Program-made: the position numbers and the translations under genes
The notes under the pieces: generated by a model
Told to the model about the DNA's origin: nothing
What the model saw: the letters and a program-made list of their open reading frames with translations, nothing else
The model's database searches: none
DNA from: a virus
Length of the DNA stretch: 64,000 bases
Virus record (IMG/VR): IMGVR_UViG_3300025438_000009
Location: 1 to 64,000 of that record
Direction: 5' to 3' (one strand)
Part shown: in pieces, positions 1-64,000 of the stretch
How the letters are laid out: each line of letters starts with the position of its first letter
Position numbering within the stretch: position 1 is the stretch's first letter

Positions 1-42
1 TAAGCTCAACCAACGCAAGTAACGGAATGGGAGCGCGATAAA

Positions 43-333
43 ATGGTTTTATTACGACATGAGGTTGGCGATGTTATGCGTGATTTTCGCCTTAAGAGAG
101 GGATGACCCTTCGGGATTTGGCGGACAGTGCTAACGTTTCTTATAGCTATTTGAGTGAGCTGGAGCGTGGTCAAAAGGACGCCAGTAGTTTAGTTTTGCA
201 TTCTATTGCCCGAGGATTGGGGATGCCCCTGTCTGAGTTTTTGTATGAGGTGGCCGACAGGCTAGCTTTGTTTGAGGAGCCTATTCCTGATACTATCCCC
301 GAAGACTTTTTTGCGGAGCATGTGCATGAGTGA
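43..333 (+). CDS. XRE-family HTH transcriptional regulator, ClgR-like
   Basis: LRHEVGDVMRDFR..TLRDLA..VSYSYLSELERGQKDASS closely resembles actinobacterial ClgR. Confidence 0.85.
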   Translation: MVLLRHEVGDVMRDFRLKRGMTLRDLADSANVSYSYLSELERGQKDASSLVLHSIARGLGMPLSEFLYEVADRLALFEEPIPDTIPEDFFAEHVHE

Positions 334-603
334 GTGCATGACCCTTAAACAGATTGCAAAGCTTGTTGGAGACTCGGAAGAGCGAGTCAAGAACATGTTC
401 AGCATGGGCGGAGTCTTTGCTATGGTTCCCCGGCGGAAAGACGACAAAGGCAACCTTATTGTCTATCGCGAAAACTTTATGCCCTATCTGGAAAAGAAGC
501 TTGCATATGACGCTGAGTACAAGAATGACGCCCAACGGGCCTGGGACTTGCACTTCTCCACTGCGTAGTTATATAATACTTTTATACAACGGACAGGAAA
601 AAA

Positions 604-867
604 ATGACATTTGCATTAGACCCAGCTATTGAGGAATACCTATTTGAGTTGGAAAAGATTATTGTTGTCAAGGAGCAGGTAGAGGCTCAACTTGTTGAGG
701 CTCTAGATGCTGTTGCCAAGACTGGGACTGACTTTGGCACTAATGAGAAGTACGTTAAGGCAGACCAGAAAGTTAAAAAGCTTGAGCTTGAGCTCAGCAC
801 TATTACCTCTAAAGGTGGCCGTCTGGTGTACAAGATTGACCGGCTAAACGGCGTTCGACAGTCTTAG
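604..867 (+). CDS. hypothetical coiled-coil protein
   Basis: ORF with AGGA RBS. Confidence 0.6.
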   Translation: MTFALDPAIEEYLFELEKIIVVKEQVEAQLVEALDAVAKTGTDFGTNEKYVKADQKVKKLELELSTITSKGGRLVYKIDRLNGVRQS

Positions 868-1057
868 GGCAAGCCTAAAATGATTTTACACACACGTCCC
901 ACAGAAAAAGACATTCAGAGGTCTAATCCGTCTGGAGCGTACTTCCTTGGGTGTGACGGACGTCACGACTCCCTTTACCACGTGTACTACTTTTTCACTA
1001 AGAAAGAAGTTGTGCGACGCTGGCGGGAAGAGCATCCCCTAAAAGATAGATAAAAAT

Positions 1058-1309
1058 ATGTCCTATGTAAGATTTCTAGAGGCCGACGTCTACGTGTTTA
1101 TGCATGTAGGAAACTACTTAACGTGTTGTGCGTGTATTTTGGCTAAGGATGCCTGGGGCTCTTTTGATGCTCGTTCGACTCAGGAGATGGTTGACCATCT
1201 AGCTGAGCATGTTTATCAGGGGCATTTTGTTCCTCAGCATGTGTTTGATGATTTGTGGGCAGATGATGCGGAGAACTTTCCTAAGGTTGACACGAAAGAG
1301 TCTCAGTAG
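1058..1309 (+). CDS. hypothetical phage protein with Cys/His cluster
   Basis: MSYVRF..DVYVF..CCAC..HL.EH...GH.VP pattern. Confidence 0.65.
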   Translation: MSYVRFLEADVYVFMHVGNYLTCCACILAKDAWGSFDARSTQEMVDHLAEHVYQGHFVPQHVFDDLWADDAENFPKVDTKESQ

Positions 1310-1321
1310 TATCCTCAAAAC

Positions 1322-1612
1322 ATGAACAAGTTTGATGTGGCAGAAGCCATCAGAAAATCCAGCACTGTGTGGCTAAAAAAGTATGAAGTAGCCAGCAGCA
1401 GGAAGTCTAGCTTTGTAGAGCGCCCTGTAGTTAATATGGGTGCACCCCGAAAAGTTACTGGCTTTAGACCTGGTGCAGTACAGATTGATGGGATGTGGCT
1501 TGAGCTAAAAGATAGTGACAACTTTGAATTTGACCCAGACGGGCACCTTAAAATCTCAATCATGGGACCAGACGGGTACCACTGGGTAAGGATGACGTAC
1601 AAGATTAGTTAG
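1322..1612 (+). CDS. hypothetical protein
   Basis: ORF continuing the + strand gene string. Confidence 0.55.
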   Translation: MNKFDVAEAIRKSSTVWLKKYEVASSRKSSFVERPVVNMGAPRKVTGFRPGAVQIDGMWLELKDSDNFEFDPDGHLKISIMGPDGYHWVRMTYKIS

Positions 1613-1755
1613 GTGTTTATGGTTATATTAGCCTTTAGTCTGTGTTAGTATAGAACTTGTAGGTCATTGACCTCCTTTCGTTGTGGTTAACGATTAAGAA
1701 CCCCCCTGGTGTTTACACTGGGGGGGTTCGTCGTTATGTAGGGTATGATGTCAGC

Positions 1756-2457
1756 ATGGGAAACAAACTTCTTGAGCCTGTTGTGGGCATCTATAAAAAG
1801 TACTATGCGCAGACTGCGAACATTATTATCGAAGTTGGTAGTAGAGACGGAGAGAACGCCGACTACCTTAGGACAAAGCTAAGGGCAAAAAAGGCGTATG
1901 CCATCGAAGCAAACCCTGCCCTAGTTGTAGGTATTGCAGAACGCTATCCTAAACTGACTGTGCGTGAGATTGCCATCTCTAACTTTGACGGTGAAGCTGA
2001 CTTTTTGCAAGTAATCTCAGATGACATAAATCTGCTGGGAACCTCGTCTCTAGACATTAGCAAAGCAAAGCGTGAGGAAATCTACAAGACAACCGAGACA
2101 GAAGTTATTACCGTCAAAGTCTCAAGGCTAGATTCTTTTTTGGCAAAAGAAAAGCTGGTAGAAAAAACAATTAGCGTTATAAAAATTGATATTGGAGGTA
2201 TGACCTACCAGGCTCTACTTGGCTTTGGAGAGCTCATTAAGAATGTAAAGATGTTCCACCTCAAGACAGAACGCAAGTACGACCATCCCTCACACAAAAA
2301 CAATCTTGAGGTTGCTGGATACATGAGACACCACGGTTTCTTCCTGGCGGGTGTGTTCTATGAGTGGGGTCCCAATATTCAAGACCAAATCTGGATGAAC
2401 AAAGCTCTTCTCCCAGAAGAGGTTAAGGCTTTGCCTAAAGAGATTTCTGAGCGCTAG
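1756..2457 (+). CDS. FkbM-family methyltransferase-like protein
   Basis: IIEVGSRDG, IEANP, AISN, SRLDSF, KIDIGG; ATG 1756 lies 6 nt after TATGAT (leaderless). Confidence 0.75.
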   Translation: MGNKLLEPVVGIYKKYYAQTANIIIEVGSRDGENADYLRTKLRAKKAYAIEANPALVVGIAERYPKLTVREIAISNFDGEADFLQVISDDINLLGTSSLDISKAKREEIYKTTETEVITVKVSRLDSFLAKEKLVEKTISVIKIDIGGMTYQALLGFGELIKNVKMFHLKTERKYDHPSHKNNLEVAGYMRHHGFFLAGVFYEWGPNIQDQIWMNKALLPEEVKALPKEISER

Positions 2458-2643
2458 CCCTTGTGCTAGTATTTTCCTATGAACAACAGCACTCATAACG
2501 TTGAATATCTCATTAGAGATGAAATTCTTGAGGCGGGGATTCTCGAAGAAGATGGTCAAACTTTGAGCTACTTCCACAACGGAAGAGAATACCTGGTTTC
2601 TATTTTAGCTGTCGACATTACCGATTGGCAGAAGGAGCAGTAG

Positions 2644-2864
2644 TGTCTCAAGAACACACGGACACGGACACGGACACGGACATGTACACGCACCCTAGTG
2701 GCATAACAGTAATTCAGATTACAAAACACGAGACCTTTCTACGTGGCAATATTATTAAGTATGTACTCAGGGCTCCGTATTCTGGCGAAGAACTAAAAGA
2801 TTTAAAGAAGGCTGCTGTCTACCTGCAGTGGGAGATTGAGCACCTAGAGGGCACCAAAGAATGA
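2644..2864 (+). CDS. DUF3310/SaV-like phage protein
   Basis: YTHPSGI..F.RGNIIKYVLRA..DLKKA..YL; GTG start with AAGGAG RBS. Confidence 0.75.
2656..2682 (+). repeat. (ACACGG)x4.5 in-frame tandem repeat encoding TD dipeptides
   Basis: directly visible. Confidence 0.9.
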
Positions 2865-3607
2865 TTTATGAGTGGAGACCCTCGCCAGACTATAGAAACT
2901 ATGGAGATGCTCTTGGGGAGATAGTTGTCGAGGCTCTAAAAACTGGACTAAGTTCTGAGCGGGACACCCTAGACAATTCAGAGATTATGTACTTCCCTAT
3001 TGGAAGTGTGATTCAAGACGTATACATAGAATCAACACTAAACTTGGGCATGACTCCTATCTTTGTGGGATGTGGGTGGGATGGCAAAGAACTCACTCCA
3101 GAGCTGGCTAAGCAGGCTAAATACCTTGGATGCCGAGGACCAGAAACCAAGGCAGCATTGGAGAGGGCTGGAGTTTCAAACATCCCTGTCTATGGAGACA
3201 CTGCCTATGTAGCACTGGACTACCTCAATATTGCAGTAGAGAAAACGTATAGCACTCTACTCATCCCACACGTCGGCTCGGAAGACTATGACCTAAAAGC
3301 TAGTCAAGCAGAACATCTCATGCTCCCTCGAGTAGTGACAAGGCAAGACATTGTTGATATGGCCTCGTGCATCGCAGGAGCCAGCTTTATTTTGTCCTAC
3401 GCAATGCACGCCTGCATCACTGCACATGCGTACAGAGTGCCTTTTGCACCATACGCAACGGAAGAAAATAAAAAAAACGGACTATCTAAAAAATGGTACG
3501 ACTGGTTTGCTTCTATCGGAGTTAATGCTCCTCAAGTTGAGCTGTGCTCTACGTTGGAAGAGGGCTTGGACTGGTACGAGAGAGTTTTTGTTCCCTCTGC
3601 TACTTGA
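2861..3607 (+). CDS. polysaccharide pyruvyl-transferase-like protein
   Basis: NYGDAL, IGSVI, G.G, CRGPET, GDTA, IPH, S.AMHACI.AHAY.VP. Confidence 0.7.
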   Translation: MIYEWRPSPDYRNYGDALGEIVVEALKTGLSSERDTLDNSEIMYFPIGSVIQDVYIESTLNLGMTPIFVGCGWDGKELTPELAKQAKYLGCRGPETKAALERAGVSNIPVYGDTAYVALDYLNIAVEKTYSTLLIPHVGSEDYDLKASQAEHLMLPRVVTRQDIVDMASCIAGASFILSYAMHACITAHAYRVPFAPYATEENKKNGLSKKWYDWFASIGVNAPQVELCSTLEEGLDWYERVFVPSAT

Positions 3608-3638
3608 CAACATCGCATCTGAGCACTACCGTAGATGT

Positions 3639-3836
3639 ATGACCGCACGAAGAGAGGCCCGACAGCTGGCGAAAAAAGCTGAAGAACAAGGCTGGATTGT
3701 TGACTACACCAAAGGTGGACATCTACGATACAGAGCCCCCACAGGAAAAATATTCTTTTTTAGCTCGACCCCGTCAGATACGAGGTCGCTAAAAAATCAG
3801 ACGTCTTTGATGTCAAAACATGGTTTTGTCAAGTAA
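3639..3836 (+). CDS. HicA-like protein, leaderless
   Basis: GW.V..TKGGHLRY..P.G....STPSD; TTGACA-17-TACCGT ends 6 nt before ATG. Confidence 0.7.
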   Translation: MTARREARQLAKKAEEQGWIVDYTKGGHLRYRAPTGKIFFFSSTPSDTRSLKNQTSLMSKHGFVK

Positions 3837-3951
3837 AGACTCACTGTAATAGAGTAAGATAGAAAGACTGTATATAACAAAATATCGGAGGTAGCCTTGT
3901 AAAATTCAAGGACGAACACGAAGATAGTTAGACAGAAAGGGGGAAGCTAAT

Positions 3952-4863
3952 ATGCGTCCTCATAATAAAGTACAGTTAAATAAGCTACATCCACATCAAA
4001 AAATTAAAAAAATTGAAGAGAGAAAAAAGAACAAGTTCCCTTTTTCACACCCCAGAAATTCTGGACTGCTCCTAAGTTCTATATATTTGTTTGGCCCTCT
4101 TCTGCTCATCCCCCCACTTTTATTGGAAAAAGCGCCGGGAATGTATCCTTCCACAGCGGGAGAAACTTCTATGGTAGATGTCCTCACTGGTAAGGGAGGA
4201 CCTGAAGAAGTTCCTATGAGAACTCTCCCCTCTCTTGAAATGCTTGATTATCGTTTTCAGACTGTCTCTCAATTCAACATCTTTGAGGCGAGTGTTGCTC
4301 CTTTAGTGGCAACCAAGACGAGAGTCTTAAACCACCTCAAGGTGTATAACACCGTCATGCCCACTACTTCCCCCGAGGTTAGCAGTGAGTATGGGTGGAG
4401 GACTCCCCCCTGCAAAGGCTGCAGTGCTGACCATAAGGGCACCGACTTTGTCCCCGGTGCGGGCACTCCCATCTTTGCTGTGGCCGATGGAATGGTCGTT
4501 GACATGGGACGCAACGGTGGATACGGAAACTTCGTCAAGATGAGTCACCTCATCGCCAACTCCGAGGGTGTCATGGAAGAGTGGACCACACTCTACGCCC
4601 ACATGAAAGATGACTCGTTCCCGAAAGGAATGATGATTGGTTCAGCAATGAGAAGCGGTGAGAAGATTGGAGCCGTAGGGAACACCGGAATGTCAACCGG
4701 ACCACACCTACACTTCGAACTGCTCATCAACGGTGAACACCTAGACCCACTGCCACTCCTCGGCACCCATAAAATTATTATTGTCTCCGAAGAGGACTAT
4801 CCAGACTATATGTTTGTGGGAGAAAAGTTCAAGGTAGTTGAGACAGTAGTCACATACGAGTAA
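3952..4863 (+). CDS. membrane-anchored M23 metallopeptidase
   Basis: HKGTD, GYGN, YAHM, GNTGMSTGPHLHFE; hydrophobic N-terminal segment. Confidence 0.9.
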   Translation: MRPHNKVQLNKLHPHQKIKKIEERKKNKFPFSHPRNSGLLLSSIYLFGPLLLIPPLLLEKAPGMYPSTAGETSMVDVLTGKGGPEEVPMRTLPSLEMLDYRFQTVSQFNIFEASVAPLVATKTRVLNHLKVYNTVMPTTSPEVSSEYGWRTPPCKGCSADHKGTDFVPGAGTPIFAVADGMVVDMGRNGGYGNFVKMSHLIANSEGVMEEWTTLYAHMKDDSFPKGMMIGSAMRSGEKIGAVGNTGMSTGPHLHFELLINGEHLDPLPLLGTHKIIIVSEEDYPDYMFVGEKFKVVETVVTYE

Positions 4864-4992
4864 CTGAATACACAACAAAAAAGTTAGTGTATTATAGTTC
4901 TCAGGTGGATAGTGGTTAATCCGTTCATGGAAACCCCCCGTAGCCAATCTGGTTGCGGGGGGTATTCTTTTATACAAGTACATATATAAACC

Positions 4993-5029
4993 AAAAACGC
5001 CCCCCTGCCACTATCTGCAGGAAAGCGTA
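4993..5029 (-). terminator. intrinsic terminator downstream of the tRNA
   Basis: minus strand ACGCTTTCCTGC..GCAGGGGGGCG followed by TTTTT. Confidence 0.6.
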
Positions 5030-5208
5030 TTGGTAGATGTTGGACCACCGCCTATCTAAGCCAGTAATAAACCTTTCGTTCTAAGAGTTGATTGTTCATA
5101 GGTATCTCATTCAGCTCCTTACTGGTCTAGTGACCACGTGTGTATTTGTATCTCTATTTTACCTAGTGCGGTATTGTTCTAGAGATTTCACAGTGAGCAC
5201 TTATATAG

Positions 5209-5283
5209 GGCCTCCTGCCGGATTCGAACCGGCGACTTCAATATTACAAGTATTGCACTCTGGCCAGACTGAGTTAAGGAGGC
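5209..5283 (-). tRNA. tRNA-Thr(UGU), CCA not encoded
   Basis: acceptor GCCTCCT/AGGAGGC, anticodon arm CAATA-CTTGTAA-TATTG, T arm GCCGG-TTCGAAT-CCGGC. Confidence 0.92.
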
Positions 5284-5385
5284 AAACTTTATCGGGAACG
5301 TTCTTTAATCCTACGCTCCTTATAGCACTTAAGGCAGTAACTACCCATAAACCTAATACGGTGCCTGTAGCAGGGGTAACCAAGC

Positions 5386-5736
5386 TTACGACGCACTGTT
5401 CTCTTCTTCTTTCTTAGACGCAATCTTTTCTTTATATTGAGTCGCTAGATTTTTGATTGTCTGATTTTTGTAGTGCACGGTGCGAATATCTTCTACTCTA
5501 AAACTACGCCACTGCTCACAGCCCTTAGGTCCACCCCACACATCAACCCACTCAGCTCCTGCAGGAGTTTTAACATGTTTAATAAACCTAAACCTACCGC
5601 GTTGATTGCGGATTCTCAACTCAGTGCCTGGCTGAATGTTCCGTCCGTTAACCTGAAGACTCTCCGACTTCTCCCAATCAGCGCTAAGGTCTGGGGTTAT
5701 ACTTTTTGATTTGCGTCGCGCCATGTTTTCTACCAT
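5386..5736 (-). CDS. conserved actinophage hypothetical protein
   Basis: PGTELRI..RGRFRF..EWVDVWGG..WRSF. Confidence 0.7.
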   Translation of the reverse strand: MVENMARRKSKSITPDLSADWEKSESLQVNGRNIQPGTELRIRNQRGRFRFIKHVKTPAGAEWVDVWGGPKGCEQWRSFRVEDIRTVHYKNQTIKNLATQYKEKIASKKEEENSAS

Positions 5737-5830
5737 ACCTCATGTCTGGGCAAAAGTTATTTAACCAAGCAAAAAAAGAAACGGAGGGGGACACCCTCCG
5801 TCTCCTTGCTTCCCCCACACTAAGGAAAGT

Positions 5831-6592
5831 TTAGTACTTTTCTGCGTTAAGAGCCCTCTGAATTCCAGAGATAGTCACTCTGCCCCACACGCCGTCAATC
5901 TTTCCGGTGTAAAAACCCTTATCTGCGAGGCGACGTTGGACTGCCCTGCGAGTGTTAGGTCCGTTAATACCATCAATGTCGTTTGCCGGGTAACCAAAGG
6001 GCACACCGGAACGTTGGACAGCAGACCACGTAAGCTTGCCGGTCCGACCGTCAATCTTTCCGATGTAGCCCCAATCCTTCTTAAGAGCGTCCTGCCATGC
6101 ACGCCACGTGTTACGTCCAAGACGACCATCCACTTTAAGGACAGGCTTTTTGTTGACGGGCTGGTTGCCACTGAGATACGCCATTGGGTCAACCTGGCGA
6201 CCACGACGAGAACGTCGAACCTCAAAGTGGACATGATTCCCGGTGCTAACCCCAGTTGTCCCACTAGTGTAGACCGTATCTCCTGCCTGCACGCGCTGGC
6301 CAACAGCAAGAGTAGAGCGCTCCTTGCCATGAAAATAAGCAGTAAACAGGTTAGTACCGTGTTCGACAACTACAACGTTCCCACCAGACTGACGCCTTTT
6401 TGCCCGTGGTCCCAAAGAATCCCAGTCAGCCGCGACATGTACAACAACACCATCACCCGCCACAAGAACTTTAAAAGAACCGCCAAAATCAACACCTGTA
6501 TGCATTCTTCCAAGCTGTCCAGTAACAGGATGACGTCTTGGGCCATAAGGACTAGTGATGGGTCGTTTAGGTGCAGGATTATATAGTTTCAT
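5831..6592 (-). CDS. endolysin: M23 peptidase plus peptidoglycan-binding repeats
   Basis: ITSPYGPR, HTGVD, GTTGVSTGNHVHFE, four [VI]DG..G..T repeats. Confidence 0.9.
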   Translation of the reverse strand: MKLYNPAPKRPITSPYGPRRHPVTGQLGRMHTGVDFGGSFKVLVAGDGVVVHVAADWDSLGPRAKRRQSGGNVVVVEHGTNLFTAYFHGKERSTLAVGQRVQAGDTVYTSGTTGVSTGNHVHFEVRRSRRGRQVDPMAYLSGNQPVNKKPVLKVDGRLGRNTWRAWQDALKKDWGYIGKIDGRTGKLTWSAVQRSGVPFGYPANDIDGINGPNTRRAVQRRLADKGFYTGKIDGVWGRVTISGIQRALNAEKY

Positions 6593-6689
6593 ATAACAAG
6601 TATAGCAAATAAAAGAACCCCCCTTTCGGAGGGTCCTTCTTATTTAGTTGTATTACTTTTTACCGCAGACGCACTTATCTCTACACATA

Positions 6690-7688
6690 CTAAACCAAAA
6701 CTTCGGACTTAGAAGAAGCGCTAGCGTTTGCCTCATACGAGGTGTTGGTGGACTCAAAGAAGTTTACCAGGGAAAACACATCATTCACACCCATCCACTG
6801 AGCAGGGTTCGTGACGTTGTACTGAGTTGGAAGACCCAGCTCCTCGAGACGACGGTCAGCCATGTACTTGACGTACTGGTTGATGTAGTTGGCGTTCAGA
6901 CCAAGGATGCCCCTAGGGAACATGTCCTTGTTGTACTCAGTCTCCAGGTCAACAGCATCCGTAATCATCTGAGTAACTTCCTCAACAAACGCCTCAGTAG
7001 CAATCTCAGGGTTCTCCTCAAGGATTGTCAGAATGAGGTTGATACCGAACTTGAGGTGCAAGCTCTCGTCACGCACCACCCAATCAATAAGAGATGCGTA
7101 GTTCTTCAACAAGTTCCGCTGACGGAAGCTCAGTGCCACCATGAAACCCGAGTAGAAGAAGATACCCTCTTGGATGATGTTGTACGCAACAAGGTTGCGC
7201 ACGAAGTCCTGCTTGCCCTCAAGAGTATTGATATCCAGAGTCTCCTCGGTCATCCGCTTGATGTACTTAGTGATGAACTCCTCTTTCGCAGCAATCGTTG
7301 GAGACGTAATGTGCTGACCGTAAATCTTCTCGCGGTCAACAGGGAAAGTCTCCAATACATACTCGAAGCTCATAACGTGGTTGCACTCCTCAAACATCTG
7401 ACGAGCGATAAACATGTGAGCCTCAGCGGCGTTTACGTAGGGGTACACGCCAAAAGCAAGTGCCTTGTTAACAACGAGCTCCGAAGGGTTGAAGAAGGAC
7501 ATGAGAAAAGTCAGAGCGTGTTGCTCTTCATCCGTCATCTTCTTGAAGTCTGCGATGTCCTCGCCCAACTGAATTTCGTTGGGGAACCAGGTGTTAGCAA
7601 TAGCCTGGTCGTAGAGGTCCATAGCCCACTGGTATTTAACTGGCTTAAGCAAAAGCCCGTCTTGAATTCCTGTTCCAAGAATTCCCAT
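6690..7688 (-). CDS. nrdB: ribonucleotide reductase beta subunit with class Ic-type residues
   Basis: W.P.EI...DI.DF, EECNH, EGIFFYSGF, RDESLH; AGGAGA RBS before ATG 7688. Confidence 0.95.
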   Translation of the reverse strand: MGILGTGIQDGLLLKPVKYQWAMDLYDQAIANTWFPNEIQLGEDIADFKKMTDEEQHALTFLMSFFNPSELVVNKALAFGVYPYVNAAEAHMFIARQMFEECNHVMSFEYVLETFPVDREKIYGQHITSPTIAAKEEFITKYIKRMTEETLDINTLEGKQDFVRNLVAYNIIQEGIFFYSGFMVALSFRQRNLLKNYASLIDWVVRDESLHLKFGINLILTILEENPEIATEAFVEEVTQMITDAVDLETEYNKDMFPRGILGLNANYINQYVKYMADRRLEELGLPTQYNVTNPAQWMGVNDVFSLVNFFESTNTSYEANASASSKSEVLV

Positions 7689-7713
7689 TTTATTTCTCCT
7701 TATTTTTTCTTTG

Positions 7714-10131
7714 TTAGTTTTTAGCTGATGCAAAACCAAAGCCCTTTTTAGGTGCTCCAGCGGTGTCGTTTTTAGAAATTTGCTCTGCCTTGTTCACCTG
7801 TACGGTGGACTGCTCGGCGGTGTGGCGGGGCTTCATGTGCAGGTAATAGGTGGTCTTTACACCCAAGTCCCATGCAGATGTGTAGATTGCCATAATCTCA
7901 TCGATGTCCCTGGTCTCCAGGTACATGTTACGAGAAATGGCTTGGTCAACCCACTTTTGTGCCCTCGATGCAACGTGCAAGAAGGCTAGAGGGTTAAGCT
8001 GGAAACTGGTCTTGTAGACGGCTTTCAGGCTGTCAGGGACCTCGTCCAGAGTCTGGATGTTGCCTTGGTTGCGAAGAATCTCCCCGCGCAAAGACTCCCA
8101 CAATCCAAGACCCTTAAGGTCGCGGACCAGGTTTTCGTTAACCTCGAGGAACTTACCCGAGCTCGTTGCACGGCTAAAAATCTGTGCAAACTGGGGGTCG
8201 AGCCCTGGAGTAGTTCCGGCAACGAGCCCAATGGATGCTGTGGGAGCGATAGCCATCAAGGTGGCGTTACGGATTCCGTGCTCCTTCACTCGGGTGCGGA
8301 GGGTGTCCCAATCCAGAGTTGTGCTCCGACTGACCTTAATAGAGACCTCTCGGTCCTGCTCAGCCAAGTCGATGCTGTCAAAAGGAACCATGCCCTGTGA
8401 CCAGCGTGAGCCCTCGAAGTTTGGATATGCTCCTCGCTCCTTAGCAAGCTCAATGCTGGCCTCAATGGCTGCATACGAAATGTGCTCCGTAATAACGTCA
8501 GCAAGGTTGTAAGCTTCTTCAGACTCGTAGGAGATGCCGAACTTCTCGAGGATGTCAGTGAATCCCATGTAGCCCAAGCCAATTGCTCGGTTCTGCTCAT
8601 TAGAGTTGTCAGCTTCCACAACACTCGAACGGGTGACGTCGATGAGGTTATCAAGCTGACGCACAGCCAACTTTGCACTTTCGGCCAACTTTGCATAATC
8701 GATGCTTTTGTTATCTCGCGTCAGGTGCGTGCTTAAGTTAATAGACGCCAAGTTACACACCGAAACGTTCTCCAAGTCCTGCGGGAGAGTAATCTCCGTG
8801 CACAGGTTTGAACAATGAATTGTGCCTGTATTGTTGTTTAAAGCGCGGTTATTGATGGTATCTTTCCAGGTTAGCCATGGGTGGCTGGTGCCCTGAAGAG
8901 AAATCAAGATGGCCTTGAACTGCTCGCGGGCAGTGGTGACTTTATAGCGTTCGATGTTGCCAGCCTTAGCTTCCTCAACGTAGTGAGCGTAGCGCTCAGA
9001 GAACACCTTGCCATGCAGTTCGTTCAGGTCAGCAACCTCAAGCGGGTCAAACAAATACCAATCTTCATTGTTCTGAACGCGCTTCATGAACTCATCGGAA
9101 ATCCACACGGCTGTGTTTGCCGTCCGGGTGCGACGGTAGGGGTCACCGGAGTTCTGGCGAAGGTCAAGGAACTCGGGGAAGTCCAAGTGCCAGTTCTCCA
9201 TGTAGAAGCACATGGCACCAAACTTCTTGCCACCACGGCTAACAGCCCGTAGGACGCTGTCTAACGTGTGCAAAAAGGGGATAGGCCCCGTAGAGGCGGT
9301 GTTATTTGAGCGAATTGGTGAACCCTGAGCGCGAAGCTTAGTTACCGAAAGACCAATACCACCAGTTCCCTTGGTCAACCACATGACATCGCGGGTCGTC
9401 TTCGCGATGTGCTCCATGTCATCCTGCATCTCCATGACAAAGCAGTTAGCAAGCTGAGGAGTGGACGTACCAGCATTAGCAAGAGTCGAACCAGCAGCGA
9501 GATATTCAAGGGCACTCATCTTTTTGTAAAAACTAATTGCGTACTCGGTGGGGTCCTGCTCGTTCAAAGACAGGCCCATAGCGATACGCATCCAGAAGAA
9601 CTGAGGCACCTCTAAGGGGCTCTGTGTGCGGTCCTTGAGAGCGTAACGGTTCATGAAGGTGACGATGCCGATGTACTTAAAGAGCTCGTCATTGGTGGGC
9701 TCAAGGGCTTCTGAAAGTGCTTTAAAATCGAAGAGACCGTCAACAACAAACCTCTCATCCATGAGGTTCTGCTCAACCCCCAAACGAATAGTCTTCTCAA
9801 AGTTCCTTGTGTGGAGTCCCATCAACTGCTCTTTGTTGGTGTACTTTCCAAACACCCTCTTGTACAAGCTCTTAAGGAAAAAACGAGTCGCAACCTTATC
9901 AAAAGCAGGGTCATCTTTGACGTTCTGCAAAGCGACCTGAATGACCGCTTCGTCGAGCTGTTGGGTGGTGATGCCGTCAAACAAAGTCAGCTCGAGCTCA
10001 CTGGCAATCTTGGTAACCCAAGGAGTCGCTGGGTCCAAGTCATTAGTGATGTCTTCAATAGCTAAGTTAATTTTGTTCGCGTCGTACTGCTCAGAACGTC
10101 CGTCCCTCTTTGTGACATAAATGTTGCTCAT
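7714..10131 (-). CDS. nrdA: class I ribonucleotide reductase alpha subunit with ATP cone
   Basis: VTKRDG cone, LANCF, SNLCTEI, VCNLASINL, IAPTAS, KTTYY; no C-terminal Cys. Confidence 0.97.
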   Translation of the reverse strand: MSNIYVTKRDGRSEQYDANKINLAIEDITNDLDPATPWVTKIASELELTLFDGITTQQLDEAVIQVALQNVKDDPAFDKVATRFFLKSLYKRVFGKYTNKEQLMGLHTRNFEKTIRLGVEQNLMDERFVVDGLFDFKALSEALEPTNDELFKYIGIVTFMNRYALKDRTQSPLEVPQFFWMRIAMGLSLNEQDPTEYAISFYKKMSALEYLAAGSTLANAGTSTPQLANCFVMEMQDDMEHIAKTTRDVMWLTKGTGGIGLSVTKLRAQGSPIRSNNTASTGPIPFLHTLDSVLRAVSRGGKKFGAMCFYMENWHLDFPEFLDLRQNSGDPYRRTRTANTAVWISDEFMKRVQNNEDWYLFDPLEVADLNELHGKVFSERYAHYVEEAKAGNIERYKVTTAREQFKAILISLQGTSHPWLTWKDTINNRALNNNTGTIHCSNLCTEITLPQDLENVSVCNLASINLSTHLTRDNKSIDYAKLAESAKLAVRQLDNLIDVTRSSVVEADNSNEQNRAIGLGYMGFTDILEKFGISYESEEAYNLADVITEHISYAAIEASIELAKERGAYPNFEGSRWSQGMVPFDSIDLAEQDREVSIKVSRSTTLDWDTLRTRVKEHGIRNATLMAIAPTASIGLVAGTTPGLDPQFAQIFSRATSSGKFLEVNENLVRDLKGLGLWESLRGEILRNQGNIQTLDEVPDSLKAVYKTSFQLNPLAFLHVASRAQKWVDQAISRNMYLETRDIDEIMAIYTSAWDLGVKTTYYLHMKPRHTAEQSTVQVNKAEQISKNDTAGAPKKGFGFASAKN

Positions 10132-10149
10132 TGTAGTTGTTATACCTTC

Positions 10150-11097
10150 CTAATTAGTTGCTGTAAACATTCCGTTAAATACAGCAGACTTGTGTGTTTT
10201 ATTTGTAAAGTTGTAGATGTCAGAAGACCGCAGTGCGTCCTCTATGGATATTGGGGTGGTGCTTCTAATTGATGTCTTGTTCTTATATGGAAACTCAGAC
10301 CTTGTCAGGTTACGCGACAAAGTAGGAAGTCCCAAATCAATAAGAACCTCAATTGCCTTATCCCGAATTCGAAGCGAATAATGCTGAAACCTGTGGTCAA
10401 CATTAGAGACGTGACGTGAGTCTACCCCTAACGTCTGAAGAAGAAGTTTGACCTGATATAAAAAATCTACGTTATCTGAATGTAAAATCCAAATCTTGTG
10501 CGGGTCAAGCTTTCGCTTCATCAGTCCTGAATCAAAAACTCCTGCCAGCCAATCCAACTTTGTATCAACACTGTACTCAGGGTCGAGCGGTACTTCAAAA
10601 TTGGCAGGAATGTTCTCATCAAAAAATAAAGATGTCTTGGTTGTCTTCTCGTGGTCAAGAGCCAGATAAGAAAGGATTCCGTGACGGACGCCTCGTATCG
10701 TAGCTCGAGAGACTTTGAGCCTATCTCGCCAGTAACGTTCCGAACCAGAATAGAAACCGTGGGTATATGCGAAAGGAAAATCCTTATCTCCACCTTCTGC
10801 AATAGGGCAGTTAGGGATACTCGCAAGCTTCATATCTAGTGTGAGGTTTTCGGCTGTTACCTTAGTCTCGTCTCTCAGTATGAAAGTAAAGTCTTTGGAA
10901 CAGAAAAGCTCTAGGGTGTTTTCAGTTTTAATGTGGAGCAGGGGAATGTCTGATGCCATCTTAACAACGGCTGTTTCCTCGAAATCATAGCCATTCCAGA
11001 TACTTACTTTGTCTTCCTTCTCAAGAGAAGAGATAGGCTCATAACCCTTAGACGTTAATAGTAGTGTTTCTGGAGCTACACCCCAAACTTCAGACAT
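10150..11097 (-). CDS. free-standing degenerate intein-like protein (Hint plus LAGLIDADG)
   Basis: VAPETLLLTSKGY..V.IWNG, AYTHGFYSGS, WLAGVFDSG, KLLLQTLG, VFNGMFT resemble RNR (RIR1) inteins. Confidence 0.75.
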   Translation of the reverse strand: MSEVWGVAPETLLLTSKGYEPISSLEKEDKVSIWNGYDFEETAVVKMASDIPLLHIKTENTLELFCSKDFTFILRDETKVTAENLTLDMKLASIPNCPIAEGGDKDFPFAYTHGFYSGSERYWRDRLKVSRATIRGVRHGILSYLALDHEKTTKTSLFFDENIPANFEVPLDPEYSVDTKLDWLAGVFDSGLMKRKLDPHKIWILHSDNVDFLYQVKLLLQTLGVDSRHVSNVDHRFQHYSLRIRDKAIEVLIDLGLPTLSRNLTRSEFPYKNKTSIRSTTPISIEDALRSSDIYNFTNKTHKSAVFNGMFTATN

Positions 11098-11113
11098 CCC
11101 CCCGCGTCCAAAC

Positions 11114-11209
11114 TTACTGACAGGATTCGCAGTTTAAAAGGTCCATTGGGTCTACTGGGCAAACAATGCCATCAACAACGTCAACGGAGCTTTCAAAGAG
11201 GTTAGACAT
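11114..11209 (-). CDS. 31-aa peptide resembling the NrdA C-terminal redox tail
   Basis: MSNLFESSVDVVDGIVCPVDPMDLLNCESCQ; GAAAGGA RBS; heads the nrd operon. Confidence 0.8.
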   Translation of the reverse strand: MSNLFESSVDVVDGIVCPVDPMDLLNCESCQ

Positions 11210-11259
11210 GTGGTTAGTCCTTTCATGAGACAAAAATAGACCAAGAAAACTAATCCTTG

Positions 11260-11307
11260 GCCCTAGTTGTGGGGGTCGAAGAAACTCAAGTCTAGCAGAT
11301 GTGGTAT
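11260..11307 (-). promoter_or_regulatory. tandem NrdR-box-like sites overlapping a TAGACT -10
   Basis: ATACCACATCTGCTAG and CCCCCACAACTAGGGC, 32 bp apart. Confidence 0.55.
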
Positions 11308-11430
11308 TTGTTCTACAACACAGCCCTATGGACAACTAAACCCCCTTACGGGGGCCTAGTCGCCTAAGAGTAGCGAAATTACTCGGGCGGGCAGAGGAGC
11401 GAGTGGTTGCACGCGCATGCTAGCTTATTA

Positions 11431-11661
11431 CTATTCTACATCCTGTGGCTTGGTCGGTTCTAATAAGTCTCTACGGTCGTGGACATACTTTGCAGTTAGC
11501 CCAAGAGCTTGCTCATTCTTCTTATAGTGGTGGGCGCAGAAAAGCAAATAGCCCGTAGGGAAAAAGACTTGAACATAAGCTTGGAACCCACACCGGTCAC
11601 ACACATCGTGTGCAGAGAACTCAATGTGGTCCGTGGGAGTTTGAATTGTGGCAACAGGCAT
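11431..11661 (-). CDS. small actinobacterial Zn-binding protein
   Basis: CDRCG.QAYV..LLFCAHH. Confidence 0.75.
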   Translation of the reverse strand: MPVATIQTPTDHIEFSAHDVCDRCGFQAYVQVFFPTGYLLFCAHHYKKNEQALGLTAKYVHDRRDLLEPTKPQDVE

Positions 11662-11983
11662 GTTTCTATTTTACAGGTAGAATGGATGTGTGTATAGAGT
11701 ACAGAAGACCAAACACTGGTCTGCGTTTAATCCGTCTATTTCAGCCAACCCTCAAGGGGCGTCTGCTTGGTGACTTGCAAGTCTACACAGCTCTCACCAC
11801 TGGTCATGACATTATAAACAGAGTATTCTTTGCGGACGTAACTCCAGCGTTGAAGTTAAAAAACCTCCGCGAGGTGGACGTTAATGTTGTGAAAGGCATG
11901 TTGCGTCCCATCTAGATTTACAGTAGTGTTTAGGAAGTACGTTGTATTCCGGAGCTGGCCCAACGAGTAGGAAAAATTAACTA

Positions 11984-12289
11984 GTGTCAAACAAATATTC
12001 TTACGCTGGAACTGGAGCAGAATTTTGGGAGTACCCAGAATTTAAAGGTAAGGGAACCCCTGCCTGTACAAGTGAAGAAGTTGACTTATTTTTTGCAGAA
12101 ACAACAGACTCAGACTACGGGAAGAGAAACCACCAGGCAAAGAAAGTCTGTGCTGAATGCCCCTATGTTGCAGAATGCCTAGAGTGGGCACTCAAAAACA
12201 ACGAGATAGGCGTATGGGGTGGAACAACCGAACGGGACCGTAAGGCGCTTAAGCGGAAAAATTTTTCTTCATCCTCTCTATATGAGTAG
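11984..12289 (+). CDS. whiB: WhiB-family transcription factor
   Basis: AC..DLFF..AKKVCAECP...CLEWAL..GVWGGTTE. Confidence 0.95.
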   Translation: MSNKYSYAGTGAEFWEYPEFKGKGTPACTSEEVDLFFAETTDSDYGKRNHQAKKVCAECPYVAECLEWALKNNEIGVWGGTTERDRKALKRKNFSSSSLYE

Positions 12290-12590
12290 CCCCCGTAGAA
12301 CCAATAAAAAAGCCCATGTACCACTTGGATACTGTCTCAAGAGCCTCATCAAGGGAATCAAAAAATTGATATGAGGGGGACGCAAAAGCAGAACTAATAA
12401 TAGTTACAGCTTTAACGGGGACATTCTTAGAGTCGACTTCTCTATCCCACACTGTGCCAAATAAGAAAGAAATCTGGCCCTCGTTAGTTTCGAAGCGGTG
12501 ACTAGGGTTCTCGGCATGGAAGTGAACATACATCTCATCGAGCATAGATGAGAGTGTAGAAAGGTTTTCGTAGTCACTCTGGTTCATCAT
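12249..12590 (-). CDS. hypothetical protein
   Basis: ORF in an overlapping minus-strand string. Confidence 0.55.
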   Translation of the reverse strand: MMNQSDYENLSTLSSMLDEMYVHFHAENPSHRFETNEGQISFLFGTVWDREVDSKNVPVKAVTIISSAFASPSYQFFDSLDEALETVSKWYMGFFIGSTGATHIERMKKNFSA

Positions 12591-12783
12591 CAAATCCTGT
12601 CGCTTCGTTTTGCTTAATAAAGTTATCAATAAGTTCAAGAGTCTGGAAATACCGAAAGCTCTCCTCGTTTCTATCCCATCGGTTGAGGACGGAGCCGTCA
12701 CTAAGGAGCGCCGCTGACCATCCGTCATAGATGTCGCTAGACTCTAAAAGGAGAACGGTGTTCTCTGGGGGGTTGCTAATCAT
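12574..12783 (-). CDS. hypothetical protein
   Basis: YDGWSA..NRW; overlaps neighbours. Confidence 0.55.
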   Translation of the reverse strand: MISNPPENTVLLLESSDIYDGWSAALLSDGSVLNRWDRNEESFRYFQTLELIDNFIKQNEATGFDDEPE

Positions 12784-13039
12784 TAGTGTCTTCTTTCATT
12801 TTGTCTACAAAGCGTATGCCTTGACCTGCAACAATACCCCGAGCAAGCGCAATCTCATAGAGATACTCCTTAGAGTTATTCGTAAGTTTAAGTCCAAGAT
12901 ATGCGTGCTCAAGAATCCTGCGCATTGGGTGAAGTGAGTTATAGATACGCTCAACGTTCCAGCCGTAGGGGCCTTCTTCCCACCGCTCAAGGTACGAGAT
13001 AGCCAACTTCAAAGTGTCTTTGTTAGTTAGCTCTAACAT
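12776..13039 (-). CDS. hypothetical protein
   Basis: ORF in minus-strand string. Confidence 0.55.
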   Translation of the reverse strand: MLELTNKDTLKLAISYLERWEEGPYGWNVERIYNSLHPMRRILEHAYLGLKLTNNSKEYLYEIALARGIVAGQGIRFVDKMKEDTND

Positions 13040-13278
13040 GGTCTAATCCCAAGCGGAGCAGTTACAGGGTTGCTTGTGGTACTGCTTGCATGACTCATTG
13101 TGCTTTTTCTCCCACTCCCAGATTTGACCATAAGTCAAACCATTGAAGCCTGACGGGTCATCTGCTTTAAGCATAAACATTTCTTTTTGTGTGTCGGTCA
13201 TTGTGGCTCCTTATATGTTGTGGCTATGAAAGTAGTGTAACAGCTGGTGTGCATAGATGCAAAATTTACGGTATAATT

Positions 13279-14022
13279 ATGAGCATGACCACACCATCTA
13301 ATGAGTTTATTATGAACCTGGGTCCTGAAGAAGATGACCAGGTATTGCCGTCCGCGTCCGAGGTAGAAGTACAGCTTCCACCTCCACCTCCCCCTGTTCA
13401 GGGGCTTGCCGAGTTTGTTGCAGAGAGTCCTGTAGTTGCTGAGACTGCTGTTACTTCGGTACCTGCAGAAACTATAGAAACCGTAGACATGGAGCTTGCG
13501 CGTCGCAAGTACATTGAAGAAGGTAAACGCCAGACCCTTCAACGCTACGAAATTCAAGAGTCAAGGCGTGCCCCCCGTATCCAGATAGACCAACGGGTCG
13601 TGCTGATGGGGTGGATTACCGCTGTGGCGATTGCATTCCTATCCTCAGCAATCGTGTCATTTAACGGTATTACTTCCGTAGCCGTCTTCGTAGGACTTTC
13701 GCAAGCATGGATGGCACCACTGTTCTTCTTCTTTATAGAGCTGATGTACCTGCTGTTTTTGGTGGCGTATCTTGTGTTGGCATCAAGAACAGACGACGAA
13801 GGAAAACCTGAGAGAACTCGGGGAGCAATTACGGGAATGATTTTCTTCGCCGGAGTTGCCATCGCTGCAAACGGGTTCCACACTCTCGACTTCTGGCAGT
13901 GGGACTTCGCGGAGCCTCGTGCATGGGCTGGTGTTGTGCTGTCTATTTCAGCTCCACTCGCCATTATCTCAATCTCCAAGATGGCCAGCAAGATTGCGTT
14001 CGCACAATCCGTGAAGGTCTAA
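13279..14022 (+). CDS. multi-pass membrane protein (DUF2637-like) with acidic/Pro-rich N-terminus
   Basis: four hydrophobic segments, SF.GI, AN..H. Confidence 0.65.
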   Translation: MSMTTPSNEFIMNLGPEEDDQVLPSASEVEVQLPPPPPPVQGLAEFVAESPVVAETAVTSVPAETIETVDMELARRKYIEEGKRQTLQRYEIQESRRAPRIQIDQRVVLMGWITAVAIAFLSSAIVSFNGITSVAVFVGLSQAWMAPLFFFFIELMYLLFLVAYLVLASRTDDEGKPERTRGAITGMIFFAGVAIAANGFHTLDFWQWDFAEPRAWAGVVLSISAPLAIISISKMASKIAFAQSVKV

Positions 14023-14069
14023 GACTAAACGTGGATGTTGTTCTAGTTAGTTAGGTGTAAACTTACTAT

Positions 14070-14621
14070 ATGAACACCCCCCTTTATGAAGTAGACCTGC
14101 TTAAGTTCCGTTATTCGAATAGTTTTGCAACTGTCCGAGTACTAAAATTAGACAACGGACTGTCAACTGAGTGGTGGGTTTCCCATAACTTGGGAGACAA
14201 CATACAAGTAGTAGCGCAGATGTTTATTCCCGTGCTCGGTTCTGACGTCGGAGAAGCCGAACGAAGGTGTGCTTTGATTGCTAAAGAGGTGGTGGAATTC
14301 GCTTCATGGGCAGGAATTGGAGAAGCAGGGGTACCTGGAGCGTCCGATGAGCCACGTAGAGCGCACTGTTTGGCACATATACAAGAGTATTTAGACTCTG
14401 GGGGGTCTGTACTGGGCGGTGGCGTGAAGGTAAATAGAACAGTGGCACTCTACAGGCTGGCGTTGGGGTTCAACATCAACAACCCTGCATCGTTAATTGC
14501 GCAAGCAGAAGGTGTTGAGTCCGTAAAAGCAATACATGAAAGGCTCCAATACGGTAGAAGGTTGGGGCTACTAGATTCTCCTGGTAAAGGAAGTCGCCGG
14601 ACAAAAAGTGATAGAGTCTGA
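14070..14621 (+). CDS. hypothetical protein with possible C-terminal HTH
   Basis: VALYRLA..P...IA..GV....ERLQYGRRLGLL. Confidence 0.55.
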   Translation: MNTPLYEVDLLKFRYSNSFATVRVLKLDNGLSTEWWVSHNLGDNIQVVAQMFIPVLGSDVGEAERRCALIAKEVVEFASWAGIGEAGVPGASDEPRRAHCLAHIQEYLDSGGSVLGGGVKVNRTVALYRLALGFNINNPASLIAQAEGVESVKAIHERLQYGRRLGLLDSPGKGSRRTKSDRV

Positions 14622-15022
14622 CTATGGAAGATAACGCAGGACAGGACACTCCTCTCTCCTCTGAAGGCTTCGAGGACGTAACAAGTATTCCCTTGTGGAT
14701 TGATACGGACGGGGCTCCTATTACTAAAGAGCAACATCAGAAGATGGTAAAGAACTTAAAGGTCGGTCCTATTCCTCTGGACATCGTTGTTACAGAGAAT
14801 GAATTGGACGGGGACGCCGAAGTTGAACCGAAAGTAGAGTACTTCTAACTCGTGAATATCGTACTAAGCCGTATGGGCCTGCGTGGATTCGTTTTAATTG
14901 GTATTCTAGGCGCATGGCACCTACAGAAAAAAAGACTTCAGAACCTGTCCTAGCGGACCGTATCGTGGGAACCCTGAATCGGCTGTTTGCTACTGTTCTG
15001 GGTGATACAGTATTAGGTATGT

Positions 15023-15376
15023 ATGGCACACGCAACCGAATCGGCAGTGGGGAAAGAACCCTTGGGACTCCGTAACTGGATACAAGCGCGTGTTGAGCGT
15101 AAAGAGCAGAAGATGTTTGAACGCTTCGTTGAAAAGTTTGTAGACGGAGACGCTGACTTCTGGCTGTGGCATATCTCTGAGCGTGTTGAATGGAACACAC
15201 TACGGGGAATGTGGGGCGTCCTGGTTACATCAATGGATGACCTAGTCATAAACGTAGGAGAAAGAGTCGTGCTGAAATCTGGCAGAGGCGGAGAACAAGA
15301 ATACGCTTTCATTAGAGAAGCTCATGTCGGCGGACGGGCAAAAGTTTATTATCTGTTGCATATGGAAAAGGCGTAG
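15023..15376 (+). CDS. hypothetical protein
   Basis: ORF in + strand string. Confidence 0.5.
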   Translation: MAHATESAVGKEPLGLRNWIQARVERKEQKMFERFVEKFVDGDADFWLWHISERVEWNTLRGMWGVLVTSMDDLVINVGERVVLKSGRGGEQEYAFIREAHVGGRAKVYYLLHMEKA

Positions 15377-15382
15377 GGGGGA

Positions 15383-16000
15383 TTGGTTGTGCGTATATAC
15401 ATGGAAGTAGACGGAGTAATCAATGCTCTGCAAGCTCCTAACCTGTGGGGTCCTAAAACATTTGATTCCATAGACTTTGGCGGGTACACATTTGTGTGGT
15501 CAACGGAAGCGGTAGCGTCTTTAGAGGCTATGTGTTCTAGGGATGACGTAGAGATTGTGTGGCTAACAACATGGTCAAGCAACATTAATGTTCTTGCTCG
15601 TCTTTTAGGATTCGGACATGTCTTTGCAGAAGCAAGAGTCATAGAAGAAATAGAGATGTGGTCAACACCTTTCGAAAAAGCTGATGCACTCCTACGGGAC
15701 CTGGAAGAAAATCCTCTGTCGGGTGGCTGGATGTGGTTAGATAGTGTTTCGGATGACGTGATGCAGTCAACAGAATACGTGGAACGGATGGTCATGGAAA
15801 ACGGATACGTTCCCCCCATATCGGATGTTGTCGGAATTAGCCCTTCGATGGTGAAATATATGTCAAAACGGATACGAGAAGATTTAGTGAGAAAAACTCC
15901 AAGACTGCCAGATGGTCGGTGGAACTTTGAAAAAATTATGCGTGAGATAAAGGAAGCTGAAGATGTGGATGGACAGGAATTAGGAAAGGGGGAAGAGTAA
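15383..16000 (+). CDS. HAD-fold protein with degenerate motif I
   Basis: IYMEVDGVIN, VWLTTW, K, WMWLDS. Confidence 0.7.
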   Translation: MVVRIYMEVDGVINALQAPNLWGPKTFDSIDFGGYTFVWSTEAVASLEAMCSRDDVEIVWLTTWSSNINVLARLLGFGHVFAEARVIEEIEMWSTPFEKADALLRDLEENPLSGGWMWLDSVSDDVMQSTEYVERMVMENGYVPPISDVVGISPSMVKYMSKRIREDLVRKTPRLPDGRWNFEKIMREIKEAEDVDGQELGKGEE

Positions 16001-16189
16001 TGGATGGATTAAGTTTTGCTTTCGGATTTGTAACGGCAACGGCTGTTTTGTTGTTGGTGATTTTCGTAACGGCACTTGTGATGTACAAACGTAAAAAGTA
16101 AGGGTACCCTTACTTGACAAGAAGTGTCAAGGGCTGGTGAAGCTGTCAAGTTTCACTGGCCCTTTTCGCTACCCTGGGAGGAGTTTTCA

Positions 16190-16427
16190 ACTAATCCTAT
16201 TGAAGAACTAATCCTACTAACGGTACTAATCCTATTGATTTTCGCATACTAATGTAGACTAATCGTACTAATCCTATTGAGCACTAATGTGGACTAATGT
16301 AGACTAAAGCATCTAATCTTATTAACTTTTACTATATACACGTGCACACATATCGCGTAATTAGGAAAGTTAATAGGATTAGTAGGATTAGTCTGTATTA
16401 GTAGGATTAGTAGGATTAGTGTGTTAG
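16190..16427. repeat. convergent iteron-like array; candidate replication origin
   Basis: 4x ACTAATCCTA plus variants, AT-rich centre, then 4x TAGGATTAGT. Confidence 0.75.
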
Positions 16428-16498
16428 GGTGGTTGAAACAGGTTTTGAAGTATACCAGTAGTATATTAGAAATGGTTTCCTGAGGATAGGAGAAGGAC

Positions 16499-16960
16499 AT
16501 GGAATTAGTGAATCCATACAGTGACGAAGCACTCGAAATGTACCGGAAAGGCAAACTGAACAAAAAGAAAGACAGGACAGTTTGTGTGTGCGGACACCCA
16601 ATGTCGTACCACGGAAGAGTCGGAAACATTGGAGTATGTACTCCGGCTAAAGGTCGGTGTCGCTGTATGAAAAGCAGAGCAATCCTCAAAACAACTAATC
16701 TTCGGAAGTTCATGTACACCACAGAAGGTGTCGGAGTAGCGCACGCTTTAGGAAAAGCAATCGCTGCGTGCAGAGCCGACGACGTAGAAATGTACTGGCA
16801 GACAGAAACCGGGAAAATCAACTGTGACATGTGCCTCACCGAACTGCTCGAACCAATCCCTGTGGCAGTCAATGTTTCTTTTGATATGCCATCGAATATG
16901 TCAACCGGAGTAGACAAGATTATTTGCATGGGTTGCTACACGTCATGGATTTCGGAGTAG
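16499..16960 (+). CDS. Cys-rich Zn-binding protein
   Basis: CVCGH..H, C..CRC, CDMC, CMGC. Confidence 0.7.
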   Translation: MELVNPYSDEALEMYRKGKLNKKKDRTVCVCGHPMSYHGRVGNIGVCTPAKGRCRCMKSRAILKTTNLRKFMYTTEGVGVAHALGKAIAACRADDVEMYWQTETGKINCDMCLTELLEPIPVAVNVSFDMPSNMSTGVDKIICMGCYTSWISE

Positions 16961-17331
16961 AAATTTGTGCGTGCGGTCATCCCGTCTACAAACATGACCT
17001 AGCAGACACCGAGTATGCGCGGTGCCGAGGGAGCAGTACCCTATGCCGATGTGAAGGCTGGGTTAGAAAAGTTGGGATTGGGTACGGGTCCATCAGTAAA
17101 TTCTTCCGCCGAAACTTCCGGGTAGAAGCTGATGGAGAATACTCAACCCTCAACCGTGCAGTCTTCAAATGTTTAGACTCAGGTCTCGACTTCGTATGGA
17201 CAATCGGAAAATGTGAATCTTGCGGAGGTGCAAGCAGTGAGAATGCTATGTACGGATACGCGAAGATGGAAAGTGGAAAACTAACGGTGGAGGTGGTGTG
17301 TGGAATCTGCAAACTTGAGCGAGGGGAATAG
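16924..17331 (+). CDS. Cys-rich Zn-binding protein, paralog of the upstream gene
   Basis: CACGH..H, C..CRC, CESC, CGIC. Confidence 0.7.
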   Translation: MHGLLHVMDFGVEICACGHPVYKHDLADTEYARCRGSSTLCRCEGWVRKVGIGYGSISKFFRRNFRVEADGEYSTLNRAVFKCLDSGLDFVWTIGKCESCGGASSENAMYGYAKMESGKLTVEVVCGICKLERGE

Positions 17332-17800
17332 ATTCGCTTACGGCACCGCAGAACATCTTGCCTTTGAGATGGGACAAAAGTTTGGTGGAAAACTAGACTC
17401 TTTTACGGTGTCTTTTTGCTACGGAGCATTTGGAAGACCAGATTCGATATCAAACTATTTAGAAGCACTGCTAGTGAAGTACGGGTTTGCTGAAGCACAA
17501 CACGCTTCAAACTATTTAAACAGCTTCGAAACGATGCCCGAACTAATGCCCAGCACTCGAGAGCAAATAACACTCATGAACCTAGACTTTGAAGTAAATG
17601 AAAATGACTGAGTGGGAACAGTACATGAAAGATATCTCATCCGATTTGCCAAGTCCGACTGTCGAGCTGTATGATTTACATACCACGGCAAATAGGCTGA
17701 TGTTCCTTGGTGCAAAGAGAACAACAGTTGATGAGCTACTCCATAAAACAAAATACACCCTCAGATATTTAGAAGGGTCAAGCTCAGTTCAGGTATCATT

Positions 17801-18295
17801 ATGTTAGGGAAAGAAAGAAACATGGAGATGGCACTAATGGAGAAGTTTAACTTCGTACCAACAGTAAACGTAAAAACTGATGGATTTACTGCTGAAGTAA
17901 TCGGAATGTACGAAATGCCATACCAGCGCGTCCTCGGGGCACTCAACACACCACACGGGCCAGCACAAATGGTAGCGATGCTAGACATCTTCAAACTCGC
18001 ACTCGTTGACCAGAAGCAAGTTGTTGACCTCGAGCTGATGTCCTTTAACGAAATGGCAGAACTGTTGGGACAGTGGACTTTCAAAAGCACCATGGCAGAA
18101 GGGGACAAAGAAGATAAAGTCAATGACGGCATTGACCCAGAAAAAATTATTGCCATGCTTGCTGACCCGAACACACCTCTTGATGACGTGATGGAAGAAC
18201 TGAATCTTCAACTCGAAGGACACGACACTGAGTCCAAGTCTGAGTCTAGAAAACGGAGGAGCTTCTTTGGTTTCTTCAAAAAAAACCGCGACTAA
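17801..18295 (+). CDS. hypothetical protein
   Basis: long ORF in + strand string. Confidence 0.55.
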   Translation: MLGKERNMEMALMEKFNFVPTVNVKTDGFTAEVIGMYEMPYQRVLGALNTPHGPAQMVAMLDIFKLALVDQKQVVDLELMSFNEMAELLGQWTFKSTMAEGDKEDKVNDGIDPEKIIAMLADPNTPLDDVMEELNLQLEGHDTESKSESRKRRSFFGFFKKNRD

Positions 18296-18369
18296 AGTAA
18301 TTAAAATGTCCGTCTCATGCGGATGGTGCATGACAGGCTTTTGCGAAACTTGCCTCCCTGCGCTAACCT

Positions 18370-19059
18370 ATGAGGGGAGGACGTGGCTGTGCGGATGCGA
18401 AAGGTGTGGCGGTGGCTCTACAGAATTATTCGATTCGGGAGATTGATACCCCCACGGCAACCAAAATGGTCGTCGAGAATCATTATCTACACAGACGCGC
18501 ACCCTCGATGTTTACTTACGGTCTCTTCTCCGAATCAGGAAATTTAATTGGTTGTGTCATCTACGGGAAACCCGCGTCCCACTCCCTCTGCAAAGGAGTG
18601 TGTGGACCTGAAGAAGCCGGGAACGTTATCGAACTGACCAGGCTGTGGATTGCAGACGTCACACCCAAGAACGCAGAATCATACCTAATCGGGCAGACAC
18701 TACGGATGCTCCCCGAAGACAAAGACATTATTGTTTCCTATGCCGAAATGGGTGTCGGACACGTCGGTGTTGTCTACCAAGCAACAAACTGGTTATACAC
18801 CGGAATGTCAGACAAGCATGTCGAGTGGAGACTAGACGGCAATACAGGCTCCCACTCTCGCCACCTCTTCGACGAACACGGCGGAGTCAACGGTGCCAAA
18901 GCTTTCTACGGTGCACGGTTAGAGAGACACGAACGTCCAAGGAAACACAGATACGTAATGTTCCGTGGCAACAAATGGCGTAAAAAAGAACTGTTAGCTA
19001 AGCTACGCTACGAAGTGCAACCGTACCCTAAAACTGGTGTGGATTCCGCAACACAATAA
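18370..19059 (+). CDS. Mom-like (GNAT-fold) DNA modification protein; true start probably ~18412
   Basis: NHYLHR, GCVIYG.P, ELTRLW, NAESYLI, IVSYA, GHVGVVYQATNWLYTG. Confidence 0.8.
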   Translation: MRGGRGCADAKGVAVALQNYSIREIDTPTATKMVVENHYLHRRAPSMFTYGLFSESGNLIGCVIYGKPASHSLCKGVCGPEEAGNVIELTRLWIADVTPKNAESYLIGQTLRMLPEDKDIIVSYAEMGVGHVGVVYQATNWLYTGMSDKHVEWRLDGNTGSHSRHLFDEHGGVNGAKAFYGARLERHERPRKHRYVMFRGNKWRKKELLAKLRYEVQPYPKTGVDSATQ

Positions 19060-19759
19060 ACCCATCACGGATGTCAGTGATATGACCGTTGGCTTTGTAC
19101 TGGGACATCTTCGGGCCAACGTCGGGAAGGTACTCCCCCTCGGGAGTATCCTCGCCTTGCCATACGGGAACTAACGTTGTGCCCACAGGGAGATAGTCAA
19201 ACTTTAAGTCACCAGGTCTGAGATGAACTTCGATGACACGGTCACCAACCATCTCAACGTTGAAAAAGGGAACTTCGAAAGTGTCAAGAAACTCCAACTC
19301 CAACGGCAACTCGTGGGGAGCAGGAGTTGCTCGAGTAGAAAGTCTGGTCCAACTTTTAAACTTAGTTAAGTTCGAGTGAGAATAGTGAGAGCCCAACCAC
19401 ACAGAATTGACCCTCCACGAACCATCCTCATACTGTTGATAGTCAATGGAGTAGTGCCCCCCCGAAAGCCACTCACACCAAAAGTATCCAGGCCCAACAG
19501 TGGCATGATGAGTAAAGTCTTCGTAGTCTTTAGTGTCGTACTGAAACTGCTCGGCACCAACACCCATCCCATACAGATTGTATGTTGGGCGTGATATGTA
19601 CAAACCCGAGTGTGGTGGAGGTACAGCAGCTGGACCAGCTGTAAGACCTTGACGCAAAGCAACCTCTAACTTATTGAAAACCCAACGGTAAGACTTACCG
19701 GAAAACATGTCCCAAGCCTGGTAGTCTTCATGAACAAGAGGTGGAAGCTTACTATTCAT
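19028..19759 (-). CDS. conserved phage hypothetical protein, possibly ATP-grasp-like
   Basis: VFNKL..GPA..YISRP.YNL.GMG, FWCEW..G.HYSID, NVE..IEVHLR. Confidence 0.6.
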   Translation of the reverse strand: MNSKLPPLVHEDYQAWDMFSGKSYRWVFNKLEVALRQGLTAGPAAVPPPHSGLYISRPTYNLYGMGVGAEQFQYDTKDYEDFTHHATVGPGYFWCEWLSGGHYSIDYQQYEDGSWRVNSVWLGSHYSHSNLTKFKSWTRLSTRATPAPHELPLELEFLDTFEVPFFNVEMVGDRVIEVHLRPGDLKFDYLPVGTTLVPVWQGEDTPEGEYLPDVGPKMSQYKANGHITDIRDGFIVLRNPHQF

Positions 19760-19786
19760 CGTACTTTAATTGTAAAGGAGATATCG

Positions 19787-20116
19787 ATGTTGAGAGATGT
19801 AACAGATAGCACATTCGAAGACGAAGTCCTCGGGAGCAAAGGTGTTGTTCTTGTTGATATTTGGGCAGAGTGGTGTGGACCATGTAAACGGATGACCCCA
19901 GTTCTGAGTTCACTCTCCTACCAGTTCGGAGACAAGTTGCTTGTCGCCAAAGTTGATGCCGACACCAACCCAGCAACCATGGACTTGCTAAATGTAAAAG
20001 GCATTCCGACAATGATTCTCTATGTTCGCGGTGAACCAATTAAAAAATTTGTTGGTGTGCAACCTCGGCACGCTATTGAAATGGTTATCTCCGAGCATGT
20101 CATCATGAATCTCTAG
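19787..20116 (+). CDS. trxA: thioredoxin
   Basis: WAEWCGPCK, GIPT; AAAGGAG RBS. Confidence 0.95.
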   Translation: MLRDVTDSTFEDEVLGSKGVVLVDIWAEWCGPCKRMTPVLSSLSYQFGDKLLVAKVDADTNPATMDLLNVKGIPTMILYVRGEPIKKFVGVQPRHAIEMVISEHVIMNL

Positions 20117-20229
20117 TATACCAAAAAACGGAATGAACTCACCTGAAATTTGGTGTTATACTAAAACAGGAAAATGGCGAGAAAAGGTCCCCGACTCTCT
20201 CCTCGTGCCAAATATTCGTCCGGAGGAAT

Positions 20230-21102
20230 ATGTCCAACGAGCTTGACAAGAATCACATACCTGATATGGTATACGACTCTGCCCCTCGGGACTTCCGGCC
20301 TGACCTTTCACTTTATGGTCTTGAGGAGGTTGACCGTGGTGTTTGTGAAGATTCATATGAGAATCGCTCTGTCCTTCGTGTCAACCGTCTTAACTGGCAA
20401 ATTGTCTATGATGAGAACGGCGAGGCAACGGGTAACATTTTGGTACTCTCACCCGAGATGGCATCTCGTCTTTCTGAACGGCGTGCCGAGGACCGTAAAA
20501 CAATTCTTGTTGACCCACGGAACTATGACTCCGATTATCTAACCGAGGAGGGGCTTCTCCTTGAGGAGACGGCTGACTCTCTTGCTCCTCTCTGGGTTGT
20601 CGCAGCAACCAGGACCTGGCTTCGTATCCGCCATTCGAGGGAGAACGGTAACCCGAAGGCGATGCCCATCCAGCAGGGCCCACCTCAACGGTGCAGGTTT
20701 ATCAAATCTGATAACACCCGTTGTCTGTTGTGGACAGCAAACCGTGTCACGGATGACGGCCTGTGTATGAAGCACCTTGGCACACGGAACAACAATATAA
20801 CGGGTGCTGTTGCACGTGCACGAGCTCGCGCCTACCAAGCAGCCCCGATTGCTGTTGAGATTCTTGAGCAGTTGATGGAATCCGCTGAGAGCGAACCTGT
20901 CAAACTGAAAGCAGCGACGGAGATACTTGACCGTGCTGGTGTGCGGGGTGGTATTGAGATAGAAGCAAGGATTGATATGACCGTCCGTCCTGCATCTGCC
21001 TTGATTGCTGAACGGCTTGCCCGTTTACGCCCCCAAGCTGAAAACATTCTTGAGATTGAGGAACGTAAAGAAACTGTACAAGTAGAAACGGATGAACAAT
21101 GA
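20230..21102 (+). CDS. probable terminase small subunit
   Basis: C..C..C..H knuckle then A..A.E.L.QL..AESE.VKLKAA.EILDRAG. Confidence 0.55.
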   Translation: MSNELDKNHIPDMVYDSAPRDFRPDLSLYGLEEVDRGVCEDSYENRSVLRVNRLNWQIVYDENGEATGNILVLSPEMASRLSERRAEDRKTILVDPRNYDSDYLTEEGLLLEETADSLAPLWVVAATRTWLRIRHSRENGNPKAMPIQQGPPQRCRFIKSDNTRCLLWTANRVTDDGLCMKHLGTRNNNITGAVARARARAYQAAPIAVEILEQLMESAESEPVKLKAATEILDRAGVRGGIEIEARIDMTVRPASALIAERLARLRPQAENILEIEERKETVQVETDEQ

Positions 21103-21539
21103 ACGAAGAAATATCCCGCGAAGCAAAAGAACTAGCGGATAACATTTCAAACGATATCAAAAATGCATCAACTCGCATTGAGCACATCCGTTTGACACAG
21201 CTCGCTTTAGAAGCTGAAAGACTTTCAAAGAAAATAGACGGCTTCCTACTTGACGGCGAGCCTCCCAGCTGATATGCTCTAAACAACTGACCGCTAACCA
21301 CAACGGACACACATGACAAATTACAACCCCTACAAAAGCGATACCCCCGTTGTGTATTCGGATTCACCCCTCAAGGAGTACGACGGGGGAAGAACAGTGG
21401 CGTGCCGGAATGACGTCTGCTCTGCTTACGGAAAGACAATCTTCCGGATTGTTCTTATTAAGAAGTCTGTTTATCATGACACCCAGTACTGGACATGCAC
21501 TCGGTGCGGGAGCCAACACATAACTGAGACGGAGACAGC

Positions 21540-21782
21540 ATGGGAAACTACCCCGAAGGCGTAACGGGTCTCGAGTACGAGATTGCTGGCCCGACCGGAG
21601 AACGAACCGGCGAGCACGAAGACTATTGCCGTAACGAAGACTGCGCCCTGTTTGAAGAATACAAGGACCAAGAAGGAACGGAAACCTGGTACGGAAGCGA
21701 CGGACTGTTCCGTTGGAAATGTGAACGGTGCCACCTTGAGCACGAAATGGAAATCCCCGAATACGAAGAGTACGACCTTTAG
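21540..21782 (+). CDS. acidic Zn-ribbon protein, paralog of 24202..24459
   Basis: YPEGVTG.E..IAGP, CRNEDC, W.CERC. Confidence 0.7.
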   Translation: MGNYPEGVTGLEYEIAGPTGERTGEHEDYCRNEDCALFEEYKDQEGTETWYGSDGLFRWKCERCHLEHEMEIPEYEEYDL

Positions 21783-21813
21783 TACACACCACCCGGCGTG
21801 ATACACTTACTTC

Positions 21814-22644
21814 GTGCCCAGGGGTAGAGAAGCTCATCCGCTTGTCCAGACGGCAAGCGCGTTCATTGGTTATACGGCGAGGCCGAATGCCAATGAGTTT
21901 TTGGTGTACTCAAACGTAACGGGCGAGTTCCAATGGGACGGGTCCTTTGTTGACGCAATGATTGCTAAGACGGCAAGCGCAAACCGCTTACCCAGACACG
22001 CGCACACCAACAACGCCCTCGAGTTCTATCTTCGAAACGGGTGGCAACGGCGTGCCCCTAAACCAGGTGACCTGGTGTTCTACACCTCACCGCTTAAGGT
22101 ACGAGCCCAAGGGTACATGTCACCACGGGTTGGACTTGTCACAGGCACAACGGACTGGAGAAAGAACGGTACCTTCAGGTCCATAGACGGACAGACGCAT
22201 AGCGGTCTGCCCCGAGCCCCTCGAGACTTAAACGGTGTCTACGAACGGACGCACTACGTATCGGATGTGCTTGCCTTTGTTCGAATTCCTAAACGGTACC
22301 TCACCAAGCAAAACGGCGAGCCCCAGTATCGAGCAGGCAATGCGCCCATTGTTCGGCCTGCCCACTTGGAACGGTGCTCCTCTAGGGAGAGAACGGCGAG
22401 CGCAAAACCGGAGTACCGCCTCTCTACGGAGCTAGTTCAGCTTGCTTTGTCCGAGCATCCTGCGACCCGCTTAAGAAATGCAGACCGCTGTGTTTTCAAC
22501 GGCCTGACCCGTTCTGCGCTTGCGAGCTTCCAACGGTTCTGTGGTCACCCGTCTGAAGAGTGCACAGGTTCCCCGAATGTGCGTACACTGGAAGAACTGA
22601 GTATGAGTCCGTACACTTCCAGAAAGTTCAATGTTCAATCATGA
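21814..22644 (+). CDS. CHAP-like protein with degenerate active site plus PG-binding-like C-terminus
   Basis: A...IGY, WDGSFV, PKPGDLVFY, RVGLV, SIDGQT; C-terminal LVQLAL..T..AL..FQ. Confidence 0.65.
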   Translation: MPRGREAHPLVQTASAFIGYTARPNANEFLVYSNVTGEFQWDGSFVDAMIAKTASANRLPRHAHTNNALEFYLRNGWQRRAPKPGDLVFYTSPLKVRAQGYMSPRVGLVTGTTDWRKNGTFRSIDGQTHSGLPRAPRDLNGVYERTHYVSDVLAFVRIPKRYLTKQNGEPQYRAGNAPIVRPAHLERCSSRERTASAKPEYRLSTELVQLALSEHPATRLRNADRCVFNGLTRSALASFQRFCGHPSEECTGSPNVRTLEELSMSPYTSRKFNVQS

Positions 22645-23731
22645 GCTATCGCCACCCAACCTTGACGCCCTTCTTTTCTCGGGATGCTGATAACGGCAAG
22701 CGCCAAGAAATTTTGTATGTGCTTTCACCGGAAGACGGCGTGCTCGTAACAACTTTGCATTTAGATACTCATATCCGCTACGTGTGCAGACAAGTTCGCA
22801 TTCCCGTTTTCCCAGGGGCGAGCCCCTACAACTACACGGTTGAAGGCGAGCCCGCTAGTTTTGGGGCGTCTGAGGACGTAACGGACTTCGTTGACGTAGT
22901 CGGCGAGCTCACAATGCGTGAGACGTTCCTGCTTCCTGAAGACGGCGAGCTCGATTACGATGCGTGAAACGTCCCTGCGTAAAATGATTTTTGATGTAAC
23001 GGATTCTCCAGCAACGGAGCACTACCCGATGGGAGAGTTCCAGTACTACGTCAAGAAGGTTGGGGAGGGGTTTCGCATCTTGCGCTTCGATAACGGGTAT
23101 GGTGCGCTGGTTGAGGGGGGACGGGTAACCGCCATTGCTTGGAGACCCGATTCCAGACACGTGACGGAGTATTACGATGTTTCACAAACTTTGAGGACTA
23201 CTGAAACTTTTGACACTTTGAGGGAAATCCAAGCGTGGGGACCCGCTCCCGCTTTCTGACTCAATTCGCAAAACCCGTGATAACCTTTTTCTAGCACGTT
23301 GCCGTGCCGACCCTCGCTGGTACACCCCCTTCCTTCCTTCCCGCCAGCGAGGGTCTCCCCCTTTTATATACAAAGTTAAAGTTAAAATAAAAGTTTAAGA
23401 AACACCCTGCAACCCCTGCAAGTGCACAAACGTAAAGAAACTGTACACGTGATAGGGTTTTGAGATGCAACATTTAGAAGTACACATAATTTCTAGTCTT
23501 AAAGATATTCATCTTGCAGAAGACGCTGGACTCTTTGGAAGTGACATGTCTGTTATTGTTTCAGGTCCAACTTGCGATTGCTGTGACCAGCTGATATTGT
23601 TAGAGCGTAGCGAAAAAGCACTTATTGTTTTGAGTGATAAAGACAGCTTCGAAGTATCCTGCGAGTCCTGCTTGACAGAAACAATTCTAGCTGGTATCTT
23701 GGAGGAATAACCACAACGAAAGGACGACAAC

Positions 23732-24178
23732 ATGACCAAGGCAATTGCCAAAGCTTTGTACATCGAGCTTCGCAAGTACTCCAATACTGCACAAATCATT
23801 CTTATCCCAGCGCTCAAAATCGATGCCTCTGGGGACTCACAACCTATGCGAGTTCTCAATCGACAGATTAGCGCTTCGCACCCTCGCAGGTCTTGGAGGT
23901 TCTACAAGTCCTCAACTCCTTCCGAGCTTTTCGAAACTATCGACTTGGAGCTTGCCACCACCCAGGCAATTCCCTTCATTCAGGACATCGAATCGTACTT
24001 CCATGGATTCGGCAACGCTGGCTGGGAAGTTTACAAAACTCCTGTTGCTGTCGAGCTGACATATGACGACATCAGGGAAGTTCAAGATGCTAGGACCCCC
24101 CAGGCGTTTATGCGCCGACTCACCAGGGCTCGCGTTGGTGCGGGGTACCACGAAGAACTTTTCTCTACTTCTGCCTAA
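23732..24178 (+). CDS. hypothetical protein
   Basis: ACCACAACGAAAGGA leader. Confidence 0.7.
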   Translation: MTKAIAKALYIELRKYSNTAQIILIPALKIDASGDSQPMRVLNRQISASHPRRSWRFYKSSTPSELFETIDLELATTQAIPFIQDIESYFHGFGNAGWEVYKTPVAVELTYDDIREVQDARTPQAFMRRLTRARVGAGYHEELFSTSA

Positions 24179-24201
24179 ATAACCCCAACGAAGGGAAACA
24201 A

Positions 24202-24459
24202 ATGTCTGGATACTACCCCGAGGGCGTTACAGGAAATGAATTGGCGATTGCTGGACCCGACAGCGAGAAGGAAGCCACACGCGAGACTTGGTGCCGAAAC
24301 CGAGAGTGCGAGGATTACACCGTCCCCCAAGAAATCGAGGGCGATGAGTGGACACACGGCGGTGAAGTCTTTTTCGATTGGACTTGCCCCGAGTGTTCCA
24401 AGTGGCACCAGGACGAAGACGGCTACATCGACCCTATGGGCTACCACCCCGACCTATGA
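24202..24459 (+). CDS. acidic Zn-ribbon protein, paralog of 21540..21782
   Basis: YPEGVTGNELAIAGP, CRNREC, WTCPEC. Confidence 0.7.
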   Translation: MSGYYPEGVTGNELAIAGPDSEKEATRETWCRNRECEDYTVPQEIEGDEWTHGGEVFFDWTCPECSKWHQDEDGYIDPMGYHPDL

Positions 24460-24531
24460 GGGGACAAGCCGATTTGACACTCTAAAGTATCTACACTAAA
24501 CTAGGTATATCACAATGAAAGGACGACAACA

Positions 24532-25569
24532 ATGGAAACTAAAATCAAAGAAGTTACCGAGTTTGCAAATGCCAGGCTTTCCGAAATTACTGTCGATACT
24601 ATGACAGGGCTCTCTCCAGAGCTGTCTGCATACATGGCGGCGACCATGGCTCAGAATCTTCACCCAGACATGGCTGGGATTCTCGAGAGCATCACCAACG
24701 ACCAGGGCAGAGCCCGAGGACGTTCAGGCGCATCTACTACTCCTAGGGAAGGTTCTGCTACTAGCAACCTTACCGAGGAAAATAAGAAGTGGCTACGCTC
24801 TAATGGCGAGTACTACTTCACTCGCTCGTGGGGAGGGCACGATGACGTTTTGGTACTCCGGCAAGCGCGGGATAACCAGCACTTCATTCTCCTCTATGGC
24901 GCACCTGGCTGTGGGAAGACTGCACTTGTTGAGGCAGCCTTCGGCGATGAGCTCTACACTGTGCTTGGGTCTGGCGACACCGAGGTTTCTGACCTCGTTG
25001 GTGGCTACTCCCAGCTCCCTGGTGGAGACTTCATCTGGACTGATGGTCCTCTAGTCAAGGCAGCCGAAGCTGGCAAGCCTCTGCTGATTGACGAGATTGG
25101 GCTCATTGACCCTAAGGTCCTCTCGATTGTCTATGGCTTGATGGACGGGCGTCGCGAGTACACTGTGACTGCCAACCCCGAGCGTGGCACTGTCAAGGCT
25201 CAAGATGGCTTCTACGTCATTGCGGCGACCAACCCCAACGCTCCTGGCGTTCGACTCTCCGAGGCTCTGCTCTCCAGGTTCGTGGTCCAGGTCGAGATGA
25301 CTACGGACTGGTCCCTGGCTCGCAAGCTCGGCGTTCCAAGTCCTGCGGTCAATGCGGCGCAGAACCTGGCTCGCAAGCAAGAGTCTGGCGAAGTGTCTTG
25401 GGCTCCGCAGATGCGTGAGCTCCTCGCCTTCCGCGACCTCGAGAAGGTCTTCGGGACTAAGTGGGCAGTACAGAATCTGCTTGCAGCATCTCCCGAGATG
25501 GACCGCCCCACTGTGTCTGATGTGTTTAGTCGGACCTATGGTGAGCCCGCGCTCCCAGCGCGTATCTAG
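24532..25569 (+). CDS. MoxR/CbbQ/CobS-like AAA+ ATPase
   Basis: GAPGCGKT, LLIDE, ATNP, ALLSRF; own TTGACA-17-TAAACT promoter. Confidence 0.92.
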   Translation: METKIKEVTEFANARLSEITVDTMTGLSPELSAYMAATMAQNLHPDMAGILESITNDQGRARGRSGASTTPREGSATSNLTEENKKWLRSNGEYYFTRSWGGHDDVLVLRQARDNQHFILLYGAPGCGKTALVEAAFGDELYTVLGSGDTEVSDLVGGYSQLPGGDFIWTDGPLVKAAEAGKPLLIDEIGLIDPKVLSIVYGLMDGRREYTVTANPERGTVKAQDGFYVIAATNPNAPGVRLSEALLSRFVVQVEMTTDWSLARKLGVPSPAVNAAQNLARKQESGEVSWAPQMRELLAFRDLEKVFGTKWAVQNLLAASPEMDRPTVSDVFSRTYGEPALPARI

Positions 25570-25673
25570 ACTACTGGGGGGAGGGAGTCGTCCCCCTCCC
25601 CTCAGTTCTAGTTTGACTTTGATACAGTGACCTGGTATCGTGTAGGTAGGACGACCACAACGAAAGGACGATA

Positions 25674-27473
25674 ATGACACACTTTGGACCTAGTGCCACA
25701 ATTACCAGCACCACCCCCGAGGAGTGGCTAGGCGTTGGCGCAAAGATTGGCAAGCTCGTAAACAAGTGGGCAGGTCGCTATGACCTGGTTGCCTACATTG
25801 GAGACGAAGCTTCCATCGAGAGTGGCTCTCCCGCACGTTTCATACCCGCCACTGGCGAGGTCGAGATAAATACTAGAATCTCCTTCCCTGGCGCAACCCC
25901 CGAGCAGGTCGGGGACCTTACCGAGCGCTCACAACAGTTTGAGTTCCCCAAGGGAACTGGCGCGATTCTTCACGAAGCGATGCACGCCCGGTTCTCAACT
26001 TTCGACATAGGGCAAGCGCAACGCGAGCTCGGCGCTCGAGCATGGGAGGGCATGTACCTTCTCGAGGAAGGACGTATCGAAGCGTTCGGCGTGCGGACAT
26101 TGCCAGAAAATAAAGCGTTCCTACGGGCGTGCGCTATGGATATTGTTCTGGGCGATGTTGCCGACTGGGAAGCTGAAGCCCTGGGTTCCGTTCGTGGCGT
26201 GGCAAAGATGATTGCCCTCACCTCGGCTCGAGTTACCGCTGGGGTTCTGTCTGCCGACGACATTGCGCCCTTCACAGCTATCATTCCGGTGGTCGCTCCC
26301 GAGGGATTGATTGATGCTCTACGACCTATCTGGACTGAGTACCAGATGCTCGTTCCCGAGCTCCACCTCGAGCGTATGTATAACCTTGCTCGCAAGTGGG
26401 CTGAAGTTGTTGCCTCGGCTACCGAGGAAGCTGGCGAGTCTGAAGATAGCGAAGGCGAAGGCGAGAGCTCTCCAGGGAGTGAGTCCCGCGCTGAGCAGAT
26501 TCGCGAAGCCATTCAAGAGATTCTCGACAACGTAGAGTTTGGGGCGATTGCCGAAGCTCTTGACCAGCAGGCTAAAGAGGACCGTGAGGGTGCTATCGAG
26601 CAGGCGAACCGCAATAGCCAAGAGGTTCGCTCGGCTCGGGAAACCGCCTCAGAGGTATTCTCCCATGGCTCGGGTTCAGCTGACGTTCGGGGGACCTCCT
26701 CGCGACTCATGGAAACACGTCCACCCTCGAGCTCAGAGCGGGCTAGCGCTGTGCGGATTGCTCAGGCTCTCGAGCGTGCTAAGTATCGTGACCGCGTTCG
26801 GACGGAGACGGCAAGCGCTACTCCCCCAGGACGCCTGCGGACTCGTGCTATTGTGCAAGGCAGGGCGATGCGCAAGCGTGGCATGATGGACACCACCACC
26901 CCATGGAACCGGATTCAGCGGAGACACGTTGATGACCCAGACTTGACCATCGGCGTGATGGTGGATATCTCTGGCTCAATGAGTTCAGCGATGGAACCGA
27001 TGGCGAGTGCGGCGTGGGTTCTCTCTGAGGCAACCCGGCGTGTGCAAGGTCGAACCGCGATGGTCTACTACGGCTCGGACGTCTTCCACACACTCAAGCC
27101 AGGACAGCACCTAGACAAGGTGACGGTCTACTCGGCAAGCGATTCGACAGAGGAGTTCGGTAAGGCGTTCCAGGCTCTGGACGGACAGCTCGAGTTGCTC
27201 AACGGGACGGGTGCTAGGTTGCTCGTCATTGTGTCGGACGGACAATATCGGAGGGACCAGGTTGATGAAGTCCGGCGAGTGATGAAGCGGTGCGACCAGG
27301 CAGGCGTGGCAGTTCTGTGGATTGGTGCTGGTAGCTATGGTGCTGATGCTGAGAAGTTCTGTTCATCGGCGAGCTCCTCGTTCACGAGAATGGCGGGTGC
27401 TGTGACCGAAGTCGCTGACCGTATCGGCAAGCTAGCAGAGCAAGCTCTGACCAACGCAGGAAGCCGAGGGTAG
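25674..27473 (+). CDS. VWA-domain partner protein (CobT-like) with HExxH
   Basis: LHEAMH, EEGRIE, MIDAS DISGSM, VSDG. Confidence 0.88.
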   Translation: MTHFGPSATITSTTPEEWLGVGAKIGKLVNKWAGRYDLVAYIGDEASIESGSPARFIPATGEVEINTRISFPGATPEQVGDLTERSQQFEFPKGTGAILHEAMHARFSTFDIGQAQRELGARAWEGMYLLEEGRIEAFGVRTLPENKAFLRACAMDIVLGDVADWEAEALGSVRGVAKMIALTSARVTAGVLSADDIAPFTAIIPVVAPEGLIDALRPIWTEYQMLVPELHLERMYNLARKWAEVVASATEEAGESEDSEGEGESSPGSESRAEQIREAIQEILDNVEFGAIAEALDQQAKEDREGAIEQANRNSQEVRSARETASEVFSHGSGSADVRGTSSRLMETRPPSSSERASAVRIAQALERAKYRDRVRTETASATPPGRLRTRAIVQGRAMRKRGMMDTTTPWNRIQRRHVDDPDLTIGVMVDISGSMSSAMEPMASAAWVLSEATRRVQGRTAMVYYGSDVFHTLKPGQHLDKVTVYSASDSTEEFGKAFQALDGQLELLNGTGARLLVIVSDGQYRRDQVDEVRRVMKRCDQAGVAVLWIGAGSYGADAEKFCSSASSSFTRMAGAVTEVADRIGKLAEQALTNAGSRG

Positions 27474-27527
27474 CGGGTGAAGATTCTAGCTTTTGACATA
27501 GTAGCCCCTAGCGCAGAACCAACCAAG

Positions 27528-27557
27528 AAGCCCCCGAGAAATCGGGGGTCTTTTTTT
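27528..27557 (+). terminator. intrinsic terminator, representative of those closing each cassette
   Basis: CCCCCGA-GAAA-TCGGGGG then T-tract; similar hairpins near 28350, 29237, 30287, 31793, 32520, 33348, 33569, 36500, 36882, 37472. Confidence 0.8.
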
Positions 27558-27864
27558 GGGTTCTTGTATCAACGTAAAGAAAGTGTACGGGAGTCACAAC
27601 TAAGACTTGCGCTCGGGAGAGATTGCTGATATTGTCTAATTGTAACCACAACCGAAAGGACGACAAATGTCACAACTAGACCCGTTCGAGTGCGATGCCG
27701 AGGGGTGCTTCGATTCGTCAGAATACGGCGTGACCCTCACGGATATGACCAAAGCGGACATCTGCTCGGGTTGTCTCGGATACCTAGAGGGCGAGGGACT
27801 TGTTTTGTTCTCTATCCGCCACAAAGTTCTCAACTAACCACAACCACAACAGAAGGACGAAAAA

Positions 27865-28326
27865 ATGGGATACACACACAATTGGAGAAGAGACGAAAGT
27901 CTGATGTTTCCAGAGGACTCTCGCGAGTTCTACGCGGAGTTCACTCGCTATGCGGTGCAGATAATCCAAACCGCAAAGCAACAGGGTATCGAACTTGCTG
28001 ACTCTAGTGGCGAGCACTTGGGTGCCTGGCGAGTGGACGGGGATTCGGTGCGACTCAACGGGTACGGCGAGGACTCTTACGAGAGTTTTGTTTGGGAGAA
28101 AGTCTGCCCTGAACCGCAGGACTCCAAGGGGTTCTACGGTTTTTGTAAGACCGCTCGCAAGCCTTACGATGTTGTCGTGACCGCCTTGCTCCTTGCGGCA
28201 CGGGAAGCATACGGGGACGCTGTACGGATTTCTTCCGATGGTTCGCCTTACGAGTGGGAGGACGGGGTGAAACTCTTCCAGCAGGCGACTGGACTGGTGT
28301 CAAGCCCCCTACTCGAAACCGTCTAG
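27865..28326 (+). CDS. conserved phage hypothetical protein
   Basis: MGYTHNW..FCKTARKPYDVVV..SSDG. Confidence 0.75.
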   Translation: MGYTHNWRRDESLMFPEDSREFYAEFTRYAVQIIQTAKQQGIELADSSGEHLGAWRVDGDSVRLNGYGEDSYESFVWEKVCPEPQDSKGFYGFCKTARKPYDVVVTALLLAAREAYGDAVRISSDGSPYEWEDGVKLFQQATGLVSSPLLETV

Positions 28327-28554
28327 ATGTAGACAAGCCACAGCGAAAAGCCCCCGCGAAAGTGGGGGTTTTTTGTTGCCCGATTTTTTGTCGGACACCT
28401 ACGAACGTAAAGAATGTGTACGGGCTCAAAATTTCTGGTTGCTCCGCAACTTTGTATGTGGAAAGTTTGTGGGCGCTCCGAAGAAATACCTTGCTGGTTT
28501 GACAATGTCACACGTGGGTACTAAAGTAGTAAGTACCACAAGAAAGGATTTACA

Positions 28555-28893
28555 ATGGAAAACAAGAATCACAGCGCGGAGTTCTATGTTGATGCTCCCT
28601 GGCTAGAAGTTATTTGGGGCGAAGGCTCACGATTCCAAGTCTGCCGTAATGGCGAGATGCGGATTATCGACAACGTTCGCGAAGCCGTCTACCGCTACAC
28701 GAGTGACTTGGTCGAGGCAGGCATCACGACTGATGCCGATGTCCAGGCACTCTACGAGAGCGAAGACTATGTTGTTTCGTACAATCCCTGGTTCGAGGTC
28801 TTCGACGCCGAGGACTCTGGGGGCGATGGAGAAGTATTTCATAACGTCCACGAGGCTATCTCTCGGGCCCAGAAGTTGTCTGAGGAGAAATAA
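28555..28893 (+). CDS. hypothetical early protein
   Basis: own promoter at 28499 and AAAGGA RBS. Confidence 0.7.
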   Translation: MENKNHSAEFYVDAPWLEVIWGEGSRFQVCRNGEMRIIDNVREAVYRYTSDLVEAGITTDADVQALYESEDYVVSYNPWFEVFDAEDSGGDGEVFHNVHEAISRAQKLSEEK

Positions 28894-28895
28894 TA

Positions 28896-29168
28896 ATGAG
28901 TGATAATGACCAGTTGATACGACACCTAGGAGTCTGGCAAGGACTCGAACTGGAGTATTCTTGGGGACACTACGCGGTCTACTGCGGTGGCGCGGAAGAC
29001 GCCACGCTAGTCGAATACTTTGGTGGAGACGACTACGGGGTTATCAAGCGCTTCGCGGGTGAGACTGCTATCCATGATGCTATCCGCGAGTGTGACGACC
29101 AATACAGCGCGTCTCTCGATTTGACAATGTTACACGTGGGCATTATGCTAAGAGTATCAACTCAATAA
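28896..29168 (+). CDS. hypothetical early protein
   Basis: GAGGAG RBS, follows previous gene. Confidence 0.6.
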   Translation: MSDNDQLIRHLGVWQGLELEYSWGHYAVYCGGAEDATLVEYFGGDDYGVIKRFAGETAIHDAIRECDDQYSASLDLTMLHVGIMLRVSTQ

Positions 29169-29559
29169 CCACAACGAGATGAGGGGTTATCACCCGAGTC
29201 GGACTCTCGCAAGAGAGCGAGGACTGAACAGAGAGAAGGGGAGTCGCAGACTCCCCTTTTTGTTTGTGCCGTGAGCCTTGCACGAACGTAAAGAATGTGT
29301 ACGGATTTGACACGGAAAGGTTTTTTTGGTACATTGTCAATGTATTTACAACCAAGGAGAAAAATGACGAAGCAAAAGAAAATGACAATGGCAGAAGGGT
29401 TCACCCTCATCACGGGGCTCTCTGCGGTATTTGTTGTGTTCTACCTAATCGCGCAGCTCATAGGGCGCGGTTACTAATTTTGCGACACGCCGTAGCAAAG
29501 TTTGACAATGTCACACGTGGGCACTAGGCTGGGAGTATCCCAGAGAGAAGGAGGACGAA

Positions 29560-29841
29560 ATGGAAAAGACAGTAAACGCCCAGACAGCCGAAGCGATTGC
29601 CGGACTGGCTCAAGTACGCGCCGATATCAAGCGCCTACAGGAGCAAGAGTCCACTCTCCGCGACACCGTCATCGAGGGTATGGGGGACGCACAGATTGCG
29701 GTCTTCCGAAACCAAGCGATTGCTCGCTTGACCCAAGTCACTCGCACCACGATTGACTCCAAGAAACTTCAGGAGCACTATCCCGAAGCGTTCGCAGACA
29801 CGAAGCGCGAGAGCACTTCTCCTAGGCTGACCTTAGTCTAG
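29560..29841 (+). CDS. hypothetical protein, paralog of 32226..32507
   Basis: MEKTVN..TAEA..IARLTQVTR..DSKKLQE..PEAF..SPRLTLV. Confidence 0.8.
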   Translation: MEKTVNAQTAEAIAGLAQVRADIKRLQEQESTLRDTVIEGMGDAQIAVFRNQAIARLTQVTRTTIDSKKLQEHYPEAFADTKRESTSPRLTLV

Positions 29842-29871
29842 GGGGAGACTCTCTCCAAGGAAGGAAACACA

Positions 29872-30090
29872 ATGTCACTTTATGAAATAACCGGATATAT
29901 CCAAATCCCCGTCTCCGCTACGGTGGAAGCGGACTCCCCCGAAAAAGCCCACGAGATTGGTAAAGACCTTATCAACGATGGGATTGGTATCCAGGGAGAC
30001 CAGTACTTGCTAGAAGAATACAGCGTATGGAACATTGACCTACCCGATGAGCCAGTAGAGACTCTCTTGACCCACATAGGACACGCATAA
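29872..30090 (+). CDS. small acidic protein
   Basis: VEADSPEKA pattern; AAGGAAGGA RBS. Confidence 0.65.
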   Translation: MSLYEITGYIQIPVSATVEADSPEKAHEIGKDLINDGIGIQGDQYLLEEYSVWNIDLPDEPVETLLTHIGHA

Positions 30091-30645
30091 ACAAATACAA
30101 AGATAGCCCCCGCAAGAGGGAAGAAAGAGGACAAGATGAAAATCACCGCCACCTACCCGACTTGGCGCAAGCCAGCACCAGAGACCTACATCGTAGACGC
30201 CGAAGAGGCAGATTATTGGGTCGAGCAACTAATTGCTAGTGGTGCGCTTTTTGTGACAACTAAAGAAGATTAGAAACGAAAAAATATCCCCCGCCAAAAG
30301 CGCGGGGGTTATTTTTTTTGCGCGGGAGCCCCCGCGAACGTAAAGAATGTGTACGCGGGTTTTGGTGCTTGACTTTTTATGTGCGGGTTGGTACTTTACT
30401 AATATATCCACACAACAAGGAGGAAAAATGTATTACTTTATTACTGTAGTTGCTAGGGGTACGCGGGAAATAATTGCTACCTATATCGCATCACTCGAAG
30501 ATGAAGCGCACCGAATCGTCCAGTCTATTGGAACTGGCGAAGGCTATATGGTATTTGTAACTCAGGGCGACCCACTGTCGTAACTTGCGCTGAGTGCCGT
30601 TGAGCACTATACTGAAACTGTAAGACTAAATAGAAGGAGACACAA

Positions 30646-30921
30646 ATGGGAAACTTACAAGCAGCATCACTGGCAGAGTTGGCTATTGACGACAACGCCC
30701 TGCACAACGCCCTGGCTATCCACTTGCGGAGTAATCACTATCCCCCCGTGAACTATGCCTTTATCCCCGTAGCGAAGCAAGCAATCGCTTTGGCAATCGA
30801 GGAAGACTATGACGCCGAGTTGGAATACCCTAATGGTCTGGTGCGGAGTGTCGCACACACTATCGAGGGACTTCACTTAGACGCTTTTGTGGAGGCTCGG
30901 GTAGGTGACTACGATGAGTAA
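30646..30921 (+). CDS. conserved phage hypothetical protein
   Basis: HLRSNHYPPV..HLDAF; AAGGAG RBS. Confidence 0.7.
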   Translation: MGNLQAASLAELAIDDNALHNALAIHLRSNHYPPVNYAFIPVAKQAIALAIEEDYDAELEYPNGLVRSVAHTIEGLHLDAFVEARVGDYDE

Positions 30922-31175
30922 TCAAGTTGCCGTTACTGAACTACCCCAGTGCGACTTTTGCGCGGGGGAGGCAGAGTATGACGCCAAGACAACTTTAGGA
31001 CCCTGGGCTAATATGTGTGAAGGCGACTTCCAAACCTACGGAGTTGGACAACTAGGGACTGGCTTTGGGCAGAAACTGGTCGTCCTCACCTACTAAGACA
31101 ATAAGCAAGAGGGAGTCAGGAAACTGGCTCCCTTTTGTGTTTGACAATGGCAAACGCCGATGATATAGTGTAACT

Positions 31176-31343
31176 ATGAATAAGAAACCTAAGCACAGAG
31201 GAATAGCGAACCCAGCCTATGCGCTCGCTATGTCTGAGTTGCGCCGCTCGAACGCCTCGGGGACTCACGCCGACAAGCGTACTCGCAGGGTACGCACTCG
31301 CAGTGCCTCGAAGCGCAGGTCGCTGGAGGACTATCGTGGCTAA
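31176..31343 (+). CDS. 55-aa very basic leaderless protein (not in ORF track)
   Basis: MNKKPKHRG..ELRRSNASGTHADKRTRRVRTR; TTGACA-17-TATAGT ends 6 nt before ATG. Confidence 0.7.
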   Translation: MNKKPKHRGIANPAYALAMSELRRSNASGTHADKRTRRVRTRSASKRRSLEDYRG

Positions 31344-32225
31344 GTTGCTGGGACTGAGTGTAGTGCTCGGAGTGTTGGTGGCGTTGTCCCCCGACTCCCC
31401 TGGGACCCTCGCAGGGCTGATAGTCGCGAGTGCGGTTGCTGCAGTGTCAGTAGTCGCCGATAGAATGTAAGTGTAAGACAAACCACAACTAAGGAGAAGC
31501 AAAATGAACAGAGATGATTTTTTCAGGAAAGTTCTGGAAATATTCCCCGAAGCAATTATTGACGAGGAATACGCCACTGGTGAGTTGATGATATCAACTG
31601 GCTGGAAGTTTGACACCATCGACACCATCGTCCCCCTGGTCGAGAAGTAGGGGTAAAGACAATGAGTACCACACCCTGCAACATATGCGTAATCGCAGTT
31701 GATACCGATATCCACGCCGAAGAACTAGGAATGTGTGTGGACTGCTCGAACGAGTATTTCACGCACGCAGATGAATAAGAAATAACAAAGATGGCCCCTG
31801 CATAAATGTGGGGGCTGTTTTTTTGTGGGAGTAGTGGGGGCGAACGTAAAGAAAGTGTACGCAGGAGATGCGCGGTGTCAGTGGTTGCTGATACACTAAA
31901 AATGTACCCAAAAACACTCTAAAAGAAGGAAAACCTATGATACACAACATTATTTCCCCCCGAGGTTCGTATTTTGCTGGTGATGGGTCATACGGAAGCG
32001 CTAAAAACGTCGTGATTGTCGATACCGACAGTTGGACTGAAGAAGACTGGGCGCGTATCGAGGACGCCTCCGATGAAGAACGTCCCGACATCGCCGGCGA
32101 GCTGGGAACATACTATTGGTCTGCATCAAGAAAAAATATCTAATATTTAGTGTTTCAACTTGACAAGATGACATTGAGGCACTATTCTTGAAGTATCAAG
32201 AACAACCACTAGGGAAGGAAACCCA

Positions 32226-32507
32226 ATGGAAAAGACAGTAAACACCGCGACTGCCGAGGCAGTGTCGCAGTTGGTCCAGGTTCGTAAAGCCATCAAGAAA
32301 ATGCAGGAGCAGGAAAGCGCATTGCGCGACACTGTGATTGCGGGACTGGGTGACCACAGTGTCGCAGTGTTCCGAGGACAGCAGATTGCTCGCTTGACTC
32401 AGGTCACCCGCGTGACTGTGGACAGCAAGAAGTTGCAGGAGTCTTTTCCCGAGGCTTTTGAGGCCACCAAGCGTGAAAGCATCTCACCCCGACTGACTTT
32501 AGTCTAG
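32226..32507 (+). CDS. hypothetical protein, paralog of 29560..29841
   Basis: aligns without gaps to 29560..29841. Confidence 0.8.
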   Translation: MEKTVNTATAEAVSQLVQVRKAIKKMQEQESALRDTVIAGLGDHSVAVFRGQQIARLTQVTRVTVDSKKLQESFPEAFEATKRESISPRLTLV

Positions 32508-32609
32508 GGGAAAGCACAAGCCCTAGTTGCTACGGCAACTGGGGCTTTTGCTATTTGCATTAGAAGAGACATTCTGATACACTCAAGGAACCGTACAGAA
32601 AGAAAAAAT

Positions 32610-32927
32610 ATGGACAACTATGCAATATCTTTTGCGAGTGAACTGGAGTTACGCTTTGGCGGAAAAAATGCAAACTACATCTTTGAAGTTATTCCTGGAC
32701 GGAAGTTTGACAAGATTGTGCGAAGGCTAACTGGCAGTGAGCAGACTAGCGTCCACGCATTCGTTGAGCGTTCTACGGGAGCACTCATCAAAGCTGCGAG
32801 CTGGTCACAACCACAGAAGGATACGCAGGGAAGACTTGCTATTCGCTACAACCTGGCAGACGAGCAAGAGTACAAGCGAGCAGTAGAGAGTGCCGACGAG
32901 TTTGGAAGTTACCTTTACGCACGCTAG
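32610..32927 (+). CDS. conserved phage hypothetical protein
   Basis: GRKFDKIV..SVHAFV...G..KAASW..P. Confidence 0.7.
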   Translation: MDNYAISFASELELRFGGKNANYIFEVIPGRKFDKIVRRLTGSEQTSVHAFVERSTGALIKAASWSQPQKDTQGRLAIRYNLADEQEYKRAVESADEFGSYLYAR

Positions 32928-32990
32928 TTTGACATTCGTAAGAGTGTCGCCTACACTAAAGCAATACCTAATCACAATGAAAGGAACACA

Positions 32991-33332
32991 ATGGTAGAAA
33001 TGAAATGGGAAGAGCCACCTCAGCAGTTGCTGGGTCGTGGTCATACTGACTGGCGGGCAGTCGCCGATGCTTTGAAGAGCAACCCCAACGAGTGGGCAAT
33101 AGTCGCAGAAAATGTTAGCGCGTCAACTGGGACACACATTCGTTATGGTCGCCTCAAGGCATTCGAGCCATCTGGCGCATTCGAAGCACGAGTAAGTGGC
33201 GCACGAGGAGACGCAAGCGGTAGGGCTAGTAAAGTCTACGCACGTTATGTGGGTGCCGGTAGTGTTACTACCACTCCCGTGACCGAAGTAGTAGAGGAAG
33301 GGACTCCGTTCTCTTCCTGGGGTTCTGAGTAA
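32991..33332 (+). CDS. conserved actinophage hypothetical protein
   Basis: WEEPP..W..VA..L..NP.EWA..VYARYVG. Confidence 0.7.
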   Translation: MVEMKWEEPPQQLLGRGHTDWRAVADALKSNPNEWAIVAENVSASTGTHIRYGRLKAFEPSGAFEARVSGARGDASGRASKVYARYVGAGSVTTTPVTEVVEEGTPFSSWGSE

Positions 33333-33728
33333 ACAGAATCCAACAAGGCCCCCGAGCAATCGGGGGTTTTTGTTTTGTACGGCGTGTCGTTTTGCATTCT
33401 CTGTGTGTTTTTGGTACTGTGTAAGTACCACAAGGAAAGGAATCGAAATGGAAAATCCATTCGACAACCCAGACATCATCAACACCGAAGCTATCGAGGA
33501 TATGGACGACCAGACTGTAAAGACAATCTGGAATATCCTGACTAAAGCAGGATACTAAATCACAAGAAGGACCCTCCGAAAGGGGGGTTCTTTTTTTGTC
33601 GTCCTGTCGCGAGGGCCGGGTGCGAACGTAAAGAATGTGTACATGTTGAAAGTTGGCTGATGTGCGAGTGTCAGTGGTTGCTGATAAAGAAAAACCCCCT
33701 CACTCTCGAGGGGGGGTTTCCTTTTGGG

Positions 33729-33818
33729 CTATCGGCCTCTACGAACCTGAACGAAGTAGACAATCCATAAGATTATTGCTAAGGGAATTGCGACCTCTGC
33801 GGGGATGTTGTCTTGCAT
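33729..33818 (-). CDS. 29-aa single-TM peptide in an inverted cassette
   Basis: MQDNIPAEVAIPLAIILWIVYFVQVRRGR; GAAAGGA RBS; TTGCTT-17-TATACT promoter. Confidence 0.7.
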   Translation of the reverse strand: MQDNIPAEVAIPLAIILWIVYFVQVRRGR

Positions 33819-34041
33819 TTTGTTTCCTTTCGTCGTCCTTATATCTCAAGTATAAGATGAAACTTTGTAAAAAGCAAGTCCTGTAACTAATTTTTGACGT
33901 GCTCTAGCATATTTCTCTCCGCAGTGCAAGTAGTTTCCGTCACACGGAAAACGTCCCCTCAAACTTTCTACATTGGCGTGTCATAGTTGCGAGTGTCAGT
34001 GGTCTCTGGTACAGTGTGATTACCACAAGAAAGGATTTGAT

Positions 34042-34569
34042 ATGACTACATCATTCGCCACCGAACGCCAGATGGCTTTTATTCGCAACTTGGTTGCCGA
34101 GCGTGACGTTGCCCCTGTTGAGTTTGCGGGCATGACTGTACGCGAAGCCTCTGCCACGATTGAGCAGTTACTGGCTACGCCCAAGAAAGCCTCTGTAGTC
34201 AGGTTCTCTGACGTGCTCACCTCTTTGCCCAAGTCGAAGTACGCTCTGCCGTATCAACTGGTAGCGCCAGTCTTTACGGACAGTAGTTTCGACAACGACT
34301 ACCTCTTCGTCGAGGTGCGGGAGCACCGGGGAACGACTTACATGAGGAAGTTGCAAGGTTCATTGGGCGACTTTGTTCGCACACGGTTCTCCCGTGATGA
34401 AGAGCAGTCGCTCTACAACATCCTGAGTTCTAACCCTGTTGAGTACATCACGAAGTTTGGTGAAGTATTTTCCTGCTGTGGCAAGTGCTCCGCACCACTC
34501 ACCACAGAGCGAAGCAGGGAATTGCTCTTGGGACCGGACTGCGCCCGAATGTTGGGGGTGAGGTACTAA
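34042..34569 (+). CDS. protein with C-terminal DUF6011-like Zn finger
   Basis: ATERQ..FI..L; CGKC..PLT...S....GPDC. Confidence 0.75.
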   Translation: MTTSFATERQMAFIRNLVAERDVAPVEFAGMTVREASATIEQLLATPKKASVVRFSDVLTSLPKSKYALPYQLVAPVFTDSSFDNDYLFVEVREHRGTTYMRKLQGSLGDFVRTRFSRDEEQSLYNILSSNPVEYITKFGEVFSCCGKCSAPLTTERSRELLLGPDCARMLGVRY

Positions 34570-34738
34570 TAGTCTAGATAATTGCAGACCAGCTCACGGG
34601 AAATGCAATGTTTCTAAAGGAACTAATCTTTATTAGCCGACTATTGACCTCAACTTGACAGTTGGGGCGTAGTTTGGTATGCTTATTATGTCAGAAAGTG
34701 TATTTACACAACCACAACTTTGAAAAGGAGGTGCACCT

Positions 34739-35698
34739 ATGACAAAAAACCTTCAAATTGCGTATAGTGATGACTATCTCAACTGGGACCTCGGTTCTGG
34801 AGACGGCACCCACATTACGAAGCCTATTCGGGCGAAGCTTGCTACGGAGTTTCTCGTTGATTCATTGGGAGACAAAGTAGACATTATCGAGCCCGCCATT
34901 AGGGAGGGAGACCGCGAGAAGCTAGAAGCTACTCACGACCCTGGATATGTTTCTCGGGTGCTCGACTCCTATCAAGCCCACGACTGGTCTGGTGCCAACA
35001 AGAGCAATGCCGAGACAGCATTCAAGATGTTTGCGGGCACTGTTCGATTGACTGAGAACATTATCTCCGGTGAGACTAATGTTGGATTCAATCCTCAAGG
35101 CGCTAAGCACCACGCTAAGTATTCACACAGCGAAGGGTTCTGTGTGTTCAACGACATGGTGTGGGCTGCTAGGGAGTTCAAGAAGGCTGGTATGAAGCCT
35201 TTGTACCTGGACTGGGATGTTCACGCTGGTAACGGCGTACAGAACCTTTTGGAACTGGAGGACATTCCGACTCTGAGTATTCACGCCTCGGGTATCTACC
35301 CATTCAACGACAACAACCACAGTATGAAGAATAGCAAGATTGCTACGACTCATACCTGGCACAGCACGACTAGCCATTACTACAACTGGAATATCGAACT
35401 GCCCGGATACGACTACGATTTGTACCGTGCTCTCGATGGAGTGGAAGAAGTTATTGACCACTATCAGCCAGATGTAGTCCTACTCGCCGCTGGTGCGGAT
35501 GGACATGAGAATGACATCTGGGGAATGAAGTACAGCATTGACGGATTCACCTGGGCGTCTCACCGACTGTCGAAGATGGTAGAGAAGTATGCCGAAGGTA
35601 GGATTCTCATTGGAGGCGCTGGAGGCTATCAACCCTACGACTGGACACCACTGGTGTGGAAAGAAGTAGTCGAGACAATGTACACCAACGTGCGCTAG
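34739..35698 (+). CDS. Zn-dependent histone-deacetylase/AcuC-family enzyme
   Basis: GAKHHA, GFCVFND, YLDWDVHAGNG, LSIH, GADGH, GAGGY. Confidence 0.92.
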   Translation: MTKNLQIAYSDDYLNWDLGSGDGTHITKPIRAKLATEFLVDSLGDKVDIIEPAIREGDREKLEATHDPGYVSRVLDSYQAHDWSGANKSNAETAFKMFAGTVRLTENIISGETNVGFNPQGAKHHAKYSHSEGFCVFNDMVWAAREFKKAGMKPLYLDWDVHAGNGVQNLLELEDIPTLSIHASGIYPFNDNNHSMKNSKIATTHTWHSTTSHYYNWNIELPGYDYDLYRALDGVEEVIDHYQPDVVLLAAGADGHENDIWGMKYSIDGFTWASHRLSKMVEKYAEGRILIGGAGGYQPYDWTPLVWKEVVETMYTNVR

Positions 35699-36031
35699 GA
35701 TAACGACATGGAAATTATTATTCTTGTTTCGTTATCTGTTGCCGTAGGTATTGTTACGGGCATGGGGTTCTGCACATGGAGAGCCTATGCCCGTGACGCC
35801 CGCCTGAGACAAATGCCTCTGTTAGGCGTTGTGCTCCCCCCTAAGAAAGATAAGTAGTGCGTAGGGTCTGGGTATACCTAAGAGACCTGGTGTGGACTGC
35901 TGTGGCGTCCGTGGCGCTTGCGGTAGTCTCCCTGGTCGCCCTCGCCCTCGGGAACCCCGAAGGTGCTGGAGTATTTGCTCTGTTGGCGGTAGGGTCTGCA
36001 ATCCTATCAACACGTTCATAATTTGCTATAG

Positions 36032-36478
36032 TTGGTGATTATGGAAGATAAAAAGCCACACTCCAATAAGCCAACTCCTAAAGACTTTGCTCGCAAGCTT
36101 GATGAAGTTGTACCTACTCCACCCAAGAAAGAAGCGGAGCCTGCTCCTGTTTCTGCTCCCCCAAAGTCTTTGGCCCCAAGAACGGCTTACGCTGTTGTTA
36201 GTGGGAAGAACCAAGACGACGTGCACTTGTCTAAGGCTGTGTATAAGAACACTGCCCGCAAGCGCTCACTTACCGTCCACCACATTCAGCGCAGGCTGAC
36301 TGAGTGGGGGCACTATGACGCCTTTCTTGACAAGGATGGATTCTACGGTGACAGCACCAAAAAGTCCGTCATTGAGTTTCAAGATAGGATGGGCATTATT
36401 GCCACAGGGTTGATGGACATTGAGACTATGACCAAACTCTTCGAAAACGATACAAACGTAGTCGTTCATTTGTCCTAA
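36032..36478 (+). CDS. peptidoglycan-binding-domain protein
   Basis: V..IQRRL...G..DGFYG..T...V..FQ...G...TG..D..T. Confidence 0.75.
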   Translation: MVIMEDKKPHSNKPTPKDFARKLDEVVPTPPKKEAEPAPVSAPPKSLAPRTAYAVVSGKNQDDVHLSKAVYKNTARKRSLTVHHIQRRLTEWGHYDAFLDKDGFYGDSTKKSVIEFQDRMGIIATGLMDIETMTKLFENDTNVVVHLS

Positions 36479-37112
36479 CAACCAAAACCTAAAACGTCAG
36501 GCCCCTCGCTTACGCGGGGGGTCTTTCGTATTGTGTGGGTATACACATTCTTTACGTTCGCGAGTATTATGGTTTAGTAATTTTTGTTTGTCAATTTGAC
36601 TTTGTCAGTGGTGAGCACTATACTAGTTATATAACAACTACACAGAGAGAGGAAGTGGACATGAGCGGATACACCGTAACCACACCCACGGGGCGCTACG
36701 CCCAGACCAGCGCGGGGGAAGTACTAGTGTTCGACACCGAGCGTAATGCTGAGACCTACATTTGGGATAGGTACTACGATTTTCGGGATTCCTTCACCAT
36801 TGCCCCGAGCACCAAGGACAGTGGTCGCCCAGTGAGAGCCACAGACCTAATGCGCTTTAGCGCCTAGCACCAAACGGAGTAGCCCCCCTACGCACTAGAT
36901 GCTAGGGGGGTTATTTGTTTTTTGACACGATTTGACAGTGCTAGTTTTGATAACTATACTTGGAGTATCAAGTCAATTAGTTAGGGGTGATGCACTACGG
37001 GTGCTCATGGGGCGCCTTGTTCAGTGCTATCGCTCAGATACGTCTGTAGCATCGGGGGGCCTCGGCCCCCCACACTAAAAGACAATGACAGACAAGACAG
37101 AAAGAAGGAAAG

Positions 37113-37454
37113 ATGAGAACAGCAGTGAAAGTAACCACAGAAGGACAAGTGGCAGTGCTCGACTTAGACAGTGTGGACAGTGAACTATCAACACTTCAGA
37201 GTGCCGTAGGTGGGTGGATTGAAGCAGTAGACGTAGCTGGAGAAATGAGTATCTACCTAAATGAAGAAGGAAAGATGATAGGACTCCCTATCAACTATGT
37301 AGCTACTTGGTACTTCGACCAGACATGGGGAGCAGGGAAAGACATTATCGTAGGTGATGTTGTATTCACTGGACTACCCGATGGAGAAGGTAAGACCATG
37401 GGACTTACCGTCGAGCAGCTGACCGGCGTTATGGACCGCGTAGGCGCTAGCTAG
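37113..37454 (+). CDS. DUF3846-like protein
   Basis: LQSAVGGWIE, NEEGK..LPIN..AT, DIIVGDVV. Confidence 0.8.
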   Translation: MRTAVKVTTEGQVAVLDLDSVDSELSTLQSAVGGWIEAVDVAGEMSIYLNEEGKMIGLPINYVATWYFDQTWGAGKDIIVGDVVFTGLPDGEGKTMGLTVEQLTGVMDRVGAS

Positions 37455-37519
37455 CCAACACCCCAAGTAAAGACCCCCACACACCCCGTGGGGGTTTTTG
37501 CTATGATATCCTTGACCCT

Positions 37520-38080
37520 ATGAACCTACCTAATGACGTACAAAATGACCTAGCTCGCCACGCCGGGAACACTTTGACCTTGCCGTACCTTGCCCGTGTC
37601 CTACGGGACAGTGGGTGGACGTTGAGTGCTATTGCTGAACCTTTAGGCCTAACCCGCGAGCGCGTGCGACAAATTATCAACAGTGCAACCGATAAAGACT
37701 ACGAAAGTCTTGCGGACTTCGCGAACAGCATTGGTTTTGAAATCCCTGCGCCCCCGCCCAAGCCAGTGCTGGAAGAACGTAAAAAAAGTGTACGCCCGAC
37801 AGTAGGCCAAGAAAACATTGAACGGATGTTGGAACTGCAACCTTTTGCTAGGCAAGTGCGCTCGAACAGCCCGCTTTACCGTGCGGAGGGTGAGGAATAC
37901 ACTCGTCTCATTGCTTATGAGCACCTAGAACGTGGTGTATCACTCTTTAGCTTGAGTAAAGAGCTGGGAGTGACTCACGGGGCACTTCGCTTCCGGTTAG
38001 TGCGATACGGGTATAAAGAAGCGACTTCAGAACATAAAGTCTACAGACCTATTAGCCAGGAGAACAGAGTACATGGGTAA
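37520..38080 (+). CDS. double-HTH DNA-binding protein
   Basis: GWTLSAIAEPLGLTRERVRQI and GVSLFSLSKELGVTHGALRFRL. Confidence 0.8.
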   Translation: MNLPNDVQNDLARHAGNTLTLPYLARVLRDSGWTLSAIAEPLGLTRERVRQIINSATDKDYESLADFANSIGFEIPAPPPKPVLEERKKSVRPTVGQENIERMLELQPFARQVRSNSPLYRAEGEEYTRLIAYEHLERGVSLFSLSKELGVTHGALRFRLVRYGYKEATSEHKVYRPISQENRVHG

Positions 38081-39488
38081 ATCTCTCGCTCAGATAGTTG
38101 CAGAACTTCCCGATGAGGAGAGACTGCAAGCGATGGAAGGACTAGACCCTGACAACCTTTTATGGGACTGGAGATTCTGGGGCAGACCAGAACAGATTCC
38201 CCCTGCTGATGACTCGTGGAACGTGGGACTGTACTTAGCTGGACGTGGAGCTGGGAAGACCAGGGCAGCAGCGGAGTGGATTAGGGACAGAGCTAAGATT
38301 TCAGACCGGGGACACTTGAGATTCCTGTTGGTCGCTCGTACTGCAGCTGACGTGCGAGACGTGCTTGTGGAGGGTGACTCAGGAGTACTCAACGTTAGCC
38401 CGCCCTCAGAGCGACCACTCTATGAACCATCCAAGCGTAGGCTCACGTGGCCCAATGGGAACACTGCTGTACTCTCGACCGCTGATGAACCTGACTCACT
38501 TCGTGGTGTGCAAGCACATTACTCGTGGGCTGATGAGTTGGCAGCGTGGAGGCAGACCCCAGATGCAGCAGGCATGACCTCATGGGACAACTTGAGGGTG
38601 GCAACTCGTCTAGGTATGAACCCTCAGATACTGGCGACCACCACACCCAAGCGCGTGCCTGTGCTCTATGCATTACTAGATGAAGCCAAGCAGGGAAAGA
38701 AGATATGGATATCTCGGGGCTCAACCATGGACAACGCTGGCAACCTATCAGAGGCATACTTGAGTGCTATCACGGGAGTGTATGAAGGTACTCGGCTTGC
38801 AGCACAAGAGCTCTATGGTGAGATGCTTGACGCTGTTGAGGGAGCACTGTGGACGGAGGAGCTAATTAGTGCTGGGAGGCAGAGTGTCATGCCTAGTGGA
38901 CTTCCCCTACGCTGTATTGGTGTAGACCCCTCGGTAGCGGAGAGCCCTCGTGATGAGTGCGGGATAGTCGTAGTGGCTAGTACCGCCGAACGTGACCTGT
39001 ACAAGAGACAATCGTGGGTACTGGAGGATGCTAGTGTCCTCGGGTCGCCTACAGTGTGGGCCCAGAGAGTAGTGGACATGGCTCGCAAGTGGGGTTGTCC
39101 TGTAGTGGCAGAGGTGAACCAAGGTGGAGCTTTGGTAAGTAATGCTATCCACACCATCGACCCGAACATCACGGTGTTGGAGGTGCACTCCAAGTACGGC
39201 AAAGCCCTGCGGGCAGAGCCCATCACCCTAGCGTATGAACAGTCACGGGTGCATCACCTCGGATACTTCGCGGAGCTCGAGAGCCAGATGACTTCGTGGG
39301 TACCAGGTGAAAGTAAGTCTCCCGACAGAGTTGATGCACTTGTACATGCACTTACGGCTTTGCTCATCAAGCCCCCTGCTGGATTCAGTGGTGGGAAGAT
39401 TACGGCTAAGTCCCATGCGGGTAGGCGTATATCTGATGGTAATAGTGTCGCCGGACGTGGCGGGCGTGGAGTGTTCAGAGTACGGTAG
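38073..39488 (+). CDS. terL: terminase large subunit
   Basis: AGRGAGKT, WADE, TTTP, IGVDP, EVNQGG, SPDRVDA. Confidence 0.95.
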   Translation: MGKSLAQIVAELPDEERLQAMEGLDPDNLLWDWRFWGRPEQIPPADDSWNVGLYLAGRGAGKTRAAAEWIRDRAKISDRGHLRFLLVARTAADVRDVLVEGDSGVLNVSPPSERPLYEPSKRRLTWPNGNTAVLSTADEPDSLRGVQAHYSWADELAAWRQTPDAAGMTSWDNLRVATRLGMNPQILATTTPKRVPVLYALLDEAKQGKKIWISRGSTMDNAGNLSEAYLSAITGVYEGTRLAAQELYGEMLDAVEGALWTEELISAGRQSVMPSGLPLRCIGVDPSVAESPRDECGIVVVASTAERDLYKRQSWVLEDASVLGSPTVWAQRVVDMARKWGCPVVAEVNQGGALVSNAIHTIDPNITVLEVHSKYGKALRAEPITLAYEQSRVHHLGYFAELESQMTSWVPGESKSPDRVDALVHALTALLIKPPAGFSGGKITAKSHAGRRISDGNSVAGRGGRGVFRVR

Positions 39489-40250
39489 AACTTATGCGGT
39501 AATACGGTAATGGCATTGCTGGAGCTTGAGTTGTTTGTTATGGAATCGTTATTGGCCAACCGCTAACTTTGTAGATTAGTTTGTGTATCAAGTTATGGCG
39601 CACTGCGTGTCGCCGGTGGAATTTTCTTTGACACTGTGTACATGAGGTTGAGCTTATGACCCCCCTGTTTGGGTGGGTGTGTTGTTGTTGAGTGTGCAAT
39701 TGTTTGTACAGAGTTGCTGGCCACCCCTGTGTCAGTGGTCATCATTACTATTGATAAGGGGGAAGCCTAGACCCCCACGCTGGCAGAGTAAAGAACCCCC
39801 TTGCCTAGGGGGTGCATGCCTGTAGGTGGTAGGGGGTAGCTTTGCCTATGTCTGTCAACAAGGTTGAAGAGGGTGGGTTGCACCAGAGTTACATGTTTGC
39901 TAGTACAAATCTTTTGTTGTTGTGTCTAGTACAAGAGGGGGGGGGTACACATTCTTTACTTGTATATATTTTTTCTTGGCCCCCCCTATTGAGGGGGGTG
40001 TACCTCTCTAAAACACATCATCTGCCCCAGAAAAAAGTGCGCAGCCCCTAAAATAAACAGAGGAGAAAGTATTCTGGAATTGACTTGACATCTGTGTAGC
40101 TAGGTGGTGTTGCAGACTTTTGCCGTGCCATGCGGGGGTGGGGTGAAAACAGGAAACCAGGCGATTTGCAGCTCAGCGCAGAGGCTCCCCACTCACCGAC
40201 CAAATGCAGTTTAACTAAGGGTACCGAAACGTACACTATGTACGTAAGAA

Positions 40251-40598
40251 CTAAGCCTTTTTTCTCGGAGCCCTCTTCTTAGGAGCAGGCTTTGCCTTAG
40301 CTGTAACAGGCACCGCCACAACCTCTTCCTCGGGTTCTCCGGCAATCTTGGCATCCAGGATGGCACTTCCGCCATCGGCAAGGAAGTGTGAGAAAGCAAT
40401 CTGCGCCTCTCGGGGGACGTCCATCACCTTCTCGAAGTCGACAATGTGTAGGACGTCGCCTACGGAGTCTAGAATCTCGTAGTCGTTTCCGACGAGCATT
40501 CCGACTAGTGAAACTTCTGCCAGTGTAGACTCACTGGTGCAGAATACGTTTAGCATGTAGTTGCGGTATGCCACGCTGATTTTGAATTCTTTGGACAT
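40251..40598 (-). CDS. hypothetical protein with Lys/Ala/Pro-rich tail
   Basis: AAGGAG RBS; C-terminal AKAKPAPKKRAPRKKA. Confidence 0.65.
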   Translation of the reverse strand: MSKEFKISVAYRNYMLNVFCTSESTLAEVSLVGMLVGNDYEILDSVGDVLHIVDFEKVMDVPREAQIAFSHFLADGGSAILDAKIAGEPEEEVVAVPVTAKAKPAPKKRAPRKKA

Positions 40599-40698
40599 GT
40601 CTCTCCTTAAGATTTACAACCCAAACTATATCAGAAAAATATAACTTTATTGTTCTATTTCCGCCCTTAAGTACCAAATCTTCCTGTAGAATCTTCTT

Positions 40699-41181
40699 AT
40701 GAGAAGGTCCGCCAGAAGTCAGCCACTTCCCCTCAAAGAGCAGAAGCATCTGCTCGCCCTCGTGGAAACCCCGCCTTTGCTCAAGGCTCGTTGCTACTCT
40801 CTCTATATGGCTGGGTGGACTCTTTCGGCTATTGGTGACGCTCTTGGGAAAGCTCGTTCGACAGTCCGTTCGTGGATTGTGTCTGGCCCGTATCCTTTCG
40901 ATACCACTATTCCTAAGCCTGCTGATAAAAGCTACGTCCGTCGACGCCCCATCTCTCCGGGCATTTCTCCTACCGACAAAAGTCGCCTTGCTAAGCTTGC
41001 GCCTATTGCCCGACGCTATCGGGCTAGACTCGCTCCCACGCATAGCGCTACACTTGCTAATAACGAACTTACGGATTTAACTCGCGCTCTCCACGCCACA
41101 GGCGTATCCATTCAACAACTTGCTGATGCCACGGGTGTCACATATCGTGCCATGTATAGAAGGGTCAAAAATGTCCGTTAA
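40699..41181 (+). CDS. double-HTH DNA-binding protein, paralog of 37520..38080
   Basis: GWTLSAIGDALG..RSTVRSW and GVSIQQLADATGVTYRAM. Confidence 0.8.
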   Translation: MRRSARSQPLPLKEQKHLLALVETPPLLKARCYSLYMAGWTLSAIGDALGKARSTVRSWIVSGPYPFDTTIPKPADKSYVRRRPISPGISPTDKSRLAKLAPIARRYRARLAPTHSATLANNELTDLTRALHATGVSIQQLADATGVTYRAMYRRVKNVR

Positions 41182-41548
41182 GTACGACCTTTTCCCCGCG
41201 TATGTTGCTATTCTTCCTTCCGATGACCCGACCCCTAATGACAGTATGTCTTCGGGTCCACAGAATCCTAGACATGCGAGGCATTTGGATAAGGCTCGGG
41301 TTGTGGTGTACCAGAATCGGATTATGATTGCTGTTGATAGTGATGAGGGCCCCCGAGTTGTTTTCCAGGAGAAGTACGACATCCCAATGTTTACTAGGTC
41401 TTCCTCGAGGGACGTTGACTCTTTCCTGACTACCGTTTCGGGAAAAAAGCTATCCTTCCGACGTAACGATGCCTGCGGGTGTGGGTCTCGTTTGAGAAGT
41501 TGGAATCCGTATAACACTCTTCATTCAAAAAACGACCCTACGGAGTAG
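41171..41548 (+). CDS. hypothetical protein with CGCG motif
   Basis: DLFPA..ACGCGSRL.SW.P. Confidence 0.65.
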   Translation: MSVKYDLFPAYVAILPSDDPTPNDSMSSGPQNPRHARHLDKARVVVYQNRIMIAVDSDEGPRVVFQEKYDIPMFTRSSSRDVDSFLTTVSGKKLSFRRNDACGCGSRLRSWNPYNTLHSKNDPTE

Positions 41549-41552
41549 ACAC

Positions 41553-41840
41553 ATGACCTTGACCTTTGTTGCGCTGGCTGTGCTGAGTGCGGCTACCTAT
41601 CGAATCTCGAAATTCTTTATTGAAGATTTTTTGTTCAACGGAATCCGTGAAAAAATTTTTACAAAATTTTCGCCCGAGACTTCTAAGATTGGCTATTTTT
41701 TTACGTGTTACTGGTGTATGAGTATGTGGATTGGAACAGCTCTTGCACTCGGTTATATACTAAATAGTAATGTTATGCTTGTAGTCTGCCTCCCCTTTGC
41801 GCTTTCCGCAATTGCAGGCATTATTAGCGATGTGAAGTAG
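41553..41840 (+). CDS. DUF1360-like membrane protein
   Basis: YRI..F...D..F...R, TCYWCMSMW. Confidence 0.7.
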   Translation: MTLTFVALAVLSAATYRISKFFIEDFLFNGIREKIFTKFSPETSKIGYFFTCYWCMSMWIGTALALGYILNSNVMLVVCLPFALSAIAGIISDVK

Positions 41841-41848
41841 GAGAAGCT

Positions 41849-43468
41849 GTGGGTGTTTTTCGTAAAGAGTCCGTTGCAGTACCTGCTCCATACTCCACCC
41901 CTCGCGCTTTAACGGCAGCAGCTGCCCAGGTTCGTCTTAATGATAGGGCTGAGGCTGAGCAGTTTAAGTCCCGGCGTGCGTCTTCTGTTAGTCAGTGGCA
42001 ACAGGAGGCGTGGGAGTACTACGACGCTATCGGCGAGATTAAGTACGCTTTTAGTCTTGTTGGTTCGGTTGTTTCTCGCGTCCGCCTTTACGCTGCAGTA
42101 ATTGAAAACCCAGCTAACGCTCCCGTTTCAGTTACGGACTCGGACACTATTGACCCTTCGCTTGCTGAGGCAGCACAACGTGCTTTGGCGAGACTTGATT
42201 CTGCATATGGCGGACTGGCTGGACTCCTTCGGGACGCAGCCCTCAACATTCTTGTTGCTGGTGAGTGCTATCTGATTCAGACTCCCGAGCGCATCGGCTC
42301 CAGCCTCCCTGAGACGTGGGACATTCGTTCTGTTGATGAGCTTAAGATTGACGGTCGCGGTCAGTACATTATTTCTACACGTAGGGACTTGAGCGCGGCT
42401 AACGTTGTTCCCGTTCCTAAGAACTCTTTTGTTGGACGTATCTGGCGTTCACACCCCCGCTATTCTGATGAGCCAGATTCTAGCTTGAAGGGTATATTAG
42501 ACCTTTGTTCCGAGCTGCTTTTGTTGAACCGTACTTTCCGCGCTACTGCCCGTTCGCGTCTGAACGCTGGTGCCCTCTACCTTCCCGACGGTCTTTCCGT
42601 TTCCGCTGGTCCAGAGAACGACTACCAGTTCGAAGATGAGATTGACATCACGAACCCGACTCCTGAGGAGGAGGAAGACGAGTTTGAAGAGCAACTGATT
42701 GATGCGATGACGACTCCTATCTCGGACGAGTCCTCCGCTAGTGCTGTTGTTCCTCTCATCATTCGCGGACCTGCTGAGCTTGGGGATGCTATCAAGCAGT
42801 TCAAGTTTGAGCGTTCTTTTGACCCAGCGCTAGCCGAGCGTTCTGACCGTGTTCTCGAACGCATCCTCCAGGGTCTTGATGTTCCTAAGGACATCGTTAC
42901 GGGTCTTGCGAATGTTCGCTACTCGAACGCTATTCAGATTGACGAGAGCCTTTACAAAGCCCACATTGAGCCTCTGATGCTTCTTATTGCAGACGCTCTC
43001 ACGGTTGTGTATTTTCGCCCCTACTTGCGTTCGCTCGGGCATGAGGATGCGGACATTGACCGCCTTGTTATTTGGTATGACCCTTCCGCTGTTAGTACGC
43101 GCAACGACCGTGCGATGGATGCGGACTCGGGCTTTGACAAGATGGCGGTTAGCTACGGTGCGTGGAGACACGCACACGGATTCTCGGAGGCAGACGCTCC
43201 TAGCCCAACAGAACTGGCTATGAGGTTAATGATTCAAAAGGGCATGATTACGCCCGAACTGACGGAAGCACTTCTTGCAACTTTTGCCCCCGAGGCAATG
43301 ACGGCTGTGCGTGATTCTGTTCAGTCTAAGAGTGACACCCCTGTTCCGACCGAGGTTGAGCAGATTCTTGAGCAACAGGGACCACCTGCAGAAGGGGGAG
43401 ACGAATCCGCACCTCCTGCTCCTCCAGGAGAAGAACCACCTATCCCGCTAGCCGAGCCAGAAGCATAA
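41849..43468 (+). CDS. portal protein
   Basis: WQQEAWEYYDAIGE, GECYL, RIWR.HPR..DS; position at start of head module. Confidence 0.85.
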   Translation: MGVFRKESVAVPAPYSTPRALTAAAAQVRLNDRAEAEQFKSRRASSVSQWQQEAWEYYDAIGEIKYAFSLVGSVVSRVRLYAAVIENPANAPVSVTDSDTIDPSLAEAAQRALARLDSAYGGLAGLLRDAALNILVAGECYLIQTPERIGSSLPETWDIRSVDELKIDGRGQYIISTRRDLSAANVVPVPKNSFVGRIWRSHPRYSDEPDSSLKGILDLCSELLLLNRTFRATARSRLNAGALYLPDGLSVSAGPENDYQFEDEIDITNPTPEEEEDEFEEQLIDAMTTPISDESSASAVVPLIIRGPAELGDAIKQFKFERSFDPALAERSDRVLERILQGLDVPKDIVTGLANVRYSNAIQIDESLYKAHIEPLMLLIADALTVVYFRPYLRSLGHEDADIDRLVIWYDPSAVSTRNDRAMDADSGFDKMAVSYGAWRHAHGFSEADAPSPTELAMRLMIQKGMITPELTEALLATFAPEAMTAVRDSVQSKSDTPVPTEVEQILEQQGPPAEGGDESAPPAPPGEEPPIPLAEPEA

Positions 43469-43477
43469 GGTACCCCA

Positions 43478-44041
43478 GTGTCTAATTTAAACTTTGTTAT
43501 AGACTCTTTGACGAGTGACGAGAATACACTTGTTGCGAGTGTTCGCAAGACTGACCCTTCTCAGAAGACTTTGATGCAGATTCTCAGTGACGAAGCTGAG
43601 CAGTTTAATCAGACGTTGCCAAAGCAACTACAGGCTAGTAAGAACGAGGTTGCTCTTCTTATTAGGCGAGAGCAGGATAATGGACATCCTGTTGCCATGC
43701 GTGCCGTAGGGCAGTACTTTAATACTCTCGAGAACCCGGATACTTTAACTCCTACGGAGCACAGGGATTTGCTTCCTAAGGGGCACCCGTTGTCTACAAG
43801 GTGGGTTTCTTCTTTTAAGATTCGTAGAGAAGTTGCACAGTTTTTCACTACGGACAAAAGAATCCCTGAAGGGGAAATACGCACCCTTGTTGCCTCCGCT
43901 CTTGTGTATGAGCCTGGCTCTGCTCAGCGCATGTTCTATGAGGAGGTCATTACCTTGAAAACAAGGAGCCTGCCCATACTTGCTATTATTGAGAGGGCTG
44001 ATATACTGATAGAGGAAAGGAAGAAAAGAATTAATGACTAA
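43478..44041 (+). CDS. hypothetical head-module protein
   Basis: DLLPKGHPLS motif shared with the 1984-aa protein (DLLPASHPKS). Confidence 0.6.
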   Translation: MSNLNFVIDSLTSDENTLVASVRKTDPSQKTLMQILSDEAEQFNQTLPKQLQASKNEVALLIRREQDNGHPVAMRAVGQYFNTLENPDTLTPTEHRDLLPKGHPLSTRWVSSFKIRREVAQFFTTDKRIPEGEIRTLVASALVYEPGSAQRMFYEEVITLKTRSLPILAIIERADILIEERKKRIND

Positions 44042-44240
44042 ATTAACCACAAAAATCATCAACAAGGCTCTGTACTATCGACTGACTAAGGCAACGATGG
44101 AAGAGTATCTCGAGGTTTACCCCATTGAAGATGAAGAAACTCTGGAGTATTTCAAGGGTTTTTGGGCAAGGCTAGACAAAGAGATTTCTGAGACTAAACT
44201 ACCACCAGGCGACTCCTGGGATATTCCTGCTGAGTGGTAA
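44034..44240 (+). CDS. small hypothetical protein
   Basis: overlapping start; ends WDIPAEW. Confidence 0.55.
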   Translation: MTKLTTKIINKALYYRLTKATMEEYLEVYPIEDEETLEYFKGFWARLDKEISETKLPPGDSWDIPAEW

Positions 44241-44306
44241 GAACACCTAAAAGTATTTGTACTAAACTTATTTAGTACACATTTTGACCTAGGAAAGAAG
44301 CCTGAA

Positions 44307-47300
44307 GTGAGCCAAGGACGTGACGTGCTGAAGGCCCTAATCGCGGCTATTAATCCTTTTGCTGGTGGGAACTCTCGGCTTGCTCGTTCTCTTCGAGCCC
44401 GCAAACAACCTCGTGACCGCAAGGGTAGGTTCATTCGGACTGGTTCTGGTGTTAAGTTTGATATCAGAATTGGTGGCAAGGTTGTCCCTCTTACTGCACG
44501 CTCTGTAGGTTCTGCTTCTCGCGAGGGCTACATTCAAATGTATGTTCCGGCAGGCGACCCCAATCTACCCGCAGGATTCTACGAGGTCGAGTCTGGCAAG
44601 GGTATGCTTGTTCAGGCGGTTATTGATGCTCCTGAAGTTGGGGACTCTAGTGTCTCAGTTACAGACAAGAACATTATTGACCTTGAAAGTATCAGAACCT
44701 CTGACTCTCCCGAGGGCTGGGACTTTGAACCTGGCGAAAATGGCGAGGACCGTTGGGTTAGTCAGGATGGAAAACTTGAGATTCTTGATAACTCTGAGAC
44801 GGGGAAAATTGAGCTCAGTGAAAATGGCAAAAAGATTTCTGAGCATGCTGAAGTTCCCGACGCTTTTGTAGCGTCTGACAAGCGAGACATTGAACAGTCT
44901 CTAACAAAAAACTCTAAGACAGTTGTTGCCCGCCTCCGTGCCAACCTCGATGATGCTGAAACGGCTAAAGACGCTGGCCCAACAGATGCCAAAAATGCGA
45001 GAGAAGCTCTCGACAATGCTCTTTTTGATGACCCAGATTCCGAAGAAAAACTTGCGCTTGTTGATTCAGAGGCACCCGACCCAGAGAGCATGGGTGAGAG
45101 CGTACAGCTTTCCCCAAAGGACCTCGCAGACATGCGTAGAAGTCCGCTTACCTCTCAGCACCTTAATGAAGACGGAACTTTTACCGAAGAGCGCCAGGCT
45201 TTACACGATGAAATAATCCGCAGGGCCTTAGAGGGCTCAACCCCCGTTGAGAACCCTACTCAGTGGATGAATGGTGGCGGTCCTGGTTCCGGGAAGAGCT
45301 CACTCACTGAGGGTGTCAACAAAGAGCTTACGGGTTATGACGAGAACTCCGTTCTTCTTGACCCTGATGAGGTTAAGCGCGAACTACCTGAGGTCCAGGA
45401 GGCTCTTGCTCGGATTGAGGCTGGCGAGGCTACTGAGGATGATATTGAGTGGGCTGGTCTTAGCCATGAAGAGAGTAGTTACATTGCTAAGCGTATTCAC
45501 CTCGCTGCTCTTGAGCGCCACCACAACGTTATTTTTGACGGTACAGGCGATGGAAGCGTAGACAGCGTCCGTAAAAAGGTCGAGCTTGCCCGGAAGAATG
45601 GCTATAAGCGCATTGAGGCTAACTACCTGTATCTGGAGCCCGATGAGGGCATTAAGCGTGCCAAAGAGCGTCAGGCTAAAAGTCACCGTAAGGTTCCTAC
45701 TAAAGTCATCGAGGAGACCTACCAGACCGTCTCTAGTATTTTTCCAGAGCTTGCAGAGTCTGGCATTTTTGATACGCTTCGTTTGTTTGACAACAACCAG
45801 GAGCGTGGTGTCACTGCCAAACTAATTTTTGAGCAGGTTGATGGTGATACTCAAGTTCTTGATGACGACGCATACGACAGGTTTCAGAAGGCTCGCCCTA
45901 CCGGGGGTGCGCCACCCCCACCAGTTGAAGAGGTCGTGGAGATTTCAGCTCCAGAGGCACCGACGACACCAGAAGCCACGTTGCCTGACGGCGAGGACTC
46001 CCCACAGCTCCCCCGTATAGAGCGAACTCTTGACGAAGTCAACGCGGAACTTGCCGAGTTAAATGAGCGGATGCGCGAGCTAGAGGCGTCTGGGGCGGAC
46101 GTCACGACTCCCGAAGAGTTTGATGCGCATGTCCAAGAGACGATAGACCTCCTAGCTGAGATTGACGAAGTCCAAAATGAAAGAGTTCCTCTTGTTGTCA
46201 GAGAGGCCATGAGACAGGCAGTTGACAATCGGGACAGAGATACGCTAGAGTCGCTAAACACATCTATTGATTCTGCCGAAGCCGAGAGTATTAGACTTAA
46301 GAGCAGAGGACAGGACGCATCTGAATCTGAGGAAAGATACCAAAATCTTATTGCCCAAAGAGATGCCTTACTAGAAAGAAGAGAGAACAATGTCGGAGAA
46401 ATTGGACCAACAACTGACAGAAGACCAGCGGGAACAGTTCCTAGCGGTGTGGAAGGAGCGCCGTCCCGAAGTGCTCGAGTGGAGCGACAAGGAGATACTC
46501 TACGCGATGTTTCTGGGAATGTAGTTGCCACCAGGATTGATGGTCCCTCTAACGCAAACGAAATAGATGCTGACGGTAGCAGGCTTGTAGAACTATTCGA
46601 GGTCAACTCCGACCAGGCAGAGCTTTTTAGGGGGGCTCTTCAGTCCAGTGTGGACGCCAGTGAGCACGGTAGCTCTGTTACCGTCCACGACTTGGAGTAT
46701 TACCAGCAAGACGGGGTCCGTATGTTCCTCACCCAGGATGGGCTGGGTGGAGTCGTTCTCAATGGAGATGAAATAGTCTCCGGCTTCATGCACCCCGGGG
46801 CTTCTGACCGTGGACAGGGTGCCATTATCTCTATGGTCTCTAGTATGGTAGACCGCGGCGGTCGCCGTCTGGATGCTTATGACACTGTGCTTCCTGACTT
46901 TTATGCCGAAGCTGGGTTTAAACCCGTTGGCAGGATTAAGTGGGATGACGCAGAGGCGCCTGAGGGTTGGAATTACGAGCTATATAGCAGGTGGAATAAT
47001 GGTCGTCCCGACATTGTATTTATGGCATACGACCCTGAGCGTGTTGGGTCTGACTATAACAATACCGAGGGCGAGTTACTAAGTGACTATGGACGCGGTG
47101 AGGTACTTCAGCGGGAGGTTTTGGCAACTCTGGATGATTCTACAGTCTCTGAGATTTTGGAGGAGAGGAATAGTCTTTTTGCTGAGCGTCGTCGCCTTGC
47201 CCTGGAGGTTAACGAAGAGTTAAAGTCTCCTGACGGGCTTCTTCTTGGGGCAGTCCCCATCGGTGACCGTGGCGCTCCTGATAATCTTTCTCTTATCTAC

Positions 47301-50300
47301 GCGCCTGTTGGTCAAACCGTTGAGGTCACTAATGACGACGGCACAAAACGTCGCTATAAGAAAGTTTTTACTGGTCTTTGGAAGCGCGTTGATGACCCCA
47401 CAGACTTAAAGCGTTACCGCTCACACCAGATTCGAACTGGTTTTATGGAGTACGTCCGCCCTAGGGATGACGATAGTGTTTCTCCTAGTATTGCTCCTAG
47501 CCCCACAACCAGCGCTCCCGTAGCTGTCCCTTACTTTTTTCCTCCCAATACCAGTAAAGAAGAGCTCGAGTCTTTAAGAGAGTCTTACCAGCGCCAGGTG
47601 GGTAGCTCAGACAATGCTGTTGACTCAGAGCGCTCTGCAGCGACCGTTCGGCTTATTGACCGTTTGTTGGCGTCTCGGGGGGGAGAGATTCTAGACAACA
47701 CTCCTGAAACTCCGGATAATACGCCTAGCCGTAGAATGGGTGCGCCTCTTCTGCCTGACAACTTGCCAACTTTGGGTAAGAGCACTGAGCCGTACACTCC
47801 AGGACAGGTTGATGTTCCGGGCGCAAGTGATGACCCTGCAGTAATTGCTAATACTTTCCGTGAGGTTGACCTTAAGAATTCTTACGAAATGGCTCTTATC
47901 ACCAACTCAGACATGGTGAGGACTAACTTTCCTCCTGCTGAGGACGAGATTTTTGGGGCAGAAGTTAACTTGCCTATTGACGCTGTCCGTGATGCTTTGC
48001 AACTCATGGGCATTGACACAAATCAAACCGTAGAAACGATAGAGACTATTGAGCAGAATCGGGGCGAAGAGAGCACCGACCCAGTAACAACTGCAGACAT
48101 TGAAGAATATAACTTTAATCAAAAAGAGCTCGAAAATCTTTATGGCTCATATGAACAACTTCGGAGCGCTAGAGCTTACGCTGTATCATCCGGACAGCCC
48201 GACTCTAGCATTGCCAATGTTGATGAAAGAATGCGTGCCCTTCGGGAAAGAATTCGTAGGCTTGAGTCTCAAGGTTTAAGAATTACTGAGCGTCCTGAGA
48301 CAGTTGATGTCGGCCAGTTCAGGTGGGATTCTAGTGACCCAGACATTTACCGTCCAGGGCTTGTCATGGAGGCCCTCAGGAAGAAGTATCCAAACGCTAC
48401 AGAAAACTCAGATGGTGAGTTGGTTATTGGAGAAGCCGAATACACTGTCGCCAACGGCAAAAGATTTAAGTACGAAGCAGTCATCACAAAGACGGACGAC
48501 GAGCTTTTCTATGTGTACATTCGAGAGACGAACTTGGGGGAGGAGGACCCAGCTAAGCGTTTCCGCTCAATTCGTTATGGTGAGATGCGTCACTCTGCTA
48601 GGGCTGTTAACATCCAGGCAATGAAGGCCCTAAAGAAAATTGACAACAGCGCTGGTGGCTCTAACATTCACTCTTGGTTCAATGACCGCAGACGCGCCCG
48701 TGAGGGACGCGCAGCTAAGTTTGATGTGGCTGATGCCCAAGGGATGCCCCATCACATTCGGGATATGGTGTTGACTCGTGAGTCTATCCGAAAGATTCAA
48801 GAAGCCGTTGATGAAGATGGCATCACTGAAGAGATGGTTACAACTCTTTATAACTACATCAACAACTTTGGTAATAACGCTAATGTCATGCTCGCACTTT
48901 ATGACACGTTTGGTCTTGACACTCCCACCTTGAACCGCTTTGTTGATGCTACTAACCAGCACATCCATGAGCGTGACGGACTCAATACTTTTTCGCTGTG
49001 GGAGTCTGATAATGGCACTCCGCTTGCCGAGGGTGACATAGTTACGTATACGGGAGACCCAAGTCAAACAGGCTTCGATAATAACGCTGGCCGACGAGCT
49101 ATTGTTAAAATCCGTAGCTTGGAGCACCGCTCTGGTGGGTACACGTACACGGATTATGTACAGATTAAGTTTATTGACGATGACGATGTCCCTATTCCTG
49201 GAATAGATTATCTTGTTGTTTCTTCGCACAATCTTCGCTTGGACAGAACTTTTGGAAACACTGATGGCTCTGAGCGTCGAGGGCCTAATGCAATCTCTAC
49301 GCCACTGCCTGTCTTGACTACTCGCGCTGGGAACCGCTATGCGGGACAGGGCCGACTGGGTAGTATCTCTCCTTACGTTACGGAGTATGACCGAGACACG
49401 ATGGCAAGTCCGACAGTTGAGATTGACGGGGTTAAGTACCCTGTTCAGGCGTCTCGTCAAAGCTTGGTTGGACCAGACTTAACAAATATTGTTGCTCGCC
49501 CTGGGGATATGCAAACTGGCGATTTTATTATGCAGTTTGACCCCACATTTAGCTCTAGGCGTTTGGTTGAAGTTGTCAACGTGGAGACTCTAGAGAGTGG
49601 AAACGTTCGTCTTACACTTGTTGAGCCTATCAATATTTCATCGGCACGGGTGTCTCAAACAGAATTTGACGCTAATTCTACGCTAGCTATTGATGCGTAC
49701 CGCAAGGACCCTAACTACGCTCCTGAGAGCGGACTTACTATGAGCCACGTTGGGCGCTTGGCTGAAACTGTGCGAACCACTAATATTGACGCACTTACCC
49801 CTAGGAGCCGGGAAGTTATTCGGGGAATTCTGGGTAGCGCTGATGCAAGAGGCATTGAGAGTGGCGAGTTCACTCTTGAGGACTACAATGATGCGTTCCT
49901 GGATATGCTGGATAACCAGAACAATGAGCCGAGGGGTCCGGTTTCACTGGCGGAGGCTCGCAGGGCAGTGGAGAATGCTTCAAACCGTGGACTACCCGAC
50001 GGTGACGCATTTTCTTCCATAAATTCTGTACGTGACGCTTCCGTTTCTCGGGGGGCAGAGCTGGGTGTTGATACTGGAGTAGAGACCCTGCCCTCTCAAA
50101 TTATCCCGGAGGGCCCGCCCGTTCTAGAGACTCTAATTCCCGCTAATCTTCAGCAGGGTCCTTATGGCCCCAATGCTGGTGTGGTTGAGGGTGTGGATAG
50201 GGCTAGGATGGTAGAAATCCTGAGTATGCCAAAGAGTGTAGCCAGAACAAGAGCCTTTAATACAATTATTCGTGCTTCTGTGGGAGATAAGGTCTTTGGC

Positions 50301-52865
50301 AAACGATTCACTTTGAGGTTCTTGAGCTCTGACATCACTGCTAGTAGCATTAAGTGGAACTCTAGAATAGTTGACCCCGTAACGGGCTCAGATGTCGGTA
50401 GAGTTGAGAGAACTTACAGACTTCTGGCTGATGGAACTATCGATGTTCATCACGACTATGTTTGGCTCTCTCGTGATGAAGACACTGGGACTGGATTTGC
50501 TTCTGAGTTTTACCAAGTATCAGACAACTTCTACAGGTCAATTGGCGTGGATATCAACACGATGCAGACTGCCAGAGATGGTTCGTATGCTTGGGCAGCA
50601 GCCAACTTTACGTGGGCTAGCATGGCTGGAATCTCAACGATTATTGCCCGGTTGTACACCAAAGCAAAAGATTACGATTCCACGAGCCCCGAAACCGCAC
50701 TTCAACTGAGGCAGATGGCCGTTCGTCTTGGTGCCCCTGAGGGGTATGAAAACGTACCTGAGAACGAGAGAGCGGCCAGGCTTCGGGATGCCCTGAGAAC
50801 TTTGTCTATGTCTACTATTCAAACCTCAGCAGACTATCCAGACCCCGTAGATATTGCAATGCTTCTCGACCCCGATGATGAGCAGAAGAGGGCGGAACAC
50901 GCTCGGGAGCAGGGGCTACTACCGGAAAGAGAGAGAAAAAAGTATAAAACTCTGGGAAGAGAGATTCTCCAAGAAACTGGCTGGAATGCTATTCGATACC
51001 TAAACCCAGAGCTGGACCCCAGACCAGAAAACAGAAAAAACAAGAAGTCCCTCAAGGATATTCGAAAAGAAGAGGCTGTAGAAAAGGCCAAAAAAGAATT
51101 TGAGGAAGCTGAAAAGGCTAAGAAAGATAGAGAGCCCACCCAAGAGCCCCCCCAGGGTAAAAAAATTACCAGTCTTAACGACGTAAGTAATGCCCAACCT
51201 GGCGATGTTCTTCGGGTTACTGAGTTGGGCTCTGGGGGAATATACATAAAGCAAGAAGACGGCTCGTGGGATGAAATTTATTTTGGTAGTGCAGCTTCTT
51301 CTTTTAGAAGTGGCTACACCGATGAGGATTTGGATATCCGCGACACTTTTACTGATGAAATTAGAGAAGCACAAATTTTTAGTACTCCTGAAGGTAAAGA
51401 GTATTATTCCCGTTATATGGCAGGAACTTTAACACTAGAGAACCCCACGAAAGAAACCTTAGAAAAAGCTCTAAGAGATGGTGACATTGCCACTCTGGAC
51501 GGCCTCTACAGAGGAAATCTTTTGGGCAATGGTCAGAGTAAATTCGGAAGAAATAACTTTACGCTCAAAGTAAATTCTTCTGGATTCGAAAGCAGGGGCA
51601 TAGATTACGACGTTTACGAGGTCTCGGGGGATATCCTAGATGAGAATGGTCAGAGGGTAGGACCTTTTAGGCGAGAAATACGAATGATGCCTGACGGCAA
51701 ACTTGTGGTGTACCACGGCATACTGAAAATTGAGGATGACAGATACAAGAGAACTGGTTTTGGGAAGGATTTCACAAAACAGAGTGAAGCTTTGTATAGG
51801 CAGATGGGTGTCGACACAATTAGACTCCACTCAGCGTGGGATGGGAGCTACTTCTGGGCTATGCAAGGCTATGAGTGGGACCTTGAACACGCTAACGGAA
51901 GTAAGTACGAAATTTTGGGTAGTGTCCCTGGCAACCTTCAGTTAGCTCTAGAACAAGCTAAGGGCGATGGTCGCGACGAGGATGTCGCAAAGCTTGAAGA
52001 TATAATTGATAGACTGGCTGGTTTAGAGATTGACGACCCCAACTTCCCTTCTCCGAGTGAACTTGCTGTGCTTAAGAGTCAAGACCCTGCGATGAACGAT
52101 GATGGTAGTGGTGGGAACGGTAAGTGGATGCAAGACATCCTTAAGAACACGGGGTGGCATGGAAAGAAAGAGTTTGGGGGGGACGAGGACCCTGAGGGGG
52201 TGTCGGGAGATGCGGGTCCAGATAGCGACTCAGGTGGTGATGGTGGCTCAGACGGAGGTGGAGGACCCAGCGGGGACGAAGACTCTCCAGATGAGGGTAG
52301 CTTCGTCTCGTATACGAGAGCAGACCTTGATGCGTTCTATGATGATGTTGACCAGGGAAGTTCTCTTTCACTTCCCGCACAAAATGCAGTAGAAATGTAC
52401 CAAGTGGGCGGTGGCGGTGGCGATTCTCGGTATGAAGAAATTAACAGGGGACTGCGCAATGGTGATGAGGACGTTGTTAACTCTTCTATAGTGGGGGAGT
52501 TAGATGAAGCCACATCGGGCGGTGCTGAACTGACAAGAGATGTTTTTTTATGGCGAACCATTAGGTTGACCATAGATGACCCGAGGGCTGCCGAGTTGAG
52601 TAGTCTGAGCCCAGGTGATATCATTGAGGATGGTGGCTTTGTCTCAACCACAGCAGACCTGGATTGGGCTGTAGATTTTTCAAGAAGGTACAACTCTTCG
52701 GTGCTTCTACAAATCGAAGCACCTGCTGGGACAACAGGAGTAGTACCTTATCAGTACACGAATCAACTTAGAGATGAATATGAATTTATTCTTCCTAGGA
52801 CTACTAGGTTTGAAGTAATATCGGGTAATCCCAACACGGGAGCTATAAGAGTGAGGATTGTATAA
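44307..52865 (+). CDS. 2852-aa polyvalent protein: zeta-toxin-like kinase, three GNAT-like domains, C-terminal VIP2-like ADP-ribosyltransferase
   Basis: GGGPGSGKS/DPD/HEES/FDGT; GNAT-like blocks; WR..STT..EYE. Confidence 0.85.
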   Translation: MSQGRDVLKALIAAINPFAGGNSRLARSLRARKQPRDRKGRFIRTGSGVKFDIRIGGKVVPLTARSVGSASREGYIQMYVPAGDPNLPAGFYEVESGKGMLVQAVIDAPEVGDSSVSVTDKNIIDLESIRTSDSPEGWDFEPGENGEDRWVSQDGKLEILDNSETGKIELSENGKKISEHAEVPDAFVASDKRDIEQSLTKNSKTVVARLRANLDDAETAKDAGPTDAKNAREALDNALFDDPDSEEKLALVDSEAPDPESMGESVQLSPKDLADMRRSPLTSQHLNEDGTFTEERQALHDEIIRRALEGSTPVENPTQWMNGGGPGSGKSSLTEGVNKELTGYDENSVLLDPDEVKRELPEVQEALARIEAGEATEDDIEWAGLSHEESSYIAKRIHLAALERHHNVIFDGTGDGSVDSVRKKVELARKNGYKRIEANYLYLEPDEGIKRAKERQAKSHRKVPTKVIEETYQTVSSIFPELAESGIFDTLRLFDNNQERGVTAKLIFEQVDGDTQVLDDDAYDRFQKARPTGGAPPPPVEEVVEISAPEAPTTPEATLPDGEDSPQLPRIERTLDEVNAELAELNERMRELEASGADVTTPEEFDAHVQETIDLLAEIDEVQNERVPLVVREAMRQAVDNRDRDTLESLNTSIDSAEAESIRLKSRGQDASESEERYQNLIAQRDALLERRENNVGEIGPTTDRRPAGTVPSGVEGAPSRSARVERQGDTLRDVSGNVVATRIDGPSNANEIDADGSRLVELFEVNSDQAELFRGALQSSVDASEHGSSVTVHDLEYYQQDGVRMFLTQDGLGGVVLNGDEIVSGFMHPGASDRGQGAIISMVSSMVDRGGRRLDAYDTVLPDFYAEAGFKPVGRIKWDDAEAPEGWNYELYSRWNNGRPDIVFMAYDPERVGSDYNNTEGELLSDYGRGEVLQREVLATLDDSTVSEILEERNSLFAERRRLALEVNEELKSPDGLLLGAVPIGDRGAPDNLSLIYAPVGQTVEVTNDDGTKRRYKKVFTGLWKRVDDPTDLKRYRSHQIRTGFMEYVRPRDDDSVSPSIAPSPTTSAPVAVPYFFPPNTSKEELESLRESYQRQVGSSDNAVDSERSAATVRLIDRLLASRGGEILDNTPETPDNTPSRRMGAPLLPDNLPTLGKSTEPYTPGQVDVPGASDDPAVIANTFREVDLKNSYEMALITNSDMVRTNFPPAEDEIFGAEVNLPIDAVRDALQLMGIDTNQTVETIETIEQNRGEESTDPVTTADIEEYNFNQKELENLYGSYEQLRSARAYAVSSGQPDSSIANVDERMRALRERIRRLESQGLRITERPETVDVGQFRWDSSDPDIYRPGLVMEALRKKYPNATENSDGELVIGEAEYTVANGKRFKYEAVITKTDDELFYVYIRETNLGEEDPAKRFRSIRYGEMRHSARAVNIQAMKALKKIDNSAGGSNIHSWFNDRRRAREGRAAKFDVADAQGMPHHIRDMVLTRESIRKIQEAVDEDGITEEMVTTLYNYINNFGNNANVMLALYDTFGLDTPTLNRFVDATNQHIHERDGLNTFSLWESDNGTPLAEGDIVTYTGDPSQTGFDNNAGRRAIVKIRSLEHRSGGYTYTDYVQIKFIDDDDVPIPGIDYLVVSSHNLRLDRTFGNTDGSERRGPNAISTPLPVLTTRAGNRYAGQGRLGSISPYVTEYDRDTMASPTVEIDGVKYPVQASRQSLVGPDLTNIVARPGDMQTGDFIMQFDPTFSSRRLVEVVNVETLESGNVRLTLVEPINISSARVSQTEFDANSTLAIDAYRKDPNYAPESGLTMSHVGRLAETVRTTNIDALTPRSREVIRGILGSADARGIESGEFTLEDYNDAFLDMLDNQNNEPRGPVSLAEARRAVENASNRGLPDGDAFSSINSVRDASVSRGAELGVDTGVETLPSQIIPEGPPVLETLIPANLQQGPYGPNAGVVEGVDRARMVEILSMPKSVARTRAFNTIIRASVGDKVFGKRFTLRFLSSDITASSIKWNSRIVDPVTGSDVGRVERTYRLLADGTIDVHHDYVWLSRDEDTGTGFASEFYQVSDNFYRSIGVDINTMQTARDGSYAWAAANFTWASMAGISTIIARLYTKAKDYDSTSPETALQLRQMAVRLGAPEGYENVPENERAARLRDALRTLSMSTIQTSADYPDPVDIAMLLDPDDEQKRAEHAREQGLLPERERKKYKTLGREILQETGWNAIRYLNPELDPRPENRKNKKSLKDIRKEEAVEKAKKEFEEAEKAKKDREPTQEPPQGKKITSLNDVSNAQPGDVLRVTELGSGGIYIKQEDGSWDEIYFGSAASSFRSGYTDEDLDIRDTFTDEIREAQIFSTPEGKEYYSRYMAGTLTLENPTKETLEKALRDGDIATLDGLYRGNLLGNGQSKFGRNNFTLKVNSSGFESRGIDYDVYEVSGDILDENGQRVGPFRREIRMMPDGKLVVYHGILKIEDDRYKRTGFGKDFTKQSEALYRQMGVDTIRLHSAWDGSYFWAMQGYEWDLEHANGSKYEILGSVPGNLQLALEQAKGDGRDEDVAKLEDIIDRLAGLEIDDPNFPSPSELAVLKSQDPAMNDDGSGGNGKWMQDILKNTGWHGKKEFGGDEDPEGVSGDAGPDSDSGGDGGSDGGGGPSGDEDSPDEGSFVSYTRADLDAFYDDVDQGSSLSLPAQNAVEMYQVGGGGGDSRYEEINRGLRNGDEDVVNSSIVGELDEATSGGAELTRDVFLWRTIRLTIDDPRAAELSSLSPGDIIEDGGFVSTTADLDWAVDFSRRYNSSVLLQIEAPAGTTGVVPYQYTNQLRDEYEFILPRTTRFEVISGNPNTGAIRVRIV

Positions 52866-52987
52866 TGAGTGAACAAGAAGAGCGTATGGACAAAAAGTTT
52901 GCAGTTGACTCTGAAAGTATAAAGATTACACCTGCTCAGGGGGAGCAAGAAAGCTCAGCACCGGATGATACGGAAGGAGATAAGTAA
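52865..52987 (+). CDS. 40-aa acidic peptide coupled to the ART-containing gene
   Basis: TAATG overlap; MSEQEERMDKKFAVDSES.. Confidence 0.55.
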   Translation: MSEQEERMDKKFAVDSESIKITPAQGEQESSAPDDTEGDK

Positions 52988-53596
52988 ATGAAGAAAACAA
53001 TAATGCAGTCGACAATTAAAGTCGAGGGAGAGTACGCCGTTGAGATTGGTGACTACGCTGTCATAATTGGTGAGACGGATGGCTATGTATATAGGAAACC
53101 CTTCCCGGAGGGCTGGACTGTAGAGGAAAATCAGACTGACGGGAAGATTGAAGTTGACGAAGACCTCTTAGACCAAGCCGAGATGACGGGCACTTCTGCA
53201 GCCACTAACGCCGAAGATTTAAGAGCAATTACTGAAGGGGGAGGCGACCCCACCCAAGCAGTCAATGAGGACGGCGACGGACTTTGGATTGTTGAGCAAG
53301 AGGCAGAGGAGTACGACAGACAGAATCCTGTGGCCCCCCAAAAAATTGTGGTCAACGCTAGTGTAAGCTTAGATGGAAAACTTGGTTGGGAATATTTCCC
53401 CGGCTACTACCTGTTTGAGGACGATAAATTCTACTCCCCCTATTCTAGGCCACCAATTTCAAAAGATGAAATTGAGCCTGCAGAAGGGGAATTCACTGTA
53501 GATTCTTACAGTTACATTGATGCCACTTCAAGCGCTGAAAAGCTTGGATTTGTAGCTGAGGCAGAGAAACTTGGGGTTGAGGGCTACATTGATTAA
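52988..53596 (+). CDS. acidic hypothetical protein
   Basis: AAGGAG RBS. Confidence 0.65.
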   Translation: MKKTIMQSTIKVEGEYAVEIGDYAVIIGETDGYVYRKPFPEGWTVEENQTDGKIEVDEDLLDQAEMTGTSAATNAEDLRAITEGGGDPTQAVNEDGDGLWIVEQEAEEYDRQNPVAPQKIVVNASVSLDGKLGWEYFPGYYLFEDDKFYSPYSRPPISKDEIEPAEGEFTVDSYSYIDATSSAEKLGFVAEAEKLGVEGYID

Positions 53597-54197
53597 GAAC
53601 GCCAAAAAAATATTTTATGCGGGCCTCGGAGTTCTTGAAAGAGTGGACGAGCCCACGGCGCCTCTTGCTATTAAATATGCTGTAGAAACACAAGACGGCA
53701 ACATTGAGGTGGAGTATGTCGATGAAACTCAGGAGTCATTTCCTCCAAAACAGGGTAGTATAGAACAGTATACTTACGGAGTTGTGCTGTTCTCCACAGA
53801 AGCAGGTGAAGAGTACGTAATCCGTCAGGTTACAGACTTAGACGGTGAGTGGATTTCACAGTTAAAAATTCCACTCCCTGTAGTGGCTTTGCAATATTTA
53901 CTCATACAACCAGAGGAGACTCTCAAGATGGCCTATCTTGAAGATGAGCTTGAGAAGCTCATTGCACTAAAGTCCCCCGAGAGCGATGACATTATCTCCA
54001 TTATGTACCTGAACAGGTACGGAGCTTTTGTTCGCATCAACGAAAGCTGGATTTCTATAGCTCCAATAGATACTAGCCTTGATGGGACTGTCCCCTTTAA
54101 TGTAAAAGCGGACACCGCCGAAGAGTTTATTACTATGTACGACAGTGACGCGCTCAGCTATGAGCAAGCACAAGAGTACCTCTCCCCCGTTAGGTAG
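53571..54197 (+). CDS. hypothetical protein
   Basis: ORF continuing the head operon. Confidence 0.6.
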   Translation: MGLRATLIKNAKKIFYAGLGVLERVDEPTAPLAIKYAVETQDGNIEVEYVDETQESFPPKQGSIEQYTYGVVLFSTEAGEEYVIRQVTDLDGEWISQLKIPLPVVALQYLLIQPEETLKMAYLEDELEKLIALKSPESDDIISIMYLNRYGAFVRINESWISIAPIDTSLDGTVPFNVKADTAEEFITMYDSDALSYEQAQEYLSPVR

Positions 54198-54205
54198 TAG
54201 GGTCG

Positions 54206-57200
54206 ATGACAAAATTTCTTGGTGCCTCTGGCGCTCTTATGCTTTATACAAGTGGCGCTTGGGGTGTTGTTGTTGACTCTGAGGTCGGTCTTGTTGTTGC
54301 CTCTGGTGCATCAGGAATCCTTACTACATCTCGCAAGTGGTCTTCTAATGAGTTACAACCCACGGAGGAAACTAACGAACTAGCAGAAGCAAGTTTGGGT
54401 GGTCTTGTTGCTTCGGGTAAGGGCTCGAGTAGCAAGTACACCGTCCCTAAGTCTGTCAGAGCCGAAGCTAAAAAAGCTTTAGAGTGGCGTAAAGAAGAAG
54501 ACAGGGGCGGTACTAAGGTTGGACTAAACACCGCCAGAACTCTTGCTAGTGGAGACCAAGTCGGAGTCGAAAAGATTCGCCACATTGCCAAGTATTTTCC
54601 CCGCCACGAGGTGGACAAAAGAGGCAAGGGCTACAAGCCCAAAGAAGACGGGTTCCCCAGCAACGGGCGAATTGCGTGGGCTTTGTGGGGTGGTGACGCT
54701 GGGTGGCGTTGGGCTAAAGCTGTCGTTGAGCGCGAGGAGAAAAAAGCTCTTACCGCTACGGGTTATGATTTGGGAGAAGAGCCTCGAAAAGGCATAGAGG
54801 TTGAAGAATTTACGTATGACGACGCCCCAGACTATATGTCTGAGTTTGTTGCTCGGGTTAAGCTTGATGGTTCTGGGATGGACCGACTGTATAAAATAGA
54901 TTCTGACAACAAATGCCTGGTGTGGGATGACGGACGCTGGGACGATTTGGGAATTGTTGAGCCTACGATTTGGGACTATGACAAGGCTCTTGATGAAGAA
55001 GAAGTTGCATCAACCCACCTCACTATTGACCCCGAATCCGCGATTATTATTGCAGCTCGTCTTTTTGTTGCGCCCTATGGGACTGTTACTGTTGAGGATA
55101 TTGATGAGTACGAGGCTGGGCTTGCTGTAGCTGCGATTGAGGATGAGGACTGGGAGTTTATTGACAGGACTCTGATGGCTTCTGGAACGGCAACATTCCA
55201 GGGAGAAGAGCCCGCTGAGGGTGATGCGGAGTATACACCTGAGGAGCGCTCAGAGAACGCTTCTAAGCAGGTACGCAACAAGCAGGGTAGGTTTGCAACA
55301 GCAGGCTCTCGGGTTGTGGTAGGTAATGACCCCACCCGTGGTTCTGGAATTATTACTTCCGTTGACCCCAGCACGAAGAGTGTAAATGTTAAACTAGATA
55401 ACGGTAACGAAGTTACTGTTCCTGGCAACACTGTTGAAAATGAGTCTAACTACGACAATCAAATCAACAAAGACATCAAGCAGATTGATACTTCTGGAAT
55501 CCTTGGTGAGCCAAGAACTCCTATCAACCGTTCTGTTGCTCAGTTGCCTGGGACTCTTCCCGCTATGGGCGTTAAAGACATACAGGGTATGCTGTCTAAC
55601 TGGCCAGCATGGGTTAAGTCTCAGAGAGACTCTTTCACTCCACAAGCAACTCCGAGCCCCACCAAAGTTCAGAAAAAGGGTAGTGGACCCAACCTTGATG
55701 TTGGGGACTACGGTCGCAAACTACAGCAGGAGACAGGTAAGTCTCTCACTACAGACGCTTATGACCACCCACTCCTGAAGGACTGGCTCAATAAAAAAGA
55801 TGGTGCCGGATTCTCTCCCAACCGTCTTTGGTATAACCCCATCACTGCCAGTGCCGATGAAAAGCTTGTTAGCCCCGACACGACAGATGTACAACCCGTG
55901 TACATGGCTGTTGTTGATGCGGATGACCCTCGCGCTGTTTTGAATTTAATTAGTCTTGTTCCTGCAAGCACAGTTTCTACCTCTCCTATGGTGTACACCA
56001 GGGACCAGGGCAAGTGGGCTCGTGACCCGAAGATGCTTGCTGACTTGAACTCGCCTACACCTCCCCCTGTTGTGCCTCTTGACTCTGAGACATTGAATGA
56101 TGTCATCACTCAGGTTGATGCTTCTCAGGGAGTTACAGCTTCTATTGCGCTAACAGTTCTGTTTGGTAACGACCCCATCACCGCAGGAATTTATGGTACT
56201 GAAGAAGAGAATATCGCTCAGAAGCTCCGTCAGTACTGGATTGCTGGTCCAGGTGCGAAGGAAATTCAGTGGGGTGTTGGTGGAGATTGGTATCGCTGTG
56301 TTCGTCAGCTGGCTCCCTACCTGGGCGTTCGGGCTAAGGGCTATTGCCAGATGCTTCATAAGAATGCACTCGGCTATTACACTTCTACGCACGCTCGAAT
56401 GGAGAGGGCTAAGCTCGGGGACTTTGATGCTGGGGTGGAGACCTTAGAGTTTACTAAGGTCACTGCAGAAGACATGCAGACCCCTCTCAAAGATATTATT
56501 GCTCGAGAAGACACTGTCTCTGGTGACTTTGAGATTGACGCAGACATTGCTGTGCTTCTGTCTGACATCGAGGCTTTGGACTACTCAGAATATTCTCTTG
56601 TAGCTGCTGGTGGGGCTGACCGCAATCGTGGTGGCGCAGAGAATCTTCGTAAGTATTGGACTGTGGGCAAGGGTGGTGCAAAGATTCGCTGGGGAACTGG
56701 CGGAGACTGGACGCGCTGTGTCCGTAATCTTCGCAAGTATCTGGGTCCCCGCGCCAAGGGTTACTGTGCACTTCGCCACAAAGAAATGAATGGCGTGTGG
56801 CCTGGAGACCGACGCAACACAGAAACATCAGTTCTTGAGTCGTCAGAACTTCTCAACTATTCTGTTCCAGTTTTTTCTGTGGAGGAGATTCTCCGTGAGT
56901 CTGCGGAGAGGGCGCTTCTTGCCTCCGCGGGGGTTAGTGTCCGGAACTTCTTTATCCCTGAGCCGATTTACCGCACTCCAGAAATGGAGAAAGCTGTTGA
57001 GGAACAGAAGCCTGTTGATGTTCAAAAAATTAATATTGATGACTTGATTCCTACGCAAGACTCTGTTGAGGTGGAAAACATTGCTGAGGTTCTTGAGTCT
57101 TTGAAGCCTATTTCTGTGCTTATTACAGAGGATGGTCCTCTCTTGGTTGATGGACACCACAGGACAGCTGCGTACCGCCTTCGCGGTGAAGATGAGATTC

Positions 57201-64000: not shown

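Follow-up and report, generated by a model that had tools for sequence, protein, structure and literature searches.

Organization of the RNR Operon

The window, a 64,000-nucleotide stretch of viral DNA (positions 1 to 64,000 of IMG/VR record IMGVR_UViG_3300025438_000009), encodes a ribonucleotide reductase (RNR) operon on its minus strand with the features collected in Table 1. The gene order is peptide gene, ORF315, nrdA and nrdB with spacings of 16, 18 and 25 nt. The product of the 31-codon ORF is MSNLFESSVDVVDGIVCPVDPMDLLNCESCQ, followed by the stop codon, and its C-terminal end is CPVDPMDLLNCESCQ. This C terminus reads C27-E-S-C30-Q31-stop, placing a Cys pair within the last few residues as in class I RNR tails, and a motif of this kind occurs exactly once in the whole 87-kb phage genome. 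The peptide is a separate ORF and is not covalently part of the α chain, so the tether of the class I enzymes is absent. The first-pass annotation had described a small ORF with a strong ribosome-binding site heading the operon; the ORF does head the operon on the same strand, but the AAAGGA placed 8 nt ahead of its ATG is only a fair Shine-Dalgarno sequence. The peptide matches no Pfam, NCBIfam or PHROG model, and a search for a thioredoxin-fold redoxin identity (Trx, Grx or NrdH) was likewise negative in these libraries. A length of 31 residues is too short for a thioredoxin fold, and the earlier label of mini-redoxin is a loose one for a peptide with neither this fold nor a family match.

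Table 1. Features of the RNR operon and the thioredoxin gene, with positions in the window
Feature	Position	Strand	Basis or remark
Strong terminator-like hairpin, 13 pairs and T run	6640..6611	-	Closes the peptide-ORF315-nrdA-nrdB operon
nrdB, RNR small subunit	7688..6690	-	PF00268, E 6.6e-78
nrdA, class I RNR large subunit, 805 aa	10131..7714	-	Matches to ATP-cone, Ribonuc_red_lgN and Ribonuc_red_lgC
ORF315, free-standing splicing-dead intein relic with LAGLIDADG-like core	11097..10150	-	Homology to the L044 nrdA intein
Gene of the probable detached RNR tail peptide, 31 aa	11114..11209	-	ORF list; homology to fused NrdA tails
Leader hairpin of terminator type, 29 nt ahead of the peptide ATG	11238..11263	-	Consensus scan only
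Thioredoxin (WCGPC), candidate reductant of the peptide disulfide	19787..20116	+	PF00085, E 4.8e-27

The first reading of the sequence overlooked the 315-codon relic that separates the peptide gene from nrdA. ORF315 can be aligned over almost its full length with the intein in the nrdA gene of a related viral locus, L044 (33% identity over 319 residues, E 2e-47), where the intein (CVAPETL..ILTGQ|CTEI) interrupts nrdA at SNL|CTEI. The Hint-like ends and the LAGLIDADG-like core of this RNR active-site intein are kept, and the match to Pfam LAGLIDADG_3 is weak. ORF315 instead lies outside any host protein with its own ATG and an end of TATN-TAG in which the stop directly follows the terminal Asn, and the splicing residues are lost, with Gly at the Cys1 position and the block-B His gone (CSKDF compared with TPYH in L044). 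The combination that defines an intein (in-frame insertion, Cys1/Ser1, block-B T-x-x-H, and Asn/Gln followed by Cys/Ser/Thr) is therefore not found, and in the close relative L124 the counterpart of ORF315 lies in a different frame from nrdA. An intein-derived free-standing endonuclease is known in yeast HO.

NrdA Terminates ahead of the Redox Tail

In reviews, recharging of the class I RNR active site is assigned to two cysteines on the disordered C-terminal tail of the large subunit (PMC9669993, PMC4520616). The window NrdA is otherwise complete, with a domain match at E 2.7e-169 and all of the invariant catalytic residues in place (Cys-230, Asn-442, Cys-444, Glu-446, Cys-459, Tyr-762 and Tyr-763). 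Its C terminus is ..KTTYYLHMKPRHTAEQSTVQVNKAEQISKNDTAGAPKKGFGFASAKN, ending in KKGFGFASAKN with no Cys past KTTYY, in agreement with the earlier statement that the C-terminal redox cysteines are lacking. This is unusual among the best 150 NrdA representatives, 128 of which terminate in CxxC plus 0-2 residues (a CxxCQ end is present in 92). The remainder consists of 14 fragments and eight proteins that have the KTxYY region and do not have the terminal Cys pair.

A frameshift restoring a Cys tail had been named in the first-pass annotation as a result that would count against the split, and none was found. Contigs from four public runs covering 7600-11400 (30/30 bins in three runs and 19 bins in the fourth) contain no inserted or deleted letters, and the Cys motif has its single genomic copy in the peptide ORF. 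A sequencing artefact or the remnant of a dying gene is a negligible prospect; nothing in its favor was found, and it is refuted as far as the sequence data reach. The identical state of tail-less NrdA with peptide recurs in three other assemblies (L124/L134, L235 and L044), the single motif has its own start codon and Shine-Dalgarno sequence, and the ORF is kept intact across hundreds of diverged loci.

Homology of the Peptide to Fused NrdA Tails

The nearest full-length NrdA relatives have C termini that resemble the peptide, with P0005 ending in ..VCPIDPAERAQCDSCQ, P0006 in ..ACPTDPAERALCESCQ and P0124 in ..VVDGSACPIDPQERLQCESCQ. A profile was built from free viral peptides (86 distinct sequences, with those linked to RNR genes omitted) and compared with the 150 NrdA relatives; it matched only four of the proteins, each at the extreme C terminus. 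The scores are 29.1 bits for P0124 (E 3e-5 at Z = 1e6), 18.9 for P0005, 15.3 for P0104 and 14.3 for P0006. The homology between peptide and fused tails covers 15-21 residues, at the terminus in both. In the alignment of 65 diverse peptides Pro-18, Asp-20, Pro-21, Cys-27, Cys-30 and Gln-31 are invariant, and Cys-17, the first of the three peptide cysteines, is not conserved.

Co-occurrence of Free Peptide and Tail-less NrdA

The first-pass annotation expected the free peptide to accompany tail-less NrdA, and this is borne out in 236 loci from the window's NrdA clade. A free tail-like ORF is present near 138 of 149 tail-less NrdA genes compared with one of 83 fused-tail genes, and this lone match looks spurious. 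The Fisher p value for tail loss against free ORF is 3e-49, a figure that overstates independence because the loci are related. At 11 of the 149 tail-less loci no free ORF is seen, although the flanking sequence is short in several cases. Of the 138 ORFs, 135 are located within -60..+400 nt of the nrdA stop. In the bacterial loci, mostly from Microbacteriaceae and Saccharibacteria, the tail ORF usually overlaps the nrdA stop codon; the typical junction in 46 metagenome loci is a TGATG, TAATG, GTGA or ATGA stop-start overlap with the same relative frame in 42 of the 46.

The translational coupling of the ORF to nrdA in bacteria (135 of all 149 tail-less loci) is what would be expected of a stoichiometric partner rather than an inhibitor. 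It thus speaks against the peptide being a regulator or decoy that occupies the NrdA active-site entrance or a thioredoxin and modulates or inhibits RNR or the thiol system, as does the invariance of the Cys pair and terminal Gln, which matches working fused tails. A model for such a role is Sml1, a small protein of yeast that is a competitor of the R1 tail. The presence of the peptide in RNR-less phages and in late structural and lysis modules would be compatible with regulation, although this distribution suits a host-directed effector equally with a helper. Tail-less NrdA would still require some reductant route, and a regulatory or decoy function is judged very improbable.

Phage Relatives and Origin of the Split

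The gene order of the window is found in L124, with a NrdA that is 90% identical, and in L235. In L044, where NrdA identity is 63-71%, the peptide gene is 92 nt upstream of a tail-less nrdA. In six more distant viral loci (L126-L131, 37-39% NrdA identity) the tail is fused to NrdA, and no free peptide is found up to 4 kb from nrdA. Split and fused forms are interleaved in the NrdA tree with at least four changes of state, and the window NrdA nests inside a bacterial clade of Microbacteriaceae type that is already split, so the phage took over the split state from a bacterial lineage and did not create it.

The detached tails of Microbacteriaceae and Saccharibacteria belong to the same peptide family, and their NrdA is likewise tail-less after a basic GFG(F/G). 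The bacterial ORF starts on or just past the nrdA stop, whereas the window ORF lies 3.4 kb upstream at the operon head with the intein relic in between. This upstream position, compared with the coupled downstream position in bacteria, counts against the peptide being a tail. Like the fused tails, the window peptide retains an upstream Cys, and it reads DLL at the place of D(D/E)L in the nrdA-coupled bacterial copies. Peptides from Saccharibacteria are 57-58 amino acids long and end in C-x-G-C-Q/E.

The Peptide Family beyond RNR Operons

Among 120 viral loci recovered with the peptide motif, an RNR gene adjoins the peptide in just two; the peptide gene is placed between terminase and portal in ~40 and after holin in ~37. 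An RNR α barrel is absent from all 13 larger peptide-bearing viral records (four of them at least 90% complete) and from both complete peptide-bearing phage genomes, phiPsal1 and Pan2. In the 116-kb record G001 the peptide is directly upstream of nrdB, and no nrdA is detectable. The occurrence of the family in many phages without RNR α means that the partner need not be the phage's own NrdA. Relatives of the peptide are present in many actinobacteria. Among genomes sampled from a single host family, 45 gave matches, and 39 of these have at least two peptide copies. In 14 of 17 loci the neighbors of the conserved second chromosomal copy are murB and fatty-acid dehydratase-like genes instead of nrd genes, suggesting that the peptide may have a partner or role beyond NrdA.

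That second copy and the wide spread among RNR-less phages would also be in keeping with a metal-binding or general thiol peptide unrelated to RNR, in which case NrdA would be reduced directly by a redoxin or otherwise. The fused-tail homology in the same terminal position and the almost perfect co-occurrence with tail loss argue against this, and a function unrelated to RNR is judged very improbable.

A different emphasis is that the peptide is mainly an auxiliary gene directed at the host, with which phages would boost or take control of host dNTP synthesis via the host's tail-less NrdA. The NrdA of Microbacteriaceae-type hosts would depend on a free tail, and the phage peptide here would serve both NrdA proteins; the mechanism is shared with the detached-tail explanation, and the main target alone differs. 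The peptide-bearing phage genomes lacking RNR α and the arrangement in G001 are in line with such a target. The phage peptides are moreover of the DPMDLLQC type, like the second chromosomal copy of host genomes, and the phiPsal1 record names as host Pontimonas, a member of the Microbacteriaceae. However, hosts are known for a minority of the viral contigs, the Pan2 host is a cyanobacterium, and many of the viral records are fragments. A predominantly host-directed function appears unlikely.

Proposed Mechanism and Significance

The 31-amino acid ORF probably encodes the redox-active C-terminal tail of a class I RNR as a separate micropeptide. This assignment is based on the fused-tail homology, the intact tail-less NrdA, the near one-to-one co-occurrence over hundreds of loci and the conservation, with supporting context from the closely spaced genes on one strand and the thioredoxin encoded in the same phage. 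The detached tail proposed in the first-pass annotation is in this sense supported at the level of sequence, and the thioredoxin gene it pointed to is real. In the proposed cycle each turnover would leave a disulfide between the NrdA active-site cysteines, here Cys-230 and Cys-459. The free peptide would dock by its conserved (V/C)P-x-DPMD-x-L segment, and its terminal C-x-S-C pair would reduce the active-site disulfide by thiol-disulfide exchange in trans. The oxidized peptide would then depart and be re-reduced by thioredoxin, either the phage WCGPC protein or that of the host, the phage protein being a candidate for this recharging.

Here and at hundreds of related loci the two-cysteine tail of the reviews takes the form of a free micropeptide. 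If the peptide works in trans, the view of RNR turnover, stoichiometry and thioredoxin coupling would have to be revised for Microbacteriaceae, Saccharibacteria and their phages. Enzyme plus a synthetic 20-30-mer would make a simple system for tail docking, which has so far been hard to capture. A conserved unannotated phage gene, present even in RNR-less phages, would gain a name, and a functional part of an essential enzyme would be seen to escape annotation pipelines and family libraries, none of the three libraries searched having a model for it.

More tentatively, the detached tail may be a diffusible, exchangeable recharging micro-subunit that phages use as an auxiliary metabolic gene of 20-35 codons. 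In RNR-less phages, expression from late structural or lysis operons would let the peptide stimulate the host's tail-less NrdA or bring it under phage control; some phages would pair it with nrdB alone, and bacteria would keep a second housekeeping copy; the peptide may shuttle electrons to non-RNR enzymes too. This wider proposal is possible rather than probable, and if true it would reveal a class of phage-host metabolic interaction via a peptide missed by gene callers and family libraries.

Comparison with Known Systems

The literature search returned no paper describing a detached tail for a class I RNR. In E. coli NrdA the fused-tail cysteines are Cys-754 and Cys-759. The fused tails of the nearest relatives share with the peptide the terminal C-x-S/A-C-Q and a (C/V)P-x-DP ahead of this motif, and the peptide presumably does the same job as a fused tail, relaying redoxin electrons to the active-site disulfide. 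The fused tail is tethered, and in the fused relatives a long linker separates the GFG motif from the tail (tails of ~90-250 residues past KTTYY); this linker is absent here, where NrdA stops shortly after GFG and the tail has a 31-codon gene with its own start.

A precedent exists in the class II RNR of Pseudomonas aeruginosa, which is likewise split: its separate NrdJb polypeptide "mediates cysteine thiol-disulfide exchange" and is required in vivo (PMC4520616). NrdJa/NrdJb is a class II, B12-dependent system, whereas the window enzyme is class I with NrdB. NrdJb is a protein in a tight 1:1 complex with NrdJa and is encoded downstream of the catalytic gene, in contrast to the free tails of 20-35 residues and the upstream 31-amino acid piece of the window (PMC4520616). 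Unlike NrdJb, the peptide is also found far from any RNR gene. As in a split RNR, peptide and nrdA are two genes in one operon corresponding to a single ancestral gene, and both systems encode a catalytic chain and a Cys-bearing C-terminal piece as separate genes of that operon (PMC4520616).

Operon Organization

The tail peptide is encoded by the first of four closely spaced genes, all on the minus strand; 16, 18 and 25 nt separate the peptide ORF, ORF315, nrdA and nrdB in turn. The first-pass annotation had placed a separate 31-aa cysteine-tail gene at the operon head, and both the ORF and the homology of its product to fused NrdA tails bear this out. The DUF7455 gene keeps its position upstream of the peptide gene in the related phage contigs L124 and L044. 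A WhiB-like ORF is found on the opposite strand in L044. An ORF with M23-peptidase-like motifs (recognized by eye) is a further neighbor in the window, and because the neighbors include this ORF, the DUF7455 protein and the WhiB-like ORF, the predicted source of the window fits a phage of actinobacteria. The window covers 64 kb at the start of a virus record 87 kb long, and the phage collection holds no near-identical DNA.

Features of the ribonucleotide reductase operon and its surroundings in the window
Feature	Position	Strand	Remarks
Peptide ORF	11209..11114	-	31 codons, MSNLFESSVDVVDGIVCPVDPMDLLNCESCQ; AAAGGA 8 nt before ATG
ORF315	11097..10150	-	own ATG, TAG stop; intein homology
nrdA	10131..7714	-	805 aa; ATP-cone, Ribonuc_red_lgN and Ribonuc_red_lgC matched (E 2.7e-169)
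nrdB	7688..6690	-	Ribonuc_red_sm match
Strong terminator-like hairpin	6640..6611		after nrdB
DUF7455 gene	11431-11661	-	directly upstream of peptide gene
WhiB-like ORF	11984-12289	+	adjoins DUF7455 gene; named by reading the sequence, without Pfam scan
GC-rich hairpin	about 11352-11334		between DUF7455 gene and peptide start
Second terminator-like hairpin	11263-11238		between DUF7455 gene and peptide start
Thioredoxin	19787..20116		WCGPC motif

An Intact NrdA without Redox Cysteines

The window NrdA ends ..KTTYYLHMKPRHTAEQSTVQVNKAEQISKNDTAGAPKKGFGFASAKN with zero cysteines after KTTYY, and an alignment with 30 relatives shows the invariant residues of the active site and the radical path all in place (C230, N442, C444, E446, C459, Y762 and Y763), so that the claimed absence of the C-terminal redox cysteines stands and concerns an otherwise intact enzyme. 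Such an end is rare. Among the best 150 NrdA representatives out of 1.84 billion proteins, 128 end in CxxC followed by 0-2 residues (CxxCQ in 92 of those 128), 14 are fragments and eight have the KTxYY region without a terminal Cys pair. Two of the eight, P0035 (85% identical, end KKGFGFAAAKN) and P0009 (75%), are members of the same clade as the window NrdA. P0038, P0051, P0074, P0076, P0091 and P0134 belong to other clades, are 33-40% identical to the window NrdA and end soon after KTxYY without the Cys pair; they may reflect more cases of independent detachment, or else gene calls cut short. All the tail-less NrdAs among the window (7714-7760, minus strand) and loci L135-L370 end shortly past a basic-GFG(F/G) motif, as in KKGFGFASAKN, ARRGFGGL.. 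and RKAGFGFAKKQTV. The motif is kept in the fused relatives, where it opens a long low-complexity linker, and it may serve as a docking or hinge element.

Seventeen public runs, labeled as salt-lake and freshwater metagenomes of 2017-2018 and with no RNA runs among those listed, contain at least half of the sampled words of window positions 6600-11700. Over 7600-11400, contigs from four public runs with salt-lake and freshwater labels carry substitutions and zero insertions or deletions (three of the four runs span all 30 bins), and the tail motif occurs exactly once in the whole phage genome. A frameshift artefact is therefore excluded, and the search for a shift that restores the tail found none.

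The Peptide Is a Homologue of Fused Tails

The ends of the closest full-length NrdA relatives align residue for residue with the peptide, whose aligned end is ..VDVVDGIVCPVDPMDLLNCESCQ; the tails compared are those of P0005 (58% identical, fused tail ..VKVCPIDPAERAQCDSCQ), P0006 (54% identical, fused tail ..ACPTDPAERALCESCQ) and the fragment P0124 (65% identical, tail ..ELDVVDGSACPIDPQERLQCESCQ). A tail profile derived from 86 different free peptides encoded on viral contigs, with the two RNR-adjacent peptides left out, matches only four of the 150 NrdA relatives, each at the extreme C terminus. The highest score, 29.1 bits (E 3e-5 for a Z of one million), falls on residues 325-346 of the 346 in P0124; P0005 scores 18.9 bits, P0104 15.3 and P0006 14.3. 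An alignment of 65 free peptides leaves only P18, D20, P21, C27, C30 and Q31 unchanged throughout. The upstream cysteine (CPVDP) typical of fused tails is kept in the window peptide, its place being usually taken by V or I in the 65 free peptides.

At the thresholds used, the peptide matches zero families in Pfam, PHROGs and NCBIfam. Weak matches to DUF5816 (E 0.06-0.1) and one zinc-finger (E 0.57) are taken as chance, as is complement receptor 1, the sole match in a PDB sequence search. Prediction of the NrdA-peptide complex with both partners as alignments scores 0.29 against a mark of 0.32, an uncontrolled score that speaks neither for nor against contact. A Pup-like ligation through the terminal Gln was set aside as unsupported; fused tails of other NrdA relatives frequently carry this residue as well.

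Tail Loss and the Free Peptide Occur Together

The clade of the window NrdA was sampled with the marker KTTYYLH..PRH.AEQSTV, scanned as a back-translation, which matches two viral loci, at least 116 metagenome loci and at least 120 loci from species-representative genomes. Among the matches listed, 236 metagenome and genome loci were sorted by script into fused, tail-less and run-off states. A free tail-like ORF is present at 138 of the 149 tail-less loci, at 135 of them within -60 to +400 nt of the nrdA stop, compared with one of the 83 loci with a fused Cys tail, where the ORF lies 13 kb away, ends ..CRTCA and looks spurious; the four loci with NrdA running off the contig were left unscored. 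Three of the 11 tail-less loci lacking the ORF have <210 nt of downstream DNA. The pairing of tail loss with a free tail, raised in the first-pass annotation, is thus found (Fisher p = 3e-49, a value drawn from phylogenetically related loci whose events are not independent). Where nrdA meets the peptide ORF, the sequence is usually TGATG, TAATG, GTGA or ATGA (46 metagenome loci, 42 of them with the same relative frame), the classic stop-start overlap from which translational coupling is predicted.

By record titles, the split state is found in Leifsonia, Clavibacter, Cryobacterium, Microbacterium, Rhodoglobus, Salinibacterium, Lacisediminihabitans and other Microbacteriaceae. The ORF pattern also takes in C-x-G-C-Q endings, by which the Saccharibacteria loci count as split; their tail form has 57-58 residues and ends C-x-G-C-Q/E. 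The fused state is found in loci titled Demequina, Nocardioides, Aeromicrobium, Jiangella, Mumia and Nakamurella, and also Paceibacteria, Falkowbacteria, Zambryskiibacteriota or Parcubacteria. The two states change at least four times on a FastTree phylogeny of 158 rows.

Origin of the Phage Arrangement

The window NrdA and those of L124 and L235 nest in a clade of 70 rows, almost all of them split and accompanied by a short peptide (SH-like support 95), and the nearest cellular rows to the window NrdA are L222 and the Microbacteriaceae MAG L261. This nesting indicates that the phage inherited a tail-less enzyme and that the split was not invented there. The upstream position of the peptide gene, at the operon head, sets this phage lineage apart. 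L235 is almost identical to the window, L124/L134 (NrdA 90% identical) has the gene order DUF7455, peptide, ORF321, tail-less nrdA and nrdB, and in L044/L125 (63-71% identical) 92 nt separate the peptide from a tail-less nrdA downstream. Fused tails are found in six further viral loci, L126-L131 (37-39% NrdA identity), where no free peptide lies within 4 kb.

The gene between the peptide and nrdA, absent from the first-pass annotation, is related to an intein. ORF315 aligns near end-to-end with the nrdA intein of L044 (33% identity over 319 residues, E 2e-47), which is inserted at ..SSNL|CVAPETL...ILTGQ|CTEITLP. In ORF315 a Gly occupies the intein Cys1 position and the block-B His is gone (CSKDF versus TPYH), and the window nrdA is uninterrupted at HCSNLCTEI. 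These changes, together with its own ATG and TAG, indicate that ORF315 is what remains of an intein, now standing free and unable to splice, with a LAGLIDADG-like core. In L124, as in the window, this relic lies between the peptide gene and an nrdA that has no insertion. Protein splicing or trans-splicing joining the peptide to NrdA was rejected, since the residues needed for splicing are missing from ORF315 and inteins are absent from the bacterial loci. Read-through from ORF315 into NrdA was also rejected: the two are in frame across the TAG in the window, but their frames differ in L124 at 90% NrdA identity, so the shared frame is ascribed to chance, and the peptide ORF is in yet another frame.

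The Peptide Family outside RNR Operons

The family pattern ..P-x-DP-x-(D/E)-L-x-x-C-x-S-C-Q-stop is matched in at least 120 viral contigs. Among those listed (L003-L122), an RNR gene adjoins the peptide only in L044 and L059; about 40 loci have the peptide between the large terminase and portal genes, and about 37 have it after an r1t-type holin and M23 peptidase and before a divergent cro/cI-like gene (Pfam assignments of the flanking genes are from representative proteins). The RNR alpha barrel is found in none of 13 larger peptide-bearing viral records, four of them at least 90% complete, and the complete phage genomes phiPsal1 (Pontimonas) and Pan2 (Pseudanabaena) lack it too. The peptide ORF is unannotated in phiPsal1; in the cyanophage Pan2 (L002, 4989-5069) it is a 26-codon family member, ..ACPNDPADLVSCESCQ, in a different frame from the annotated 27-aa gene Pan2_27. 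In L059 (3843-4975), part of a viral record of 116,681 bp with terminal repeats (G001), the peptide directly precedes nrdB, whose product is 77% identical to the window NrdB, and no nrdA turned up in the record by either Pfam profile or protein search.

The peptide also recurs in host chromosomes. In 101 genomes from the family of Leifsonia poae, a strict peptide pattern is present in 45 and a control pattern in 0, and 39 of the 45 hold two to five copies. The second copy (..GGYAVPVDPMDLLQCDSCQ) is very conserved and of the 'DLL' type carried by phages; at 14 of 17 loci (L371, L372, L374-L388) the genes just downstream of it are those for FAS1-like and MaoC-like dehydratases and murB. At L384, tRNA-Thr and tRNA-Met genes lie about 600 nt upstream of the second copy. 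A prophage origin is unsupported, as terminase and portal relatives are absent near the four second copies examined and the setting is conserved and housekeeping. A dedicated disulfide reductase beside the second copy (Pyr_redox, L371) was rejected, since the long ORF is mostly alternate-frame and the true gene is about 1.3 kb off and not conserved at the other loci.

Because the peptide occurs in RNR-less phages and as a second chromosomal copy, the phage's own NrdA need not be its sole partner, and the principal variant of the trans-acting reading gives it an auxiliary role directed at the host. The same distribution could be accommodated by a role unrelated to RNR, which is less likely beside the residue-for-residue match to fused tails and the co-occurrence with tail loss. 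That the peptide is an inhibitory decoy is also less likely.

Proposed Mechanism and Comparison with Known Systems

The best-supported reading from these comparisons is that the peptide does the job of the fused tail in trans, and the trans-acting interpretation of the first-pass annotation is supported at the level of sequence. The free peptide would enter the NrdA active site as a fused tail does in cis, C27 and C30 would reduce the C230-C459 disulfide, and the oxidized peptide would be re-reduced by a thioredoxin, for which the phage WCGPC thioredoxin is a candidate. The sequences themselves show the homology, the tail missing from an enzyme intact elsewhere, the co-occurrence, the conservation and the shared operon; we infer the docking, the thiol exchange and the identity of the reductant. 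In the literature text covered by the search there is no detached class I tail and none of the peptide's motif strings, and the supplementary tables of PMC9531940 and PMC9669993 could list tail-less class I sequences. RNR redox tails and split RNRs are both known kinds; added here are the upstream gene position, the intein relic in the operon and a phage-borne micropeptide family reaching well past RNR operons. In the split class II RNR of P. aeruginosa, thiol-disulfide exchange is the work of a separate polypeptide, NrdJb, which the enzyme needs in vivo (PMC4520616). The NrdJa/NrdJb pair likewise has a separate tail polypeptide, there tested, but belongs to class II, as against class I for the phage enzyme.
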